Shown here piece by piece: positions 1-64,000 of a stretch of DNA of 64,000 bases. Under the pieces are notes generated by a model. The model was not told the DNA's origin and searched no databases. It saw only the letters and a program-made list of their open reading frames with translations. Source of the DNA: Thermodesulfobacteriota bacterium (GTDB taxonomy: Bacteria; Desulfobacterota_D; UBA1144; Nemesobacterales; JAJCZQ01); NCBI GenBank assembly GCA_965215275.1, contig OZ244044.1, positions 128,001 through 192,000 on the forward strand, read 5' to 3'. A program made the translations under genes and the position numbers. The number at the start of each line of letters is the position of its first letter. Within the stretch, counting starts at the first letter, position 1.

Positions 1-633
1 CCTTTCAAAATTCCTTCTGCTTCCATGGTACCTACGCTGCTGGTCGGCGATCATCTGCTCGTAAGTAAATTTATTTACGGAACCAGAATACCTTTCACCG
101 ATATTAAGGTATTTCCCCTTAATGAGATCGAAAGGGGGGACGTGGTGGTTTTCAGGTTTGCAGATAAGGAGTTTTCCAGTGACCAGAAGTACCTGCGTGA
201 CGTTCACTACATAAAAAGGGTTATAGGCGTTCCTGGTGATAAGATAGATATGAAGGGCAGGGAGGTCTATATAAACGATAAAAGGATAGAACAGGAGTTT
301 AATGACAACTATTTTTATTATGAAAAAGGAATTGAGGTTAAAACGGATAAATACGTAACTGCTTTAGGGGACCATGAATTTGACGTTATATATAAAAGCG
401 GTTCGTTCGATACAAAAAGAGGCAAACTTGATTTTCCGATAACGGTTCCCGAAGGAAAGGTATTTGTTATGGGAGACAACAGGGACAACAGCTATGACAG
501 CAGATTCTGGAGTTTTTTGCCATCGGGTTACGTGCTGGGCAAGGCGTTCGTTATACACTGGTCATGGGACTTTGACCAGGGTGGTATTTTAAATAAAGTA
601 AGATGGGGCAGAATATTTTCAACAATAGACTGA
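1..633 (+). CDS. lepB: Signal peptidase I (5' end outside window)
   Basis: In-frame PFKIPSASMVPTLLVGD (catalytic Ser box), YIKRVIG (catalytic Lys) and GDNRDNSYDSR motifs. Confidence 0.95.
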   Translation, partial: PFKIPSASMVPTLLVGDHLLVSKFIYGTRIPFTDIKVFPLNEIERGDVVVFRFADKEFSSDQKYLRDVHYIKRVIGVPGDKIDMKGREVYINDKRIEQEFNDNYFYYEKGIEVKTDKYVTALGDHEFDVIYKSGSFDTKRGKLDFPITVPEGKVFVMGDNRDNSYDSRFWSFLPSGYVLGKAFVIHWSWDFDQGGILNKVRWGRIFSTID

Positions 634-691
634 TATGTCGCGGTCGCGGTTTGTATGATAAGGCAATTACGGGGATTTTATTATCATTGTT

Positions 692-1243
692 ATGAAAGAA
701 AAAATTATGAAAGAAAAGGTCTTACTTAGCTCAAGGGAAATAGACAGAAAGATATTGAGGATCGTTCACGAGATAATTGAGAAGAATCGTGGGGTGAGCA
801 ACGTTGCAATAATAGGAATAAAAACACGAGGGGAATTTATAGGCAGAAGGATAAGTGAGAGTTTAAAAAAAGCAGAAAAGAAAAAGATCTTATTTGGCAC
901 CCTGGATATAACTCTGTACAGGGATGACCTGAGAAATAAACTGAAGTTACCTGAGCTCAAAAGGACCGATATAAGTTTTGATATAGATAAACTGAAGATC
1001 ATACTTGTGGACGACGTGCTTTATACGGGACGTACGATAAGAGCTGCAATAGATGCAGTAATGGACCTTGGCCGTCCATCTAACATACAGCTTGCAGTAT
1101 TGATCGACCGTGGATTAAGGGAGTTACCTATCCATCCTGATTTTGTGGGATTGGAAATAGAGACTTCGGATAAAGAAAAGATCAATGTATTTTTAAAAGA
1201 GCACGATAAAAAAGATGAAGTAGTGCTTATAGAAAATGGGTGA
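692..1243 (+). CDS. pyrR: Pyrimidine operon regulator / uracil phosphoribosyltransferase
   Basis: LDITLYRDD, VDDVLYTGRT and DRGLRELPIHPD motifs; precedes pyrB. Confidence 0.95.
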   Translation: MKEKIMKEKVLLSSREIDRKILRIVHEIIEKNRGVSNVAIIGIKTRGEFIGRRISESLKKAEKKKILFGTLDITLYRDDLRNKLKLPELKRTDISFDIDKLKIILVDDVLYTGRTIRAAIDAVMDLGRPSNIQLAVLIDRGLRELPIHPDFVGLEIETSDKEKINVFLKEHDKKDEVVLIENG

Positions 1244-2180
1244 GTTTAACAGAAAACATATAATTTCTCTTTCCGAATTATCCGCTGATGAAATAGATCA
1301 TATTCTGGATACCGCCGTATCCATGAAACAGATAACGACCAGGGATCTGAAAAAAGTGCCCACTTTGCAAGGTGTTACCGTGGTCAATCTTTTTTTTGAA
1401 CCCAGTACCAGGACCAGGTCTTCGTTCGAGATCGCAGAAAAAAGATTAAGTGCAGACGTGCTTAATTTCACTTCATCGCAAAGCAGCGTCGTAAAAGGGG
1501 AATCGCTCGTTGATACGGCCAAGAACCTGCAGTCCATGGGAGCAACTATAATCGTAATAAGGCATCCTATGTCGGGAGCACCCTGGGTACTGGCAAGAGA
1601 ATCCACCGCGTCAATTATCAATGCGGGGGATGGCTGTCATGAGCATCCCAGTCAGGCGCTACTTGATCTGTTCACTATAAGACAGATAAAAGGGAAGATC
1701 GACGGTCTGAACGTTTTGATAGTTGGAGATATCCTGAACAGCAGGGTTGCAAGGTCCAATATATACGGACTTTTGAAACTCGGGGCGAATATCAAGCTTG
1801 TGGGACCGGGTTCTCTGATACCGAGTTATTTTAAAGAAATGGGACTTGACGTCTTTTACAGACTTGAAGACGCCCTTGTGGATACGGACGTAATTATTAT
1901 GTTGCGGATTCAGAAGGAAAGGAAGAGCCTTGAGTACTTCCCGTCGATCAGAGAATATTCCAGGTTCTTTGGATTGACCGGTGAAAAGCTCAAATTGGCA
2001 AAAGATGACGTTATGATAATGCACCCGGGTCCAATTAACAGAGGTGCGGAGATGACCTCTGAAGTTGCAGATGATGGGAGGTCGGTGATCTTGGATCAGG
2101 TTACGAACGGAATAGCCATAAGAATGGCGCTTATATACCTTGTTGCCAGATGGAGGTCTGATGAAAATGATACTGATTAA
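1236..2180 (+). CDS. pyrB: Aspartate carbamoyltransferase catalytic subunit
   Basis: FFEPSTRTRSSF, HPSQALLD and MHPGPINRG motifs. Confidence 0.97.
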   Translation: MGEFNRKHIISLSELSADEIDHILDTAVSMKQITTRDLKKVPTLQGVTVVNLFFEPSTRTRSSFEIAEKRLSADVLNFTSSQSSVVKGESLVDTAKNLQSMGATIIVIRHPMSGAPWVLARESTASIINAGDGCHEHPSQALLDLFTIRQIKGKIDGLNVLIVGDILNSRVARSNIYGLLKLGANIKLVGPGSLIPSYFKEMGLDVFYRLEDALVDTDVIIMLRIQKERKSLEYFPSIREYSRFFGLTGEKLKLAKDDVMIMHPGPINRGAEMTSEVADDGRSVILDQVTNGIAIRMALIYLVARWRSDENDTD

Positions 2181-3456
2181 AAGCGGCAGAGTGATAGACC
2201 CTGCCAATAACGTTGATAGTATTAAGAACGTTCTTATCAGTAAGGACCGTATAGAAGGCTATCCGGAAGATATAAAGGCTTTTGGATCAAATCGTCGCAA
2301 GGTAAAGGTTATTGATGCCGCAGGCATGGTCGTGGTCCCCGGGCTGATAGACGTACATGTTCATCTGAGAGAACCTGGGTACGAGCATAAGGAAACGATA
2401 AGAACGGGAACCTTATCCGCGGCGGCAGGAGGTTTCACTTCCATAGCCTGCATGCCAAATACAGACCCTGTTAACGACAATGCATCAGTGACTGATTATA
2501 TTTTACTTAAAGCTCTTACAGAAGGTGTCGTTAATGTTTTTCCGATCGGGGCAATAACCAAAGGTGAAGAAGGAAAAGAGCTTGCCGAGATCGGTGAAAT
2601 GTGCCAGGCAGGCTGTGTAGGGATATCGGACGACGGTATGCCCGTTGTAAATTCAAATCTGATGAGAAGGGCTATGGAGTACGTGAGGTCCTTTGATATT
2701 CCTGTAATTACTCATGCAGAAGACAGATATCTTTCAGACGGAGGCGTTGTTAATGAAGGAAAGTATTCAACTCTTCTTGGATTAAAAGGTATTCCCAGTG
2801 CATCTGAAGAGGTGATGATCGCCAGAGACGTCAGACTGTCTGAACTGACCGGTACTCACCTTCATGTGTGTCACGTGTCAACTGAAGGTTCCGTAAGGAT
2901 AATTAAAGATGCTAAAAAGCGAGGTGTAAAAGTAACTGCAGAGGCAACCCCTCACCATTTTATCCTATCTGATGAGGAGGTGCTGGACTTCAACACTAAT
3001 GCCAAAATGAACCCACCTTTGAGATCTGAAAAGGACGTTAAAGCTATAAGAAAAGGGCTTAAAGATGGTACGATCGATGTGATCGCAACTGATCACGCTC
3101 CGCATAGTGAAGATGAAAAGAACGTGGAGTTTGATAAAGCTCCTTTTGGCATTGTTGGATTAGAAACGGCATTGCCATTATCCCTGACCCTCATAGACAA
3201 AAAGATACTTACCTTAAACCAGGTCATAGAAAAGTTGACTGTGCTGCCTGCCAAGATTATAAACATTGACAGAGGAACTCTCGGTCAAAATGAAATAGCG
3301 GACGTGACCATCTTTGATCCAAACGAAAGTTTCACAGTTGATAAAAGCAAGTTCAGCTCAATGAGCAATAACACTCCTTTTGATAAATGGAAATTGAGAG
3401 GCAAGGTCAAATACACTATCGTCTCCGGCCGAATTGTTTATACAGATAAGGTTTAG
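2161..3456 (+). CDS. pyrC: Dihydroorotase (type I)
   Basis: DVHVHLREPG, KMNPPLR and ATDHAPH motifs; ATG at 2161 follows GGAGG (ORF track starts at 2140). Confidence 0.95.
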   Translation: MKMILIKSGRVIDPANNVDSIKNVLISKDRIEGYPEDIKAFGSNRRKVKVIDAAGMVVVPGLIDVHVHLREPGYEHKETIRTGTLSAAAGGFTSIACMPNTDPVNDNASVTDYILLKALTEGVVNVFPIGAITKGEEGKELAEIGEMCQAGCVGISDDGMPVVNSNLMRRAMEYVRSFDIPVITHAEDRYLSDGGVVNEGKYSTLLGLKGIPSASEEVMIARDVRLSELTGTHLHVCHVSTEGSVRIIKDAKKRGVKVTAEATPHHFILSDEEVLDFNTNAKMNPPLRSEKDVKAIRKGLKDGTIDVIATDHAPHSEDEKNVEFDKAPFGIVGLETALPLSLTLIDKKILTLNQVIEKLTVLPAKIINIDRGTLGQNEIADVTIFDPNESFTVDKSKFSSMSNNTPFDKWKLRGKVKYTIVSGRIVYTDKV

Positions 3457-3650
3457 TTACTTACTAAAGAACTTATTTTTCAAACATGGTCCTCCATGTT
3501 CCTTAGGTAAAAGTCCCATATTACTATTGGATGTAGAATGATACATTAATTAAGGACATTCACTTTAAATAATATAGAAGTTTATATTGTTTAGATTTAT
3601 TCCAAAAAGTTAAATAGAAAACTCCATGAATTTACCAAAGAGGGTTAATT

Positions 3651-4796
3651 ATGGAGACAAAAACAGTTCAAAAAATGTTTAAGTTCAAAGTAGAAAATTT
3701 AGGTTGCATAAAAAAAGGGGAATTCACGCAAAAACCACTGACTATCTTCTGTGGTCCCAATAACAGTGGAAAAACTTGGACTATGTATTCTCTTTATCAT
3801 TTTCTTTGTAAGATCACATCAGCAAAAAAAGATATAACTTTGAGAAAATTTAATACATCTTTATCAAATGATCTGCCAGATGTGTTTAACACCACGTCAG
3901 AAAATATAAAAAACGCTAATTTCAGCTTTAATGTTACAACAGAGCATTTTGATCATATATTAAAAACAGAAATAAATAGTGATAGTAATACTTTCCTTAT
4001 ACCAGCAGAACGAAGCGGTTTGCATTTGTTCTTTAGAGAGTTAAGAACCAGGCGTACTGCTTTATTACATTATGCGTCTAAAGAAAATATTAATATTCAT
4101 CAATTATTAGAGGATGTTATACACTCCCGTTACTCCATTCCTGTTGCAAAATATATTAACTGGTTGAATCAGATGGATGAAATAACAAAGCAAAGAGCGG
4201 ACTTTCACGATTTCGCACAACAAATACAGAAAAAATTAGTAGGTGGTATTTACAAGGTGTCTGCTAAAACCAGTGATATAGAATTTAAACCCTATCAAAA
4301 AAAGCGCGATGGAAATAGCACTCAGTATATGAGTTTGCACCTTACCTCCAGTATTGTGAAAAGCTTGTTCGGGCTTTGGTTCTATTTACAGAATCAAGCA
4401 AAGAAAGGAGATGTTTTAATGATAGATGAACCAGAATTAAATATACACCCGGAGAATCAAAGACAAATCGCACGATTATTGGCTAGATTGGTCAATGCAG
4501 GGCTAAAAGTGGTTATTAGCACACACAGCGATTATATTGTAAGAGAACTCAACTCACTTATTATGCTAAATCAGGATAAAGATAAAAACTTACAAACTAA
4601 ACATAAATATTTGCCAGATGAGATATTAAAAACAGAACAAGTTGCTGCCTATCTATTTGATGATCAAACTATAAAGCCCTTTGAAATATCAGACGATGAT
4701 GGTATTTATGCAACCACTTTTGATAGAGTGATAAAAGATATAAATCAGGTTAACGACGATATCTATTATAGCTTACAGGATAAAGAGTGCGACTGA
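3651..4796 (+). CDS. ABC/AAA-type ATPase (AAA_15/AAA_21-like), AT-rich, probably horizontally acquired
   Basis: Walker A GPNNSGKT, Walker B LMIDEPE and H-loop STHS; visibly more AT-rich than neighbours. Confidence 0.85.
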   Translation: METKTVQKMFKFKVENLGCIKKGEFTQKPLTIFCGPNNSGKTWTMYSLYHFLCKITSAKKDITLRKFNTSLSNDLPDVFNTTSENIKNANFSFNVTTEHFDHILKTEINSDSNTFLIPAERSGLHLFFRELRTRRTALLHYASKENINIHQLLEDVIHSRYSIPVAKYINWLNQMDEITKQRADFHDFAQQIQKKLVGGIYKVSAKTSDIEFKPYQKKRDGNSTQYMSLHLTSSIVKSLFGLWFYLQNQAKKGDVLMIDEPELNIHPENQRQIARLLARLVNAGLKVVISTHSDYIVRELNSLIMLNQDKDKNLQTKHKYLPDEILKTEQVAAYLFDDQTIKPFEISDDDGIYATTFDRVIKDINQVNDDIYYSLQDKECD

Positions 4797-4903
4797 GAAA
4801 TACTATAACAATGCCGAGTTTTCCACCATATCAGTTCTATAGGTCTTTCGGTCTTTGAAGCGTGAAATTTTAAAGAACCACCTGATCCAGACACGCTCTG
4901 TGT

Positions 4904-6523
4904 TTAATACTTCTGAAGATTTTGTGGAACGTACCACTCAAGCAGATCAGGCCCCAAAGGGTAAATAATTACATTTTTAAATCTGTTGTTTACTGCCACC
5001 GTTGACATACCGCAGAAAAGAAAAGTATATGGCTGTTCTTTATGAACTATTTCGGCAAATTCCTTGTAAAGAACAATTCTTTTTTTTCTATCAAATTCCC
5101 GTCTTGCCCTGCTGATTAGCTCGTCGGCTCTTTTGTTTTTAAATCCAACGAAATTGGACCCTCTCTCAGCTTGAGTCGAACTCCATATCTGGTACGGGTC
5201 AGATTCAACTCCCATGCTCCATCCGAGTGTGACGGCATCGAACTTTCTCTCGTTCAATCTTGTGGTAAACACTGCCCATTCCGTTTTTCGTATTTTCATA
5301 ATAATACCCGTCTTATCAAGTTCCTCTTTTAATATCGTTGCTATTTTCTCTCCGGTTTCTGATCCGCTGGGCAAAAGGAACTCGAACTCGAACTTGATTC
5401 CGTTCTTGTCCCTTATTCCATCACCGTTATGATCCGTCCATCCTGCTTCCTCTAATAGTTTTCGTGCTTTTTCAGGATTGAATTCAAAAGGGTCAATGGA
5501 TCTGTTGTACTCGGGACTGTTTATATAAAAAGGGTTGGTGATGATAACGCCCAGATCAAGGAGCACTTTTTTTAAGATAAGTTCTCTGTTCAGAAGATGG
5601 GTCATTGCGGTCCTGACCCTTCTGTCGTTGAAGTAGGGCTTATTTGTGTTCCAGCCTATGAAGCTGTAGTTGGGTCTGTAGTATTTATGTTTATTGAATT
5701 TTTTTTTGAAGGATTGGGTCTTGCTTTGCTTATCCCACTGAATTGGAGTAAGTCCGGAATAATCAAGTTCACCTCTCTTTAAGACCTGAAAAGCCACAGT
5801 TCTGTCGTTTATTATCTTAAAAACGATCTTTTGCAGTTTGGGCTTCTCTCCCCAGTAGTTTTCATTTTTTTCAAGCAGTATCTCACTTCCTGTGGTCCAT
5901 TTAACGAATTTATACGGACCCGTGCCTATGGGCTTTCTTGAGTGAGGGTTTTTATTAAAATCTTTTCCGCTGAAAAGATGAGCGGGAACGATCGGCATTC
6001 CACCGCAGAATTCCAGAGCCAGGAAATAAGGTCTGGAGTAAATGAACTCGACCGTGTGGTCGTCAATGGCTTTTACGTCAAGTATATCCTTATAGTAGTT
6101 CCTTAAGTGTGGAGTATCAACCTCCGGGTCCATTATAGATCTGTATGAAAAAACAACGTCCTTAGAGGTAAAAGGTACTCCGTCCTGCCATTTGACTTTT
6201 TGCTTTAATCTGAACTTGTACCTTAGCTTATCATCGGAAATTTCCCACGACCTTGCAAGAAGAGGTTTGATCTCCAGCGTCTTGTTATCTCTTTTTGTAA
6301 GGGTCTCGTAGATATTACCGTTTATTACTGACTCATAAACATCAGTAGCGGTTATAGGATTTAAAGTTGAAGGTTCGGACGACAGATGGTAGATAAGCCA
6401 TCCACCGGAAGCTTTTTTCCCGTTATTGTTCTTTAGTTCGTTCTGATTACAGGAAGATAGATAAAGACTTCCAAAGATATATATAAATACCAAAAAGATC
6501 TTAGCAGGATTGCTTAACTTCAT
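4904..6523 (-). CDS. Peptide ABC transporter substrate-binding lipoprotein (family 5)
   Basis: Lipobox LSSC; PLLARSWEISDD, GTGPYKFVKW and FNDRRVRTAM segments. Confidence 0.9.
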   Translation of the reverse strand: MKLSNPAKIFLVFIYIFGSLYLSSCNQNELKNNNGKKASGGWLIYHLSSEPSTLNPITATDVYESVINGNIYETLTKRDNKTLEIKPLLARSWEISDDKLRYKFRLKQKVKWQDGVPFTSKDVVFSYRSIMDPEVDTPHLRNYYKDILDVKAIDDHTVEFIYSRPYFLALEFCGGMPIVPAHLFSGKDFNKNPHSRKPIGTGPYKFVKWTTGSEILLEKNENYWGEKPKLQKIVFKIINDRTVAFQVLKRGELDYSGLTPIQWDKQSKTQSFKKKFNKHKYYRPNYSFIGWNTNKPYFNDRRVRTAMTHLLNRELILKKVLLDLGVIITNPFYINSPEYNRSIDPFEFNPEKARKLLEEAGWTDHNGDGIRDKNGIKFEFEFLLPSGSETGEKIATILKEELDKTGIIMKIRKTEWAVFTTRLNERKFDAVTLGWSMGVESDPYQIWSSTQAERGSNFVGFKNKRADELISRARREFDRKKRIVLYKEFAEIVHKEQPYTFLFCGMSTVAVNNRFKNVIIYPLGPDLLEWYVPQNLQKY

Positions 6524-6534
6524 CCGTTTCTTTT

Positions 6535-7299
6535 TCAGCCGATTTGCTCTTTATCGTTCTTATGACCGTCCATAAAGGGCTTTATAATATCTATGGGAAG
6601 AGGCACAACAATGGTTGATCCTTTATCCGAGGACATTTCCATCATTGTCTGTAAATACCTTAACTGCAGTGACATCGGGTTTTTAGACAGAATATCAGAA
6701 GCTTCAGCGAGCTTTGTTGATGCCTGATATTCACCTTCAGCTGCTATGACCTTTGCTCTTCTTTCTCTTTCTGCTTCAGCCTGGCGTGCCATTGCTCTTT
6801 GCATTTCCTGTGGCAGGTCAACGTATTTTACTTCTACCAGTGTAACCTTTATGCCCCAGGCATCCGTTTGTTTATCAAGTACGTCCTGAAGTTTTAAGTT
6901 CAGTGTTTCCCTTTCTGCTAACAGGTCATCAAGTTCGACCTGTCCCAGTACGCTTCTCAGGGTTGTTTGTGCCAGCTGGGACGTTGCATACAGGTAATTT
7001 TCCACCTGAACTTCCGCTTTTTCCGGTTCCAGTACCCTGAAATAAACCACGGCATTTACCTTTACCGAGACGTTATCCTTGGTAATTACGTCCTGAGGAG
7101 GTACGTCCATTGTAATTACCCGCAGGCTTATTTTCACCATCTTATCTATGAAAGGGATAATAAATTGTAACCCAGGACCCTTTGTACCCGACAGTCTTCC
7201 AAGTCTGAAGATAACACCTCTTTCGTACTCTTTAAGTATCTTGACGCTGTTGTAAATTATGAGTAATCCGATGATAACAACAAAAACGATCATTCCCAT
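6535..7299 (-). CDS. SPFH/stomatin (slipin) family membrane protein
   Basis: [12 protein letters not shown] and [18 protein letters not shown] at 7299 after GGAGG; follows nfeD. Confidence 0.92.
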
Positions 7300-7314
7300 T
7301 GTTGCCTCCAAATT

Positions 7315-8730
7315 TTATACTTTGGATACTTTTATATCCAAGCTTCCTTCACTTTCAATAACTTTTATCTCATCATCTTTATTTAATACTTCTTCGCTGT
7401 GTACGTTCCAGTATTCACCATTTATAAATGCTTTACCTGTTTTTCCACTGCAATCGATCATTTTACCGCGCTGACCCACCAATCCTTCATAACCGCTCAT
7501 TGTGTTAAGGTCCCATGTTTTCCTTACCGAGTAGATTATAAATACGAAGAATATTCCGAGTGCAAGGGAAGTTGCAAATATAATGCTGTAGCCAACTCTC
7601 AGGTTCGATTCATCTGTATCGAACAGCAACAACCCTCCAAAAACAAAGCTCAGCAATCCTGCAAGGCTAAGAAGTCCGTAGCTTGTGACGTACAGCTCTG
7701 AGACGAACAACGCAAGTCCGATAAAGATCAATGCAAGTCCTGCGTAATTAAAGGGCAGTATTTGAAGTGAGACGAACCCGATTATCAATGAGATCAAACC
7801 GGCAACACCGGGGAATATGGTACCGGGATTATAAAACTCTATAATTATTCCAAGAGACCCCAGAGATAGCAGCAGAAACGCTATATCTGGGGTACTAAGA
7901 ATGTTTATGATCTTCTGCTTCAGGCTCATTTCAAGTCTTTTCTGCTCTGTACCTTTTGTGTTCAATACGACCGCTTTTTCACCGACCTTTACTTTTTTTC
8001 CATTGACCGAGTTAAGCAGGGAGGGGATGTTGGGAGATATCAGGTCTATTACGTTCTTTTCCAGAGCTTCTTTTGCAGTTATGGAATCGCTGCTTCTTAC
8101 GGCATTCTCGGCCCATTTGACGTTTCTTCCTCTTTCTTCGGCGATACTTCGTATAAAAGACACTGCGAACTTCTCTATCTTCTCGCCCATAATATTTTCG
8201 GTGGTTTTATCTTCTTTATTTCTGTTCTTTCCCTTTTCAAAAGGATTTTTCTGAGGTCCGCTGTTCCTGTTACCTATACTTACTGGATGTGCTGCACCGA
8301 TACTTGTACCCGGAGCCATAGCGGCAACGTTACCGGCCAGGGTAATGAACACCCCGGCTGATGTAGCTGATGCACCTTTTGGGGACACATATACGATTAT
8401 GGGGACCTCGGAATTAAGTAATAATTTAACTATGTCCTTTGTTGAACTGAGAAGACCTCCAGGTGTGTCAAGTAAAATAAGTACTGCCTCTGAGCCTTCT
8501 TTCTCGGCTTCTTTTATACCTGCCTTTATATAATCGGTCGTTGAGGGGTTTATAGTGCCGTTTATCTCAATGGTTATAACGTTCCGGCCAAGGTCGCCGC
8601 CTGCAGGGTCTGACGTTGTCTGAGCATATGAAGTTCCGTGGAAGGAAAACAAAGCGATCAACAGGAAATTCGTTATGTATGGATACATAATTATCATCAG
8701 ATTATACACGGTGTCTTTGGATAATTCCAT
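7315..8730 (-). CDS. nfeD: NfeD long form: membrane-bound ClpP-class serine protease (true start may be ATG 8688)
   Basis: LDTPGG, SATSAG and GAAHPV motifs, TM region, C-terminal OB domain (GEYW). Confidence 0.9.
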   Translation of the reverse strand: MELSKDTVYNLMIIMYPYITNFLLIALFSFHGTSYAQTTSDPAGGDLGRNVITIEINGTINPSTTDYIKAGIKEAEKEGSEAVLILLDTPGGLLSSTKDIVKLLLNSEVPIIVYVSPKGASATSAGVFITLAGNVAAMAPGTSIGAAHPVSIGNRNSGPQKNPFEKGKNRNKEDKTTENIMGEKIEKFAVSFIRSIAEERGRNVKWAENAVRSSDSITAKEALEKNVIDLISPNIPSLLNSVNGKKVKVGEKAVVLNTKGTEQKRLEMSLKQKIINILSTPDIAFLLLSLGSLGIIIEFYNPGTIFPGVAGLISLIIGFVSLQILPFNYAGLALIFIGLALFVSELYVTSYGLLSLAGLLSFVFGGLLLFDTDESNLRVGYSIIFATSLALGIFFVFIIYSVRKTWDLNTMSGYEGLVGQRGKMIDCSGKTGKAFINGEYWNVHSEEVLNKDDEIKVIESEGSLDIKVSKV

Positions 8731-8866
8731 TGAGAATATTGCTTAGTATAGACCAGGGTTAAGAAGAGAACCGAACCTTCTTGCTTTACAGTTTCATGAA
8801 AGGGAACTTTATAGGGTTTATCTTGAATAATGCTACTTGTTTATTTATAGTATATTTACATTAACA

Positions 8867-9490
8867 GTGGAAAAAATTAAATATACACAGAAAGAACTGA
8901 AGCAGCCGGATAAGTTCACAGCTTTTATTGTAAGGCTGGTGGACAAGGTTGAAAAAAACTTTAATAAGATTCTGTTTGCTCTCGTTGCCACCGTTCTGGT
9001 ATTTGCTTTCGTTTTAGGTTTTAACTTTTACCAAAATAAAAAAAGCGATGGCGTTGGAGCTAAGTTTGCAGATGCCCTTGAACTTTACAACAGTGGTAAT
9101 GCTGAGGAAGCGCTGGGCAGATTTTCAGATATAGCATCAAGGTATCCAGACGAGCAGGCGGCTAAACTCTCCATCTATTATTCCGGAACTATATACTACG
9201 ACTCTGATCAGTATGAGAAAAGCATTGAAAAGATGCAGGAATATCTTGAAAGTAAACCTGATAGCCAGGTCCTTAGGGATAGCAGTAATTTAACGCTAGG
9301 GCTTGCTTATTATAATCTGCAAAAATGGGAAGATTCGATTAAATCCCTGTCCAAGATAGATAGTTCAGACAGTCTTTACAGAAAAGCGGCTAAGATAAAC
9401 CTTGCTCTTGCCTATGAAAAAACGGGTCAGGCCCAGAAGGCACAGGAAATATACAAACTTATTCTTCCATATCTGACCGCTTCTGAATGA
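8867..9490 (+). CDS. Membrane-anchored TPR protein (YfgM-like)
   Basis: KELKQPDKF N-terminus, one TM helix, TPR-like helices; GTG start assumed. Confidence 0.7.
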   Translation: MEKIKYTQKELKQPDKFTAFIVRLVDKVEKNFNKILFALVATVLVFAFVLGFNFYQNKKSDGVGAKFADALELYNSGNAEEALGRFSDIASRYPDEQAAKLSIYYSGTIYYDSDQYEKSIEKMQEYLESKPDSQVLRDSSNLTLGLAYYNLQKWEDSIKSLSKIDSSDSLYRKAAKINLALAYEKTGQAQKAQEIYKLILPYLTASE

Positions 9491-9586
9491 TCGCGAGATA
9501 AACTGGTAGTTGAACTTACATTTATAGGTGGTTCAACACAGCTTTACATGATTATTATCACTGTAAGAAATAAAAGAAGTCCATAC

Positions 9587-9616
9587 TTGACATTCGTTCA
9601 TAATACCTGGTAAAAT
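9587..9616 (+). promoter_or_regulatory. Sigma70-type promoter of surface-protein cassette 1
   Basis: TTGACA-18 nt-TAAAAT with TG extension; conserved in the paralog at 52774-52803. Confidence 0.7.
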
Positions 9617-9625
9617 AAAAGAGTT

Positions 9626-12600
9626 ATGAAAAGATCAAACATAAAAACACGTAGTTCCATTACCCCCCCCCCCCCGTGTATACCTGAACTTTCAGCCTGG
9701 TATAAGTATTTTGTAAGAACAATGTTTAAGATAATCCCCCCCCCCATCTAAGTCATTACTAACTTTAGTCTTTATTCTTCTGTTTATACTGGTAATAGCT
9801 GCAAAAGGGCAGAGCAGCCTGGAAGAAACATTATCTGAATGCAGAGGCATCAGTGCAGACACGGAAGATCCGTTATACGGATGTCAGTGGCATCTGAAGA
9901 ACACGGGGCAGTTAAGTTTTTCCGGAAATAGAATAACTGCAGGAGAAGATATAAACATAGAGGGGGTGTGGAACGAAGACGTATACGGTACCGGAATTAA
10001 CGTAGCAATAGTAAGTGACGGTATCGACCTTTCACATGAGGACCTTTCTGCAAACGTCCGTTCCGGACCGAACTATGATCTTTCTGACAGTTCATCCTTT
10101 AGTGGGACAAGAGCGGCAGGAGTAACAGCAGCAACTGGATATAACGGACTGGGAGTAAGAGGAACAGCACCTGGTGCGAGTATATACAGTTACAGGTTAT
10201 CCGGTGATATCAGTGAAGCGGACGCGGTGGTCCGTAATAAGGAAATAACAGCAGTATCGGTTAACGGCCGGGGATCTGAGGACGGAGCTTTTTTTCAGGA
10301 GGCTTCATCTTCCTGGGAAGAAGGAGTGGAACTTGGTATAAAGCAAGGGTTTTACGGTAAAGGGGTGTTTTACGTCCGGGGAGTAGGGGACGGGCATGAA
10401 AGAGGAGATCAGGCTAATTTTAATGAATATTCCAGCTATTACGGAGTAACAGCCGTCTGTTCAACGGACGGCTTTGGAAAGAAGAGTATTTTTTCAGAAG
10501 AGGGAGTAAATCTGTGGGTATGTGCACCTGGTTCTGATATTGTAACTACTGATAACAAAAACGATTACGTTGTAACTTCCGGAACATTTCTATCAGCTTC
10601 ACAGGTTGGAGGAGTGGCAGCACTGCTGAGAGAGATAAACGGGAATCTGAGCTGGAGGGATATAAAGCTTATACTTGCGGGTTCAGCACGGCAGAACGAT
10701 TTTTTTGATATGAGCTGGGAGACTGGAGCTGTTAAATACGGTTCTGATACGGAAAGATATAATTCTAATCCTAAGTATGGTTTTGGCGTGGTAGACGCAG
10801 AAGCAGCTGCAGAACTTGCAAAAAGCTGGAAAGGCGTTGGAGAGATGAGGACCATTACAGCTTCTTCAGATAATGAACTGACAATTCCTGATGGAGATGG
10901 AGAAGCGGACGGGGTCCTTGTTTCCAGACTTATGATACCGGACCTTGAAGAGGTAACATTTACGGAGTTCGTTGAAGCTGAGCTTGTTCTTTCGTGTGAC
11001 TGCTTACAGGACCTTAATATACAGATAACCTCTCCTTCCGGGACAGTATCTGAACTTGTGCGGGAGGTTGTAAGGGGATCTTCGAATGAAGAAGAAAACT
11101 GCGTCAGTTACCTGAGAAGAACACATCGTTTCGGGTCGGCTAAACACCTCGGAGAAGACCCTTCCGGAGAATGGATCCTTAAGATCTCTGATACTGCTCC
11201 CGGAGATGAAGAAGATGAAAAAAACACTGTTACCTTACACTCATGGAGCATTAAGGTATACGGGAATTTTTATCAGGGACCTGGCAGTGAGATAAGTACT
11301 AAACATCATTTCAGTTTTGACAGTCAGACGATAGATGATCAGGTGTATACAACAAGGGTTCAGATAACACCATTAGTGCTGCCTAGGGGAACTGGAGCGA
11401 ATGGATCAGTAGGTTACAGTATATCTCCTAATGTACCTGCTGGATTGAGTTTTGATCCTGACACCCGGGTGCTGAGCGGAACACCAACTACTCCACAGGG
11501 CAAGACTACTTATACATATAGAGCAACAGACGAAAGACCCGATACGATTAGTTTGCGCTTCGGTATCACGGTAAAAGGTCCAGCCGGTGATCCGAGCTTC
11601 GGCAGTCAGACGGTAGAAAATCAGGTTTTTGTTAATGGTTCAGCAGTAACGTTAACTCTGCCTCAGGCTACCGGAGGTAACGGAACTTTAAATTACAGTT
11701 TAACTAATAGTATAGGTGATCCAATTAAAATTAATGGATTGGATTATAACGAAAACACCAGAACGTTAAGTGGAACGCTCAACGTTTCTCCAAGTGGATT
11801 ACCTATAACTCAAACTTATACCTACAAGGTAACTGATGATGACGGTGATTCTGACAGTATTACTTTCTCTATTACTATAGAAGCGAACTCAGAGCCGAGC
11901 TTTGGTGGTCAGTCTATCCCAAATCAGATATATATTGAAGGGACTACGGCAAACCTTCCAGTAACACTGCCTGCTGCAACGGGAGGGAATGGGACTTTAA
12001 CTTACAGTTTAACCCCTTCATTACCAACTGGATTGAGCTTTGAGCCTGCTACCCGAGTGATAAGTGGAACAGCACCTGATCCTACTCCGTTTACTTTTAG
12101 AACTTTCACATATAAGGTAACGGACAGTGATGGAGATAAAGTTGAGCTGACGTTCATAATACAAATAATAAAAGACACCCAGCCAGCCTTTAATAATACG
12201 ATAACAGATAAGGTGTATTATACGTTTACAGGAGTAACGGAAACGTTACCTGAGGCAGCAGAAAATAATAATCTACCTTCAACTTACAGTTTAGTTCCTG
12301 CATTACCTGATGGACTGATCTTTACCCCTGCTACCAGAGAGATAACAGGAACACCAACTGCTGCAACGTCTGAGACTGATTATACGTATACGGTTGCTGA
12401 TCTAAATGGAGATACGGACGAGTTAACGTTCAGTATTACTGTAAGAGCAGAACCGAACACAATGCCGACCTTCGGAAGTGAAACTATAGATAACAAGGTA
12501 TATATAAACGGAGAAGCAGTAAATGAAACACTGCCTGAAGCAACGTCAGGGAATGCTCCATTAACTTACAGCTTAACTCCTGCCTTACCTGCCGGATTGG

Positions 12601-13160
12601 ATTTTACCCCTGCTACACAAGTTATAAGCGGAACACCGACTACTGCAACGTCTGAGACTGATTACACGTATACAGTAACGGACGCAGATAATGATACAGA
12701 TGAACTGGAGTTCAGTATTACAGTGGAAGAAGACAGCGAACCGGACTTCAGCGTGACGACGATAGAAGATCAGGTGTACATGGGGAGATCAATAAGGTTG
12801 CCGGTAGCAACGGGAGGGAATGCACCGTTAGTATACAGTATAACGCCTCCCTTACCTCCTGGGTTGAGATTGGACAGAAACACAGGGATAATAAGCGGGA
12901 CGCCCGCGAGTGCGTCGTCTGAGAGGACCTACACGTACACGGTAACGGACAGGAATGGAGACATTAAAGAGTTGACCTTCAGGTTCAGTGCAGCGGCTCC
13001 GCCACCGACAGGTAGTGATTCAGGCGGAGGTGGAGGAGGATGTGCCGTATCAGAGCAAAGCAGCGTTGATGAAGATATTCTCGGAGTAATGGCATGTCTG
13101 ATACTTATACCTGTGTCAGTAACGATAAGAAGAAAGAGAAGAGCTCAGGTAAAGACTTAG
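9626..13160 (+). CDS. Surface protein copy 1: inactive S8 subtilase domain, P-domain, about 6 Ig-like (He_PIG-type) repeats and GlyGly-Cys/TM/basic tail; 5' end out of frame at a poly-C tract
   Basis: The frame of ORF 9966-13160 is open back to 9735 and encodes a signal peptide (SKSLLTLVFILLFILVIAA); ATGs at 9626 and 9722 join it only if C10 (9736-9745) becomes C9 or C12. Confidence 0.85.
9663..9675 (+). repeat. Poly-C tract 1 of cassette 1 (C13, in frame)
   Basis: 13 consecutive C in the reading frame from ATG 9626. Confidence 0.9.
9736..9745 (+). repeat. Poly-C tract 2 of cassette 1 (C10, out of frame)
   Basis: ATC CCC CCC CCC ATC TAA, stop at 9749-9751. Confidence 0.9.
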
Positions 13161-13419
13161 CAATGCAGTCCTTTCCAAAACACTGAACGAATTAAAATCT
13201 CTCAGTCAGAATAAAGGAATAATAACAAGTAGAAAACCCAAAGATAATTCTACAGGTAGATAGGAACCTTGATGGCATTGGTACTTGTTTTTTAATCTCG
13301 GGCAACACGGTATACAATGCTAAAATTTCTAACTTTAAACTATTTCAGCAAAAACAGCAGAAAAACACTTACAATCAACAAACATCAGCAGTTTTATGGA
13401 CGTTGTTTTAAAGTATTTT

Positions 13420-13502
13420 TGCCGAAGGGGAGACTCGAACTCCCACGCCCTATGGGCACTACCCCCTCAAGATAGCGTGTCTACCAATTCCACCACTTCG
13501 GC
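13420..13502 (-). tRNA. tRNA-Leu(GAG), CCA not encoded
   Basis: Reverse complement GCCGAAGTGGTGGAATTGGTAGACACGCTATCTTGAGGGGGTAG...GGGAGTTCGAGTCTCCCCTTCGGCA; long variable arm; anticodon GAG. Confidence 0.95.
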
Positions 13503-13577
13503 GTTTAAATAAAACATAACTGACGTTGAAAGTAGTCTAAAGTTTGTTATGTTGAAGAAAACTATCTTACTGATAGG

Positions 13578-14801
13578 TCATGCCCCGAACTTTTTTAGCC
13601 TGCCTGAGTGCGCAAGCAGAAGTGGCATAATATCAGTCGATTTAATAATTCCAAGGGAACCTTTATTACATTCCGTTTCATTAAAACCCTTAATATTACT
13701 TAATCTTGAATATTTGGAGTTTATCATGATGGGAACAGGGTGCCAGCTATGGGACATAGCTATGGATGGAGTTGAATGGTCGCCTGTTACAACAAGAACA
13801 TCTGGATCAAGGTGCATTATCTCAGGAACTGAACTGTCAAACTCCTCTATAACCCCGACCTTTCCATCAAAATTACCATCTTCACCGTAACTATCGGTCC
13901 CTTTTATATGAAGGTAGATAAAATCATAATTGTCCATTGATCCCTTAAGTGTCTCGATTTCACCTGCAATGGTTTTATCTGATACCTGCAGTACTTCCAT
14001 CCCGACCAGTTTTGCAACGCCCCTGTACATAGGATAAGCCGCGATACAGCCTGCTTTTAATCCGTAGGCATCTTTATAAGGGTCCAGGTAAGGACGTACC
14101 GATATTCCCCTTAGTAACACATAGTTTGCTTTTTTCTCGTTCCTTATCTTTTCAGCGATACGGCTAATGAGCTTTGTGATAACTCTGGCAGGTTTTAACG
14201 CTTCTTGGGTCGACCCGTTCGGGATAAGAGGACTTAATCCAGCCTCCTGAGGGTCGGTGTCGTTGATGTTATCTCCCCCAGTGGCGATTTTTTCCGGGAA
14301 GGTGAGCTTTAAGGCGAATCTGTGATCTATTCCTGAATAAAAGCTGATCTTAACTCCATCAATATGTTTTATTTGTTCAGATAAAAGTCCAACGATCCTT
14401 TTATTTTCCTTTGTTGGTATTCTTCCAGCTCTTCTGTCCGTAATGACCGGCAAGCCGTCTTGATATATGGCAGTTGCGAAATTCCCTCTTATTGCAAGGT
14501 CATTTTCGTCCAGACCAACGCCAAGACCCAGTACTTCAAGCACGCCTCTGCCAATCCTGTGAACAAATGGGTCATAGCCAAATAATGCCAGGTGTGCCAC
14601 ACCGCTGCCGGGCGTAATGCCCCTTGCCACCGGAATATGCAACCCACAGGACGACTTTTTGGCAAGTTCGTCCAGATTGGGCGTGTCGGCAGCCTCGAGT
14701 TCGGTTTTTCCATCTTTTGGTAAACCGCCTAATCCGTCTAATACACAGAAGACTATCTTGGTGTTGTTTTTGTTTATTAACTCTCTGATCACGTTATTCA
14801 T
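13578..14801 (-). CDS. apgM: 2,3-bisphosphoglycerate-independent phosphoglycerate mutase (ApgM type)
   Basis: LDGLGG, TPGSGVAHL, DRRAGRI and TGDHSTP motifs. Confidence 0.9.
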   Translation of the reverse strand: MNNVIRELINKNNTKIVFCVLDGLGGLPKDGKTELEAADTPNLDELAKKSSCGLHIPVARGITPGSGVAHLALFGYDPFVHRIGRGVLEVLGLGVGLDENDLAIRGNFATAIYQDGLPVITDRRAGRIPTKENKRIVGLLSEQIKHIDGVKISFYSGIDHRFALKLTFPEKIATGGDNINDTDPQEAGLSPLIPNGSTQEALKPARVITKLISRIAEKIRNEKKANYVLLRGISVRPYLDPYKDAYGLKAGCIAAYPMYRGVAKLVGMEVLQVSDKTIAGEIETLKGSMDNYDFIYLHIKGTDSYGEDGNFDGKVGVIEEFDSSVPEIMHLDPDVLVVTGDHSTPSIAMSHSWHPVPIMINSKYSRLSNIKGFNETECNKGSLGIIKSTDIMPLLLAHSGRLKKFGA

Positions 14802-14815
14802 TTATCCATCCATCA

Positions 14816-15577
14816 CTAGTTTAGTATAAATACCTGTCCGTCAAATGCCGGGGAGATATTCTTTGGAAGCTGGCTTTTTAGCGATCTGTAATCAAGTTCA
14901 TGGCCCATGTGGGTTAAAACAGCTTTTTTAGGCTTGATCTTGTTTATCATATCAACTGCCTGCTCCACGTTAAAATGTGCCACATGTTCCTTATACCTTA
15001 AGGCTCCGATGATCAGCAGGTCAAGTTCGTTTAATTTTCTAAGTGATCTGGCCGGGATACCACTGCAGTCGGTCAGGTACGCCATACTGCCGATCCTGTA
15101 GCCGAGTATCATCCAGTCTGCATGATTTATCTCAACGGGTGTTATATCTATCCCTTTGAAATTGAATTTTCTGTTAACGGTCTTAAAATTAAGTCTTGGC
15201 TTCCCTCCTGCAGCGGGGAAACTGTCAAATATGTATTTAAAGTTTTCTTTTATATTGCTGACCGTAAAGGAATTCCCGTAGCAGCATATCTCGATCCTGT
15301 TAGTGAAGTTAAAGGTTCTGAGATCATCTATTCCATGGGTGTGGTCCGCGTGGGAATGGGTATAAAGGACCGCGTCGATCCTGCTAACGTCGTTCGCCAA
15401 AGCCTGGAAGCGAAGGTCCGTTGAACTGTCGATCAGCAGGTTCAGTCCGTTCTTTCTTATAAGTATCGAACTTCTTGTTCTTTTATTCCTGGGATCTCCG
15501 GAAGTGCAAACGTCGCAGTTACATCCGGCTATCGGAACTCCGGTCGAAGTGGAGCAGCCGAGTATTATGACCTTCAT
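14816..15577 (-). CDS. MBL-fold metallo-hydrolase (PhnP/YcfH-like)
   Basis: GCSTSTGVP..CNCDVC, THSHADHTHG and YLTD motifs. Confidence 0.88.
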   Translation of the reverse strand: MKVIILGCSTSTGVPIAGCNCDVCTSGDPRNKRTRSSILIRKNGLNLLIDSSTDLRFQALANDVSRIDAVLYTHSHADHTHGIDDLRTFNFTNRIEICCYGNSFTVSNIKENFKYIFDSFPAAGGKPRLNFKTVNRKFNFKGIDITPVEINHADWMILGYRIGSMAYLTDCSGIPARSLRKLNELDLLIIGALRYKEHVAHFNVEQAVDMINKIKPKKAVLTHMGHELDYRSLKSQLPKNISPAFDGQVFILN

Positions 15578-15649
15578 AAATACAAAAAATTATCATTATT
15601 TACCCGTTATTGCAAAATGATTTGAAATACATATAATAGACTTTTTAAA

Positions 15650-17368
15650 GTGCATAGAAGAAAAACAAGCATCATAGTATATACCATCTTTATTCTGGTA
15701 CTGTCTGTTTATTTTACACAGAGCTATGCCAAAGACAGGGGAACGGTACTGTTCAATGAAGCCAACCATCTTTATGGCAGTTTGGCCGTAGACACCAAAA
15801 AATCACAAGATAAAGAAATATGGGAAACCATTGCTCAAGTATTTTTCAGCGTATACGAATCATACCCTAAGAGCAAAAAAGCACTTAATTCACTCTTTCT
15901 GTCTGGCAAGATGTACGAAGAGATAGGGGACAGGTTCAGTTCTTCCTCTTCACATAAGAGATCAATAAGTTTATCACGTCAGTTCGTTAAAGCCTTTCCT
16001 TACAGTGATCTGGCCGATGATGCACAGATCAGGATCGCAAGGGTCTATGAAAAGCTCGGTAACAGGTCACAGGCTTACGTTGAGTACAAAAAGGTCGTGA
16101 ACGATCTGCCTCGGGGCGACATGCTGACCATAGCAAGAAGAGAAGCAAGAAAACTGATGGTTCACAGGTCTGAAAAGATCGATGAACACAAGCCTGCTCC
16201 GACCAACGGTTCAAAGGCCAGGCTCACAAAAATAAGACACTGGTCAACGAAAAACTCGACCAGGGTCGTTATTCAGCTGGATAGGTCGGCTTCATACAAG
16301 TCCCGGCTGCTTAAAGCTGATCCGGATATAAACAAGCCTCCGAGACTGTTCGTTGATATTAACAACACCTACGTGGACGATGACCTGTACATGGAGCCTT
16401 TGACGATGGGTTTGCTTGAAGATATAAAATATGCCCAGTATACAAAAACCAAATCCCGAGTGGTCTTATATATAGACAGTTTTGAGAACTACAATGTCTT
16501 TTCATTGCCGAACCCCTTTAGGATAGTCATGGACATATGGGGTGAAAAGGGCAAAGTCGCTACAAGCAGAGACAGGAAAAAATTAAGGATAAGACCTGAT
16601 AAAAAAGCCGGTTCTCTTCCTTCTCCAGGACAGTTAGATAGTTTAAGACAGGCATTGGGGTTAAAGATCCGTACGGTCGTGATAGACCCGGGACACGGAG
16701 GGCATGACCCGGGCGCGGTAGGTCCGAACGGGGTCAAGGAGAAGGATATAAACTTAAAGATAGCCAAGGAACTTAAAAGGATCCTTGACAGTAAAGGTAA
16801 AGAGATCGGAGTAGAAAAGGTTTATCTGACCAGGTCCAAAGATCGTTTTATCCCGTTGGAAGAAAGAACTGCCATTGCCAAAAAGCGGGGTGCAGACCTG
16901 TTTATATCAATACACTGCAATGCCTCCAGGAACAGAAAGGCCGTAGGGTCAGAAACCTACGTTCTGAGTTTTACAAAAAACAAAAGAGCACTTGAAGTCG
17001 CAGCACGAGAAAATGCCACTACAACAAAAAGGGTCAGCGACCTGGACGACATTCTGAAGAAATATCTCCTGAGTTCAAAGATAGAGGAATCTGAAAAGTT
17101 TGCAGCTTATGTACAGAGTTCCATTTATAGTACAGTAGCTCCGCGATATAAACGTTTTAAAAATAAAGGTGTTAAAAGAGCACCTTTTATCGTTTTAATT
17201 GGAGTTGATATTCCGAGCATACTCGTTGAGACGTCCTTTATATCAAATCCCACAGAGGAAAAAAGACTTAACAATTCCAAATACAGAGTGCGTATAGCCC
17301 AGGGTATATATGAAGGTATAAAACGGTACTCTGCTGAAATTCAAACGGCAAGATCATTTGGCGGCTGA
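15650..17368 (+). CDS. N-acetylmuramoyl-L-alanine amidase with N-terminal TPR and AMIN domains
   Basis: IDPGHGGHDPGA, EK, SIHCNA and LVETSFISN motifs. Confidence 0.92.
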   Translation: MHRRKTSIIVYTIFILVLSVYFTQSYAKDRGTVLFNEANHLYGSLAVDTKKSQDKEIWETIAQVFFSVYESYPKSKKALNSLFLSGKMYEEIGDRFSSSSSHKRSISLSRQFVKAFPYSDLADDAQIRIARVYEKLGNRSQAYVEYKKVVNDLPRGDMLTIARREARKLMVHRSEKIDEHKPAPTNGSKARLTKIRHWSTKNSTRVVIQLDRSASYKSRLLKADPDINKPPRLFVDINNTYVDDDLYMEPLTMGLLEDIKYAQYTKTKSRVVLYIDSFENYNVFSLPNPFRIVMDIWGEKGKVATSRDRKKLRIRPDKKAGSLPSPGQLDSLRQALGLKIRTVVIDPGHGGHDPGAVGPNGVKEKDINLKIAKELKRILDSKGKEIGVEKVYLTRSKDRFIPLEERTAIAKKRGADLFISIHCNASRNRKAVGSETYVLSFTKNKRALEVAARENATTTKRVSDLDDILKKYLLSSKIEESEKFAAYVQSSIYSTVAPRYKRFKNKGVKRAPFIVLIGVDIPSILVETSFISNPTEEKRLNNSKYRVRIAQGIYEGIKRYSAEIQTARSFGG

Positions 17369-17371
17369 TCA

Positions 17372-19063
17372 ATGAACATTAACGGCGAAATCGCCCGAAT
17401 ATTCAATAATATCGCCAATATGCTTGATATCGCGGGTGAAAACCCGTTTAAGGTACGTGCCTACAAGAGGGCTTCAAGGAACATCCTGAACCTGGATAAG
17501 GATATAGGGGACCGCTCAGGCGGGGACGATATAGAAAATATTGATGGTATTGGCAAGGACCTTGCAAAGAAGATAAGGGAATTCATTGATGAAGGAAGAA
17601 TGCAGTATTATGAGGACCTGAAGGCGAAGATACCTGAAACGCTTACCGATATGCTGAACGTTCAAGGTATCGGACCAAAACTTTTAAAGACCCTTTATCA
17701 GGACTTTAACGTGCGTGAGTTCAGTGATCTTGAGAGGGTCATTGAGAGTCCGGAACTGCTGCAGGTTAAGGGTATTGGAATAAAGAAGATAAAAGAGATC
17801 AGGGTCGGAATTAAGCTTTTCAAGTCCCATATAGATAAGATCAATCTGGGATTTGCCCTGCCGGTAGCGGAATCGCTCAGAAATGAACTGGCGGGGATCA
17901 GGAACGTTGACGATGTAAAAATAGTGGGAAGCCTCAGACGAGGTTCAGAGACCACTCAAAGCATAGATATTATCGTTGTTTCCGATAAAACGGAGCAGGT
18001 AAGGGAAGCGGTTATTAACTCAACATTCGTAAGAGAGGTACTGAAGAGCGATGATCATGGTCTTTCTTTACTTCTGAACAACAATATGCCTGTCAACGTA
18101 TATTTAAGCACCAGAGGACCTTCTGTTTATTCAACCTTTCTCAGAACCGGTTCTGAAGGTCACGTTGAAAGGATCGAAGATATGGCAAGGCAGAACGGTA
18201 CTGACCTGACAAGTGCGAACTTCAGTTCAGAAGCCGATCTGTACGCAGAGCTTGATATGCAGTATATACCCCCGGAACTGAGAGAGGATAAAGAAGAAAT
18301 AAAACTGTCGATCTCAGGTAAGCTGGGAACATTGATCGACATAAAGGATATCAGGGGAGACCTTCACACTCACAGTACGTGGAGTGACGGAAGGTCCACG
18401 GTAAAGGAAATGGCCATAAGGGCCAGGGACCTTGGATATGAATATATTGCTGTTACGGACCATTCCCCGTCGTCGCGTATAGCGAACGGACTGGACGTTG
18501 ACAGATTAAATAAAAAAATAGAGGAGATCAGAGAAGCAGATGTGGCAGTTGATGGAATTAAGGTCATTATGGGAGCTGAGGTGGATATAAAACCCGATGG
18601 CAGGCTGGATTATCCCGACGAGGTGCTTAAGGAACTTGACGTGGTTATTGCCTCGGTACACAGTAATTTCAAGATGGAAAAGGACGAGATGACCCGAAGA
18701 ATAACGTCGGCACTGCGCAATCCTTACGTTGCGGCCCTTGGTCACCCGACGGGAAGGCTTATAGGATTTCGCAATCCTTACGATATTGATATGGACGAGA
18801 TAATGGATACCGCCCGAAAATACGGTAAGGCCCTGGAGGTTAACTCTTCCAATATGAGACTTGATCTGAAAGATGAGCACGTAAAAAATGCGGTTGATAA
18901 AGGTGTAAAACTTATTATTTCAACGGATGCCCATCACGTTGATCAGCTTGCTCAGATGATATACGGAATACTCACGGCCAGAAGGGGCCGGGTCAGAAAG
19001 GATGACGTTGTAAATACAGGCCATTTAAGGGAACTGCAAAGCTGGCTCAACAACTTCAGATGA
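17372..19063 (+). CDS. polX: DNA polymerase X/PHP protein with an altered polymerase active site
   Basis: GENPFKVRAY, HhH motifs, GSLRR; PHP motifs DLHTHS, TDHS, HP and TDAH. Confidence 0.9.
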   Translation: MNINGEIARIFNNIANMLDIAGENPFKVRAYKRASRNILNLDKDIGDRSGGDDIENIDGIGKDLAKKIREFIDEGRMQYYEDLKAKIPETLTDMLNVQGIGPKLLKTLYQDFNVREFSDLERVIESPELLQVKGIGIKKIKEIRVGIKLFKSHIDKINLGFALPVAESLRNELAGIRNVDDVKIVGSLRRGSETTQSIDIIVVSDKTEQVREAVINSTFVREVLKSDDHGLSLLLNNNMPVNVYLSTRGPSVYSTFLRTGSEGHVERIEDMARQNGTDLTSANFSSEADLYAELDMQYIPPELREDKEEIKLSISGKLGTLIDIKDIRGDLHTHSTWSDGRSTVKEMAIRARDLGYEYIAVTDHSPSSRIANGLDVDRLNKKIEEIREADVAVDGIKVIMGAEVDIKPDGRLDYPDEVLKELDVVIASVHSNFKMEKDEMTRRITSALRNPYVAALGHPTGRLIGFRNPYDIDMDEIMDTARKYGKALEVNSSNMRLDLKDEHVKNAVDKGVKLIISTDAHHVDQLAQMIYGILTARRGRVRKDDVVNTGHLRELQSWLNNFR

Positions 19064-21075
19064 TGATCAAGAACATGTCACTTGAAGACGTAAGGAAAAA
19101 GATAGAATCCCTGAGGGTAGAACTGGATAACCACAATTATCTTTACTACGTGAAGAACAGTCCCGTGATCTCAGACCAGGAGTTTGACGAGATGCTGGAA
19201 GAACTGATTGAACTGGAGAACGCATATCCAGAGTTTATCGTTGATGACTCGCCATCAAAGAAGGTCGGAGGGACCGTAGCCGAGGGATTTGATCCTCACG
19301 AGCATATCGTTCCTATGATGAGCATAGACAATATTACAAACGATGCAGAGGCATTTGATTTTAACGGCAGAACACAAAGGTTTTTAAACTCCACTGACGA
19401 TATCCAGTTCATTGCTCAGCCGAAGTTTGACGGTGTTTCAGCTTCCCTGGTCTATGAGGAAGGTAAACTGGTCAGTGCTGCGACAAGGGGAGACGGTAAG
19501 ACAGGAGAGGATGTCACCGGTAATATAAAGACCATCGGTTCCGTTCCATTACTTTTTAGAAATGAACCAGACCCGCCACGATTAATTGAGATCAGGGGAG
19601 AGGTTATATTCCCGATCCGATCTTTTAACAAACTGAACAGACGTCTGGCTCAGGCTGGAGAGCCGCTGTTCGCCAATCCCAGAAATGCGGCTTCAGGTAC
19701 GTTAAGGCAGCTTGATTCCAGCGTTACGGCAAAAAGGCCCTTGGATTTTTACGCATGGGGTATCGGACACGTGGATGGTCGCGAGTTTAAAACGGAAACG
19801 GAGGTAATGGACCAGATAGAACGTTGGGGATTAAAGGTGGACGATGGAATTAAAACGTGCAAGGACATAACGGAAGCAATTTCCTATCATCACGGAATGG
19901 AGAAAGGAAGGGATAAACTTGATTATGAAGCTGATGGGGTGGTAATAAAGGTAGATGAGATAAAACTCAAGGAACTTCTTGGTCACACTGCCAAGTATCC
20001 GAGATGGTGCATAGCGTTTAAATTTAAATCACGTCAGGCGACCACGGTGATCGAGGATATTACGGTACAGGTAGGGAGGATAGGTCTTCTGACCCCGGTT
20101 GCAGAACTAAAACCCGTAAGTATCGGTGGGATAACCGTCAGACGGGCTTCTTTGCACACGGATAACATTATAAGATCCAAGGATATCAGGATTGGCGACA
20201 CCGTGGTTATTCAAAGGGCGGGTGACGTGATACCTGACGTCGTCAAGCCGGTACTGGAAAAACGTACAGGGGATGAGAAACCTTTTGTAATGCCCGAGAA
20301 ATGTCCTGTCTGCAGTACACCTGTGGAGCAGGAAAACGCTTATCTCTACTGTACTAACCTTTCATGCAGAGCACAGATAAAGGGAAGGATATGCCATCTG
20401 GCTTCAAAGGGTTCATTTGATATTGAAGGACTTGGAGAGAAGATAGTCGATCAACTGATAGAAAAAGGGCTGTTGAACGATTTAAGTGATATTTTTTACC
20501 TGAAAACGGAGAGCCTGGACGGTCTTGAGGGATTTGCTGAAAGATCTTCAGAAAACCTGATCGACGAGATCAGTAAAAGTAAAAAGATCAGTTTTGAGAG
20601 GTTTATAAACGCTTTAAGTATTAAACACGTGGGAAGTAGTTCAGCTCAGCTGCTGGCTCAGGTCTTTAATGATCTGGACGAACTTATGAATGCAGCGTAT
20701 GAGCAGCTGACGGAAATACACGGCATTGGTGATAAAATGGCAGAGAGCATCAGGGGTTTTTTTCAGAACAAGAAAAATATCGAGGTGATAAAAAAGATAT
20801 TGGACTCCAAAGTAGAGGTCCATAATGATCATAAAAGGTATGAGAACAACAGGTTTAAAGGGATTACTTTTGTTGTCACGGGTACTCTGGTGGACTACGG
20901 CAGGAACGAAATCAAAGCACTGATCAGGGAGAACGGAGGCAAGGTGGTAGCTGCCGTTTCTGGAAAGACCGATTACGTGCTGTACGGAGAAAATCCAGGG
21001 TCAAAGCTGGATAAGGCAAATGATCTTGGTATTAAGACCATTAATGAAGAGGATTTTAAAAATTTAATATGTTAA
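19060..21075 (+). CDS. ligA: NAD-dependent DNA ligase
   Basis: KFDG adenylation motif, FANPRNAASG, Cys4 zinc finger, BRCT domain. Confidence 0.97.
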   Translation: MMIKNMSLEDVRKKIESLRVELDNHNYLYYVKNSPVISDQEFDEMLEELIELENAYPEFIVDDSPSKKVGGTVAEGFDPHEHIVPMMSIDNITNDAEAFDFNGRTQRFLNSTDDIQFIAQPKFDGVSASLVYEEGKLVSAATRGDGKTGEDVTGNIKTIGSVPLLFRNEPDPPRLIEIRGEVIFPIRSFNKLNRRLAQAGEPLFANPRNAASGTLRQLDSSVTAKRPLDFYAWGIGHVDGREFKTETEVMDQIERWGLKVDDGIKTCKDITEAISYHHGMEKGRDKLDYEADGVVIKVDEIKLKELLGHTAKYPRWCIAFKFKSRQATTVIEDITVQVGRIGLLTPVAELKPVSIGGITVRRASLHTDNIIRSKDIRIGDTVVIQRAGDVIPDVVKPVLEKRTGDEKPFVMPEKCPVCSTPVEQENAYLYCTNLSCRAQIKGRICHLASKGSFDIEGLGEKIVDQLIEKGLLNDLSDIFYLKTESLDGLEGFAERSSENLIDEISKSKKISFERFINALSIKHVGSSSAQLLAQVFNDLDELMNAAYEQLTEIHGIGDKMAESIRGFFQNKKNIEVIKKILDSKVEVHNDHKRYENNRFKGITFVVTGTLVDYGRNEIKALIRENGGKVVAAVSGKTDYVLYGENPGSKLDKANDLGIKTINEEDFKNLIC

Positions 21076-21473
21076 ATACATTAAAAGATCAAGGTTTAAT
21101 GTCGTTTCAAGATACTCCTGATATTAACATTTATAGCGTTAATGTTAGTAAAGTTAGTCCTCCTCCAGATATGGCTAAAATACAGAATTCTGTAAGAAAA
21201 AAGTAAAATAAAAATTTTTTAAGAGAGGTGTTTACAATAAGTAGTGATAGAAACTAAATATTGTGTTCTAAAGTTAGTAAGAACATTACACCTAATGAGT
21301 TTATGGTAGTTCCTAATCTTAAGAAAATTAGAAGTTTAAAAAATGAATTGATGGGATTATTTAAAGAAAATGACAGATCATTTGAGAAACTACAGTCTGT
21401 AGCAAAAGAAATTGGTAATAGTTAAAAGACTTGAATATAGAAATAGTAGAAGATGATAAAGGATATATTATAG

Positions 21474-22037
21474 ATGGGGATAGCAGAAAAAAATAATAAG
21501 AAAAATATTATTGTGTCAATAAAGACACCTAATGATCTTGGATTGGATTCAAAAACTTTGCAGGATAAAACTAAAGAAATTAAAATACCCAGCATTTCTA
21601 ACGGTTATCATAAATTTTGTTTAATACGAGATGAAAAAATCTTGTATGAAATAAACAATGGATTTATTTCTTGGGTTCTTAAATTAATACCTTATTTTAA
21701 TAATTGTTTTTATCTCGAACATAAATTTTCTGAACATGAGATAGAAGTTGTTTTTGAAGATTCTAGAGATTTATGTTTTTATAGAAATTATTTTTCTAAA
21801 TGGATGGTTGTATATAATAATACTCATACTGGGGATATTAAAGTGTATTATAAAAATGAAAATGCGGGACTCGTAAGTATGATTACATTTCATAACATAA
21901 AAATCAAAGAAATCAGACCTGTAAATTTAAATTTGAATAATGATAATAACATAGAATTTAGCGTAATTTTTACATCTACCAAGATTGAATATGGATTAGA
22001 TTTAAGAAAAGAAAATAATAATGGAGGTAGTAAATGA
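21474..22037 (+). CDS. Hypothetical protein, possibly T4 gp19-like tail tube fold
   Basis: C-terminal half (IEVVFED...YFSKWM...IKVYYKNENAGLVSMITFHNIKIKEIRPVNLNLNNDNNIEFSVIF) follows the gp19 pattern by eye. Confidence 0.5.
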   Translation: MGIAEKNNKKNIIVSIKTPNDLGLDSKTLQDKTKEIKIPSISNGYHKFCLIRDEKILYEINNGFISWVLKLIPYFNNCFYLEHKFSEHEIEVVFEDSRDLCFYRNYFSKWMVVYNNTHTGDIKVYYKNENAGLVSMITFHNIKIKEIRPVNLNLNNDNNIEFSVIFTSTKIEYGLDLRKENNNGGSK

Positions 22038-22501
22038 GTTATCAAATAAGTAAAGAGCAAGTAATCAAATATATATCTGATACTTTATCAAAAGAAAATG
22101 AACTTTTAAATATAGAATATGGAGAATGTAAAACTATTTTAAATGATTTAAATCGAAAGATAAAAGAGCGTGAGGAAAGCGTTAAATATACAAGGGAACA
22201 GATTGCATCTATTGATGCATTGATAAAAGATTTAGAAAAAACATATTCTAACGGTTGGAATAGAAACTTGTTGAAGATCAAAGATGGCGATATAAATATA
22301 GAAACCAAAGAATATATTAAATGTTTATATAATAATGTTCTACCAATGAGAAAAGCAATTATATCACAAAAACTTGCAAATTTAGAAAATGATTTAAATG
22401 TACTGAACGAAGAAAGGTATTCTCTTGTAGAAAAAGTTAATAAAAAGGGATTTGAATATAAGTCTGTTAAATGGATTGATCAAGTAATTAAAAAACAATA
22501 A
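22034..22501 (+). CDS. Hypothetical coiled-coil protein
   Basis: GGAGG RBS, start overlaps the upstream stop, heptad-like E/K/L-rich sequence. Confidence 0.6.
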   Translation: MSYQISKEQVIKYISDTLSKENELLNIEYGECKTILNDLNRKIKEREESVKYTREQIASIDALIKDLEKTYSNGWNRNLLKIKDGDINIETKEYIKCLYNNVLPMRKAIISQKLANLENDLNVLNEERYSLVEKVNKKGFEYKSVKWIDQVIKKQ

Positions 22502-22514
22502 AAAACTATAATGA

Positions 22515-23071
22515 ATGGTAATAATCACGAAGCTGACTTTACAGAACTTCCTGTCGTATAAAGAATTAGAACTTAACTTCAAACCTGGCAGACACCTTAT
22601 TCTTGACAGTATAGACGGAAATCCTACTATATCTAACGGATCGGGTAAATCATAGATGGTTTACTCGTTTCTTTATTCGGTCAGACCAGAGCTGAAATCA
22701 TCAGTACTAACGATCAAGAAGATTGCGTAGCTACTGTTGAATTCAATGTAGATAAATCATCTTACAAGATAGAAAGATATCATAAACATAAAGAACATAA
22801 GAATGTTGTTAAGATATATAAAGATTTGTTAAGATATATAAAGATAAAGAAGATATCACTCCTTCCAAGATATTAGACAGTAAGGCATATGTTAAGTAAG
22901 ATACTTGATATATCTTATGATGTATTCGTCTCGTCTTTTGTAATCCTTCAGGGTATGCCAGCTGTCTTTGGCAATCTATCTGACACTGGAAGAAAGTCAT
23001 TACTTGAAGATGTATTAAATTTGGGGACTATATACAATGTTGCACAAAATAAAAAGCATTTATTCTGTTGA
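22515..23071 (+). pseudogene. SbcC/Rad50/T4 gp46-like ATPase, N-terminal remnant with several frameshifts
   Basis: MVIITKLTLQNFLSY...SNGSGKS* (22515-22655), then DGLLVSLFG...VEFNVDKSSYKIER, then FVILQG...RKSLLEDVLNL in other frames; 20-bp tandem duplication at 22806-22845. Confidence 0.8.
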
Positions 23072-23962
23072 GAACGGAATGGGCATAAAGCAGCCTATAA
23101 ACACTAAAAGCGTTAACAATGCCAGCAGTTTTCTCTTAATACCGATATCCTCTTCCTCATATTCGGTGGGTGGATGACCGGTTCCGATCAGTATTAAGGC
23201 AAGCACCCAGATAAGCCATCCGAACCATCCTTCCAGGGCAAGGTAATTGCTTAACCCCTGAATGTCCATGCCCAGAGCCTGAAACAGGTTCATGAACGGT
23301 TCTGAACCCATACCGAGTATTACAAGAAGGACTATTGAAGCGTGAGAGAAGAAAGAATGGACCTTTTTACTGAACAATGAAAATATTAAATGCCCTCCAT
23401 CAAGCTGTCCTGACGGTATAAGGTTGATAGCCGTTACAAACAGACCTATCCATCCTGCAAACGCCATTGGGTGAAGCATGATGTCTTCACCTTCTTTTAT
23501 AGCTTCACTTCCCAGGGTCATATCTACAAAAAGTTCAAACAGTAAAGATGAACCCAGGCGTATGACCGACCCGTTCTCGAACTCGGTCACTGGGACGACC
23601 TGCGACATCTTAAGTCCGATAAAGAGGATCGGTAGTGTAGCGACCACTCCAAAAAGCGGTCCTGCAACGCCGATGTCGAACAGCGAGCTCTTTGATCTTA
23701 TCTGTGATTTGATCTTTATGAAAGCTCCCATCGTACCGGCTATAAAAGGTGGCGGAACAGGTATAAAGTAAGGTGGAGAAACAAGGACGTTATGCCTTCT
23801 GGCGTACATATAGTGGCCAAGTTCATGGGAACCCAGTATGAACAGGATCGAAAAAGAGAAGAATATGCCACTGGCAATGCTCCCTCCTTGCAGATATCCG
23901 GAAAGAAAAGTAGTAAATACAGTGGCGACGAAAAGCACGATATGGATCACGGTCAAGTTCAT
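23060..23962 (-). CDS. Site-2 protease (M50 family)
   Basis: HELGH and NLIPSGQLDGG motifs, multiple TM helices. Confidence 0.93.
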   Translation of the reverse strand: MNLTVIHIVLFVATVFTTFLSGYLQGGSIASGIFFSFSILFILGSHELGHYMYARRHNVLVSPPYFIPVPPPFIAGTMGAFIKIKSQIRSKSSLFDIGVAGPLFGVVATLPILFIGLKMSQVVPVTEFENGSVIRLGSSLLFELFVDMTLGSEAIKEGEDIMLHPMAFAGWIGLFVTAINLIPSGQLDGGHLIFSLFSKKVHSFFSHASIVLLVILGMGSEPFMNLFQALGMDIQGLSNYLALEGWFGWLIWVLALILIGTGHPPTEYEEEDIGIKRKLLALLTLLVFIGCFMPIPFSTE

Positions 23963-24017
23963 GGTCCTTGCTGTATGTATGGGGTATAAAGGGCAGCTGT
24001 TGGGTTTTTATGACCGC

Positions 24018-26315
24018 TCATTCAAGTTCAACCAGAGAAGGGTCTATGCTTTGAAGCACCTCATGTATATAACGTGCTATTTCTGCTTCTTTTTTCTGCG
24101 TTATTATTTCGGTCCTTACCTGATCCAGGAGCTTGTGGTCGAACTTCTGTATAAGATATCTTACAAGGGGTACCTTTACAGGAGAAACGCTGAGATTCCT
24201 GTATCCGAGCGACAGCAGGATAAGTGCTCCGGAAGGCGACCCTGCCATTTCACCACAGATGGATATTTCCTTGTTAAGGGACCGTGCTTTTTTATTTATA
24301 TCGTCCATCATTCTTAAAACGGATGGATGAAAAGAGGAGTACAGATGTCCTACGGCGTTTGAGTTCCTGTCAACGGCAAGAAGATACTGGATCAGGTCAT
24401 TCGTTCCAACTGAAATGAAGTTTATGAGCTCTTTATAGTCCTCAAGCTGATACACTATAGCGGGAACTTCTATCATCAGGCCCAGGTCAGGGATATCTTT
24501 GTTCTCAATATCCAGTTCTGCGGCAGTATCCTCGATGATCTGCTTGGCAGTTTCTGCTTCCCACACGTAGGATATCATCGGCAGAAGTATCCTGAACTTG
24601 CATCCTTTCCTTATTGAAAGCAGGACCGCCTTAACCTGGTCCTTGAACAGATCAAGATATTCCATCGAGAACCTTATGGCCCTCAGTCCCAGCAAGGGGT
24701 TTTCCTCATCTGGGATATTGAAGTAGGGCAGTATCTTGTCAGCACCGATATCCAGGGTCCTTATATTGACCACGCCTTTAAAGTGTTTTGCCACTTGTTT
24801 GTATATTTTTATCTGTTCTTCCACTCCGGGCCACTCTTCAAGTTGAGTGAACGCAAACTCCGTTCTGAACAGTCCCACGTCTTCTATCTCGTAACGTTTT
24901 GCAATGTCTATATCAACGGGAAATCCGATATTGGCGGTTATGGATACGTTTAATACGTTATCTCCCCTGACCTTGCTTTCCTTTTCGATCTTTTCCTTTA
25001 ATAAAATACTTTTCTTTTCGGCGTTCTTATACTCCTCTACAAGGGTGTTATCGGGGTTTATGAATATAAATCCGGTAGTGCCGTCAACGATCAGTTTATC
25101 TCCGGAGTCCACCAGATCACATATACCTTCAATACCCACAACAAGTGGTATCCCGAGAGATTTAGCTATGATCACGGCATGAGAGGTCTCACCACCTTTC
25201 TCGGTAATAATCCCTCCAACGTTGTTCCTGCTCAGCATCGATACAAATGACGGTCCTATTTCATCTGTGATAACCACTTGTTTGTTAACCTTGGCCGGGA
25301 TGTACCTTTCATTTTTCTTAGACCCTGCAAGGTCGTGAAGCAGTCTTTCACCGATATCCCTGAAATCCTGTGCCCTTTCTCTGATATATCTGTCTTCAAG
25401 GTTTTCAAACTGGGAGGCGATCAGCTCTATTCCACCTACGACCGCCTGTTCCGCGGTGGTTTTCTTTTTTCGCAGTTTATCAAGTACGGTGCTTTTCAAA
25501 GAGTCGCTTTTTAATATCATTAAGTGAGAATGAAATATATCTATTTCGTTCTCGGACAGGATACTGTCCTTTGACAGTCTGTCTATAAGTTCGTGCAGGT
25601 CGTTCTCAACGTTTTTAAAAGATCTGAAAAGCCTGTTTTCCTCCTCTTTCGGCGAGGACCGTTTAACTGTATTTTCATTTCTGATCTGCTGAAAAAGACC
25701 TCTCATCAAAAATGCGTTCCCTATAGCAAGTCCTGGAGATGCTCCTTTCCCTTGATAGGTCTTGGTCTTATGTTTTAAGATCGAAGGTGTTTTAAGTCGT
25801 TCCAGTCTGTCGGCAACTTCCAGCAGTCCTGCCAGTCTTGCCGCGATTATCTGAAAAAGTGTTTCCTCGGCCGGATTAATATGTCGTGACTTAATGGTCT
25901 GTCCCACCAGTACCCCTAAGCATTCGTTGTGCAGTATGATCGGTGTACCCAGGTAACTTTCGTACTTTTCTTCACCTATTTCAGGAAAATACCTGTAGTT
26001 TCTGTGAAGTGAAGCAGGGGTAACTGCCAAAGGACGCATAGTATAGTAAACCAGTCCTGTCAGTCCTTCGTTCGGTTTTAAAACGACTTTGTTCTTTCCT
26101 ATGTTAAGTCCTATTGTTGATCTCAGAGTAAGTTCCTTGTTTTTTTTGTCCCATATATAGATGGATACCACGTCGAAATTCAACGAATTGCTTATTTTGT
26201 TCACTACGTCCTTTAAAATATTATCCAGACCACTTGATTGATTGATCAGATCACTGATTTCGTGAACAACCTTTAAATGTAAATGCTCTCTATTGATCAA
26301 GCTTTGTGCTTCCAT
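24018..26315 (-). CDS. ptsP: PEP-protein phosphotransferase with N-terminal GAF domain (EI-Ntr type)
   Basis: GAF domain, TSHAVI phospho-His, GLFRTEF, SVGTNDL and ICGEMAG motifs. Confidence 0.93.
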   Translation of the reverse strand: MEAQSLINREHLHLKVVHEISDLINQSSGLDNILKDVVNKISNSLNFDVVSIYIWDKKNKELTLRSTIGLNIGKNKVVLKPNEGLTGLVYYTMRPLAVTPASLHRNYRYFPEIGEEKYESYLGTPIILHNECLGVLVGQTIKSRHINPAEETLFQIIAARLAGLLEVADRLERLKTPSILKHKTKTYQGKGASPGLAIGNAFLMRGLFQQIRNENTVKRSSPKEEENRLFRSFKNVENDLHELIDRLSKDSILSENEIDIFHSHLMILKSDSLKSTVLDKLRKKKTTAEQAVVGGIELIASQFENLEDRYIRERAQDFRDIGERLLHDLAGSKKNERYIPAKVNKQVVITDEIGPSFVSMLSRNNVGGIITEKGGETSHAVIIAKSLGIPLVVGIEGICDLVDSGDKLIVDGTTGFIFINPDNTLVEEYKNAEKKSILLKEKIEKESKVRGDNVLNVSITANIGFPVDIDIAKRYEIEDVGLFRTEFAFTQLEEWPGVEEQIKIYKQVAKHFKGVVNIRTLDIGADKILPYFNIPDEENPLLGLRAIRFSMEYLDLFKDQVKAVLLSIRKGCKFRILLPMISYVWEAETAKQIIEDTAAELDIENKDIPDLGLMIEVPAIVYQLEDYKELINFISVGTNDLIQYLLAVDRNSNAVGHLYSSFHPSVLRMMDDINKKARSLNKEISICGEMAGSPSGALILLSLGYRNLSVSPVKVPLVRYLIQKFDHKLLDQVRTEIITQKKEAEIARYIHEVLQSIDPSLVELE

Positions 26316-26499
26316 AATAAATACCCAGGGACCTACGATGTCTTTGTTGAAATATTCATGCGTAAAGTTAATTTTATTATAATTCTGTTATTAGTATTTC
26401 CAATCAAATACTATTATAAAGAAAAAGAGCAGGTAGATATATAGGCAAATTCATATTTGGATATCAGCCTGTCTGTGCCAAGGACTGAAAGAGATAGAA

Positions 26500-27921
26500 A
26501 TGAACAATGAAGCAAAAGGCAGCAGCATTTACAGAATAGCTATAATAGGGTCTGGTCCGGCAGGGTTTTTTGCTGCAGGATATCTGTTCGATAATAAAGA
26601 CCTGAATATTGAAATTGATATGTATGACAAACTTCCAACTCCTTTTGGACTTGTCAGGTCGGGCGTGGCACCCGATCATCAGAAAGTAAAGAGCGTTACA
26701 AGGGTTTATAACAAGATAGCTGAAAATCCAAAGTTCAGATTTTATGGACTGGTCGAATTTGGGCTTCATATTACCCTTGAAGATCTGAAAAAGTTCTATC
26801 ATCAGGTAATTTTTGCCACCGGGACACAGACCGATAGAAGAATGAAGATCTCCGGCGAAGGTCTGGAAAGGAGCTATACTGCTACAGAGTTTGTTGCATG
26901 GTATAACGGACACCCTGCTTTTGTCGATTTTGATTTTGATCTGACTGTCGAAAAAGTGGCGATCGTAGGTATTGGTAACGTAGCAGTGGACGTGGCGAGA
27001 ATACTGTGCAGGTCTGCAAATGAACTTTCAAAAACGGATATTACGGACTATGCGTTCGATAAACTCATAAACAGCAATGTAAAGGAGATATATATGCTCG
27101 GGAGACGTGGACCCGCACAGGCGGCGTTTACAAACCCTGAAATAAGAGAACTTCAAAATCTTGAATCCGCGGATGTCATAACATTAAAGAAAGAAGTTGA
27201 ACTTGATGCTCTAACTACCTGTTATTTATCAAAAAACCCTGTCAGATCAACGGAAAAAAAAGTGCAGATGCTAAAAGAGTTCTCGGAAAACACCTGCGAT
27301 AAGGATAAACGTCTTATAATCAGGTTCCTTGTGTCTCCAGTGGAACTTCTGCCTGATGGAGAAGGAGGTGTTAAAGGTATTAAACTTGCGAAGAACGAAC
27401 TGTTCAGATCCGATGATGGTTCTTTAAGGGCACGTCCCACGGGTGAGCATGAGATATTAGAGGTAGGCACCGTGTTTCGCTCCATAGGGTACTACGGAAC
27501 CCCTCTTGCAGGTGTACCCTTTGATGAGTATCGTGGGATTATACCCAATAAGCAGGGCAGGGTTACCGACGAAAAAGGGAACAGCATTTTAGGACTGTAC
27601 ACGGCAGGATGGATAAAACGCGGACCCACCGGAGTTATAGGAACGAATAAAATGGATTCGTCAGAGACCGTTTCGGCGATGGTCGACGATATTCGCAGCA
27701 ATAAGACCTTTAAACCTGAATTTACCAGTTCAGAGAAAGTGGAAACTTTACTTGAAGAAAGCAAGGGAAGTGATTCGGGTTATATTGACTATGCCGACTG
27801 GCTTGAGATAGATAAGGATGAGGTCAGTAAGGGAAAAATAAAAGGGAAACCTCGGGTGAAATTTACCACTGTTGAGGATATTAGAAAGCTTTTAAATAAA
27901 AAAAGGGAATTATATAGTTAA
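26500..27921 (+). CDS. NADPH:ferredoxin/adrenodoxin reductase-like flavoprotein (FprA-like); last 5 codons supplied by the inserted element
   Basis: GSGPAG, GVAPDH, GIGNVAVDVAR and GWIKRGPTGVIGTN motifs. Confidence 0.9.
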   Translation: MNNEAKGSSIYRIAIIGSGPAGFFAAGYLFDNKDLNIEIDMYDKLPTPFGLVRSGVAPDHQKVKSVTRVYNKIAENPKFRFYGLVEFGLHITLEDLKKFYHQVIFATGTQTDRRMKISGEGLERSYTATEFVAWYNGHPAFVDFDFDLTVEKVAIVGIGNVAVDVARILCRSANELSKTDITDYAFDKLINSNVKEIYMLGRRGPAQAAFTNPEIRELQNLESADVITLKKEVELDALTTCYLSKNPVRSTEKKVQMLKEFSENTCDKDKRLIIRFLVSPVELLPDGEGGVKGIKLAKNELFRSDDGSLRARPTGEHEILEVGTVFRSIGYYGTPLAGVPFDEYRGIIPNKQGRVTDEKGNSILGLYTAGWIKRGPTGVIGTNKMDSSETVSAMVDDIRSNKTFKPEFTSSEKVETLLEESKGSDSGYIDYADWLEIDKDEVSKGKIKGKPRVKFTTVEDIRKLLNKKRELYS

Positions 27922-28060
27922 GTAGACAAACTTACCTATACTGTTCTGAGTGCAGAGTTCCTCTATCCCTGTTCTCTTTTGATCTGATACTCTTAGCACT
28001 CATCGGGAGTATTGCTACCTTATTCCCGCCCGATATGAAGTCTCCTTCATTAAGAGTATT
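27905..28060 (-). ncRNA. Putative omegaRNA scaffold overlapping the tnpB 3' end (boundaries approximate)
   Basis: Stems after RuvC-III: 28035-28050 (GAGA loop), 28002-28007/28029-28034, 27948-27953/27996-28001 and 27913-27940; expected location for TnpB guide RNAs. Confidence 0.45.
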
Positions 28061-29155
28061 GATATTTTTACCTGCATTTATATCCCTGTCTTCTGAATAA
28101 CCGCAATATATACAGTTAAATACTCTTTGATACAAAGGCAGTTTTGGATTTATCTTTCCACATTCAGAACAGGCTCTTGTTGTATAATGAGCTTTAACTA
28201 AAACCAGCTTGCCTCCAGCTATCTCGGCTTTGTAAGCAAGTTGATGTTTGATCTTACCCCATTGCTGTTCCGTTATGGATTTAGCAAGATGATGGTTCTT
28301 TACCATTCCTTGTATATTCAAATCCTCTAATTTTATATGATTACTCTTCTTTACGGTCTCTGTTGTTAATCTGTGTATAGCATTATTTTCACGATCGGTA
28401 GTTCGTTCCCATTCCTTCGCTAACGATAAAACTTTCTTCTTTCTGCTATCAGAACCTTTTACCGCTCTTGAAACAATTCGTTGCTTTCTTTTCAGTTCCT
28501 TCCTGTCTATCCTGATACCGGGAACTTTAGTTCCATCTGAAAAAGCTAATCTGTTTGTTATTCCAAAATCTATCCCTATGGATTTATCCAAAGGTCTCTT
28601 CTTCTCATCTGTAAACTCACACAGAAACTGGAGCTTAATTCTTAACGAACTTTGAATTACTCTTATTATTGTTTTAGGTGCTTTCAAACAAACACACTCT
28701 GGCATACTACCTTTGAAAGATAATCTGCCAAGTCCCTTTATCGTTAAATATGTTCTTCTGCCTGTCTTCTTTATGTTTTTATAATTGTTTGTTTCAAATG
28801 AACGAACTGGTCTGTTTGAACTTTTATATTTAGGTCTGCCAACCTTCCTTACCTTCTTACCTGCTTTTTTATTCCTTAAATAGCTCAAATAAGGACTATA
28901 TGCATTATCCAGTCTTTCCAGAACGCTTCTTTGAGCTACCGCATTAAACTTTTCAAATCCCTTGTCTTGCTCTCGGACCTCAGTTAGTTCGTTAAACTGT
29001 TCGTATTTAGAGATAGTTCTTCCATACCAATCCCAGGATCTTAACCTATGGTACAAGGCACTGTTATACAGATCGGTAAGCTGATTTAAGAATTCATCCA
29101 GCCTTTTATGAAAACCACTATCTGCCTTTACAGTTCGTGTAATCGTTCTAACCAT
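27932..29155 (-). CDS. tnpB: RNA-guided endonuclease TnpB family
   Basis: RuvC-I GIDFG, RuvC-II LEDL, zinc ribbon CSEC...CIYC, RuvC-III DRDINAGKN; N-terminal LYNSAL...SKYEQFNELT. Confidence 0.93.
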   Translation of the reverse strand: MVRTITRTVKADSGFHKRLDEFLNQLTDLYNSALYHRLRSWDWYGRTISKYEQFNELTEVREQDKGFEKFNAVAQRSVLERLDNAYSPYLSYLRNKKAGKKVRKVGRPKYKSSNRPVRSFETNNYKNIKKTGRRTYLTIKGLGRLSFKGSMPECVCLKAPKTIIRVIQSSLRIKLQFLCEFTDEKKRPLDKSIGIDFGITNRLAFSDGTKVPGIRIDRKELKRKQRIVSRAVKGSDSRKKKVLSLAKEWERTTDRENNAIHRLTTETVKKSNHIKLEDLNIQGMVKNHHLAKSITEQQWGKIKHQLAYKAEIAGGKLVLVKAHYTTRACSECGKINPKLPLYQRVFNCIYCGYSEDRDINAGKNINTLNEGDFISGGNKVAILPMSAKSIRSKENRDRGTLHSEQYR

Positions 29156-29161
29156 GCTATA

Positions 29162-29190
29162 ATACTACCATTTTCCTACCAATTTTACAA
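29162..29190 (-). promoter_or_regulatory. Putative leaderless promoter of tnpB
   Basis: Minus strand TTGTAA-17 nt-TAGTAT (TG extended), then 6 nt to the ATG. Confidence 0.45.
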
Positions 29191-29303
29191 GTTCTTTCTT
29201 GTCAACTTAACTATATAATTCCCTAAAAAAACACCAAGCTGAACTACTGTATTAACAGAGTTAATATGTAGATAAACAGCTTGGTGTACTTTGTCGAGCG
29301 TTA

Positions 29304-30602
29304 TTAGCTCTTCTTCCTTTTTGAGATCGGTGAGTATTTCCTTGCTTTATAACCCGTGTAAACCTGGCGTGGTCTTGCGATTCTTCTTTCTGGGTCTTCC
29401 AGCATCTCTTTCCACTGTGCAAGCCATCCCGGTGTTCTTCCAATTGCAAAAAGTACTGTGAACATGCTCGTTGGCAGTCCCATGCTTTGATATATCAGAC
29501 CGGAATAGAAGTCCACGTTCGGATATAAACGACGTTTTACAAAATAATCGTCTTCAAGGGCTATTCTTTCAAGTTCCAGTGCAATATCAAGAAGAGGGTT
29601 CTTACCTGTTTCCTCGAACACGTCATGTGCTGCGTCCTTTATGATCTTGGCTCTGGGATCATATGCTTTATAGACCCTGTGACCAAATCCCATAAGCCTG
29701 AATTCACCCCGCTTTGCCCTTTCGATATAATCAGGGATGTTCTTCTTGGACCCTATTTCTCGAAGCATCTTTAAAACGGCTTCATTTGCACCGCCGTGCA
29801 GCGGACCGTACAATGCCCCTATAGCGGATGCCGTTGCAGTATAAGGATCAGGTTCTGAGCTTCCCACGTTCCTCATGGCGCTCGCACTGCAGTTTTGCTC
29901 ATGATCGGCGTGAAGTATGAACAGAACATCAATGGCTTTCTCGATAGCTTTATTGGGTTTGTATTTTAGTTCGGCCATTTTAAACATCATGTTCAGAAAA
30001 TTCCCTGTATAGCTGAGGTCGTTGTCAGGATATATATAAGGAAGTCCCATGATATGTCTGTAGGAAAATGCCGCAATGGTCGGTACTTTTGCTATAAGAC
30101 GGTTTATCTGAAGTTCATTGTTCTCGTTATCAAAGATCTCCTTGGCTTCAGGATAGAAGGTCGACAGTGCAGCGACCGTACCCATGAGCATTCCCATTGG
30201 ATGTGCGTCATATCTGAAACTGTCAACCAGCTTTTTAATGTTCTCATGAATATAGGTATGATGGGTTATGTTGTGTTCAAAGTCCCTGAGCTGCTTCCGG
30301 TTCGGCAGTTCTCCATTAAGCAGTAAATATGAAACTTCAAGAAAAGAACTTTTTTTAGCAAGTTCTTCGATCGGGTAACCCCTGTAGCGTAAAATACCTT
30401 TTTCACCATCAATGAAGGTAACTTTACTTTTGCATGATGCAGTGTTGCCAAAGGCAGGGTCGTAACTCATCATTCCAAAGTCAGTATCTTTTACCTTGAT
30501 CTGCCTGAGGTCGGTTGCCCTGATGGTATCGTTCTCAACGGGAACCTCATAAACCTTCCCCGTTCTGTTGTCCGTTATCGTCAGTGTACTTTTCTTTGCC
30601 AT
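29304..30602 (-). CDS. gltA: Citrate synthase
   Basis: LHADHEQNCS, GPLHGGANE, GFGHRVYK and YPNVDFYSG motifs. Confidence 0.97.
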   Translation of the reverse strand: MAKKSTLTITDNRTGKVYEVPVENDTIRATDLRQIKVKDTDFGMMSYDPAFGNTASCKSKVTFIDGEKGILRYRGYPIEELAKKSSFLEVSYLLLNGELPNRKQLRDFEHNITHHTYIHENIKKLVDSFRYDAHPMGMLMGTVAALSTFYPEAKEIFDNENNELQINRLIAKVPTIAAFSYRHIMGLPYIYPDNDLSYTGNFLNMMFKMAELKYKPNKAIEKAIDVLFILHADHEQNCSASAMRNVGSSEPDPYTATASAIGALYGPLHGGANEAVLKMLREIGSKKNIPDYIERAKRGEFRLMGFGHRVYKAYDPRAKIIKDAAHDVFEETGKNPLLDIALELERIALEDDYFVKRRLYPNVDFYSGLIYQSMGLPTSMFTVLFAIGRTPGWLAQWKEMLEDPERRIARPRQVYTGYKARKYSPISKRKKS

Positions 30603-31008
30603 AAAAATCCTCCTTAAAACCGTTATGGATTATAGTATTAGCAGTGCTAAGACCTAATTATTTAATTTGAGTATAATACTTTATAGGATCTGATGAGATA
30701 TTGCAATAATCCATGACAATTATTGCTAATGATCTTTTCTGTCCAGATGCTTTCACTCTGTAAGTCATTATATCTGATCGCTGCTGAAAATCAACTTGCT
30801 GTAAACCTGATGAAGGGTTTTTTAACTGATAAAGAGAGGTCAGACGGTCAGCAGGCTCTTACTGTATTATAATAACCCGTTCGTTTTTAAACGAAGCGTT
30901 GACAGTTCAGGCTGACGGTGACCGGTAAGATAGATATACAGCAGGAAGCGGTTATTATTGGTTATGATTTTAATTCTGCCAGTAATCAAGACGGGTCTGT
31001 AGCTGTTT

Positions 31009-32001
31009 ATGAAAGATTATCTGATAAAAAGGTTTTTCCTGCTTGTTCCGACGGTCCTTGGAATAACTATCATAACGTTTTTTATCATCCAGCTTGCTCC
31101 TGGTAATCCGATCCAGCAGAAACTGGGAATTAACGAGAGCGTAAGAGCTGAGTCCATCACAAAGGACATAATAGAACAGACGAAGAAGTTATACGGTCTG
31201 GATAAACCGGTCCATGAAAGATACGTTATATGGTTAAAGCAGATCGTAACGCTGGATTTCGGGAATTCGTACAAGGACCACAGGCCCGTTATTGATAAGA
31301 TCGCGGAAAGGCTGCCCGTTACCCTTGCGTTGAATTTTATCTCGATATTCCTTATATACGTTATCTCAATACCTTTGGGCGTTTATTCTGCAGTCAAGCA
31401 GCGAACGACCACAGAAAGACTGCTTACGTTCTTTCTGTTCATAATGTATTCAACCCCCAGCTTCTGGATGGCGATGATATTGATATTTTTTCTCGGGGGT
31501 GGGGACTTCTGGGACGTTTTTCCCGTTTACGGTATTTTTTCGCAGGGGTATGAAAATTACAGTCTTGTGGGTAAATCGCTGGATTTTCTATGGCATATCA
31601 CGCTCCCCGTGTTCTGTCTGACCTACGCGGGTTTGGCGTCCCTTTCGAGATTTCAGAAGGGAAGTCTGCTCGAAGTGCTGAGAGAGGACTATATAAGGAC
31701 CGCCAGAAGCAAGGGGCTTGACGAGAGAAGGGTTCTTTTCAAGCATGCCCTGAGAAATTCCCTGATACCGATCATTACCATCATGGGAACGATACTCCCT
31801 GCACTTATTGGCGGCAGTGTTATTATCGAAACGATATTCTCCATTCCCGGTATCGGCAGATTAGGATTTGAAGCCATATTATCTCGTGACTATCCGCTTA
31901 TTATGGCCATTGCCACAATATCGGCTTTTCTGACCTTAATAGGGATACTGATCTCTGATATAGCGTACGTGCTTACTGACCCGAGAATAAGTTTTGATTG
32001 A
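31009..32001 (+). CDS. Peptide ABC transporter permease (OppB/DppB-like)
   Basis: DYIRTARSKGL EAA loop, DFGNS, DPRI end. Confidence 0.92.
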   Translation: MKDYLIKRFFLLVPTVLGITIITFFIIQLAPGNPIQQKLGINESVRAESITKDIIEQTKKLYGLDKPVHERYVIWLKQIVTLDFGNSYKDHRPVIDKIAERLPVTLALNFISIFLIYVISIPLGVYSAVKQRTTTERLLTFFLFIMYSTPSFWMAMILIFFLGGGDFWDVFPVYGIFSQGYENYSLVGKSLDFLWHITLPVFCLTYAGLASLSRFQKGSLLEVLREDYIRTARSKGLDERRVLFKHALRNSLIPIITIMGTILPALIGGSVIIETIFSIPGIGRLGFEAILSRDYPLIMAIATISAFLTLIGILISDIAYVLTDPRISFD

Positions 32002-32009
32002 GGACGGCT

Positions 32010-33008
32010 ATGAACGAAGAAAGTCTAGGGTACTGGAATACCGTTTGGATAGAGTTTAAAAAAGACAGGATGGCTCTGATATCCTTGCTGTTCATTGTCT
32101 TTATGGGTTTTATTGCGGTCTTTCAGGACCTTATTGCGGGCAGTAAACCCATTGTGTTAGTGGATAACGGAAAGCTTTATATGCCGGCAGTGTTCAGTTA
32201 TCCGGAGTTAAGTGGCCTTGATATTAAAAAAGCGTATATGAACAGCAAAGATACTTTTGCAATATTTCCACCCGTTGCGTACAGTCCGACCGAAAGTGAC
32301 CTGTATGCGATCCTGCAGGGTCCATCGACGGACCATCTGTTCGGTACGGACGACAGGGGCAGGGACGTGCTGAGCAGAATGGTACATGGCACAAGGGTTT
32401 CTTTATCGATCGGAGTTATCGCGGTCGGGATATCCGTGCTGATCGGGATAGTCCTTGGAGCGGTCGCGGGTTATTACGGTGGAACGATAGATTTTATTAT
32501 ATCGAGGCTGTTCGAGGTAATGATAACATTCCCCGTCTTTTTTCTGATACTTACGGTTCTTGCATTCAGCAATCCGAGCATTTATAACATTATGATAGTA
32601 ATTGGTCTGACCAGCTGGACGGGAATTGCAAGACTTGTCAGGGGCGAGTTCCTGAAGTTCAGGAACTTTGCTTTCGTGGACGGTGCGGTAGCCCTTGGTG
32701 GAAGCGACGTGAGAATAATATTCAGACATATCATGCCAAATTCCCTTGCCCCTGTTCTTGTAAGTGCGACTTTCGGGATCGCAGGAGCGATACTTGTTGA
32801 ATCATCCCTCAGCTTTTTAGGCTTTGGCGTACCTCCTCCCGAACCCAGCTGGGGAGATACGCTTTCGCAGTCTCAGAAATACGTTGATTTTGCATGGTGG
32901 CTGGTACTTTTTCCCGGACTGTTGATATTTGCGACCGTAACTTCTCTGAATCTTATAGGGGAAGGTTTCAGGAACGCGGTCGATCCGAAACTGAAGGATG
33001 CACGATGA
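32010..33008 (+). CDS. Peptide ABC transporter permease (OppC/DppC-like)
   Basis: HLFGTDDRGRDVLSR, RHIMPN and LSFLGFG motifs; ATG at 32010. Confidence 0.92.
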   Translation: MNEESLGYWNTVWIEFKKDRMALISLLFIVFMGFIAVFQDLIAGSKPIVLVDNGKLYMPAVFSYPELSGLDIKKAYMNSKDTFAIFPPVAYSPTESDLYAILQGPSTDHLFGTDDRGRDVLSRMVHGTRVSLSIGVIAVGISVLIGIVLGAVAGYYGGTIDFIISRLFEVMITFPVFFLILTVLAFSNPSIYNIMIVIGLTSWTGIARLVRGEFLKFRNFAFVDGAVALGGSDVRIIFRHIMPNSLAPVLVSATFGIAGAILVESSLSFLGFGVPPPEPSWGDTLSQSQKYVDFAWWLVLFPGLLIFATVTSLNLIGEGFRNAVDPKLKDAR

Positions 33009-33991
33009 GTTCCAAAAATATACTGGAAGTTAAAGATCTGAGCGTGAGCTTTGGGGACGGTGAAAGCAGGTACGAGGTAGTAAGCGGCGTTTCTTTAAGC
33101 ATCCCCAGAGGTAAGATCATCTGCGTAGTTGGTGAAAGCGGGTGTGGAAAAACGGTAACTGCACTTTCCATAATGGGGCTCCTGCCGGTTCCTCCCGGGA
33201 AAGTGGAAAGTGGAGAGATAATCTTTGATGGCAGTAATTTACTTGAGCTGTCTGAAAAAAAGCTAAGAGAGTACAGAGGGAACAGACTGTCAATGATATT
33301 CCAGGAACCTGTAAGTTCATTTAACCCGGTTTTTACGGTAGGGGAGCAGATAGGGGAGGCGTTGAGGATACACAGAGGTCTGTCAAGGAGTGAAGAAAAG
33401 GAAAAAGTCACGGACCTGATGAAGACCGTTGGCATACCCGCGCCGGAAGCAAGGATAAGCAGCTATCCGCACGAACTAAGTGGAGGTATGTGCCAGAGGG
33501 CGATGATAGCTATGGCCCTTGCCTGTGATCCGGAACTTCTGATAGCCGATGAACCGACAACGGCTTTAGACGTGACCATTCAGGCGGAGATACTGCGGCT
33601 GATACTTCACCTGAGGGATATTACAGGGATGGCGGTCCTGCTTATAACCCATGACCTTGGAATAGTCTCTGAAGTTGCGGATGAGGTATACGTTGTTTAC
33701 GCCGGTAAAGTGGTTGAAAAGGGTACAAGGGACCTCGTGTTCAGTTCACCCTCACATCCTTATACCAAAGGGCTTATAAGTTCCATACCTTCTCTTGATA
33801 AGAAAGTGGAAGACCTGCCATCTATCCCCGGATACGTGCCTTCTCCGAAGAACCTGCCTTCCTCATGCAGATTTCAGGACAGGTGTGAGTACGTGATAGA
33901 TAAATGCAGGGATCAGGACCCTGACCTTAAAAAGGTAAGTCCTCTGCATTTTTCAGCGTGTCACAGGTCGGAAGAGATCTTAAAACGGTGA
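33005..33991 (+). CDS. Peptide ABC transporter ATPase (OppD/DppD-like)
   Basis: [21 protein letters not shown] and C-terminal HPYT/Cys domain; ATG at 33005. Confidence 0.93.
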
Positions 33992-33997
33992 TCGAAG

Positions 33998-34957
33998 ATG
34001 AAATTAGTTGAAATAAAAGGACTGAAAAAATACTTTCCGATAAAAAAAGGTATTTTCTCCAGGGTGTCTGATCACGTTAAGGCGGTCGATGGGGTTGATC
34101 TGAACATAGAAAAAGGTGCCACGCTGGGACTGGTAGGGGAGAGCGGGTGCGGTAAGTCCACTCTTGGTAAAACTGCAATAAGACTTCTTAACGCCACTGA
34201 CGGGCAGATAATGTTCGACGGTCGGGATATAACGAACATAGGTTCTTCTGCTTTAAGGCCCATCAGAAAGGATATGCAGATGATATTTCAGAACCCTTAT
34301 GGTTCTTTGAACCCCAGGATGAACGTGGAGGACCTTATTACCGAAGGTATGGATATTCACGACCTGCACGACAGATCAGAAAGAACGGGTGCGGCAGGTG
34401 ACTTGTTGGAAAAGGTCGGCTTGGCAAAAAGTTCACTTTATAAGTATCCTCACGAGTTCAGTGGCGGGCAGAGGCAGAGAATAGCGATTGCCAGGTCGCT
34501 TGCCGTGCAGCCTTCCTTTATTGTATGTGATGAACCCGTTTCCGCACTTGATGTATCGGTTCAGGCACAGATAATAAACCTGCTGGTATCCCTTCAGAGG
34601 GAGTTCGATCTGACCTACCTTTTTATCTCACATGATCTCAGGGTGGTAAAACACATAAGTGACCAGGTTGCAGTAATGTACCTGGGGAAAATAGTTGAAG
34701 TTGCAAGAAGTGAGGATATATACTCAAATCCTCTTCATCCATACACGCAGGTACTTATTTCTGCCATTCCGGACGTGATGAACAAAAAGATCGGTAAGAG
34801 GTCTTCTGTGACAGGGGATATTTCCAGTCCGATAGACCCTCCAAAAGGATGCAGTTTTCATCCAAGATGTCCGGTTGCCGAAGAAAAGTGCAGGAACATA
34901 GAGCCTGAACTAACCAATAAGGGAAAAGAGCACAGGGTGGCTTGTCATTTGGTTTAA
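33998..34957 (+). CDS. Peptide ABC transporter ATPase (OppF/DppF-like)
   Basis: GESGCGKS, FSGGQRQR and DEPVSALD motifs. Confidence 0.93.
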   Translation: MKLVEIKGLKKYFPIKKGIFSRVSDHVKAVDGVDLNIEKGATLGLVGESGCGKSTLGKTAIRLLNATDGQIMFDGRDITNIGSSALRPIRKDMQMIFQNPYGSLNPRMNVEDLITEGMDIHDLHDRSERTGAAGDLLEKVGLAKSSLYKYPHEFSGGQRQRIAIARSLAVQPSFIVCDEPVSALDVSVQAQIINLLVSLQREFDLTYLFISHDLRVVKHISDQVAVMYLGKIVEVARSEDIYSNPLHPYTQVLISAIPDVMNKKIGKRSSVTGDISSPIDPPKGCSFHPRCPVAEEKCRNIEPELTNKGKEHRVACHLV

Positions 34958-35024
34958 GATAATGTTGTAATAGCAGTTATGTATGTTATATTGAACGGTT
35001 TAAATATTCTAACTGCTGGGAAAA

Positions 35025-35561
35025 ATGTTAATAAGGGTCGATCATATAACTGAAAAAGGGTTACCTCTGAAGGTTCAAAGGGGTGCAAGCTGGGTTACCA
35101 ATATCCTGGAGATAGTTACCGGGACGGAAGAACTGAGCTTAAATAAGGACATTGAGATCGATTGTAACGTAACTAAGGTTCAAAAGGATATAAGCGTGAG
35201 CGGTTTGATGCGATTTGGCATAAAGACCGTGTGTTACAGATGCTTAAAAGAGGTAGAACTGGACCTGCAGACGGATATAGACCTGATATTAAAGCCAAAG
35301 CATGAGTTCGAAAATGACCAGACCGATATCAGGCACGATCCTTATGAAGGGGAATCGGTGGACCTGTCGGACTATTTCAGAGAGCAGATCGCCATAAGTT
35401 TACCTTCCAGAGTGGTCTGCAGAGATATATGTGAAGGACTGTGTTCTGAATGTGGAACTGATCTCAACGTTGAAAGATGTAACTGTCAAAAAGGTTTAAA
35501 CGGTTCTGCTTTTAAGGTGTTGAAAGATATTAAATTTGAGAATAATTTGGGGAGAACATAA
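35025..35561 (+). CDS. yceD: DUF177/YceD family protein
   Basis: CYRCL and C...CEGLCSECG motifs; directly upstream of rpmF. Confidence 0.85.
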
Positions 35562-35563
35562 AA

Positions 35564-35764
35564 ATGGCACTGCCAAAAAGAAAAAAATCAAGGTCAAAGT
35601 CGAGAAAGAGACGAACACACTATAAGGTAAGCGTTCCCGGTCAGTCCTTGTGTCCGAGTTGCGGAGAGAAAAAACCTCCCCACAGGGTATGTCCGAGCTG
35701 TGGTTTCTACAAGGGCAGAACGTTCAGTAAGCAGGAAGAGGAGAGCGGGGAAGAAGCCGAATAA
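35564..35764 (+). CDS. rpmF: 50S ribosomal protein L32
   Basis: MALPKRKKS...[16 protein letters not shown]. Confidence 0.95.
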
Positions 35765-35799
35765 TAGCGAATCTATAATAAAACAGATAAACGTATAAC

Positions 35800-36732
35800 A
35801 TGAGAGCTTTTGTTTTTCCAGGTCAGGGAGCACAATACATTGGAATGGGTGGTGAGTTCTACAGGCAGTTCCCCGTTGCCAGGCATACCTTTGAGGAAGC
35901 AGGGGACGTACTGGGCTTTAACCTGGCAAGGTTATGTTTTGAAGGGGAGCCGGACGAACTGAACTTAACGGCTAATGCGCAGCCGGCGATCCTAAGTACA
36001 AGTATTGCAGCTCTGAGAGTACTGGATCAGGAAACTGACATCGTTCCGGATCTTGTTGCGGGACACAGCCTGGGTGAATATTCGGCACTTGTGGCTTCTG
36101 GTGCTTTAAACTTTAAGGATGCCGTTCATACAGTCAGAAAACGTGGTGAATTTATGCAAAGTGCCGTTCCGGTCGGGGCAGGTTCAATGGCCGCTGTGAT
36201 AGGATTATCAGCCGAAGAAGTGGAAGGCATTTGCCAGCAGGTATCGTCTGACGACAGCGTTGTAAGCTGTGCGAATTACAATTCACCTAAGCAGACCGTT
36301 ATATCGGGACACGGGAAAGCGGTTCAGGAAGTTTCCGGAATGTTGAAGAAAGCGGGAGCAAAACGTGTCGTTCCATTAGCAGTAAGTGCTCCTTTTCATT
36401 GCAGCCTGATGGATAAAGCAGCAAGGAACCTCTCGGAAGTCCTGAATGACGTTCAGATAATGGATATGAGAACGCCCGTTGTCACCAACGTGGAAGCCGT
36501 GGCCAATACCGATAAGAACAGAGTAAAGGACCTGCTCGTTCAGCAGGTCGTCAAACCTGTCAGGTGGTTTGCCTCAATGGAATACCTGTATGATCAGAAG
36601 GTCACTGATTTTATGGAGATAGGTCCGGGCAACGTGTTGACGGGACTGATCAGAAGGACACTGAAAGGAGTAAATTTGGTAAATATTGAAAATATAAGCC
36701 AGCTGGACCACGTTAGAACAAATGGGATTTAA
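35800..36732 (+). CDS. fabD: Malonyl-CoA:ACP transacylase
   Basis: FPGQGAQ, GHSLGEY and SAPFH motifs. Confidence 0.96.
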   Translation: MRAFVFPGQGAQYIGMGGEFYRQFPVARHTFEEAGDVLGFNLARLCFEGEPDELNLTANAQPAILSTSIAALRVLDQETDIVPDLVAGHSLGEYSALVASGALNFKDAVHTVRKRGEFMQSAVPVGAGSMAAVIGLSAEEVEGICQQVSSDDSVVSCANYNSPKQTVISGHGKAVQEVSGMLKKAGAKRVVPLAVSAPFHCSLMDKAARNLSEVLNDVQIMDMRTPVVTNVEAVANTDKNRVKDLLVQQVVKPVRWFASMEYLYDQKVTDFMEIGPGNVLTGLIRRTLKGVNLVNIENISQLDHVRTNGI

Positions 36733-37465
36733 AGACAAGGTTGCACTTATAACAGGGGCGTCGCGAGGGATCGGAAGAGAAATTGCAGTGGACTTAGCAT
36801 CCAAAGGTGCTGTGGTTATCCTGAACTATATAAAAAGCGGTGAGTCGGCAGAAAAGACCATGAGAGAGATAAAAGAGAAGGGTGGTAATGCCGTTCTGTC
36901 CCAGTTTAACGTTGGCGATTATAAGGAAGTGCAGGGTCGTGTCAGTGCCTTGATCAATGATTTTGGTAAGATCGACCTGCTTGTGAACAACGCCGGGATC
37001 ACCAAGGACAAGATGTTTTTGAGAATGACTGACCAGGACTGGGATTCAGTGTTCGATACGAACATAAAGGGTGTTTTTAACTGTACCAAGTTCGTTATAA
37101 GGAATATGAGCAGGAACAGATATGGAAGGATCGTTAATATAGTATCGGTCGTGGGAGAGATGGGTAACGCAGGTCAGGTAAATTACTCCTCAACGAAAGC
37201 CGGTCTGATAGGGTTTACCAAGTCAGTTGCAAAGGAATTCGCGTCAAGGGGAATAACGGTTAACGCGGTAAGTCCTGGTTTTATTGAGACGGATATTACA
37301 AAAGACCTGTCCCTTGACTTAAAAGAGAAATATTTGGATTCTATTCCATTAGGCAGATTTGGTCAGCCTGAGGACGTATCGGGGATCGTAACGTTTTTAT
37401 TATCCGACAATGCGTCGTATATTACAGGTGAAGTTATAAGGGTCAATGGTGGATTGTATATATAG
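36722..37465 (+). CDS. fabG: 3-oxoacyl-ACP reductase
   Basis: TGASRGIG, NNAGIT and YSSTK motifs; fab context. Confidence 0.95.
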   Translation: MGFKDKVALITGASRGIGREIAVDLASKGAVVILNYIKSGESAEKTMREIKEKGGNAVLSQFNVGDYKEVQGRVSALINDFGKIDLLVNNAGITKDKMFLRMTDQDWDSVFDTNIKGVFNCTKFVIRNMSRNRYGRIVNIVSVVGEMGNAGQVNYSSTKAGLIGFTKSVAKEFASRGITVNAVSPGFIETDITKDLSLDLKEKYLDSIPLGRFGQPEDVSGIVTFLLSDNASYITGEVIRVNGGLYI

Positions 37466-37515
37466 ACTGTGTTTAAATAGTTAAGTAAAATGAAAATAAT
37501 TTTAGGAGGTTTTTG

Positions 37516-37758
37516 ATGTCGGAACAGGAAATATTGGAAAAGGTTAAGGAACTGGTTGCCAGTCAACTGGGAAAATCGAAAGATGAGGTAACGCCGGAAT
37601 CTTCATTTATTGAAGATCTGGACGCGGACTCACTGGATCTGGTCGAACTCATTATGTCAATGGAAGATGAATACGGGTTAGAGATATCAGATGAGGACGC
37701 AGAGAATATCACGACCGTAAAAGATGCGGTTAAGTTCATTGCAAAACACGCGGAATAG
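37516..37758 (+). CDS. acpP: Acyl carrier protein
   Basis: DADSLD phosphopantetheine site; GGAGG RBS. Confidence 0.96.
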
Positions 37759-38994
37759 ATGAGCAGGAAGAGGGTGGTTATAACTGGTGTCGGGCTTGTG
37801 ACACCTCTTGGCGTGGGTACTGCAAGCACCTGGGAATCTATCTGTAAGGGACAGAGCGGGATCACAAGGATACATAAGTTCGATCCCACCGATCATAAGA
37901 CCAAAATAGCGGGACAGATCAGCGATTTTGATCCGTTAAAGTACGTTAATTCCAAAGAAGCAAAGAGGAATGACGAATTTATTAATTTTTCGATCGCGGC
38001 TACAAAGCTCTCCCTTGAGGATGCCGGTCTCGAAATAGACGACAGGCTTTCCCCTATGGCCGGTTGCATAATCTCTTCCGGGATCGGGGGAATGCGCAGC
38101 TATTACGAAACCGTTATGACCGTGGAAAACAAAGGACCGTCACGGATGTCGCCTTTTTTCATTCCTAATATCATTACGAACATGGCCGCTGGGTACGCGT
38201 CGATAATCTTTAATGCAAAGGGACCTAACTGTTGCACGACCACTGCCTGTGCGGCAAGTGGTCACGCGCTGACCGTGTCACAGATGCTTATTCAGAGAGG
38301 GGATGCTCACGTAATGATCACGGGAGGTACGGAGGCCCCTATCATCCCGATAACGGTTGGTGGTTTTAACGCAATGAGGGCCCTTTCTACAAGGAACGAT
38401 GATCCGGAGGCTGCCTCGCGTCCTTTTGATAAGGACAGGGATGGGTTCGTTATATCCGAGGGTGCTGGTACTTTGATCCTTGAGGAACTGGAGCATGCAA
38501 AAAAACGTGGTGCGAAGATCTATGCCGAACTGCTTGGAAGCGGAATGACCGGGGACGCGGGACATATAACAGCTCCGACCCTTGACGGACCGGTAAGGTC
38601 GATGACAGGTGCTCTTCGGGACGCCGGGATAGGACCTGATGAAGTTGATTATATAAATGCCCATGGTACTTCAACGGCTTTAAATGACGTCAATGAGACC
38701 AATGCAGTAAAAGAAGTATTTGGTGAACGTGCTTACAAGATCCCCGTCAGTTCCACCAAGTCCATGACGGGTCATATGCTGGGTGCGGCGGGCGTTGTTG
38801 AAGCCATTATATCATCTTTGTCCATTTACAACAGCGTGGTCCCTCCTACCATAAACCTTTGTGAACCCGATCCGGAGTGCGATCTGGATTACGTGCCTAA
38901 TGAAATGAGAGAAAGCAGGATCAGGACCGTAATGAGCAACTCGTACGGTTTTGGAGGCACTAATTCAAGTGTAGTGTTAAGACGGTTTGATTAG
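37759..38994 (+). CDS. fabF: 3-oxoacyl-ACP synthase II
   Basis: TACAAS, NAHGTST and KSMTGH motifs. Confidence 0.95.
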   Translation: MSRKRVVITGVGLVTPLGVGTASTWESICKGQSGITRIHKFDPTDHKTKIAGQISDFDPLKYVNSKEAKRNDEFINFSIAATKLSLEDAGLEIDDRLSPMAGCIISSGIGGMRSYYETVMTVENKGPSRMSPFFIPNIITNMAAGYASIIFNAKGPNCCTTTACAASGHALTVSQMLIQRGDAHVMITGGTEAPIIPITVGGFNAMRALSTRNDDPEAASRPFDKDRDGFVISEGAGTLILEELEHAKKRGAKIYAELLGSGMTGDAGHITAPTLDGPVRSMTGALRDAGIGPDEVDYINAHGTSTALNDVNETNAVKEVFGERAYKIPVSSTKSMTGHMLGAAGVVEAIISSLSIYNSVVPPTINLCEPDPECDLDYVPNEMRESRIRTVMSNSYGFGGTNSSVVLRRFD

Positions 38995-39091
38995 ACCGCT
39001 AGGTTAAGGAACGTTCTGAAAAACTTAAGGAATAAGTTAAGCTCCGGTCACGGCAGGACCGAGAGCTTATTCTAATTTAAAAAGGTGCAAA

Positions 39092-41776
39092 ATGTCCATT
39101 AATAAAATTAACGATTTAAAAACTAAAATTAAAGCTGGGGGAAAAAGTTACGATATATTTTCGTTAAAGCTCCTTGAAAAAAGCACGGGTCATGACCTGT
39201 CCGTTCTTCCGGTTTCCATAAAGGTACTGCTTGAGAACATTATAAGGAACTATGATGGAAAGATCGTCAACGACGACCACATTGAGCTTCTGGCAAACTG
39301 GGATGCTGGTAACAGCGAGCCAAAGGAGATCCCCTACAAACCAGCAAGGGTAATTCTTCAGGACTTTACCGGTGTACCATGCGTGGTGGACCTTGCTTCA
39401 ATGAGGTCGACCGTAAACGCCCTGGGCGGAGACCCGGACAGGATAAATCCGATCGTCCCCGTTGACCTGGTGATCGATCACTCCGTTCAGGTCGATCATT
39501 TTGCAAAAGAGGATGCCTTTCAGAAAAACGTGAGCCGTGAGTATGAAAGGAACGAGGAAAGATATCAGTTTTTAAAGTGGGCCCAGGAGTCCTTTGATAA
39601 TTTCAGGGTGGTACCTCCCGGTAACGGTATCGTCCATCAGGTAAATCTTGAACGATTGGCCAGTGTAATTACGACGGAAAAAACTGACGGCAGTACGGTC
39701 GCTTTCCCGGACACCCTGGTCGGGACCGACTCCCATACGACCATGATAAACGGTCTTAGCGTCCTGGGATGGGGAGTTGGAGGGATTGAAGCAGAGGCGT
39801 GTATGCTCGGACAACCTCTGTACATGCTGGTGCCGGACGTTGTAGGTTTCAAGCTCAGCGGGCGACTGAGGGACGGGGTAACTGCTACTGACCTTGTACT
39901 GAACGTGACGGAAATACTAAGAAAAAAGGGAGTGGTAGGAAAGTTCGTTGAGTTTTACGGTCCCGGTCTGAGCTGTATGACGCTGTCGGATAAAGCTACT
40001 ATTGCCAATATGGCACCTGAGTACGGAGCAACTATGGGATTTTTCCCAGTGGATGCGGAGACGATCAGATACCTGCGGACGACCGGAAGAGATAAGGAAC
40101 TGACAGACCTGGTCGAAATATATACAAAAGAACAGGGTATGTTCAGGGATGACGATACACCGGATCCGCTGTACACGGACGTAGTAGAGCTTGATATATC
40201 AACGGTGGAACCATCTCTGGCGGGTCCAAATCGGCCCCAGGACAGGATAGACCTGAAGAACATGAAAGGCGTTTATGAAAAGAACTTCCTGGAAAGGTCA
40301 GGTTCGGGCAGGCAAAGGTCAGTTGATATTGAAATGAACGGTCATGCTGATAAGATCGGGGACGGTTCAGTGGTCATAGCGGCTATAACCAGTTGTACCA
40401 ATACTTCAAATCCTTCGGTTATGATAGCTTCCGGACTTGTTGCAAAAAAAGCCGTTCAGCTCGGTCTGACCGTTAATCCGTGGGTCAAGACCAGTCTGGC
40501 CCCGGGTTCAAGGGTCGTAACGGACTACCTGAAGGCATCTGGATTACTGCCGTACCTGGACCAGCTCGGGTTCAATCTGGTCGGTTACGGGTGCACCACA
40601 TGTATCGGTAACAGTGGCCCTCTCCCTGACGAAGTTGAGACAGCTATTAAAGAAAATGATCTGACGTGTGCGTCGGTACTGAGCGGGAACAGGAACTTTG
40701 AGGGCAGGGTGCATCCGCACGTCAAGTTCTCATATCTTGCCTCACCTCCACTTGTCGTGTCCTACGCACTTGCGGGAACTGTGGATAAAGACCTTACAAA
40801 AGAACCCCTGGCCAGGGATAAGGAAGGTAATGACGTATATCTGAAGGACGTCTGGCCAGCACAGCAGGAGATAGATGAAATACTGTCGGGCTTTATAACT
40901 CCTGATATGTTCAGAGATCAGTACGAGACGGTCTTTTCCGGCGATCATCAATGGAAGTCCCTGCTGGCACCGTCCGGTAATCTGTATGAATGGGAACCGG
41001 GTTCCACCTATATACAGAATCCTCCTTTTTTCAAGGATTTTTCATTAAGCGAGAACGACCCGTCCGATATCAGTGGTGCTCACGTACTTGCCCTGTTAGG
41101 GGATTCCATTACGACCGACCATATCTCTCCAGCCGGGTCCATACCGGCGTACGGACCGGCAGGAAAGTATTTAATATCAAAAGATGTCATACAGAGGGAC
41201 TTTAACAGCTTCGGTTCGAGAAGGGGTAATCATGAGGTGATGATAAGGGGCACTTTTGCAAATATAAGGATCAGGAACAAGATGGTTGAAGGTACTGAAG
41301 GGGGAGTTACGCTGCACGTTCCCTCGGAAGAAGTTATGAGCATCTATGAGGCATCTGAAAGGTACATTGCAGATAACGTTCCGTTGATCGTGATCGGCGG
41401 TAAGGAATACGGCACTGGAAGTTCAAGGGACTGGGCGGCAAAGGGAACAATGCTCCTTGGTGTTAGATGCGTTATTGCCGAGAGCTTTGAAAGGATACAC
41501 AGGAGCAATCTGGTCGGTATGGGCGTTTTGCCCCTTCAGTTCAAGGATGGTGAGAGTGCCGGTACCCATGGCCTGACCGGACTGGAACAGTACGATATCT
41601 CCGGAATATCGGATGGACTGGACCCGAACAAAGTGCTCATGGTCAGTGCTGCTGACGTCAGCAGTGGAAGTATCAGGGAGTTTGAAGTGATCTGCAGATT
41701 GGACAGTCCGGTCGAAGTCGATTACTTCAGAAATGGAGGGATACTGCAGACGGTTCTGAAGCAATTGGTCTCGTAA
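39092..41776 (+). CDS. acnA: Aconitate hydratase A
   Basis: [30 protein letters not shown] and [10 protein letters not shown] motifs. Confidence 0.97.
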
Positions 41777-41837
41777 GTTGCAAAGTGGCTTTTTTTGATT
41801 ATATTTACCTTAAATTTGATTTAATCAGGAGATAGAT

Positions 41838-43076
41838 ATGTCTACATTAGACGCGGAAAAGATAACGATCGATGAAAACAAGAAAAAGTTAGTGATCCCG
41901 GACAGGCCGATCATACCTTTTATTGAAGGTGACGGCACGGGTCCCGATATATGGCGTGCTTCGCAGTTTGTGTTCGATGCTGCCGTGAAAAAAGCGTACA
42001 AGGGACAAAAAGAGATCGTATGGCATGAAGTATTGGCGGGAGAAAAGGCTTACGAACAGACTGGTGAATGGCTCCCGGATAAAACACTGGAAGATATAAG
42101 GGAGTACGTAGTTGCGATAAAAGGCCCCCTGACGACCCCCGTAGGTGGCGGGATCAGAAGTCTGAACGTTGCTTTGAGACAGCTTCTGGACCTGTACGCC
42201 TGTGTAAGACCGGTCAGGTGGATAAAAGGAACGCCTAACCCGGTTAAAAACCCTGAAAAACTGGACGTTATCATATTCAGAGAGAACACGGAGGACGTGT
42301 ATTCGGGGATCGAGTGGGAAAGCGGTACGGAAGATGCAGAAGCTATAAGACAGTTCTTGGTTGACAATTATGATGTAAATATAAGAGAAAGATCGGGAAT
42401 AGGAATTAAACCTATAAGTCCCTTTGGAACTAAAAGGCTGGTTAAAAAGGCCATCGAATATGCGATAGATTACAGCAGAAAAAGCGTTACTTTCGTACAC
42501 AAGGGCAATATCATGAAATTTACCGAAGGTGCGTTCAGGGAATGGGGCTATGAGATAGCCAAAGAGGAGTTTGGAGATATTACGATCACGGAGGATGAAC
42601 TCTGGGATAATTTCAACGGGAAGATGCCCGAAGGTAAGATATTAATTAAGGACAGGATCGCTGATAATATGTTCCAGCAGGTACTGACAAGACCTAATGA
42701 GTACGACGTCGTTGCCATGCCTAATCTGAACGGCGACTATATGTCCGATGCCTGTGCCGCTCAGGTTGGTGGATTGGGGGTTGCTCCTGGTGGAAATATA
42801 GGGGATTATCTCGCCGTGTTCGAAGCAACCCATGGTACGGCCCCTAAATATGCCGGTCAGGATAAGGTCAATCCCGGTTCGGTGATACTTTCAGGAGTGA
42901 TGATGTTCCAGTATCTTGGATGGAACGAGGCCGCGGACCTTACCGTAAAGGCAATGGAAAAAACGGTACTTAACAAGACGGTCACTTATGATCTGGAACG
43001 CCAGATGGAAGGGGCCACCTTGCTCAAGTGTTCTGAATATGGAGAAGCTATAGTTGAGAATATGGACAAGGTCTGA
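41838..43076 (+). CDS. icd: NADP-dependent isocitrate dehydrogenase
   Basis: [20 protein letters not shown] and [10 protein letters not shown] motifs. Confidence 0.97.
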
Positions 43077-43127
43077 CCGGTCGGCTTTTCTTAAAAACCA
43101 AACCTTCATGTAGGAGAAAGTCCCGTA

Positions 43128-44069
43128 ATGAATAGAAATAAGATATCAGTTATAGGTGCAGGTAACGTTGGTGCATCAGCTGCTTTTCAGATCGCCGGTA
43201 ATGAACTGGCGGACGTTGTTCTGGTCGATATAATGGACGGTATGCCTCAGGGAAAGGCACTTGATCTTTATCAGATGTGTCCGGTTATCGGATCTGACGT
43301 TGAACTCGTTGGAGGCACTGACTACGAAGCCACGAAGAATTCGGATGTGGTCATCATAACGTCCGGTATTCCAAGAAAACCCGGTATGAGCAGAGATGAT
43401 CTGATATCAACGAACACCAGGGTAGTGAAGGAAGTTACTGAGAACGTCGTTAAGAATTCACCTGACGCTGTTTTAATACTCGTTACCAATCCGCTTGATG
43501 CCATGACGTACGTTGCACACAAGGTCAGTGGATTTCCAAAACAGAGAGTGATGGGAATGGCAGGTGTACTGGATTCGGCAAGGTTCAGGACCTTCATAGC
43601 GATGGAACTGGGCGTGTCGGTGGAGAACATACAGGCGTTCGTTTTAGGTGGTCATGGGGACGATATGGTACCACTTGCCAGATATACCACGGTGGCGGGT
43701 ATCCCTATTACCGAGTTAATGGACCAGAGTACTATAGATGCAATAATCGAAAGGACCAGAAAAGGCGGAGCAGAGATAGTCGGGCTTTTAAAGACCGGTA
43801 GTGCCTTCTATGCTCCCGGTATATCGGCCGTTGAAATGGCCGAGGCCATACTTAAGGATAAAAAGAAGATCCTGCCGTGCTGCGTGCTCGCTGAGGGAGA
43901 GTACGGGATCGAAAATACCTTTGTCGGACTGCCGGTCAAACTGGGCAGAGGTGGGGTTGAGGAGATAGTACAGATAAACTTAAAGGAAGAAGAAAGCGAG
44001 GAATTAAAAGTTTCAGCGGGCCACGTCAGTGAACTCTGTAAAGTGATAGACGATTCCGGTCTGGTATAG
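43128..44069 (+). CDS. mdh: Malate dehydrogenase (LDH-like)
   Basis: [17 protein letters not shown] and GGHGD motifs. Confidence 0.95.
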
Positions 44070-44174
44070 CATAGATATAATGCTTGTGTGATATTTTACT
44101 GAATTGGTTATTTCTTAACAAAACACAATAACTTCAAACCTTAACTACTTGTAATTATTAGTGGAGAGAATTTA

Positions 44175-44906
44175 ATGTCCAATGGTACAGATCAGGGAAC
44201 TTTAACGCAGCGCAGGGACGTCTGGTGGATAGAACCTTTGATCACTGCAGCTGTTTTAGGGGCGTTCGGTATATATTCCACCTGGAGAGCACTGGCTGAC
44301 GAGTATTTTTATACCGACCCTTATCTTTCTCCGTTCTACTCCCCGCTTATTCTTGCAGATTGGTGGCCGTTCTCTCCTGCAATACTGATACTCTGGGCAC
44401 CACTGGGATTTAGAGCGACCTGCTACTATTACAGAAAGGCCTATTATCGTTCCTTTTTCCTTTCTCCACCGGCGTGTGCGGTCAGCCTGATTAGAAAGAA
44501 CAGCAACTACAAAGGAGAATCTGCATTTCCCTATATCTTGCAGAACGTACACAGGTTCTTTTTCTACGCTGCAACCGTGGTCCTCATATTCCTGTGGTAC
44601 GATGCAGTTATAGCTTTTAAGTTCAAAGACGGTATAGGTATTGGTTTTGGTTCAATAGTTTTAACCCTTAACGCGTTTTTACTGACCCTTTATTCCGTGT
44701 CGTGCCATTCGTTCAGGCATTTGATAGGAGGGAAACTTGATGTATTTTCCAGTTGTCCCACCAGGTTCAGACTTTGGGGTGCAGCAAGTGTAATGAACGA
44801 AAGGCATATGTTATACGCCTGGGTCAGTCTGGTGTTCGTTGCCCTGGCAGATCTTTATGTAATGCTGGTTGCCAAAGGGATAATTACAGATGTGAGGTTC
44901 ATATAG
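44175..44906 (+). CDS. Succinate dehydrogenase single membrane subunit (actinobacterial Sdh1-like)
   Basis: YLSPFYSP, RATCYYYRKAYYR, CHSFRHL and HM motifs; upstream of sdhA. Confidence 0.8.
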   Translation: MSNGTDQGTLTQRRDVWWIEPLITAAVLGAFGIYSTWRALADEYFYTDPYLSPFYSPLILADWWPFSPAILILWAPLGFRATCYYYRKAYYRSFFLSPPACAVSLIRKNSNYKGESAFPYILQNVHRFFFYAATVVLIFLWYDAVIAFKFKDGIGIGFGSIVLTLNAFLLTLYSVSCHSFRHLIGGKLDVFSSCPTRFRLWGAASVMNERHMLYAWVSLVFVALADLYVMLVAKGIITDVRFI

Positions 44907-44910
44907 TTAA

Positions 44911-46641
44911 ATGGAAAATTTTGAAACGCATATTCACGACATACTTGTGATCGGAGCCGGCGGTGCCGGTTTGAGAGCTGCGATCGAATCATCGGCAAAA
45001 GGTGCGTCTACCGGGCTCGTATGTAAGTCCCTGCTTGGAAAGGCCCATACGGTCATGGCAGAAGGTGGTGTGGCAGCGGCTCTTGCTAACGTTGACGTAA
45101 AAGATGACTGGAAGGCCCACTTTAAAGATACCATGCTGGGTGGAAAAATGCTCAATAACTGGAAAATGCCTTACAATCATGCCCACGAATCACCTGAACG
45201 TATCTATGAACTTGAGCAGTGGGGAGCTGTTTTTGACAGAACTCCTCAGGGAAAGATAATGCAGAGGATATTTGGAGGGCATACGTGGAAAAGGCTTGCG
45301 CACGTCGGGGACAGAACGGGTCTGGAAATGATAAGGACCCTGCAGGACAAGGGTATACACTCGGGTATTGACGTGTATATGGAATGTACTATTACTCATA
45401 TCATTAAAGACGGGGATAAAATAGCAGGGGCTTTCGGGTACTGGAGAGAAAGTGGAAAGTTCGTTTTATTTAAAGCAAGGGCGATCGTTCTGGCAACGGG
45501 AGGCGTAGGTAAGGCCTATCAGGTAACGTCAAATTCATGGGAGTATACCGGGGACGGCCACTCTATGGCCTATGAGGTCGGGGCCGAGCTTATCGATATG
45601 GAATTCGTGCAGTTCCATCCGACGGGGATGGTATGGCCGCCAAGTGTGCGAGGCGTTCTGGTGACCGAAGCGGTAAGAGGGGAGGGCGGCATACTGACGA
45701 ACAAGAACGGTGAAAGGTTCATGAAAAAATACGACCCTGACAGGATGGAACTTTCAACCCGTGACGTTGTTGCAAGGTCTATTTATACCGAAGTTCAGGA
45801 AGGAAAGGGTTCTCCGCATGGAGGAGCGTTCCTGGATATATCTCATAAGGGAGCCGACTACGTAAAAAGAAAGCTTCCAAGTATGTACCATCAGTTCAAG
45901 GAGTTTGCTGACATTGATATTACAGAAGAACCAATGGAAGTCTTTCCCACCACGCATTACATTATGGGTGGCGTGAAGGTGGATGGGGACACCTGTGAGA
46001 GCAGGGTAAGCGGTTTGTTCGCTTCCGGAGAGGTGTCGGGCGGAATGCATGGGGCGAACAGGCTTGGGGGTAATTCCCTATCAGACCTGCTCGTGTTCGG
46101 CAAGAGATCAGGTGAAGCTGCTGCCAGCTTTGCGAACGGTAACACGACCCCGGTCTCGATCTCAAAGGACCATATTGAAAGTTACATTAATGAACTCCTG
46201 GAACCTTTTAACAGTTCCACAGGAGAAAATCCTTATACGATACACCAGGAACTTCAGGAGATAATGGGACGGTATGTCGGAGTGTTCAGGACCCAGGAAA
46301 ACATCAAAAAAGGAATAGAGGAGGTCTTAAAGCTGAAAGACAGGGCGAAAGACCTGAAGATAGAAGGTTCAAGGATGTACAATCCGGGCTGGCATCTTTG
46401 CAGGGATCTGAAGTCAATGCTGATCGTATCGGAAGCGATCGCAAGGTCCGCTCTCCAGCGTCAGGAAAGTCGTGGGGCTCACAGCAGAGTTGACTTTGAA
46501 AATACCGACGATGAAAAATGGGGAAAGGTTAACTCCAGTGTATTTTGTGATGGCAGTGATGGCGAAAGTATGAACATAACGACGTCACCTGTCCCGGAAA
46601 TGCCCGGGAAACTGAAAAACCTGTTCAAGGAGGCCAGTTAA
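44911..46641 (+). CDS. sdhA: Succinate dehydrogenase/fumarate reductase flavoprotein
   Basis: GAGGAG, AHTVMAEGG, QFHPT and HGANRLGGNSL motifs. Confidence 0.93.
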   Translation: MENFETHIHDILVIGAGGAGLRAAIESSAKGASTGLVCKSLLGKAHTVMAEGGVAAALANVDVKDDWKAHFKDTMLGGKMLNNWKMPYNHAHESPERIYELEQWGAVFDRTPQGKIMQRIFGGHTWKRLAHVGDRTGLEMIRTLQDKGIHSGIDVYMECTITHIIKDGDKIAGAFGYWRESGKFVLFKARAIVLATGGVGKAYQVTSNSWEYTGDGHSMAYEVGAELIDMEFVQFHPTGMVWPPSVRGVLVTEAVRGEGGILTNKNGERFMKKYDPDRMELSTRDVVARSIYTEVQEGKGSPHGGAFLDISHKGADYVKRKLPSMYHQFKEFADIDITEEPMEVFPTTHYIMGGVKVDGDTCESRVSGLFASGEVSGGMHGANRLGGNSLSDLLVFGKRSGEAAASFANGNTTPVSISKDHIESYINELLEPFNSSTGENPYTIHQELQEIMGRYVGVFRTQENIKKGIEEVLKLKDRAKDLKIEGSRMYNPGWHLCRDLKSMLIVSEAIARSALQRQESRGAHSRVDFENTDDEKWGKVNSSVFCDGSDGESMNITTSPVPEMPGKLKNLFKEAS

Positions 46642-47370
46642 ATGTCAGAAACGATATTCAGGGTATTCAGAGGTGATGCAAACACTGGTGGAGAAAAAGA
46701 GTACAGTGTGCCCGTGGAAGAAGGTATGGTGGTTTTAGACGCCCTGCATTATATCCAGGCCAATTATGCCCCCGATCTTGCGGTCAGATGGAACTGTAAA
46801 GCGGCCAAGTGCGGTTCGTGCAGCACGGAGATAAACGGAAAACCAAAACTGGCATGCAAGACACGAATAGATCATCTGCCAAAGAACGAGCCCATTACCG
46901 TGTATCCGATAAAAACGTTCCCGGTGATCAAGGACCTTGTAGCTGACGTATCGTGGAATTACGAAGTGAATAAGAAAATACCCCCTTTCTCTCCGGTTAC
47001 AGATAAGCCGTTTGAGATGTACCAGGACGATGTGGACAGAATTCAGGAATTCAGAAAGTGCATTGAGTGTTTTATGTGTCAGAACGTGTGTCACATATTA
47101 AGGGACCACGGCAGAAAGGATGCTTTTTTTGGCCCGAGGTCCATGATCAAGATAGCTGAGCGGGTCATGCATCCGATGGAAAAAACGGACAGAATGGAAT
47201 TTCTGAAGAACAAGGCTGGTGTAGGATACTGTAATATAACGAAATGCTGCACTGAGGTATGTCCGGAAGACATACATATAACTGATAATGCAATAATCCC
47301 GCTTAAAGAGAGAGTGGCAGACAGGTATTTTAACCCGCTGAACTGGGTCCTTGATAAGATCAGAAGATGA
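46642..47370 (+). CDS. sdhB: Succinate dehydrogenase iron-sulfur subunit
   Basis: CKAAKCGSC, CIECFMCQNVC and CNITKCCTEVCP motifs. Confidence 0.93.
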   Translation: MSETIFRVFRGDANTGGEKEYSVPVEEGMVVLDALHYIQANYAPDLAVRWNCKAAKCGSCSTEINGKPKLACKTRIDHLPKNEPITVYPIKTFPVIKDLVADVSWNYEVNKKIPPFSPVTDKPFEMYQDDVDRIQEFRKCIECFMCQNVCHILRDHGRKDAFFGPRSMIKIAERVMHPMEKTDRMEFLKNKAGVGYCNITKCCTEVCPEDIHITDNAIIPLKERVADRYFNPLNWVLDKIRR

Positions 47371-47412
47371 TGAGTTATTTACGCAGTGTTGTAATTTCGG
47401 AGGATAGGCACG

Positions 47413-48576
47413 TTGAACGTTCATGAGTATCAGGCAAAAGAGTTGTTCTTTAAATATGGAATAAATGTTCCGATTGGCAAAGTTGCCACCACGGAGGAAG
47501 AGGCAAGACAGGTCGGAGAGGACCTGAATGCGGAGAAGGTGGTGATCAAGGCACAGATCCACTCGGGAGGAAGAGGTAAGGCAGGTGGTGTTAAGGTCGT
47601 GGATTCAGTTGATGATATTGCAAGAAAGTCTGCTGATATGCTGGGATTAAAGATAGTAACCCCTCAAACCGGCAAGGCAGGAAAACTCGTACGAAAGGTT
47701 CTGATCGAGGAAGCCTCGGACATTGTGAACGAGTTTTATCTAGGGATGGTAATTGACAGGTCAAAAGAGCAGATAGTGGTTATGGCAAGCCCTGAGGGTG
47801 GGACTGATATTGAAGAAGTGGCAAGGAATATGCCTGATCAGATACTGAAGGTCCATATAGACCCTTCTGTGGGTATTTATCCATATCAATGCAGAAAGAT
47901 CGCGTATTTTCTTGACCTGAAAGGTAAGGTCGTTAATAAGTTCCTGTCGATAGTTACAGGGCTTTACGCTCTTTTTACCGAAAAGGATTGTTCACTGGCC
48001 GAGATCAATCCTCTTGTACTTACAGGCAACGATGAGCTGTTGGCCCTGGATGGAAAGTTAAACTTTGATGATAATGCGATATTCAGGCACAGGGACATTG
48101 CAAAGCTGCATGACCCATCGGAGGAAAACAGGCTGGAACTTGAAGCAAAAGAGGTTGGTATCAGCTTTGTGAAACTGGACGGGAACATCGGATGTCTTGT
48201 AAACGGGGCCGGTCTTGCGATGGCTACAATGGACATCATTAAACTGCATGGAGGGGAGCCTGCTAATTTCTTAGACGTAGGAGGCGGTGCCAATGAGGAG
48301 CAGGTGACCAAGGCCTTTAAAATGATATTAAGTGACGACAATGTAAAAGCTGTCTTTGTAAATATATTCGGGGGCATTATGAAATGCGACACGATAGCAA
48401 AGGGTATAATATCTGCAGTTCGTGAAATATCCATTAACGTGCCTCTTATCATCAGACTGGAAGGGACGAACGTTGAGAAGGGGAAAGAAATGCTTTCGAG
48501 TTCCGGACTTAACATACAGACGGGAAACAACATGAAAGATGCTGCCCATAAGGTCGTGAAAGCCGCAAACGGATAG
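47413..48576 (+). CDS. sucC: Succinyl-CoA synthetase beta subunit (TTG start)
   Basis: HEYQAK, GGRGKAGG, NGAGLAMAT and NIFGGI motifs. Confidence 0.96.
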   Translation: MNVHEYQAKELFFKYGINVPIGKVATTEEEARQVGEDLNAEKVVIKAQIHSGGRGKAGGVKVVDSVDDIARKSADMLGLKIVTPQTGKAGKLVRKVLIEEASDIVNEFYLGMVIDRSKEQIVVMASPEGGTDIEEVARNMPDQILKVHIDPSVGIYPYQCRKIAYFLDLKGKVVNKFLSIVTGLYALFTEKDCSLAEINPLVLTGNDELLALDGKLNFDDNAIFRHRDIAKLHDPSEENRLELEAKEVGISFVKLDGNIGCLVNGAGLAMATMDIIKLHGGEPANFLDVGGGANEEQVTKAFKMILSDDNVKAVFVNIFGGIMKCDTIAKGIISAVREISINVPLIIRLEGTNVEKGKEMLSSSGLNIQTGNNMKDAAHKVVKAANG

Positions 48577-48716
48577 ACCTCTCAAAACCATATTCCTTGA
48601 CAACTCTTTCTTGAGACTTATTTTAGAGGTCGGAGACAGGAAATATATAAAACACGATAAAAATTGAAAATATCAATAAGAAAGTAACACACTAGTACTT
48701 CAGGAGGCTTGTTTTT

Positions 48717-50627
48717 ATGGCAACTTCAAAGATCATTGGAATAGACTTGGGCACCACTAACTCATGTGTAGCTGTGGTTGAGGGAGGTGAACCTAAGATC
48801 ATAATAAACGAGGAAGGTATCAGGACCACCCCGTCCGTAGTTGCGTTTGGCAAAGACGATGAGGTCATAGTCGGCGGGTCGGCAAAAAGGCAGGCCGTGG
48901 TTAATTCAAAGAACACGATATATTCAAACAAGAGACTTATGGGAATGAGGTTCGAGGAAGTGGAAAAAGAGGCCAAGACCCTGTCCTACGACGTTGTAAA
49001 ATCCCCCAATGGGGACGCGTGGCTTGAGGTTGAAGGTAAACAGTACTCACCTCCTCAGATATCATCACACATTCTGACGAAACTGAAAAAAGCTGCAGAG
49101 GATTATCTTGGTTCAGAGGCAAAGGAGGCGGTGGTAACGGTGCCGGCTTACTTCAACGACAGCCAGAGACAGGCAACTAAGGACGCCGGCAAGATAGCGG
49201 GATTAGAGGTTAAGAGGATCATCAATGAACCTACTGCGGCGGCTCTCTCTTATGGGTTCGATAAGAAGAGCGAAGGGATAATAGCAGTTTACGACTTAGG
49301 GGGAGGGACCTTTGATATCTCTATACTTGAAGTCGGGGATAACGTGATCGAGGTTAAATCCACTAATGGAGATACACATCTGGGAGGCGATGATTTCGAT
49401 AAGAAGATCATCGAATACATAATAGATGAGTTTAAAAAAGATTCAGGAGTTGATCTGAGTAAAGACAAAATGGCGATCCAGAGACTCAGGGAATCGGCAG
49501 AAAAAGCAAAAATAGAACTTTCAAGTACTTTGGAGACCGAAATAAACCTGCCTTTTATAACGGCAGATGCATCAGGTCCGAAACATTTAGTAATGAAGAT
49601 CACCTGCTCGAAGTTCGAGCAGCTGACGGAGGACCTGGTCAAGCAAACCCTTAAACCATGCAGGCAGGCTTTAAAGGACGCCGGGTTAAAGGCTTCGGAT
49701 ATCTCTGAAGTGATCCTGGTCGGAGGATCTACCAGGATTCCGCTTGTTCAGAGAACGGTGACCGAGTTCTTTGGTAAGGAACCCCATAAGGGTATTAACC
49801 CTGATGAGGTCGTGGCAATGGGTGCAGCGATCCAGGGTGCTGTTCTTGGAGGGGACGTAAGGGACGTGCTGCTTCTTGACGTAACGCCTTTATCTCTCGG
49901 TATTGAAACGCTGGGTGGGGTGATGACACCTATCATATCCAGAAATACGACTATCCCTACTAAAAAAAGCCAGGTGTTCACAACGGCAGAGGATAATCAG
50001 ACCGCAGTTGATATTCACGTCCTTCAGGGTGAACGTCAGATGGCTTCAGACAACAGAACGCTGGCTAAGTTCATTCTTGACGGCATTCCTCCGGCATCAC
50101 GGGGCGTGCCTCAGATCGAAGTGGCGTTCGATATCGATGCTGACGGGATACTGCACGTTTATGCCAAGGATACGGCAACGGGTAAGGAACAGAAAGTAAA
50201 GGTCGAAGCATCAAGTGGGCTTTCCAAGGAAGAAGTGAACAAGATGGTGGAAGAAGCTGAAGTGAAATCTGAAGAAGATAAGAAAAGACACGAAGCCGTT
50301 GAAAAGAGAAACAAGCTGGACGAACTTATTTACAGGACTGAAAAGAACTTCAAGGACATGCAGGACAAACTGTCCGACCAGGAAAAGAAAGAACTTGAAG
50401 ATGCACTTGAGGAAGGGAAAAAGACCCTTCAGTCCGATGAAGCAGGCAAGATAGATGAAGTAACCGAGAGAATTACACAGGCATCACATAAACTGGCTGA
50501 AATGGTGTATAAACAGCAATCAGAAGGTCAGGGTCAAGAGGAACAAAAGGATACGAGCGAACAGAAGGGAACGGACGAAACTAAAAATGACGATGTAATA
50601 GATGCTGAATTTACAGAGAATAAATAG
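48717..50627 (+). CDS. dnaK: Chaperone DnaK
   Basis: [17 protein letters not shown] and GVPQIEV motifs. Confidence 0.98.
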
Positions 50628-50748
50628 TCTCGTTCCACGTATACCACTTGAAGTTATTTTCTGACATATGAATAAACCTGTATGGGAAGTTTTGGTTACG
50701 TTTGATCTTAATGATGAATACTGTATTTAGAAGGGTCAGGAAGGGCAG

Positions 50749-51501
50749 ATGGCTTTCGGTGATGGTAAGATCTCTGAAGAAATGAAACAGAAAGATATAA
50801 ATGATGAAGCTAATGGGTTGGAAGGGGCTGATATTAAAATCAGCGGTGAAAACTCAAAAAGAATGGAAAAGATCCTGAAGCACTGTGAGCAGGTCTCACC
50901 TGAAGGTTCAAAGAAGATAGGAGAACTGCTGCAGCGTTGGGGGCAGGTCTCACCTGAAGATTCAAAAAGGGTAGAAGAACTGTTACAGCATTGGGAACCG
51001 GTTTCAGAGGCTTTAGATGATCGTTTTGTAAGACTTAATGCAGATTTTGATAATTATAGAAGACGCGTATGGAAGGAAAAAGATGATATTTCCAAGTATG
51101 GTAATGAAGAATTAATAAAGGAACTGTTAACAGTTTTGGATAATCTGCAACTTGCCGTGGATTATTTTGATCCCAAAGGTAATGTAAATTCACTGTTTGA
51201 AGGCGTGAAGCTGGTACAGAACCAATTGATGACCACCCTTAAAAAGTTCGGATTGACCACCGTTGATATACAGGAAGGCAGCAAATTTGATCCAGAATTC
51301 CATCAGGCGGTTGAAAAGAAAAGTGGTAAAGATGAGCCGGAACTGATACTTGAGGAACGGGCCAAGGGCTATATATTAAATGGCAGACTCGTAAGACCTT
51401 CAATGGTAGTTGTATCGACCAGTGATGAGGCGGATAAAGTAACAAGTGAAGCTGAGGATGTTATAAAAAAGGGTCAAAAAGACAACTCGGAGGAGATGTG
51501 A
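50749..51501 (+). CDS. grpE: Nucleotide exchange factor GrpE with an N-terminal triple repeat
   Basis: ADFDNYRRR, FDPEFHQAV and GYILNGRLVRPSMVVV motifs. Confidence 0.92.
   Translation: MAFGDGKISEEMKQKDINDEANGLEGADIKISGENSKRMEKILKHCEQVSPEGSKKIGELLQRWGQVSPEDSKRVEELLQHWEPVSEALDDRFVRLNADFDNYRRRVWKEKDDISKYGNEELIKELLTVLDNLQLAVDYFDPKGNVNSLFEGVKLVQNQLMTTLKKFGLTTVDIQEGSKFDPEFHQAVEKKSGKDEPELILEERAKGYILNGRLVRPSMVVVSTSDEADKVTSEAEDVIKKGQKDNSEEM
50848..51009 (+). repeat. Three imperfect 54-bp (18-aa) tandem repeats in grpE
   Basis: ENSKRMEKILKHCEQVSP / EGSKKIGELLQRWGQVSP / EDSKRVEELLQHWEPVSE. Confidence 0.85.
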
Positions 51502-51598
51502 TCCGTAGTTGAAAGGTCTGTAATAAGTGAAGGAACGTTTGGATTTGCTGATACCTGAAACTGATTTATGGTTTTAATTAACCTTCTGGAGTTAAACA

Positions 51599-52675
51599 GT
51601 GACCAGAGATTATTATGAAGTTCTCGGTATTGACAGAAGTGCCAGTTCGGGCGAGGTAAGAAAGCAGTACAAAAGACTTGCTTTTGAGTTCCATCCTGAC
51701 AGGAATCCCGGTGATGCTTCTGCTTTGGAAAAGTTCAAAGAGATAAATGAAGCCTATCAAATATTGAGCGATGAGAACAAACGTGCTCAATATGACAGTT
51801 TCGGTCACATCGGTTCTGATTTTGGGTCTAATATCAATGACCTGTTTGGAAACCTGTTTGATGAAGTTTTCAATGGTGGTTTTGGTTCCGACGGTCGTCA
51901 GAAAGGCAGTAATTTACAGTACGAGCTTAAAATAGGGTTTGAGGAAGCTGCATTTGGAGTTCAGAAAGAGATTGAGATCTCCAAAAACGTCATATGTTCC
52001 CATTGCAGTGGTAGGGGAGCATCACCCAGAGGCGAAGACAGATGTAAGGCCTGTAGGGGTAGTGGTTCGGTTGATTACACAAATGGTTTATTTTCTGTCA
52101 GAAGGACCTGTGGTCAATGTAAGGGTAGGGGATATGTAATTACAGAGTATTGTAATGAGTGCAGCGGAAATGGGGTCCTAAAAACTCAACATAAGGTAAA
52201 AGTTAATGTTCCGGCAGGGATTTCCAGTGAATCAAGGTTAAGGATCAGAAATGAAGGAGGACATGGAATTAACGGGGGACCGAACGGAGATCTTTTCGTT
52301 GTTATATTGGTAGAGGAACATCCGATATTTATAAGGGAAGGTAACGATATATGCTGTGAAGTGCCGATAAATTTTATCCAGGCAATGTTAGGTGATAAGA
52401 TTACCATTCCGACCCTGCTGGGAAAGGATAACTTAAAAATTCCACCAGGTACTCTGCACGGTCAGCTTTTCAGATTAAAAGGAAAAGGAGTGGTTGATTT
52501 ACAGACGAACAGGATTGGTGATCTGATTGTAGTAATTAGCGTTGAAATTCCTAAAAAGGTAACATCGAAACAGAAAAAGCTATTAGAGGAGCTTGCCAAG
52601 GATATTGTCCCCGAGCAGTTTAAAAACGTTAATAGTTTTAAAGAGAACTTGGAGAGACATATTTCAAAAAATTAG
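51599..52675 (+). CDS. dnaJ: Chaperone DnaJ
   Basis: J-domain HPD and four CxxCxGxG repeats. Confidence 0.95.
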   Translation: MTRDYYEVLGIDRSASSGEVRKQYKRLAFEFHPDRNPGDASALEKFKEINEAYQILSDENKRAQYDSFGHIGSDFGSNINDLFGNLFDEVFNGGFGSDGRQKGSNLQYELKIGFEEAAFGVQKEIEISKNVICSHCSGRGASPRGEDRCKACRGSGSVDYTNGLFSVRRTCGQCKGRGYVITEYCNECSGNGVLKTQHKVKVNVPAGISSESRLRIRNEGGHGINGGPNGDLFVVILVEEHPIFIREGNDICCEVPINFIQAMLGDKITIPTLLGKDNLKIPPGTLHGQLFRLKGKGVVDLQTNRIGDLIVVISVEIPKKVTSKQKKLLEELAKDIVPEQFKNVNSFKENLERHISKN

Positions 52676-52773
52676 GGGATTACATACTTAATTGCCAAAA
52701 AGCTCAGACTACTTCCTGCACTGACTTTAAAGTTTTGGACAGGTCCTGTCAGTATGAGATATTATTTATCCAC

Positions 52774-52803
52774 TTGACATTCGTTCATAATACTTGGTAA
52801 AAT
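52774..52803 (+). promoter_or_regulatory. Sigma70-type promoter of surface-protein cassette 2
   Basis: TTGACA-18 nt-TAAAAT, near-identical to 9587-9616. Confidence 0.7.
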
Positions 52804-52812
52804 ATAAATGTT

Positions 52813-55800
52813 ATGAAAAATTCAAACATAAAAACACATAGTTCCATTACCCCCCCCCCCATATAAACCTGACCTTTCAGTCTGGTATAAGTATTTTTTA
52901 AGAACAATGTTTAAGATAATCCCCCCCCCCATCTAAGTCATTACTTACGTTAGTTTTATTTATTCTGTTTATAATGGTAATAGCTGCAAAAGGGCAGAGC
53001 AGCCTGGAAGAAACATTATCTGAATGCAGAGGTATGAGTGCAGACACGGAAGATCCGTTATACGGATGTCAGTGGCATCTGAAAAATACAGGACAGTTTA
53101 GTATTTCCGGAAATAGAATAACTGCAGGAGAAGATATAAACATAGAGGGAGTGTGGAACGAATACGTATACGGTACCGGAATTAACGTAGCAGTTGTAAG
53201 TGACGGTATCGACCTTTCACATGAGGACCTTTCTGCAAACGTACGTTCCGAACTGAACTATAGTTTTTCTGAGAAAGATAATTCTGACAGTTCATCCTTT
53301 ACCGGAACACGAGCAGCAGGTGTTATTGCAGCGGCTGGATATAACGGACTGGGAGTAAGAGGAACAGCACCTGGTGCGAGTATATACAGTTACAGGTTAT
53401 CCGGTGATCTCAGGGAAGCGGACGCGGTGGTCCGTAATAAAGAAATAACAGCAGTATCGGTTAACGGCCTGGGATCTGAGGACGGAGCTTTTTTTCAGGA
53501 GGCTTTATCTTCCTGGGAAGAAGGAGTGGAACTTGGTATAAGTAAAGGGTTTTATGGTAAAGGAGTGTTTTACGTCCGGGGAGCAGGGGACGGGCATGAG
53601 AATAACGATCAGGCTAATTTTTCTGAATATTCTAATTACTACGGCGTAACAGCCGTGTGTTCAACTGACGGTTATGGAAAAAAGAGTATTTTTTCAGAAG
53701 AGGGAGTAAATCTCTGGGTATGTGCACCTGGTTCTGATATTGTAACCACAGATAACAACAACGATTACGTTGTAACTTCCGGAACATTTCTATCAGCTTC
53801 ACAGGTCGGAGGAGTGGCTGCACTGCTGAGAGAGATAAACGGGAATCTGAGCTGGAGGGATATAAAGCTTATACTTGCGGGTTCAGCACGTCAGAACGAT
53901 TTTTCTGATATTAGCTGGGAGACAGGAGCTGTTAAATACGGCTCTGACACGGAAAGATATAATTATAATCCTAAGTATGGTTTTGGCGTGGTAGACGCAG
54001 AAGCAGCTGCAGAACTTGCAGGAAGCTGGAAAGGCGTTGGAGAGATGAGGACCGTTACCGCCTTTTCAGATAATGAAATAACAATTCCTGATGGAGAAGG
54101 AGAAGCGGATGGAATACTTACCTCCACACTTATGATCCCGGACCTGGAGGAAATATTTACGGAATTCGTGGAGGTAGAACTTGTTTTCTCTCATGACCGC
54201 TTACAGGACCTTAATATACAGATAACCTCTCCTTCCGGGACAGTATCTGAACTTGTGCGGGAGGTTGTAAGGGGATCTTCGAATGAAGAAGAAAACTGCG
54301 TCAGTTACCTGAGAAGAACACATCGTTTCGGGTCGGCTAAGCACCTCGGAGAAGACCCTTCCGGAGAATGGATCCTTAATATATCTGATACTGCTTCCGG
54401 AGATGCAGAAAACACTGTTACCTTACACTCATGGAGCATTAAGGTATACGGGCATTTTTATCAGGGAACTGGCAATGAGATAAATCCTAAACATCACAGA
54501 CTGAATTTTGGCGGTCAGACAATTCAGGATCAGGAGTATCAAGTAGAAGTTCAGATAGCACCATTAGTGCTGCCTAGGGCAACTGGAGATACTGGAATAC
54601 AATATAATTTGACTGATGATCCAAACACAGATGGATTTGCCACTAATGTACCAATTGATGGATTGAGTTTTAACCGTGGAACCAGAACTCTAAGTGGCAC
54701 ACCCACTAATACTGGGTCTTTTGATCTCATATACAGCGCTGTTGGTAGAACAGACGGTACTGCTGCTCAACTTGAGTTCAACGTTACGGTGGTAAACGTC
54801 CCTACCTTCGGAGGTCAGACCATACCAGATCATACGTATGCAAGACTTCAGACAATAAGAAATCCGTTAACTTTTCCTAAAGCAACGGGAGGGAATGCTC
54901 CCTTGACTTACAGTATAACTCCTAAGGTACAGACTGGACTTGCTTTCAGCAGTTCCACTCGGAGGATAACCGGGTCACCTGGGACTGTAAGGAGCAGAAC
55001 TGAGCATACGTATACGGTAACGGACAATGAGGGAGATACGGCTGAGATAACGTTCGGTATAACCGTAGAAGGAAATGACAGGAGGCCGCGTTTCAGAGCA
55101 GGTGAGAATATCTCTGATAAGTTTTATTTTACAGGTGTTCCGATAACGCCGGTAACGCTGCCCAGGGCAACTAACGGGAACAGTCCGATAAAATACAGTT
55201 TAAATCCTTCTTTACCAACTGGATTGAGCTTTAACGCAAATACCCGGGAGATAAGCGGGACACCGACTGCTGCAAGCAGTAACACAGAGTATACATACAG
55301 AGCATCAGACCTTGATGGAGACAGGCGTGATCTGAAGTTCAGTATCACGGTAAGGGATGCAACTGACGTACCGACCTTCGGCAGTGAGACGATAGATGAT
55401 CAGGAGCATACAGCAGGGAGTCAGATAACACCAGTAACGCTGCCTGAGGCAACATCAGGAGATGCTCCGTTAATATACCGTTTAACCCCTGCCTTGCCTG
55501 ATGGATTGATCTATAACAATATCACCGGAGTTATAAGCGGAACACCGACTGCTGCAATGTCTGAGACTATGTATACATATACAGTAACGGATAATGATGG
55601 AGATACGGATGAGCTGACGTTTAATATTGAGGTAGCAGCAAGCTTCAGCAACGTAACGATAGAAGATAAGGTGTATATAGCAGGTACAGCAGTAACGGAA
55701 ATGCTGCCTGAGGCAACTGGACATAATGGAACGGTAACCTACAGTTTAACCCCATCATTACCAACTGGACTGGACTTTAACACAGCTACCCGGGAGATAA

Positions 55801-56366
55801 GTGGAACACCTTCTGCTGCATCGTCTCAGACTGCTTATACATATACCGTTACTACTGGTGCAGGAGGACCTGCACGAACTTTGACGTTCAGGATAACAGT
55901 AGAAGAAGACAGCATGCCGGACTTCAGCGGTACAGCAATACCTGATCGGGTGTACACGGGGAGAGCAATAACGCTGCCGGAGGCAACGGGAGGGAATCCA
56001 CCAGTTACTTACAGTATAACACCTGATCTGCCAGCTGGATTGAGATTTAACGAAGTAACGCGGGAAATAAGTGGGACACCCAGGAGTGCATCAACAAGAA
56101 CTTACACGTATACGGTAACGGACAGCAATGGAGATACGGATGATGCGACTTTCATGCTCAGTGTAGAGGTTACTTCTACTCCAGGACCAACACCACCACG
56201 AGGACCAAGAACGTCAGGTACTGATTCAGGCGGAGGTGGAGGAGGATGTGCCGTCTCAGATCAGATCAGCGTTGTTTATGATATTCTCGGAGCAGTGGCA
56301 TGTCTGATACTTATACCTGTATCAGTAGTTATCAGAAGGAAGAGAAGAGCTCAGATAAAGACGTAG
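52813..56366 (+). CDS. Surface protein copy 2: inactive S8 subtilase domain, P-domain, Ig-like repeats and GlyGly-Cys/TM/basic tail; out of frame at two poly-C tracts
   Basis: Paralog of 9626-13160; C11 (52850-52860) gives a stop at 52864-52866 and C10 (52921-52930) a stop at 52934-52936; main ORF 52974-56366. Confidence 0.85.
52850..52860 (+). repeat. Poly-C tract 1 of cassette 2 (C11, out of frame)
   Basis: ACC CCC CCC CCC ATA TAA. Confidence 0.9.
52921..52930 (+). repeat. Poly-C tract 2 of cassette 2 (C10, out of frame)
   Basis: ATC CCC CCC CCC ATC TAA. Confidence 0.9.
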
Positions 56367-56506
56367 TAATGCGGTCCTTTCCAAAACAATGAAGGAATTA
56401 AAATCTCTCAGTCAGAATAAAGGAATAATAACAAGTGAGAAACCAAGGATAATTCTATCGGTAGATGGTGATAATGATTAAAATTTAAAATCTGAATTGC
56501 TTCAAA

Positions 56507-56782
56507 TCACCTGCCACCAGCTATAGCAGGAATTATAGAAATATTGTCATTTTGATTTAGTTTGGTGTTCTTCCCATCAAGAAACCGGATGTCTTCATTG
56601 TTAACGTATAAATTTATGAATCTTCTTACGTTTCCTTCTTCATCACATATTCTATCTTTAATACCGGGACATTCTTTCTCAAGTTCCTCTATCAGTTCAT
56701 TAATATCCGAGGCAGTTACATTTATTTCGTCTCTATCTTTAGATAATTTTCTAAGTGGAGTTGGTATTCTTACAGATGGCAT
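56507..56782 (-). CDS. MoaD/ThiS-family ubiquitin-like sulfur carrier (CysO-like)
   Basis: VRIPTPLR...RFINLYVNNEDIRFL...IIPAIAGGR. Confidence 0.9.
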   Translation of the reverse strand: MPSVRIPTPLRKLSKDRDEINVTASDINELIEELEKECPGIKDRICDEEGNVRRFINLYVNNEDIRFLDGKNTKLNQNDNISIIPAIAGGR

Positions 56783-56819
56783 GTATATTTCTCCTGTTAT
56801 AAATTCTACGTATAATTAA

Positions 56820-58055
56820 CTATTGTACTATATTTTTATACAATTCTTCAAATATTTCAATTTTAGATTCTATTATCTTTGGACTTGCTAATTTATTTAC
56901 GATGGCGTCCTGAGTTTTTAAACCGTTACCGGTTATAGAAATAACGGTTGACTCATTAACGGATAGTTTTCCCTTTTCTATAAGTTTTTTAGTAACCGCT
57001 ATAGTAACCCCACCGGCAGTTTCGGTATAAATTCCTTCTGTTTCTGCAAGCAGTTTTATTCCATCAATTATTTCTTGATCAGACACATCTTCAGCCCAAC
57101 CTCCGCTTTCTTTAATTACGGACATTGCATAAATTCCATCTGCGGGAGTACCAATTGCAAGTGATTTAGCAATGGTGTCGGGTTTTACTGGCTTAAACAT
57201 ATCCCAGTTGTTCTTAAATGCAGTGGAAATAGGTGAACATCCTGTAGCTTGAGCCCCATACATTTTTGTTCTGCCAGACTCTACAAATCCTAATAGTTCA
57301 AATTCCTTTATAGCTTTCCATATTTTGGTCAGAAGCGAACCACTTGCCATTGGCACTATAATATTGTCAGGGACTTTCCAGCCAAGCTGCTCCATTATTT
57401 CAAAGGCATAGGATTTTGAACCTTCTGAATAATAAGGTCTGATGTTTATGTTAACAAATGCCCAGTTATATTTTCCTGCAATTTCACTGCAGAGCCTGTT
57501 TACATCATCATAAGTACCTTTGATCCCTATAAGATCAGTGCCGTACACGATACTGTTAACGACTTTTGATTGTTCAAGGTCGTGGGGAATAAAAATAAAG
57601 CTCTTTAAGCCACCTGATGCAGCAAGAGAAGATACAGAATTTGCAAGATTGCCGGTAGAGGCACAGGAAACGGTATCAAACCCAAATTCTCTGGCTTTGG
57701 ATAAAGCAACTGAAACCACTCTGTCCTTAAATGACAAGGTCGGAAAACATACTGCATCATTCTTTATGTACAGATTTGAATGTCCTAGTGCCTTTGCCAG
57801 ATTATCAGCTTTTATTAGAGGGGTATAACCGACTTTTTTGCCTATTTCTGGTTCATTATCAATGGGTAAAAGTTCAGCATATCTCCAGATATTGTTCTTC
57901 CGGGATATAATATCTTCCTTTGTCAGGACTTTTTTAATCTCTTCGTAGTTGTATGATACCTCTAATGGACCAAAGCATGTTTCGCAAACATATATTGGCT
58001 TAGCAGGATATTTTTCACCGCATTCTTTACACTTTAGACCTTTAATAAAACTCAT
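56820..58055 (-). CDS. thrC: Threonine synthase family PLP enzyme
   Basis: N-terminal CxxC..CxxC, PTLSFKDR, ASTGN and ITGNGLKT motifs; ATG at 58055. Confidence 0.85.
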   Translation of the reverse strand: MSFIKGLKCKECGEKYPAKPIYVCETCFGPLEVSYNYEEIKKVLTKEDIISRKNNIWRYAELLPIDNEPEIGKKVGYTPLIKADNLAKALGHSNLYIKNDAVCFPTLSFKDRVVSVALSKAREFGFDTVSCASTGNLANSVSSLAASGGLKSFIFIPHDLEQSKVVNSIVYGTDLIGIKGTYDDVNRLCSEIAGKYNWAFVNINIRPYYSEGSKSYAFEIMEQLGWKVPDNIIVPMASGSLLTKIWKAIKEFELLGFVESGRTKMYGAQATGCSPISTAFKNNWDMFKPVKPDTIAKSLAIGTPADGIYAMSVIKESGGWAEDVSDQEIIDGIKLLAETEGIYTETAGGVTIAVTKKLIEKGKLSVNESTVISITGNGLKTQDAIVNKLASPKIIESKIEIFEELYKNIVQ

Positions 58056-58095
58056 TTTTTCACAAGTTGAGGAGAGATAGGATTGGAAAGAAAAA

Positions 58096-58521
58096 CTACC
58101 TTTTATTAACGGTTTTGTCAAAGCTACTTGAAGGTTTTATACCGTCTTTAGTAACTGTTACTTTAATAACCTTCTCTGATATGATGATATTTTTGTTTTT
58201 TCTATACCTGCCTCCAACTACTACAGTGTCATTTTTATCAAATTCTGGTATTTCTGTAAGTTCCACATTTATGTTGTTTCCGTAATGATCGGCTAAAGTA
58301 AGGATTCCTTGCTTGTTTTCCAAATTCTTGATTTCTTCAACAAATCCCAGTACAACTACTTGTGCTCCATCGAACGCGATAGGGGATATCTGAATTCTGG
58401 CGATCGAAGTTTTGATCCCTGTTATATTAAAAACAGGTTTCGGCTGTTCTTTCTTCTGACACCCGGCAAGAACGATTAACGAGATACAAATTATAAGCAG
58501 TTTCGATATTTTAAAAGCCAT
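58096..58521 (-). CDS. Putative lipoprotein (OB-fold-like)
   Basis: Lipobox LAGC; beta-rich body. Confidence 0.65.
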   Translation of the reverse strand: MAFKISKLLIICISLIVLAGCQKKEQPKPVFNITGIKTSIARIQISPIAFDGAQVVVLGFVEEIKNLENKQGILTLADHYGNNINVELTEIPEFDKNDTVVVGGRYRKNKNIIISEKVIKVTVTKDGIKPSSSFDKTVNKR

Positions 58522-58572
58522 TTTTTTAATAAATCAGGTAAATTCTATAAGTATATCTGAAGAGAGGAAAAA

Positions 58573-59364
58573 GTGTATATTTCAGAAGACGATAATTTAA
58601 GTATATACAGATTTAAAGTAGAAAACAGTGGTAAGAACTTTAATTACATAGTTAAATGCAATCAAACGGGAGAATGCGTTGTGATAGACCCGCTTGACCC
58701 GGTTCGATTGCTGAACTTTGTAAGAAAGAACGATATGAGAGTGTCTTATGTAATAAATACCCACGGTCACCCCGATCACGTTGAGGGAAATAATCCCATA
58801 ATTAAGGTTTTTTTGTCATCTAATATCTTAATACACGAACTTGGTATGGATTTTGTTGCACCAAGAGCGGAAGCATTAAAAGAAGGGGACGTTATAAGTT
58901 GTGGTAAACTTAAAATAGATGTTCTGCACACCCCGGGTCACTGCCCCGAACATATTTCTTTAATGATCGGCAGCAATATATTTGTAGGAGACACTATTTT
59001 TGTCTCCGGATGTGGAAACACAAAGTTCAGAGGTAATACTGATGAACTCTATGAAACTTTCTCAAGTAAGCTGATGAAACTGGAAGATGATCTTAATGTG
59101 TTCTGCGGGCATGATTATGCAAAAAATAATTTAGAATTTGCTTTAAGTATTGATCATAATAATCCTCATATAAACAGTAAATTAGAAGAAATTAAAAAAC
59201 AAAATGAGGTTTTATCTACGATCGGAGAAGAGAAAAAATATAATCCTTTCATGAGAGTTGGTGAAAAAAGTCTGGTCAGTGCCTTAAAAGAGAAATACCC
59301 TGATATGAAGACAGATGAGAGGTCCGTGTTCATTAAATTAAGAGAGCTTAGAGATAACTGGTAA
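58573..59364 (+). CDS. gloB: Hydroxyacylglutathione hydrolase-like MBL protein (glyoxalase II family)
   Basis: THGHPDHVEG, TPGH, GDT, CGHDY and EKKYNPFMR motifs. Confidence 0.8.
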   Translation: MYISEDDNLSIYRFKVENSGKNFNYIVKCNQTGECVVIDPLDPVRLLNFVRKNDMRVSYVINTHGHPDHVEGNNPIIKVFLSSNILIHELGMDFVAPRAEALKEGDVISCGKLKIDVLHTPGHCPEHISLMIGSNIFVGDTIFVSGCGNTKFRGNTDELYETFSSKLMKLEDDLNVFCGHDYAKNNLEFALSIDHNNPHINSKLEEIKKQNEVLSTIGEEKKYNPFMRVGEKSLVSALKEKYPDMKTDERSVFIKLRELRDNW

Positions 59365-59379
59365 AGTGGTTCTTGTTCA

Positions 59380-59392
59380 GGGTAGGGCAGGG
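59380..59392 (+). other. Two overlapping KOPS-like motifs (GGGNAGGG) pointing toward dif
   Basis: GGGTAGGG (59380-59387) and GGGCAGGG (59385-59392), running into a G10 tract. Confidence 0.55.
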
Positions 59393-59427
59393 GGGGGGGC
59401 ACGTCTCAAGTGGTTTTAACTGATTTT

Positions 59428-60219
59428 TTAAAACAGACCTTTACTATAACCACCATCTATCTGAATGGTGTTCCCGGTTATGTAGCTGGCTCTTTCTGAA
59501 ACCAGAAAAGCCACCATCGAACTGAATTCTTTTGGGTCGCCGATCCTCCCGACTGGAATATCGGATTCCATACCCTTAATAACCGTTGTGAGATCCTTTT
59601 TTGTTTCTTCAGCTCTTTTTTCAGCGAGTTCCCTGATCCTATCGGTCATTATCCTTCCAGGACACAGGTTATTAACCAGTATATTAAACTTTCCATACTC
59701 ATTGGACAGGGTCTTGGCAAAACCAATTACTCCGGTTCTAGCTGTATTTGAAAGGATAAGACCCTCTATGGGCTGCTTTACGGCAATTGAAGTAATATTG
59801 ATTATCCTTCCCCATTTTTGCTTTTTCATGTATGGAAGAACCTCTTTTGTTAAATTAATAACGCTCAGGAGGTTCAGTTCCAGTGCACTCTGCCAGTCTT
59901 TTGATCTGAAGTCTTCAAAATAACCAAAAGGCGGGCCGCCCGCGTTGTTTATAACTATGTGAACCGTTTTATATTCTTTTATGGTGGACCTAACGACGTT
60001 TTTTATATCTTTGGTACTTTTTGCATCGGCTCTTAAAGATAGGACCCTGGTTTTGTATTTTTCTCTTATTTCGTCTGCTGTTTTTCTGATATCAGCTGAA
60101 TTTCTTGAAAATATAGTTAAGTTACATCCTTCGGCAGCCAATTCTTCGGCACATGCTCTGCCCAGTCCTTTGCTGGATGCTGATATTATTGCAACTTTGT
60201 CCTTTATACCTAAATTCAT
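59428..60219 (-). CDS. SDR family oxidoreductase
   Basis: ASSKGLG, NNAGGPP, SNTAR and IDGG motifs. Confidence 0.9.
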   Translation of the reverse strand: MNLGIKDKVAIISASSKGLGRACAEELAAEGCNLTIFSRNSADIRKTADEIREKYKTRVLSLRADAKSTKDIKNVVRSTIKEYKTVHIVINNAGGPPFGYFEDFRSKDWQSALELNLLSVINLTKEVLPYMKKQKWGRIINITSIAVKQPIEGLILSNTARTGVIGFAKTLSNEYGKFNILVNNLCPGRIMTDRIRELAEKRAEETKKDLTTVIKGMESDIPVGRIGDPKEFSSMVAFLVSERASYITGNTIQIDGGYSKGLF

Positions 60220-60552
60220 TTAGACCTTTGAGTTTTTAGCTTTAGCAGTGTCTTTTTTTATAGAGTCAACCGTGGTTGCTGCAGCAGTAGCCGTATCTCC
60301 ATCAGGTGTTCCAGACTCTACTGTTGTGGAATCGGTCTGTTTGGGTGGAGGAGCACCGGATGAAACTTTTTTTCTCCCATAATCAGTTTCATACCAACCA
60401 GATCCCTGTAAATGGAAAGAGGATAAAGAAATGAGTTTTTTAACTTTATTCTTTTTACAAGATGGACATTTTTTTATTGGCTCATCATTGAATGCCTGCA
60501 TTTCCTCAAATACATGATCACACTGTTGACATTGATATTCATATATAGGCAT
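60220..60552 (-). CDS. FmdB-family zinc-ribbon protein
   Basis: [11 protein letters not shown]...CPSC...[16 protein letters not shown] at 60552. Confidence 0.9.
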
Positions 60553-60660
60553 CTTACTGTGTATCTCCTGTAATGATGTAAATAGGGTAATTATAATACT
60601 TCTGATAGTTTTCTTCAAGATAACGTATCTTTTAGACCGTTTTATATGAACGTATATGTT

Positions 60661-60688
60661 AGTTTACATAATATCCCTTATCAGACAT
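60661..60688 (-). other. Chromosome dimer resolution site dif (XerC/XerD)
   Basis: Reverse complement ATGTCTGATAA-GGGATA-TTATGTAAACT, an 11-6-11 layout with a canonical XerD-type arm, in an AT-rich intergenic region. Confidence 0.8.
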
Positions 60689-60866
60689 AAAATATTCTTA
60701 ATAAATTACATTAACAAATTAGATATAACTTGCTTTAATAACTCAATTTAATATCAGATATTACATTGAGTTATTTTTTGGATAAAATTTTTATTGAAAA
60801 AGTTGTAATAATGGATTTGCCAATGAAGAAGATTGTCAGTACGTTATTTATTAGAGGTACGGAGCA

Positions 60867-61208
60867 ATGAGCACGATATTTGATCAGATCATAAATAGAG
60901 AAATTCCCGCGGATATAGTTTACGAAGATGATCTTTGTATAGCGTTCAAGGATATAAATCCCAAGGCACCGGTCCATATACTCATAATACCCAAAAAAAA
61001 TATCGTATCTTTAGCTACAACGGACCAGGAAGACCTGAAGGTCTTAGGACACATCATGATAAAGACGGCTGAGATAGCAAGGAACGAGGGAATTGAAGAG
61101 TCCGGCTACCGTGTAGTGACAAATATCAACGCAGATGCCGGTCAGAGCGTTTTTCACCTGCATTTTCATATTTTAGGTGGAAGGAAGATGACGTGGCCTC
61201 CAGGCTAA
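60867..61208 (+). CDS. hinT: Histidine triad (HIT) nucleotide-binding protein
   Basis: GQSVFHLHFHILGGR...WPPG. Confidence 0.93.
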   Translation: MSTIFDQIINREIPADIVYEDDLCIAFKDINPKAPVHILIIPKKNIVSLATTDQEDLKVLGHIMIKTAEIARNEGIEESGYRVVTNINADAGQSVFHLHFHILGGRKMTWPPG

Positions 61209-61217
61209 ACGTCTTTT

Positions 61218-64000
61218 TTACTGAATTCCAAGCACTTCAGCGTCTCTGTCACAGAGCATTCCACCGTCGGTCCTTTTCTTTACGGTCTCATCACGTTTCC
61301 AGGACCTTTCACATCGTGCTTCCATCGTTAGATCATTGACTTCGACCTTCAGGTCGTTACCGTTCTTTATATTGAAACGGCTTACTCCGCAGAGGTCGGC
61401 AAGTTCAGGTTCATAGGGTTTTATAGTATTATAGAGGTCGCTGTTTAAACTTATCTGAATACCAGCGTCCAGCGGATTGGAAATACCGTGCGATTTGGCC
61501 TCTTCAAGTCGTTTCATACATTGACTTCGTATGTTCAAGACCTCGTTCCAGGCGTTATCCAGCTTAATACTTTCAACGTCGGGGAATTCAGTAAGATGTA
61601 CACTTTTTACATCATCAGCCCCGCACTGTTCATTAAGGCACCTGTATGCTTCATCAGCGGTATGTACTAATATTGGTGCCAGTAATCTTATTAAACCATC
61701 TGCTATATCGTACATAATGGTCTGGGAGCGTCTGCGGCGTCTGCTGTCCCGCCTGTCGCAGTATAACCTGTCTTTTACAGCTGCCAGATAAACTGAACTT
61801 AAAGTTTCAGAGCAGAAACTGAATATTAACTCCCCTGCCCTTTTGTAATCAAATTCAGAATAAGCTTTTTTTGTTCTTGTGACGAATATAGAAAAATTTA
61901 CATAGGCCCAGTGGTCAATGGACAGCTTATCTTCATCCGCTGTAAGGTCTGTTTTGTCTTTCTCGGGGTCAAAATCGCTTATATTGCCCAGCAGGAACCT
62001 GATCGTGTTTCTGATCTTCCTGTACTCGTCAGCTGCAACTTCAAAGTATCTCCAGTCCGTCTTTATGTCATTTGAGTATTTTAAGTTACTGACCCACCAT
62101 CTGCATACATCTGCTCCGTGTTTTTTTAATATTTCATCCACATCCAGTGCATTTCCGCCTGATTTGCTCATCTTTTTACCGTGAACGTCGACCATAAAGC
62201 CGTGAGTGAGAATTCCCCTATATGGTGGTTCACCCGTCACTCCGAGTGCCAGGAGCAAAGACAGATGGAACCAGCCGCGATGTTGATCGGAACCTTCAAG
62301 GTAAAGGTCCGCCGGATATCCTATACTGCGTTTCTGGTGCTTTAAGACCGAGTTCCATGAAGAACCGGATTCGAACCACACGTCAAATATATCCATTCCC
62401 TTACTGAGCTTGCCTTTGATCAGTTCCGGTTCGTTCTTTATCCAGTCCGGTGCATCAGGGTCATCTGCGGGGTCGTAACCCTCAAGTATATGCTCGGCGT
62501 CTTCTATGAACCATACATCTGAACCTTTTTCTTTTATCTTGGAAGCAACAAGTTCCACGGTTCGTACCGTTAACAGATGCTCTCCCCTGTCATTGGTGAA
62601 GTAAGGTATTGGAAGTCCCCAGGACCTCTGTCTTGATATACACCAGTCCGGTCGTGCTTCAAGCATGCCTCTCAGCCTGTTCCTTCCCCATTCGGGGAAG
62701 AACCTTACTTTGTTCACTACGCCGTCAATAGCTTTGTCCCGCAGTGTCTTACCGTCTTTACCATAAGGCTTGTCAACGGCTACGAACCACTGTTTGGCTG
62801 CTCTGAAGATCGTAGGGGTCTTGCTGCGCCAGTCATGGGGATAGCTGTGAAAGTACTCCTCTTCATGGAACAGGTGCCCGTTTTTCCTTAGCGCATCGAT
62901 CACTAACTTATTTCCCTTCCATACGTTTACACCCTGCAGCCAGTCCGGAACGGTTTTATCAAAAGTACCGTCCTCCAGTACGGGGCAGTAAATGTCCAGT
63001 CCTTCCTTCAGTCCGGTCTGATAATCTTCGATCCCATGTCCTGGAGCAATGTGAACGATCCCTGTTCCATCTTCAAAAGTAACGTACTCTGCACCGACGA
63101 CCACACCACGTCTTTGCATGAATGGATGAACATAGGTAATGCCGCTTTCGGCAAGTTCATCTCCTTTGAAACTCCCGATCTTTTTGAAACTTCCCGTACC
63201 GGATCTGCCGAACACTTTTTCTGCAAGCAGTTCGGAAAGTATCGTGATTATTTTCTTACCCCAGTGCGTTATTTCATATAGACCGTAATCTCCCACTGGT
63301 GAAACGGCTGCTGCCAGGTTTGCCGGAAGCGTCCATGGAGTGGTCGTCCAGATCATCAGATAGATATCTTTTCCTGAAACTTCGACTGGTAAGGGCAAGT
63401 TATTAGTGTCGTCTATCTGAAAAAGGACAAAGATACTTTTATCCTTTCTGTCGTAGTACTCAAGTTCTGCGTCTGCAAGAGCTGTTTGATTTTCAATTGA
63501 CCAGTGGATCGGCTTCAGGTCCCTGTAAACGAGCCTGTTATCTATAAGCCGTGCGAACACTTCCAGAACCCCTACTTCATACCTGGGGACCATTGTCAGG
63601 TACGGGTTATCATAATTCCCGGTAGTTCCAAGCCGTTTCATCTGACCTGACTGGACCTTGACGAACTTACTGGCGTAATTAAAGCATTTATTTCTGATCT
63701 TCAGCTTTGTATAGCCCCTTGCACTGTCCCCCAGGTCTTTAAGGACCTTATGTTCAATGGGAAGTCCATGACAGTCCCAGCCGGGAATAAAATCCACGTT
63801 ATAGCCTTCCATGGTCTTGGACCTCACTACAAGGTCCTTGAGGACTTTATTTAAAAGATGTCCAAGGTGGATCGGTCCGTTCGCATAAGGAGGACCGTCG
63901 TGGAAAATAAATTTTTCCCTGTGTTCAGACCGCTCTCTTGTTTTTTCATAAAGCTTTTCCTCGGCCCAGGCCTTCTGGAGCGCGGGTTCACGCTGGGTTA
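61218..64000 (-). CDS. ileS: Isoleucine--tRNA ligase (5' end outside window)
   Basis: HDGPPYANGPIHLGH upstream of the tracked ORF; GWDCHGLP, WCISRQR, GSDQHRGWF and KMSKS motifs. Confidence 0.96.
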   Translation of the reverse strand, partial: TQREPALQKAWAEEKLYEKTRERSEHREKFIFHDGPPYANGPIHLGHLLNKVLKDLVVRSKTMEGYNVDFIPGWDCHGLPIEHKVLKDLGDSARGYTKLKIRNKCFNYASKFVKVQSGQMKRLGTTGNYDNPYLTMVPRYEVGVLEVFARLIDNRLVYRDLKPIHWSIENQTALADAELEYYDRKDKSIFVLFQIDDTNNLPLPVEVSGKDIYLMIWTTTPWTLPANLAAAVSPVGDYGLYEITHWGKKIITILSELLAEKVFGRSGTGSFKKIGSFKGDELAESGITYVHPFMQRRGVVVGAEYVTFEDGTGIVHIAPGHGIEDYQTGLKEGLDIYCPVLEDGTFDKTVPDWLQGVNVWKGNKLVIDALRKNGHLFHEEEYFHSYPHDWRSKTPTIFRAAKQWFVAVDKPYGKDGKTLRDKAIDGVVNKVRFFPEWGRNRLRGMLEARPDWCISRQRSWGLPIPYFTNDRGEHLLTVRTVELVASKIKEKGSDVWFIEDAEHILEGYDPADDPDAPDWIKNEPELIKGKLSKGMDIFDVWFESGSSWNSVLKHQKRSIGYPADLYLEGSDQHRGWFHLSLLLALGVTGEPPYRGILTHGFMVDVHGKKMSKSGGNALDVDEILKKHGADVCRWWVSNLKYSNDIKTDWRYFEVAADEYRKIRNTIRFLLGNISDFDPEKDKTDLTADEDKLSIDHWAYVNFSIFVTRTKKAYSEFDYKRAGELIFSFCSETLSSVYLAAVKDRLYCDRRDSRRRRRSQTIMYDIADGLIRLLAPILVHTADEAYRCLNEQCGADDVKSVHLTEFPDVESIKLDNAWNEVLNIRSQCMKRLEEAKSHGISNPLDAGIQISLNSDLYNTIKPYEPELADLCGVSRFNIKNGNDLKVEVNDLTMEARCERSWKRDETVKKRTDGGMLCDRDAEVLGIQ

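Follow-up and report, generated by a model that had tools for sequence, protein, structure and literature searches.

A tnpB gene between IS1595-type inverted repeats: a non-autonomous element family with a predicted guide and a candidate TAM beside its target site duplication

This locus raises the question of how a tnpB gene lying between inverted repeats and duplicated target sites comes to be moved, and what its product could do at the site of insertion. Within the window, i.e., the whole stretch of 64,000 nucleotides that was analysed, the element spans 27905-29223 (1319 bp; GC 36% vs 42% in the genome) and is bounded by 25-bp IS1595-type terminal inverted repeats (TIRs), the right at 27905..27929 and the left at 29199..29223 (both minus strand), which are identical at 24/25 positions. 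The ends may belong to the ISNwi1 subgroup of IS1595. A perfect 8-bp target site duplication (TSD), TAAAAAAA, flanks the tnpB 3' (right) side at 27897..27904 and the 5' (left) side at 29224..29231. The sole ORF of at least 60 aa is tnpB itself (27932..29155, minus strand; 407 aa; subfamily A), with an intact RuvC triad (D196/E277/D358) and C4 zinc finger, a start codon only 43 bp from the left TIR and a stop codon 2 bp from the right one; an IS1595 transposase gene is absent from inside the element. The original prediction had described just such a unit, repeats, duplication and lone gene included, and it proved correct to the base.

The insertion lies in the last codons of a host flavoprotein reductase gene (Pyr_redox_2; 26500..27921, plus strand), whose stop codon is supplied by the element from within the TIR. 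On the other side stands a convergent host citrate synthase gene (29304..30602, minus strand), with a terminator-like inverted repeat (29226-29292) adjoining the left TSD. Directly 5' of that TSD, in host DNA outside the element, a TG dinucleotide (29232..29233, minus strand) forms a candidate TAM. A promoter scan returned 4 sites vs 4.4 expected, none positioned ahead of tnpB.

The window copy is one of a family. Its genome (G000; 1.99 Mb, single contig, 99.9% complete) contains 19 near-full-length tnpB loci that fall into subfamily A (8 copies, 84-100% identical to the window protein), subfamily B (8 copies, ~38-43%) and subfamily C (3 copies, ~28%), and TIRs of the type GGG(A/G)(A/C)TTATA bound all 19. 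Nine copies retain perfect 8-bp TSDs, all different, 12 have TSDs with at most one mismatch, and in 7/19 no TSD is recognisable; sibling copies with distinct duplications, which had been proposed as a check, thus exist in number. The remaining tblastn matches in the genome are fragments, including one TSD-bounded mini-element of 326 bp that retains only the 3' end. A profile of the TIRs finds 193 ends in the genome vs 0 in 600 kb of shuffled sequence and, together with the different TSDs of the siblings, this shows that the TIR match is not due to chance. No IS1595 transposase gene was found within any of the 19 TnpB elements (0/19), and the element of the window is accordingly a non-autonomous, transposase-less element with IS1595-type ends and tnpB as its only gene.

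The same ends occur on elements that do encode IS1595 transposases, as had been anticipated. The genome holds 28 matches to PF12762 (IS1595 transposase), and both of the transposase proteins tested (2/2) pass NF033547. Over 26 nt, subfamily C ends show 0-3 mismatches to one end of an element with an intact 326-aa transposase, subfamily B ends 3-7 to the nearest transposase-element ends, and subfamily A ends 2-8 to their nearest counterpart, a frameshifted transposase element (2-5 for the five A copies closest to the window type, 5-8 for the other three). Transposase elements with matching ends are therefore present; for A, the genome contains no exact cognate intact transposase. No IS200/IS605 TnpA and no match to serine recombinase (resolvase) profiles were found in the genome, and the sole Y1 match is a weak, single-copy RAYT-like gene of 271 aa that scores below the cut-off and has comparable lone, weak counterparts across relatives. 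An autonomous element combining IS1595 and tnpB was found neither in this genome nor in the compared coordinates of genus g10, nor among 160 metagenome and viral loci, in which the lone IS1595 match (L196) lies outside the TIRs. The shared ends and the TSDs argue that the element likely moves in trans, through an IS1595 DDE transposase whose gene lies at another site in the genome.

Evidence of an unoccupied target was obtained for two siblings. In run X5, contig 11 joins position 5480 of L068 directly to 8606 and thus shows the unoccupied target of two B copies; each 8-mer is present once, and the missing pair is arranged in tandem, head-to-head. The TSD is therefore truly a duplication, and the elements are polymorphic between strains. 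At the site of the window copy, both flanks enter the element in X3 and X5, and no empty allele was seen in four runs (X3 and X5 filled; X7 and X8 patchy), so that the predicted empty site was recovered for the two B copies and not for the window copy. In G001, of the same genus, the reductase and citrate synthase genes are adjacent with no element between them, in a sequence too diverged to show the 8-mer.

At the protein level, the window TnpB matches PF07282 and PF01385, exceeds the NF040570 guided_TnpB cut-off (190 vs 100 bits) and falls short of the IS200_TnpB and IS607_TnpB cut-offs; its closest solved relatives include ISDra2-type TnpB entries. The D-E-D triad and the four zinc cysteines recur in 16/16 long tnpB ORFs of the genome. 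TnpB is under purifying selection, with dN/dS values of 0.15-0.32 in A, 0.12-0.53 in B and 0.18 in C, and two copies (A_1834243 and C_1724035) carry a frameshifted tnpB. The protein is predicted to be an active nuclease.

A candidate scaffold for its guide RNA lies at the right end. The last ~155 nt of 12 A/B copies are predicted to fold into a three-way junction followed by 3' stems; in the window this predicted omegaRNA/reRNA scaffold occupies 27905..28057 (minus strand) and overlaps the last ~42 tnpB codons as well as the right TIR. In 10/32 pairs both sides change, a value reached in 0/500 shuffles and by none of the slid controls (at most 3), the structure itself having been derived from the same 12 related sequences. 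Four B copies have an ORF that terminates 90 nt short of the end, and the nucleotides beyond are conserved in another frame. Rfam contains no match near the gathering score. In published TnpB RNAs, as far as the accessible text describes them, a pseudoknot joins the corresponding loop to nucleotides beside the guide, and a similar pairing is predicted here between a conserved GGGA(A) loop motif (28022..28027, minus strand), complementary to the TIR tip, and the last 4-6 nt of the right TIR (27905..27929, minus strand). Among 74 clade I ends (one locus being entered twice), 69 show the motif within the third-helix loop, at a distance of 95-127 nt from the terminus. Pairs 3 and 4 are preserved in 67/69, the first two pairs holding by construction, and there is only weak covariation (position 5 pairs in 53/69 vs 48.6 after shuffling). 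Beyond the scaffold, the predicted guide of ~20 nt (27885..27904, minus strand) would consist of the TSD, as its first 8 nt and seed, and host flank; it begins with seven U and could, in the window copy, be shortened by termination. No second full match to this guide exists in the genome, and for 20 copies no off-site target is better than 3 mismatches in 20.

The distribution among relatives bears on whether the ends belong to the gene or merely happen to surround it. TnpB matches were found in 15/60 relatives, 11 of them in genus g10, and a wider profile found matches in 25/119 members of the class, 22 of them in g10; all 11 TnpB-bearing g10 genomes of the 60-relative set also contain IS1595 matches. 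By script, 59 A-like g10 loci comprise 50 with both TIRs, six with the right one only and three with none, and inspection revealed TIRs in all three of the latter; the other g10 loci have both TIRs in 18/22. A TnpB clade that keeps the TIRs, for which a test had been proposed, is thus present in relatives. The TIRs are absent from the Y1-adjacent TnpBs of G056 and G032 and from the IS607-type TnpBs of G057, and among 95 ORFs examined none of the 22 Y1-adjacent ones bears these ends. Farther afield, the same kind of TIR pair recurs in 5/80 viral-contig loci and in metagenome locus L196, none of the eight distant loci of a genome-contig scan has these ends, and the best matches in a plasmid collection are just ~28-38% identical. 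A TIR-like end at L247 was discarded as coding sequence.

These observations weigh heavily on the idea of a one-off nested insertion, in which an IS605, IS607 or IS1341 element landed in an IS1595 MITE and was then amplified passively. The IS200/IS605/IS607-like ancestry of the TnpB accords with such an event, and the short spacers between gene and TIRs (43 and 2 bp), the RNA structure conserved into the TIR tip, the retention of TIRs in g10, their absence from Y1-adjacent TnpBs and the purifying selection on tnpB all speak against it, leaving it largely refuted and with a very small probability. The two outcomes that had been named as counting against the original prediction, namely close homologues devoid of TIRs, with IS605/IS607 ends inside the TIRs, and a lack of further TIR- and TSD-bounded copies, did not materialise.

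In phylogenetic trees, the TIR-bounded TnpBs fall in clade I (A, B and g10-A, together with the 16 closest proteins P0005-P0020, taken in without genomic context), clade II (C and g10-C), a phage-contig clade and L318. A single origin of all TIR-bounded TnpBs is rejected (p-AU 0.0004, 38 rows) in a topology test that used LG+G4 without a mixture and groups named after earlier trees had been seen, and the joining of clades I and II alone is not rejected (p-AU 0.055, 30 rows). The TIR-bounded TnpBs therefore form 3-4 lineages, which likely, though not provably, reflect repeated capture.

The host sequence beside the insertions was compared as well, with bases numbered so that tnpB reads left to right, positions -10/-9 being the two just outside the TSD. 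In subfamily A, TG occupies -10/-9 on the left in 6/8 copies, on the right in 1/8 and at 5/156 ends of non-TnpB elements (p 5e-7), and G stands at -9 on the left in 7/8. Subfamily B has A at -9 in 8/8 copies on the left vs 69/156 non-TnpB ends (p 0.002), with 5/8 on the right, and subfamily C has TA on the left in 3/3 vs 31/156 (p 0.009). The B and C counts come from only 8 and 3 copies, respectively, in AT-rich DNA. A TSD is preserved at 32 A-like loci of g10; once a shared site was removed, the 31 distinct sites show G at -9 in 30/31 on the left vs 7/31 on the right. The C-like clade of g10 has G at -10 in 10/12 vs 2/12, a purine at -9 in 12/12 vs 4/12 (left vs right in both cases) and A as the first TSD base in 12/12. 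The g10 loci are kin and not independent, and their insertion sites differ. Since transposase-element ends could be located in relatives for only 1/11 loci, probably because the windows are too short, the relatives provide no transposase-end control.

This bias could be explained if each subfamily's transposase preferred its targets in a one-sided manner, with TnpB a passenger that has a longer, ordinary TAM or some other job. TA likewise occurs beside one end of the transposase element that most resembles C in its ends (n=1), and no cognate transposase was identified for A, both of which would fit. The controls within the genome point the other way: ends of the A-type TIR subtype that lack tnpB show TG at 1/25 and G at -9 at 3/25, and TSD-bounded non-TnpB elements show TG at 0/26 ends and G at -9 at 1/26. 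Moreover, the bias is tied to the orientation of tnpB, and G is found again at -9 beside several TIR variants, as well as in 4/4 distinct viral-contig sites. The flank motif tracks the TnpB lineage and the orientation of tnpB, not the type of TIR, and a mere transposase preference is accordingly unlikely. If the guide begins at the first base of the TSD, the motif occupies precisely the position required of a TAM, and the subfamily-specific bias combined with the 3' scaffold implies that the guide likely begins with the TSD and that the TAM falls beyond it. The motif is thus likely an unusually short TAM of 1-2 bases that differs by TnpB type.

The reading that we regard as the most probable, with moderate confidence, is a trans-moved, IS1595-ended element whose TnpB cuts its own empty site, with a guide derived from the TSD and, in the window, a TG TAM outside the left TSD. 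The transposase would recognise the TIRs in trans and insert the element into AT-rich DNA, duplicating 8 bp; transcription of tnpB would continue past the right TIR into flanking DNA, so that the scaffold ends at the TIR-tip pseudoknot and the guide comprises the TSD and adjoining flank. An empty site, reading TAM-TSD-flank, would then be cut by TnpB, and a filled site would be spared, as the left junction matches just 8 nt of the guide and at the right junction CCC replaces the TAM. Through the use of the occupied copy as a repair template, or the death of cells that lost it, TAM-adjacent insertions would be kept and spread, and the one-sided flank bias is proposed to arise because only such insertions persist. 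Cutting of vacant sites (homing) is the published role of IS605 TnpB in the accounts accessible to us. One weak point lies in the source of empty sites: according to the accessible text of PMC5704250, IS1595 forms a circular, possibly replicative intermediate, and replicative copy-out may leave the donor filled.

The bias could instead be made at integration, if the TnpB-RNA complex steered the IS1595 transposase so that the TAM stands immediately 5' of the 8-bp duplication. The near-absolute bias (30/31) goes with the lineage of the TnpB instead of the TIR subtype, and IS1595 elements that lack such protection are still numerous (156 ends); this renders pure retention after the fact demanding as an account of 30/31 and, given that tnpB copies lacking the TAM hardly exist, keeps guided insertion a contender. 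We know of no precedent for a TnpB directing a DDE transposase. Furthermore, a new site has no matching guide, three TnpB types in one cell would each have to find their own element, and the catalytic residues are intact, unlike those of the dead effectors of RNA-guided transposons, which together make guided insertion quite improbable. Cutting of the empty site by TnpB, set out above, is preferred.

A broader reading is put forward more tentatively, as a possibility somewhat short of an even chance: at least three captures of TnpB by IS1595, in which the TSD became the seed of the guide, the TIR tip closes the pseudoknot, and the TAM, freed from a fixed transposase target, shrank to 1-2 bases (TG/G, A and TA/GR). 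If true, it would yield ~400-aa nucleases with nearly unrestricted targeting and represent a third way of coping with the TSD. Its boldest form, improbable in itself, would also have TnpB place the transposase at the TAM when the element inserts. The accessible passages of reviews raise two questions, namely why the pairing of TnpB with DDE transposases is rare in bacteria and how guide and TAM cope with a variable TSD. The genome offers a built-in test of these questions, with three subfamilies, three flank motifs, one transposase pool and 156 control ends lacking the motif; the geometry predicts the TAM and guide start of each enzyme ahead of experiment, and selection after insertion vs guided insertion becomes directly testable. 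These elements point to compact nucleases whose TAMs are likely just 1-2 bases long, the TAM being the limit of current TnpB editors, and its relaxation is treated as an engineering goal in the available text of PMC13639567.

The family has precedents in print, and the original suggestion of an undescribed system is not supported. In its accessible passages, PMC10691335 (Altae-Tran et al., 2023) describes six TnpB branches that are linked to DDE transposases and have inverted repeats (DDE-1 to DDE-6), alongside solo TnpBs whose ends match and which are likely moved in trans; TnpB in DDE-type inverted-repeat elements is therefore not categorically new. Its main text names only IS630 (DDE-6), IS1595 appearing just in an HMM list of the supplement, and the accessible text of PMC13565253 lists ISL2, IS630 and IS1031 as TnpB partners and calls the prokaryotic DDE pairing rare. 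A paper joining IS1595 with TnpB was not found in a search whose reach ended before most subscription papers, ISfinder and some supplements, any of which could already hold this family. What is new here is the named partner family, the likely repeated capture and a TAM/guide geometry readable from the genome.

Compared with the DDE-linked branches, which in the accessible description require a DDE gene within 1 kb, none was found in the present elements. The supplement note on DDE-5, which describes TA situated 8 bp upstream of the end, fits the geometry seen here, as judged by the published description alone; subfamily C agrees (TA 3/3) and subfamily A does not (TG; TA 0/8). The available passages of PMC10691335 leave that motif uninterpreted as a TAM, whereas it is read here as a candidate one.

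With ISDra2-type systems (IS200/IS605, IS1341 and IS607), the elements share the TnpB fold and triad; a predicted RNA scaffold over the 3' end of the gene and the right end, a predicted tip pseudoknot, a candidate TAM left of the element and a predicted right-flank guide would be further likenesses. According to the accessible text of PMC13565253, IS200/IS605 (including IS1341) has no TIR and no TSD and relies on an HUH TnpA in cis or in trans, and IS607 uses a serine recombinase, likewise with no TIR/TSD. The present elements, by contrast, have neither an HUH or serine TnpA nor hairpin ends and possess TIRs and an 8-bp TSD, and their candidate TAM is set off by the TSD, is not tied to a fixed transposase target and has an apparent length of 1-2 nt instead of 4-5.

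A further likeness is to IS1595 tIS/MIC derivatives (MTnSag1, tISCpe8), many of which occur in the genome: IS1595 elements, as described in the available text of PMC5704250, have 25-bp TIRs, 8-bp direct repeats, AT-rich targets and passenger genes. The difference lies in the cargo, here a predicted RNA-guided nuclease whose RNA would include the TIR, and in a one-sided flank bias that those other elements do not show. Finally, Fanzor1 and Fanzor2* (e.g., the non-autonomous element of SfAV), in the accessible account of PMC10711439 (Yoon et al., 2023), likewise place a lone TnpB-family nuclease between TIRs with TSDs and were captured repeatedly by DDE families. In Fanzors, the TSD is reported to be absorbed into the scaffold and the TAM, whereas in the present elements the variable TSD is predicted to serve as the seed of the guide, with the TAM lying outside it.

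In the region immediately upstream of tnpB (29156-29198 in the window), the element and its sibling copies carry an AT-rich -10-like box approximately 5-9 nt before the start codon. TnpB subfamilies A and C lack a clear ribosome site there, which suggests that the tnpB mRNA is leaderless; the promoter scan did not call the box.

Within the source genome G000 (contig C1), a TSD-bounded mini-element of 326 bp (1742862-1743187) retains only the tnpB 3' end and the RNA region, has TG outside its left TSD, and is possibly a guide-only element. Additionally, two subfamily B elements 16 bp apart are inserted head to head (1616472-1619612), their targets being adjacent 8-mers, and neither is present in run X5, a sequencing run of another strain. 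IS1595-type TIRs also surround TnpBs of phage-like contigs (L196, L259, L278, L279/L280, L318); each of the five distinct sites has G at -9, but just one shows a perfect TSD.

Contig C1 of G000 holds further IS1595-type elements. The 4486-bp unit at 17470-21955, bounded by two IS1595-type MITEs of ~430 bp and with a perfect 8-bp TSD, is a composite transposon made of MITEs. Six IS1595 elements (1516018-1519071, 1002026-1005187, 1304051-1307389, 1812584-1815955, 1028600-1033127 and 1496306-1500591) carry passenger genes, among them two paired genes of methyltransferase-like type and ORFs of 1065-1183 aa. A RAYT-like gene present in one copy, whose HUH region is altered (1882987-1883799; L069 485-1300), gives a weak match to the HUH (Y1) profile, and most relatives likewise have one weak, similar match. 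Downstream of a DNA ligase, two window ORFs of 187 and 155 aa (21474-22501) have no Pfam match.

In a Dehalococcoidia MAG (L072, ~3418-5300), a CRISPR-like array directly follows a 570-aa TnpB/Cas12-like ORF. In another genome, G019, three 39-nt repeats with 27-nt spacers begin right after a tnpB stop (L125 369-539; L042 is the same locus). The encoded 405-aa TnpB falls inside clade II, which unites subfamily C with C-like proteins of genus g10, and has no TIR. This arrangement is possibly a young CRISPR association derived from that IS1595-borne TnpB clade.
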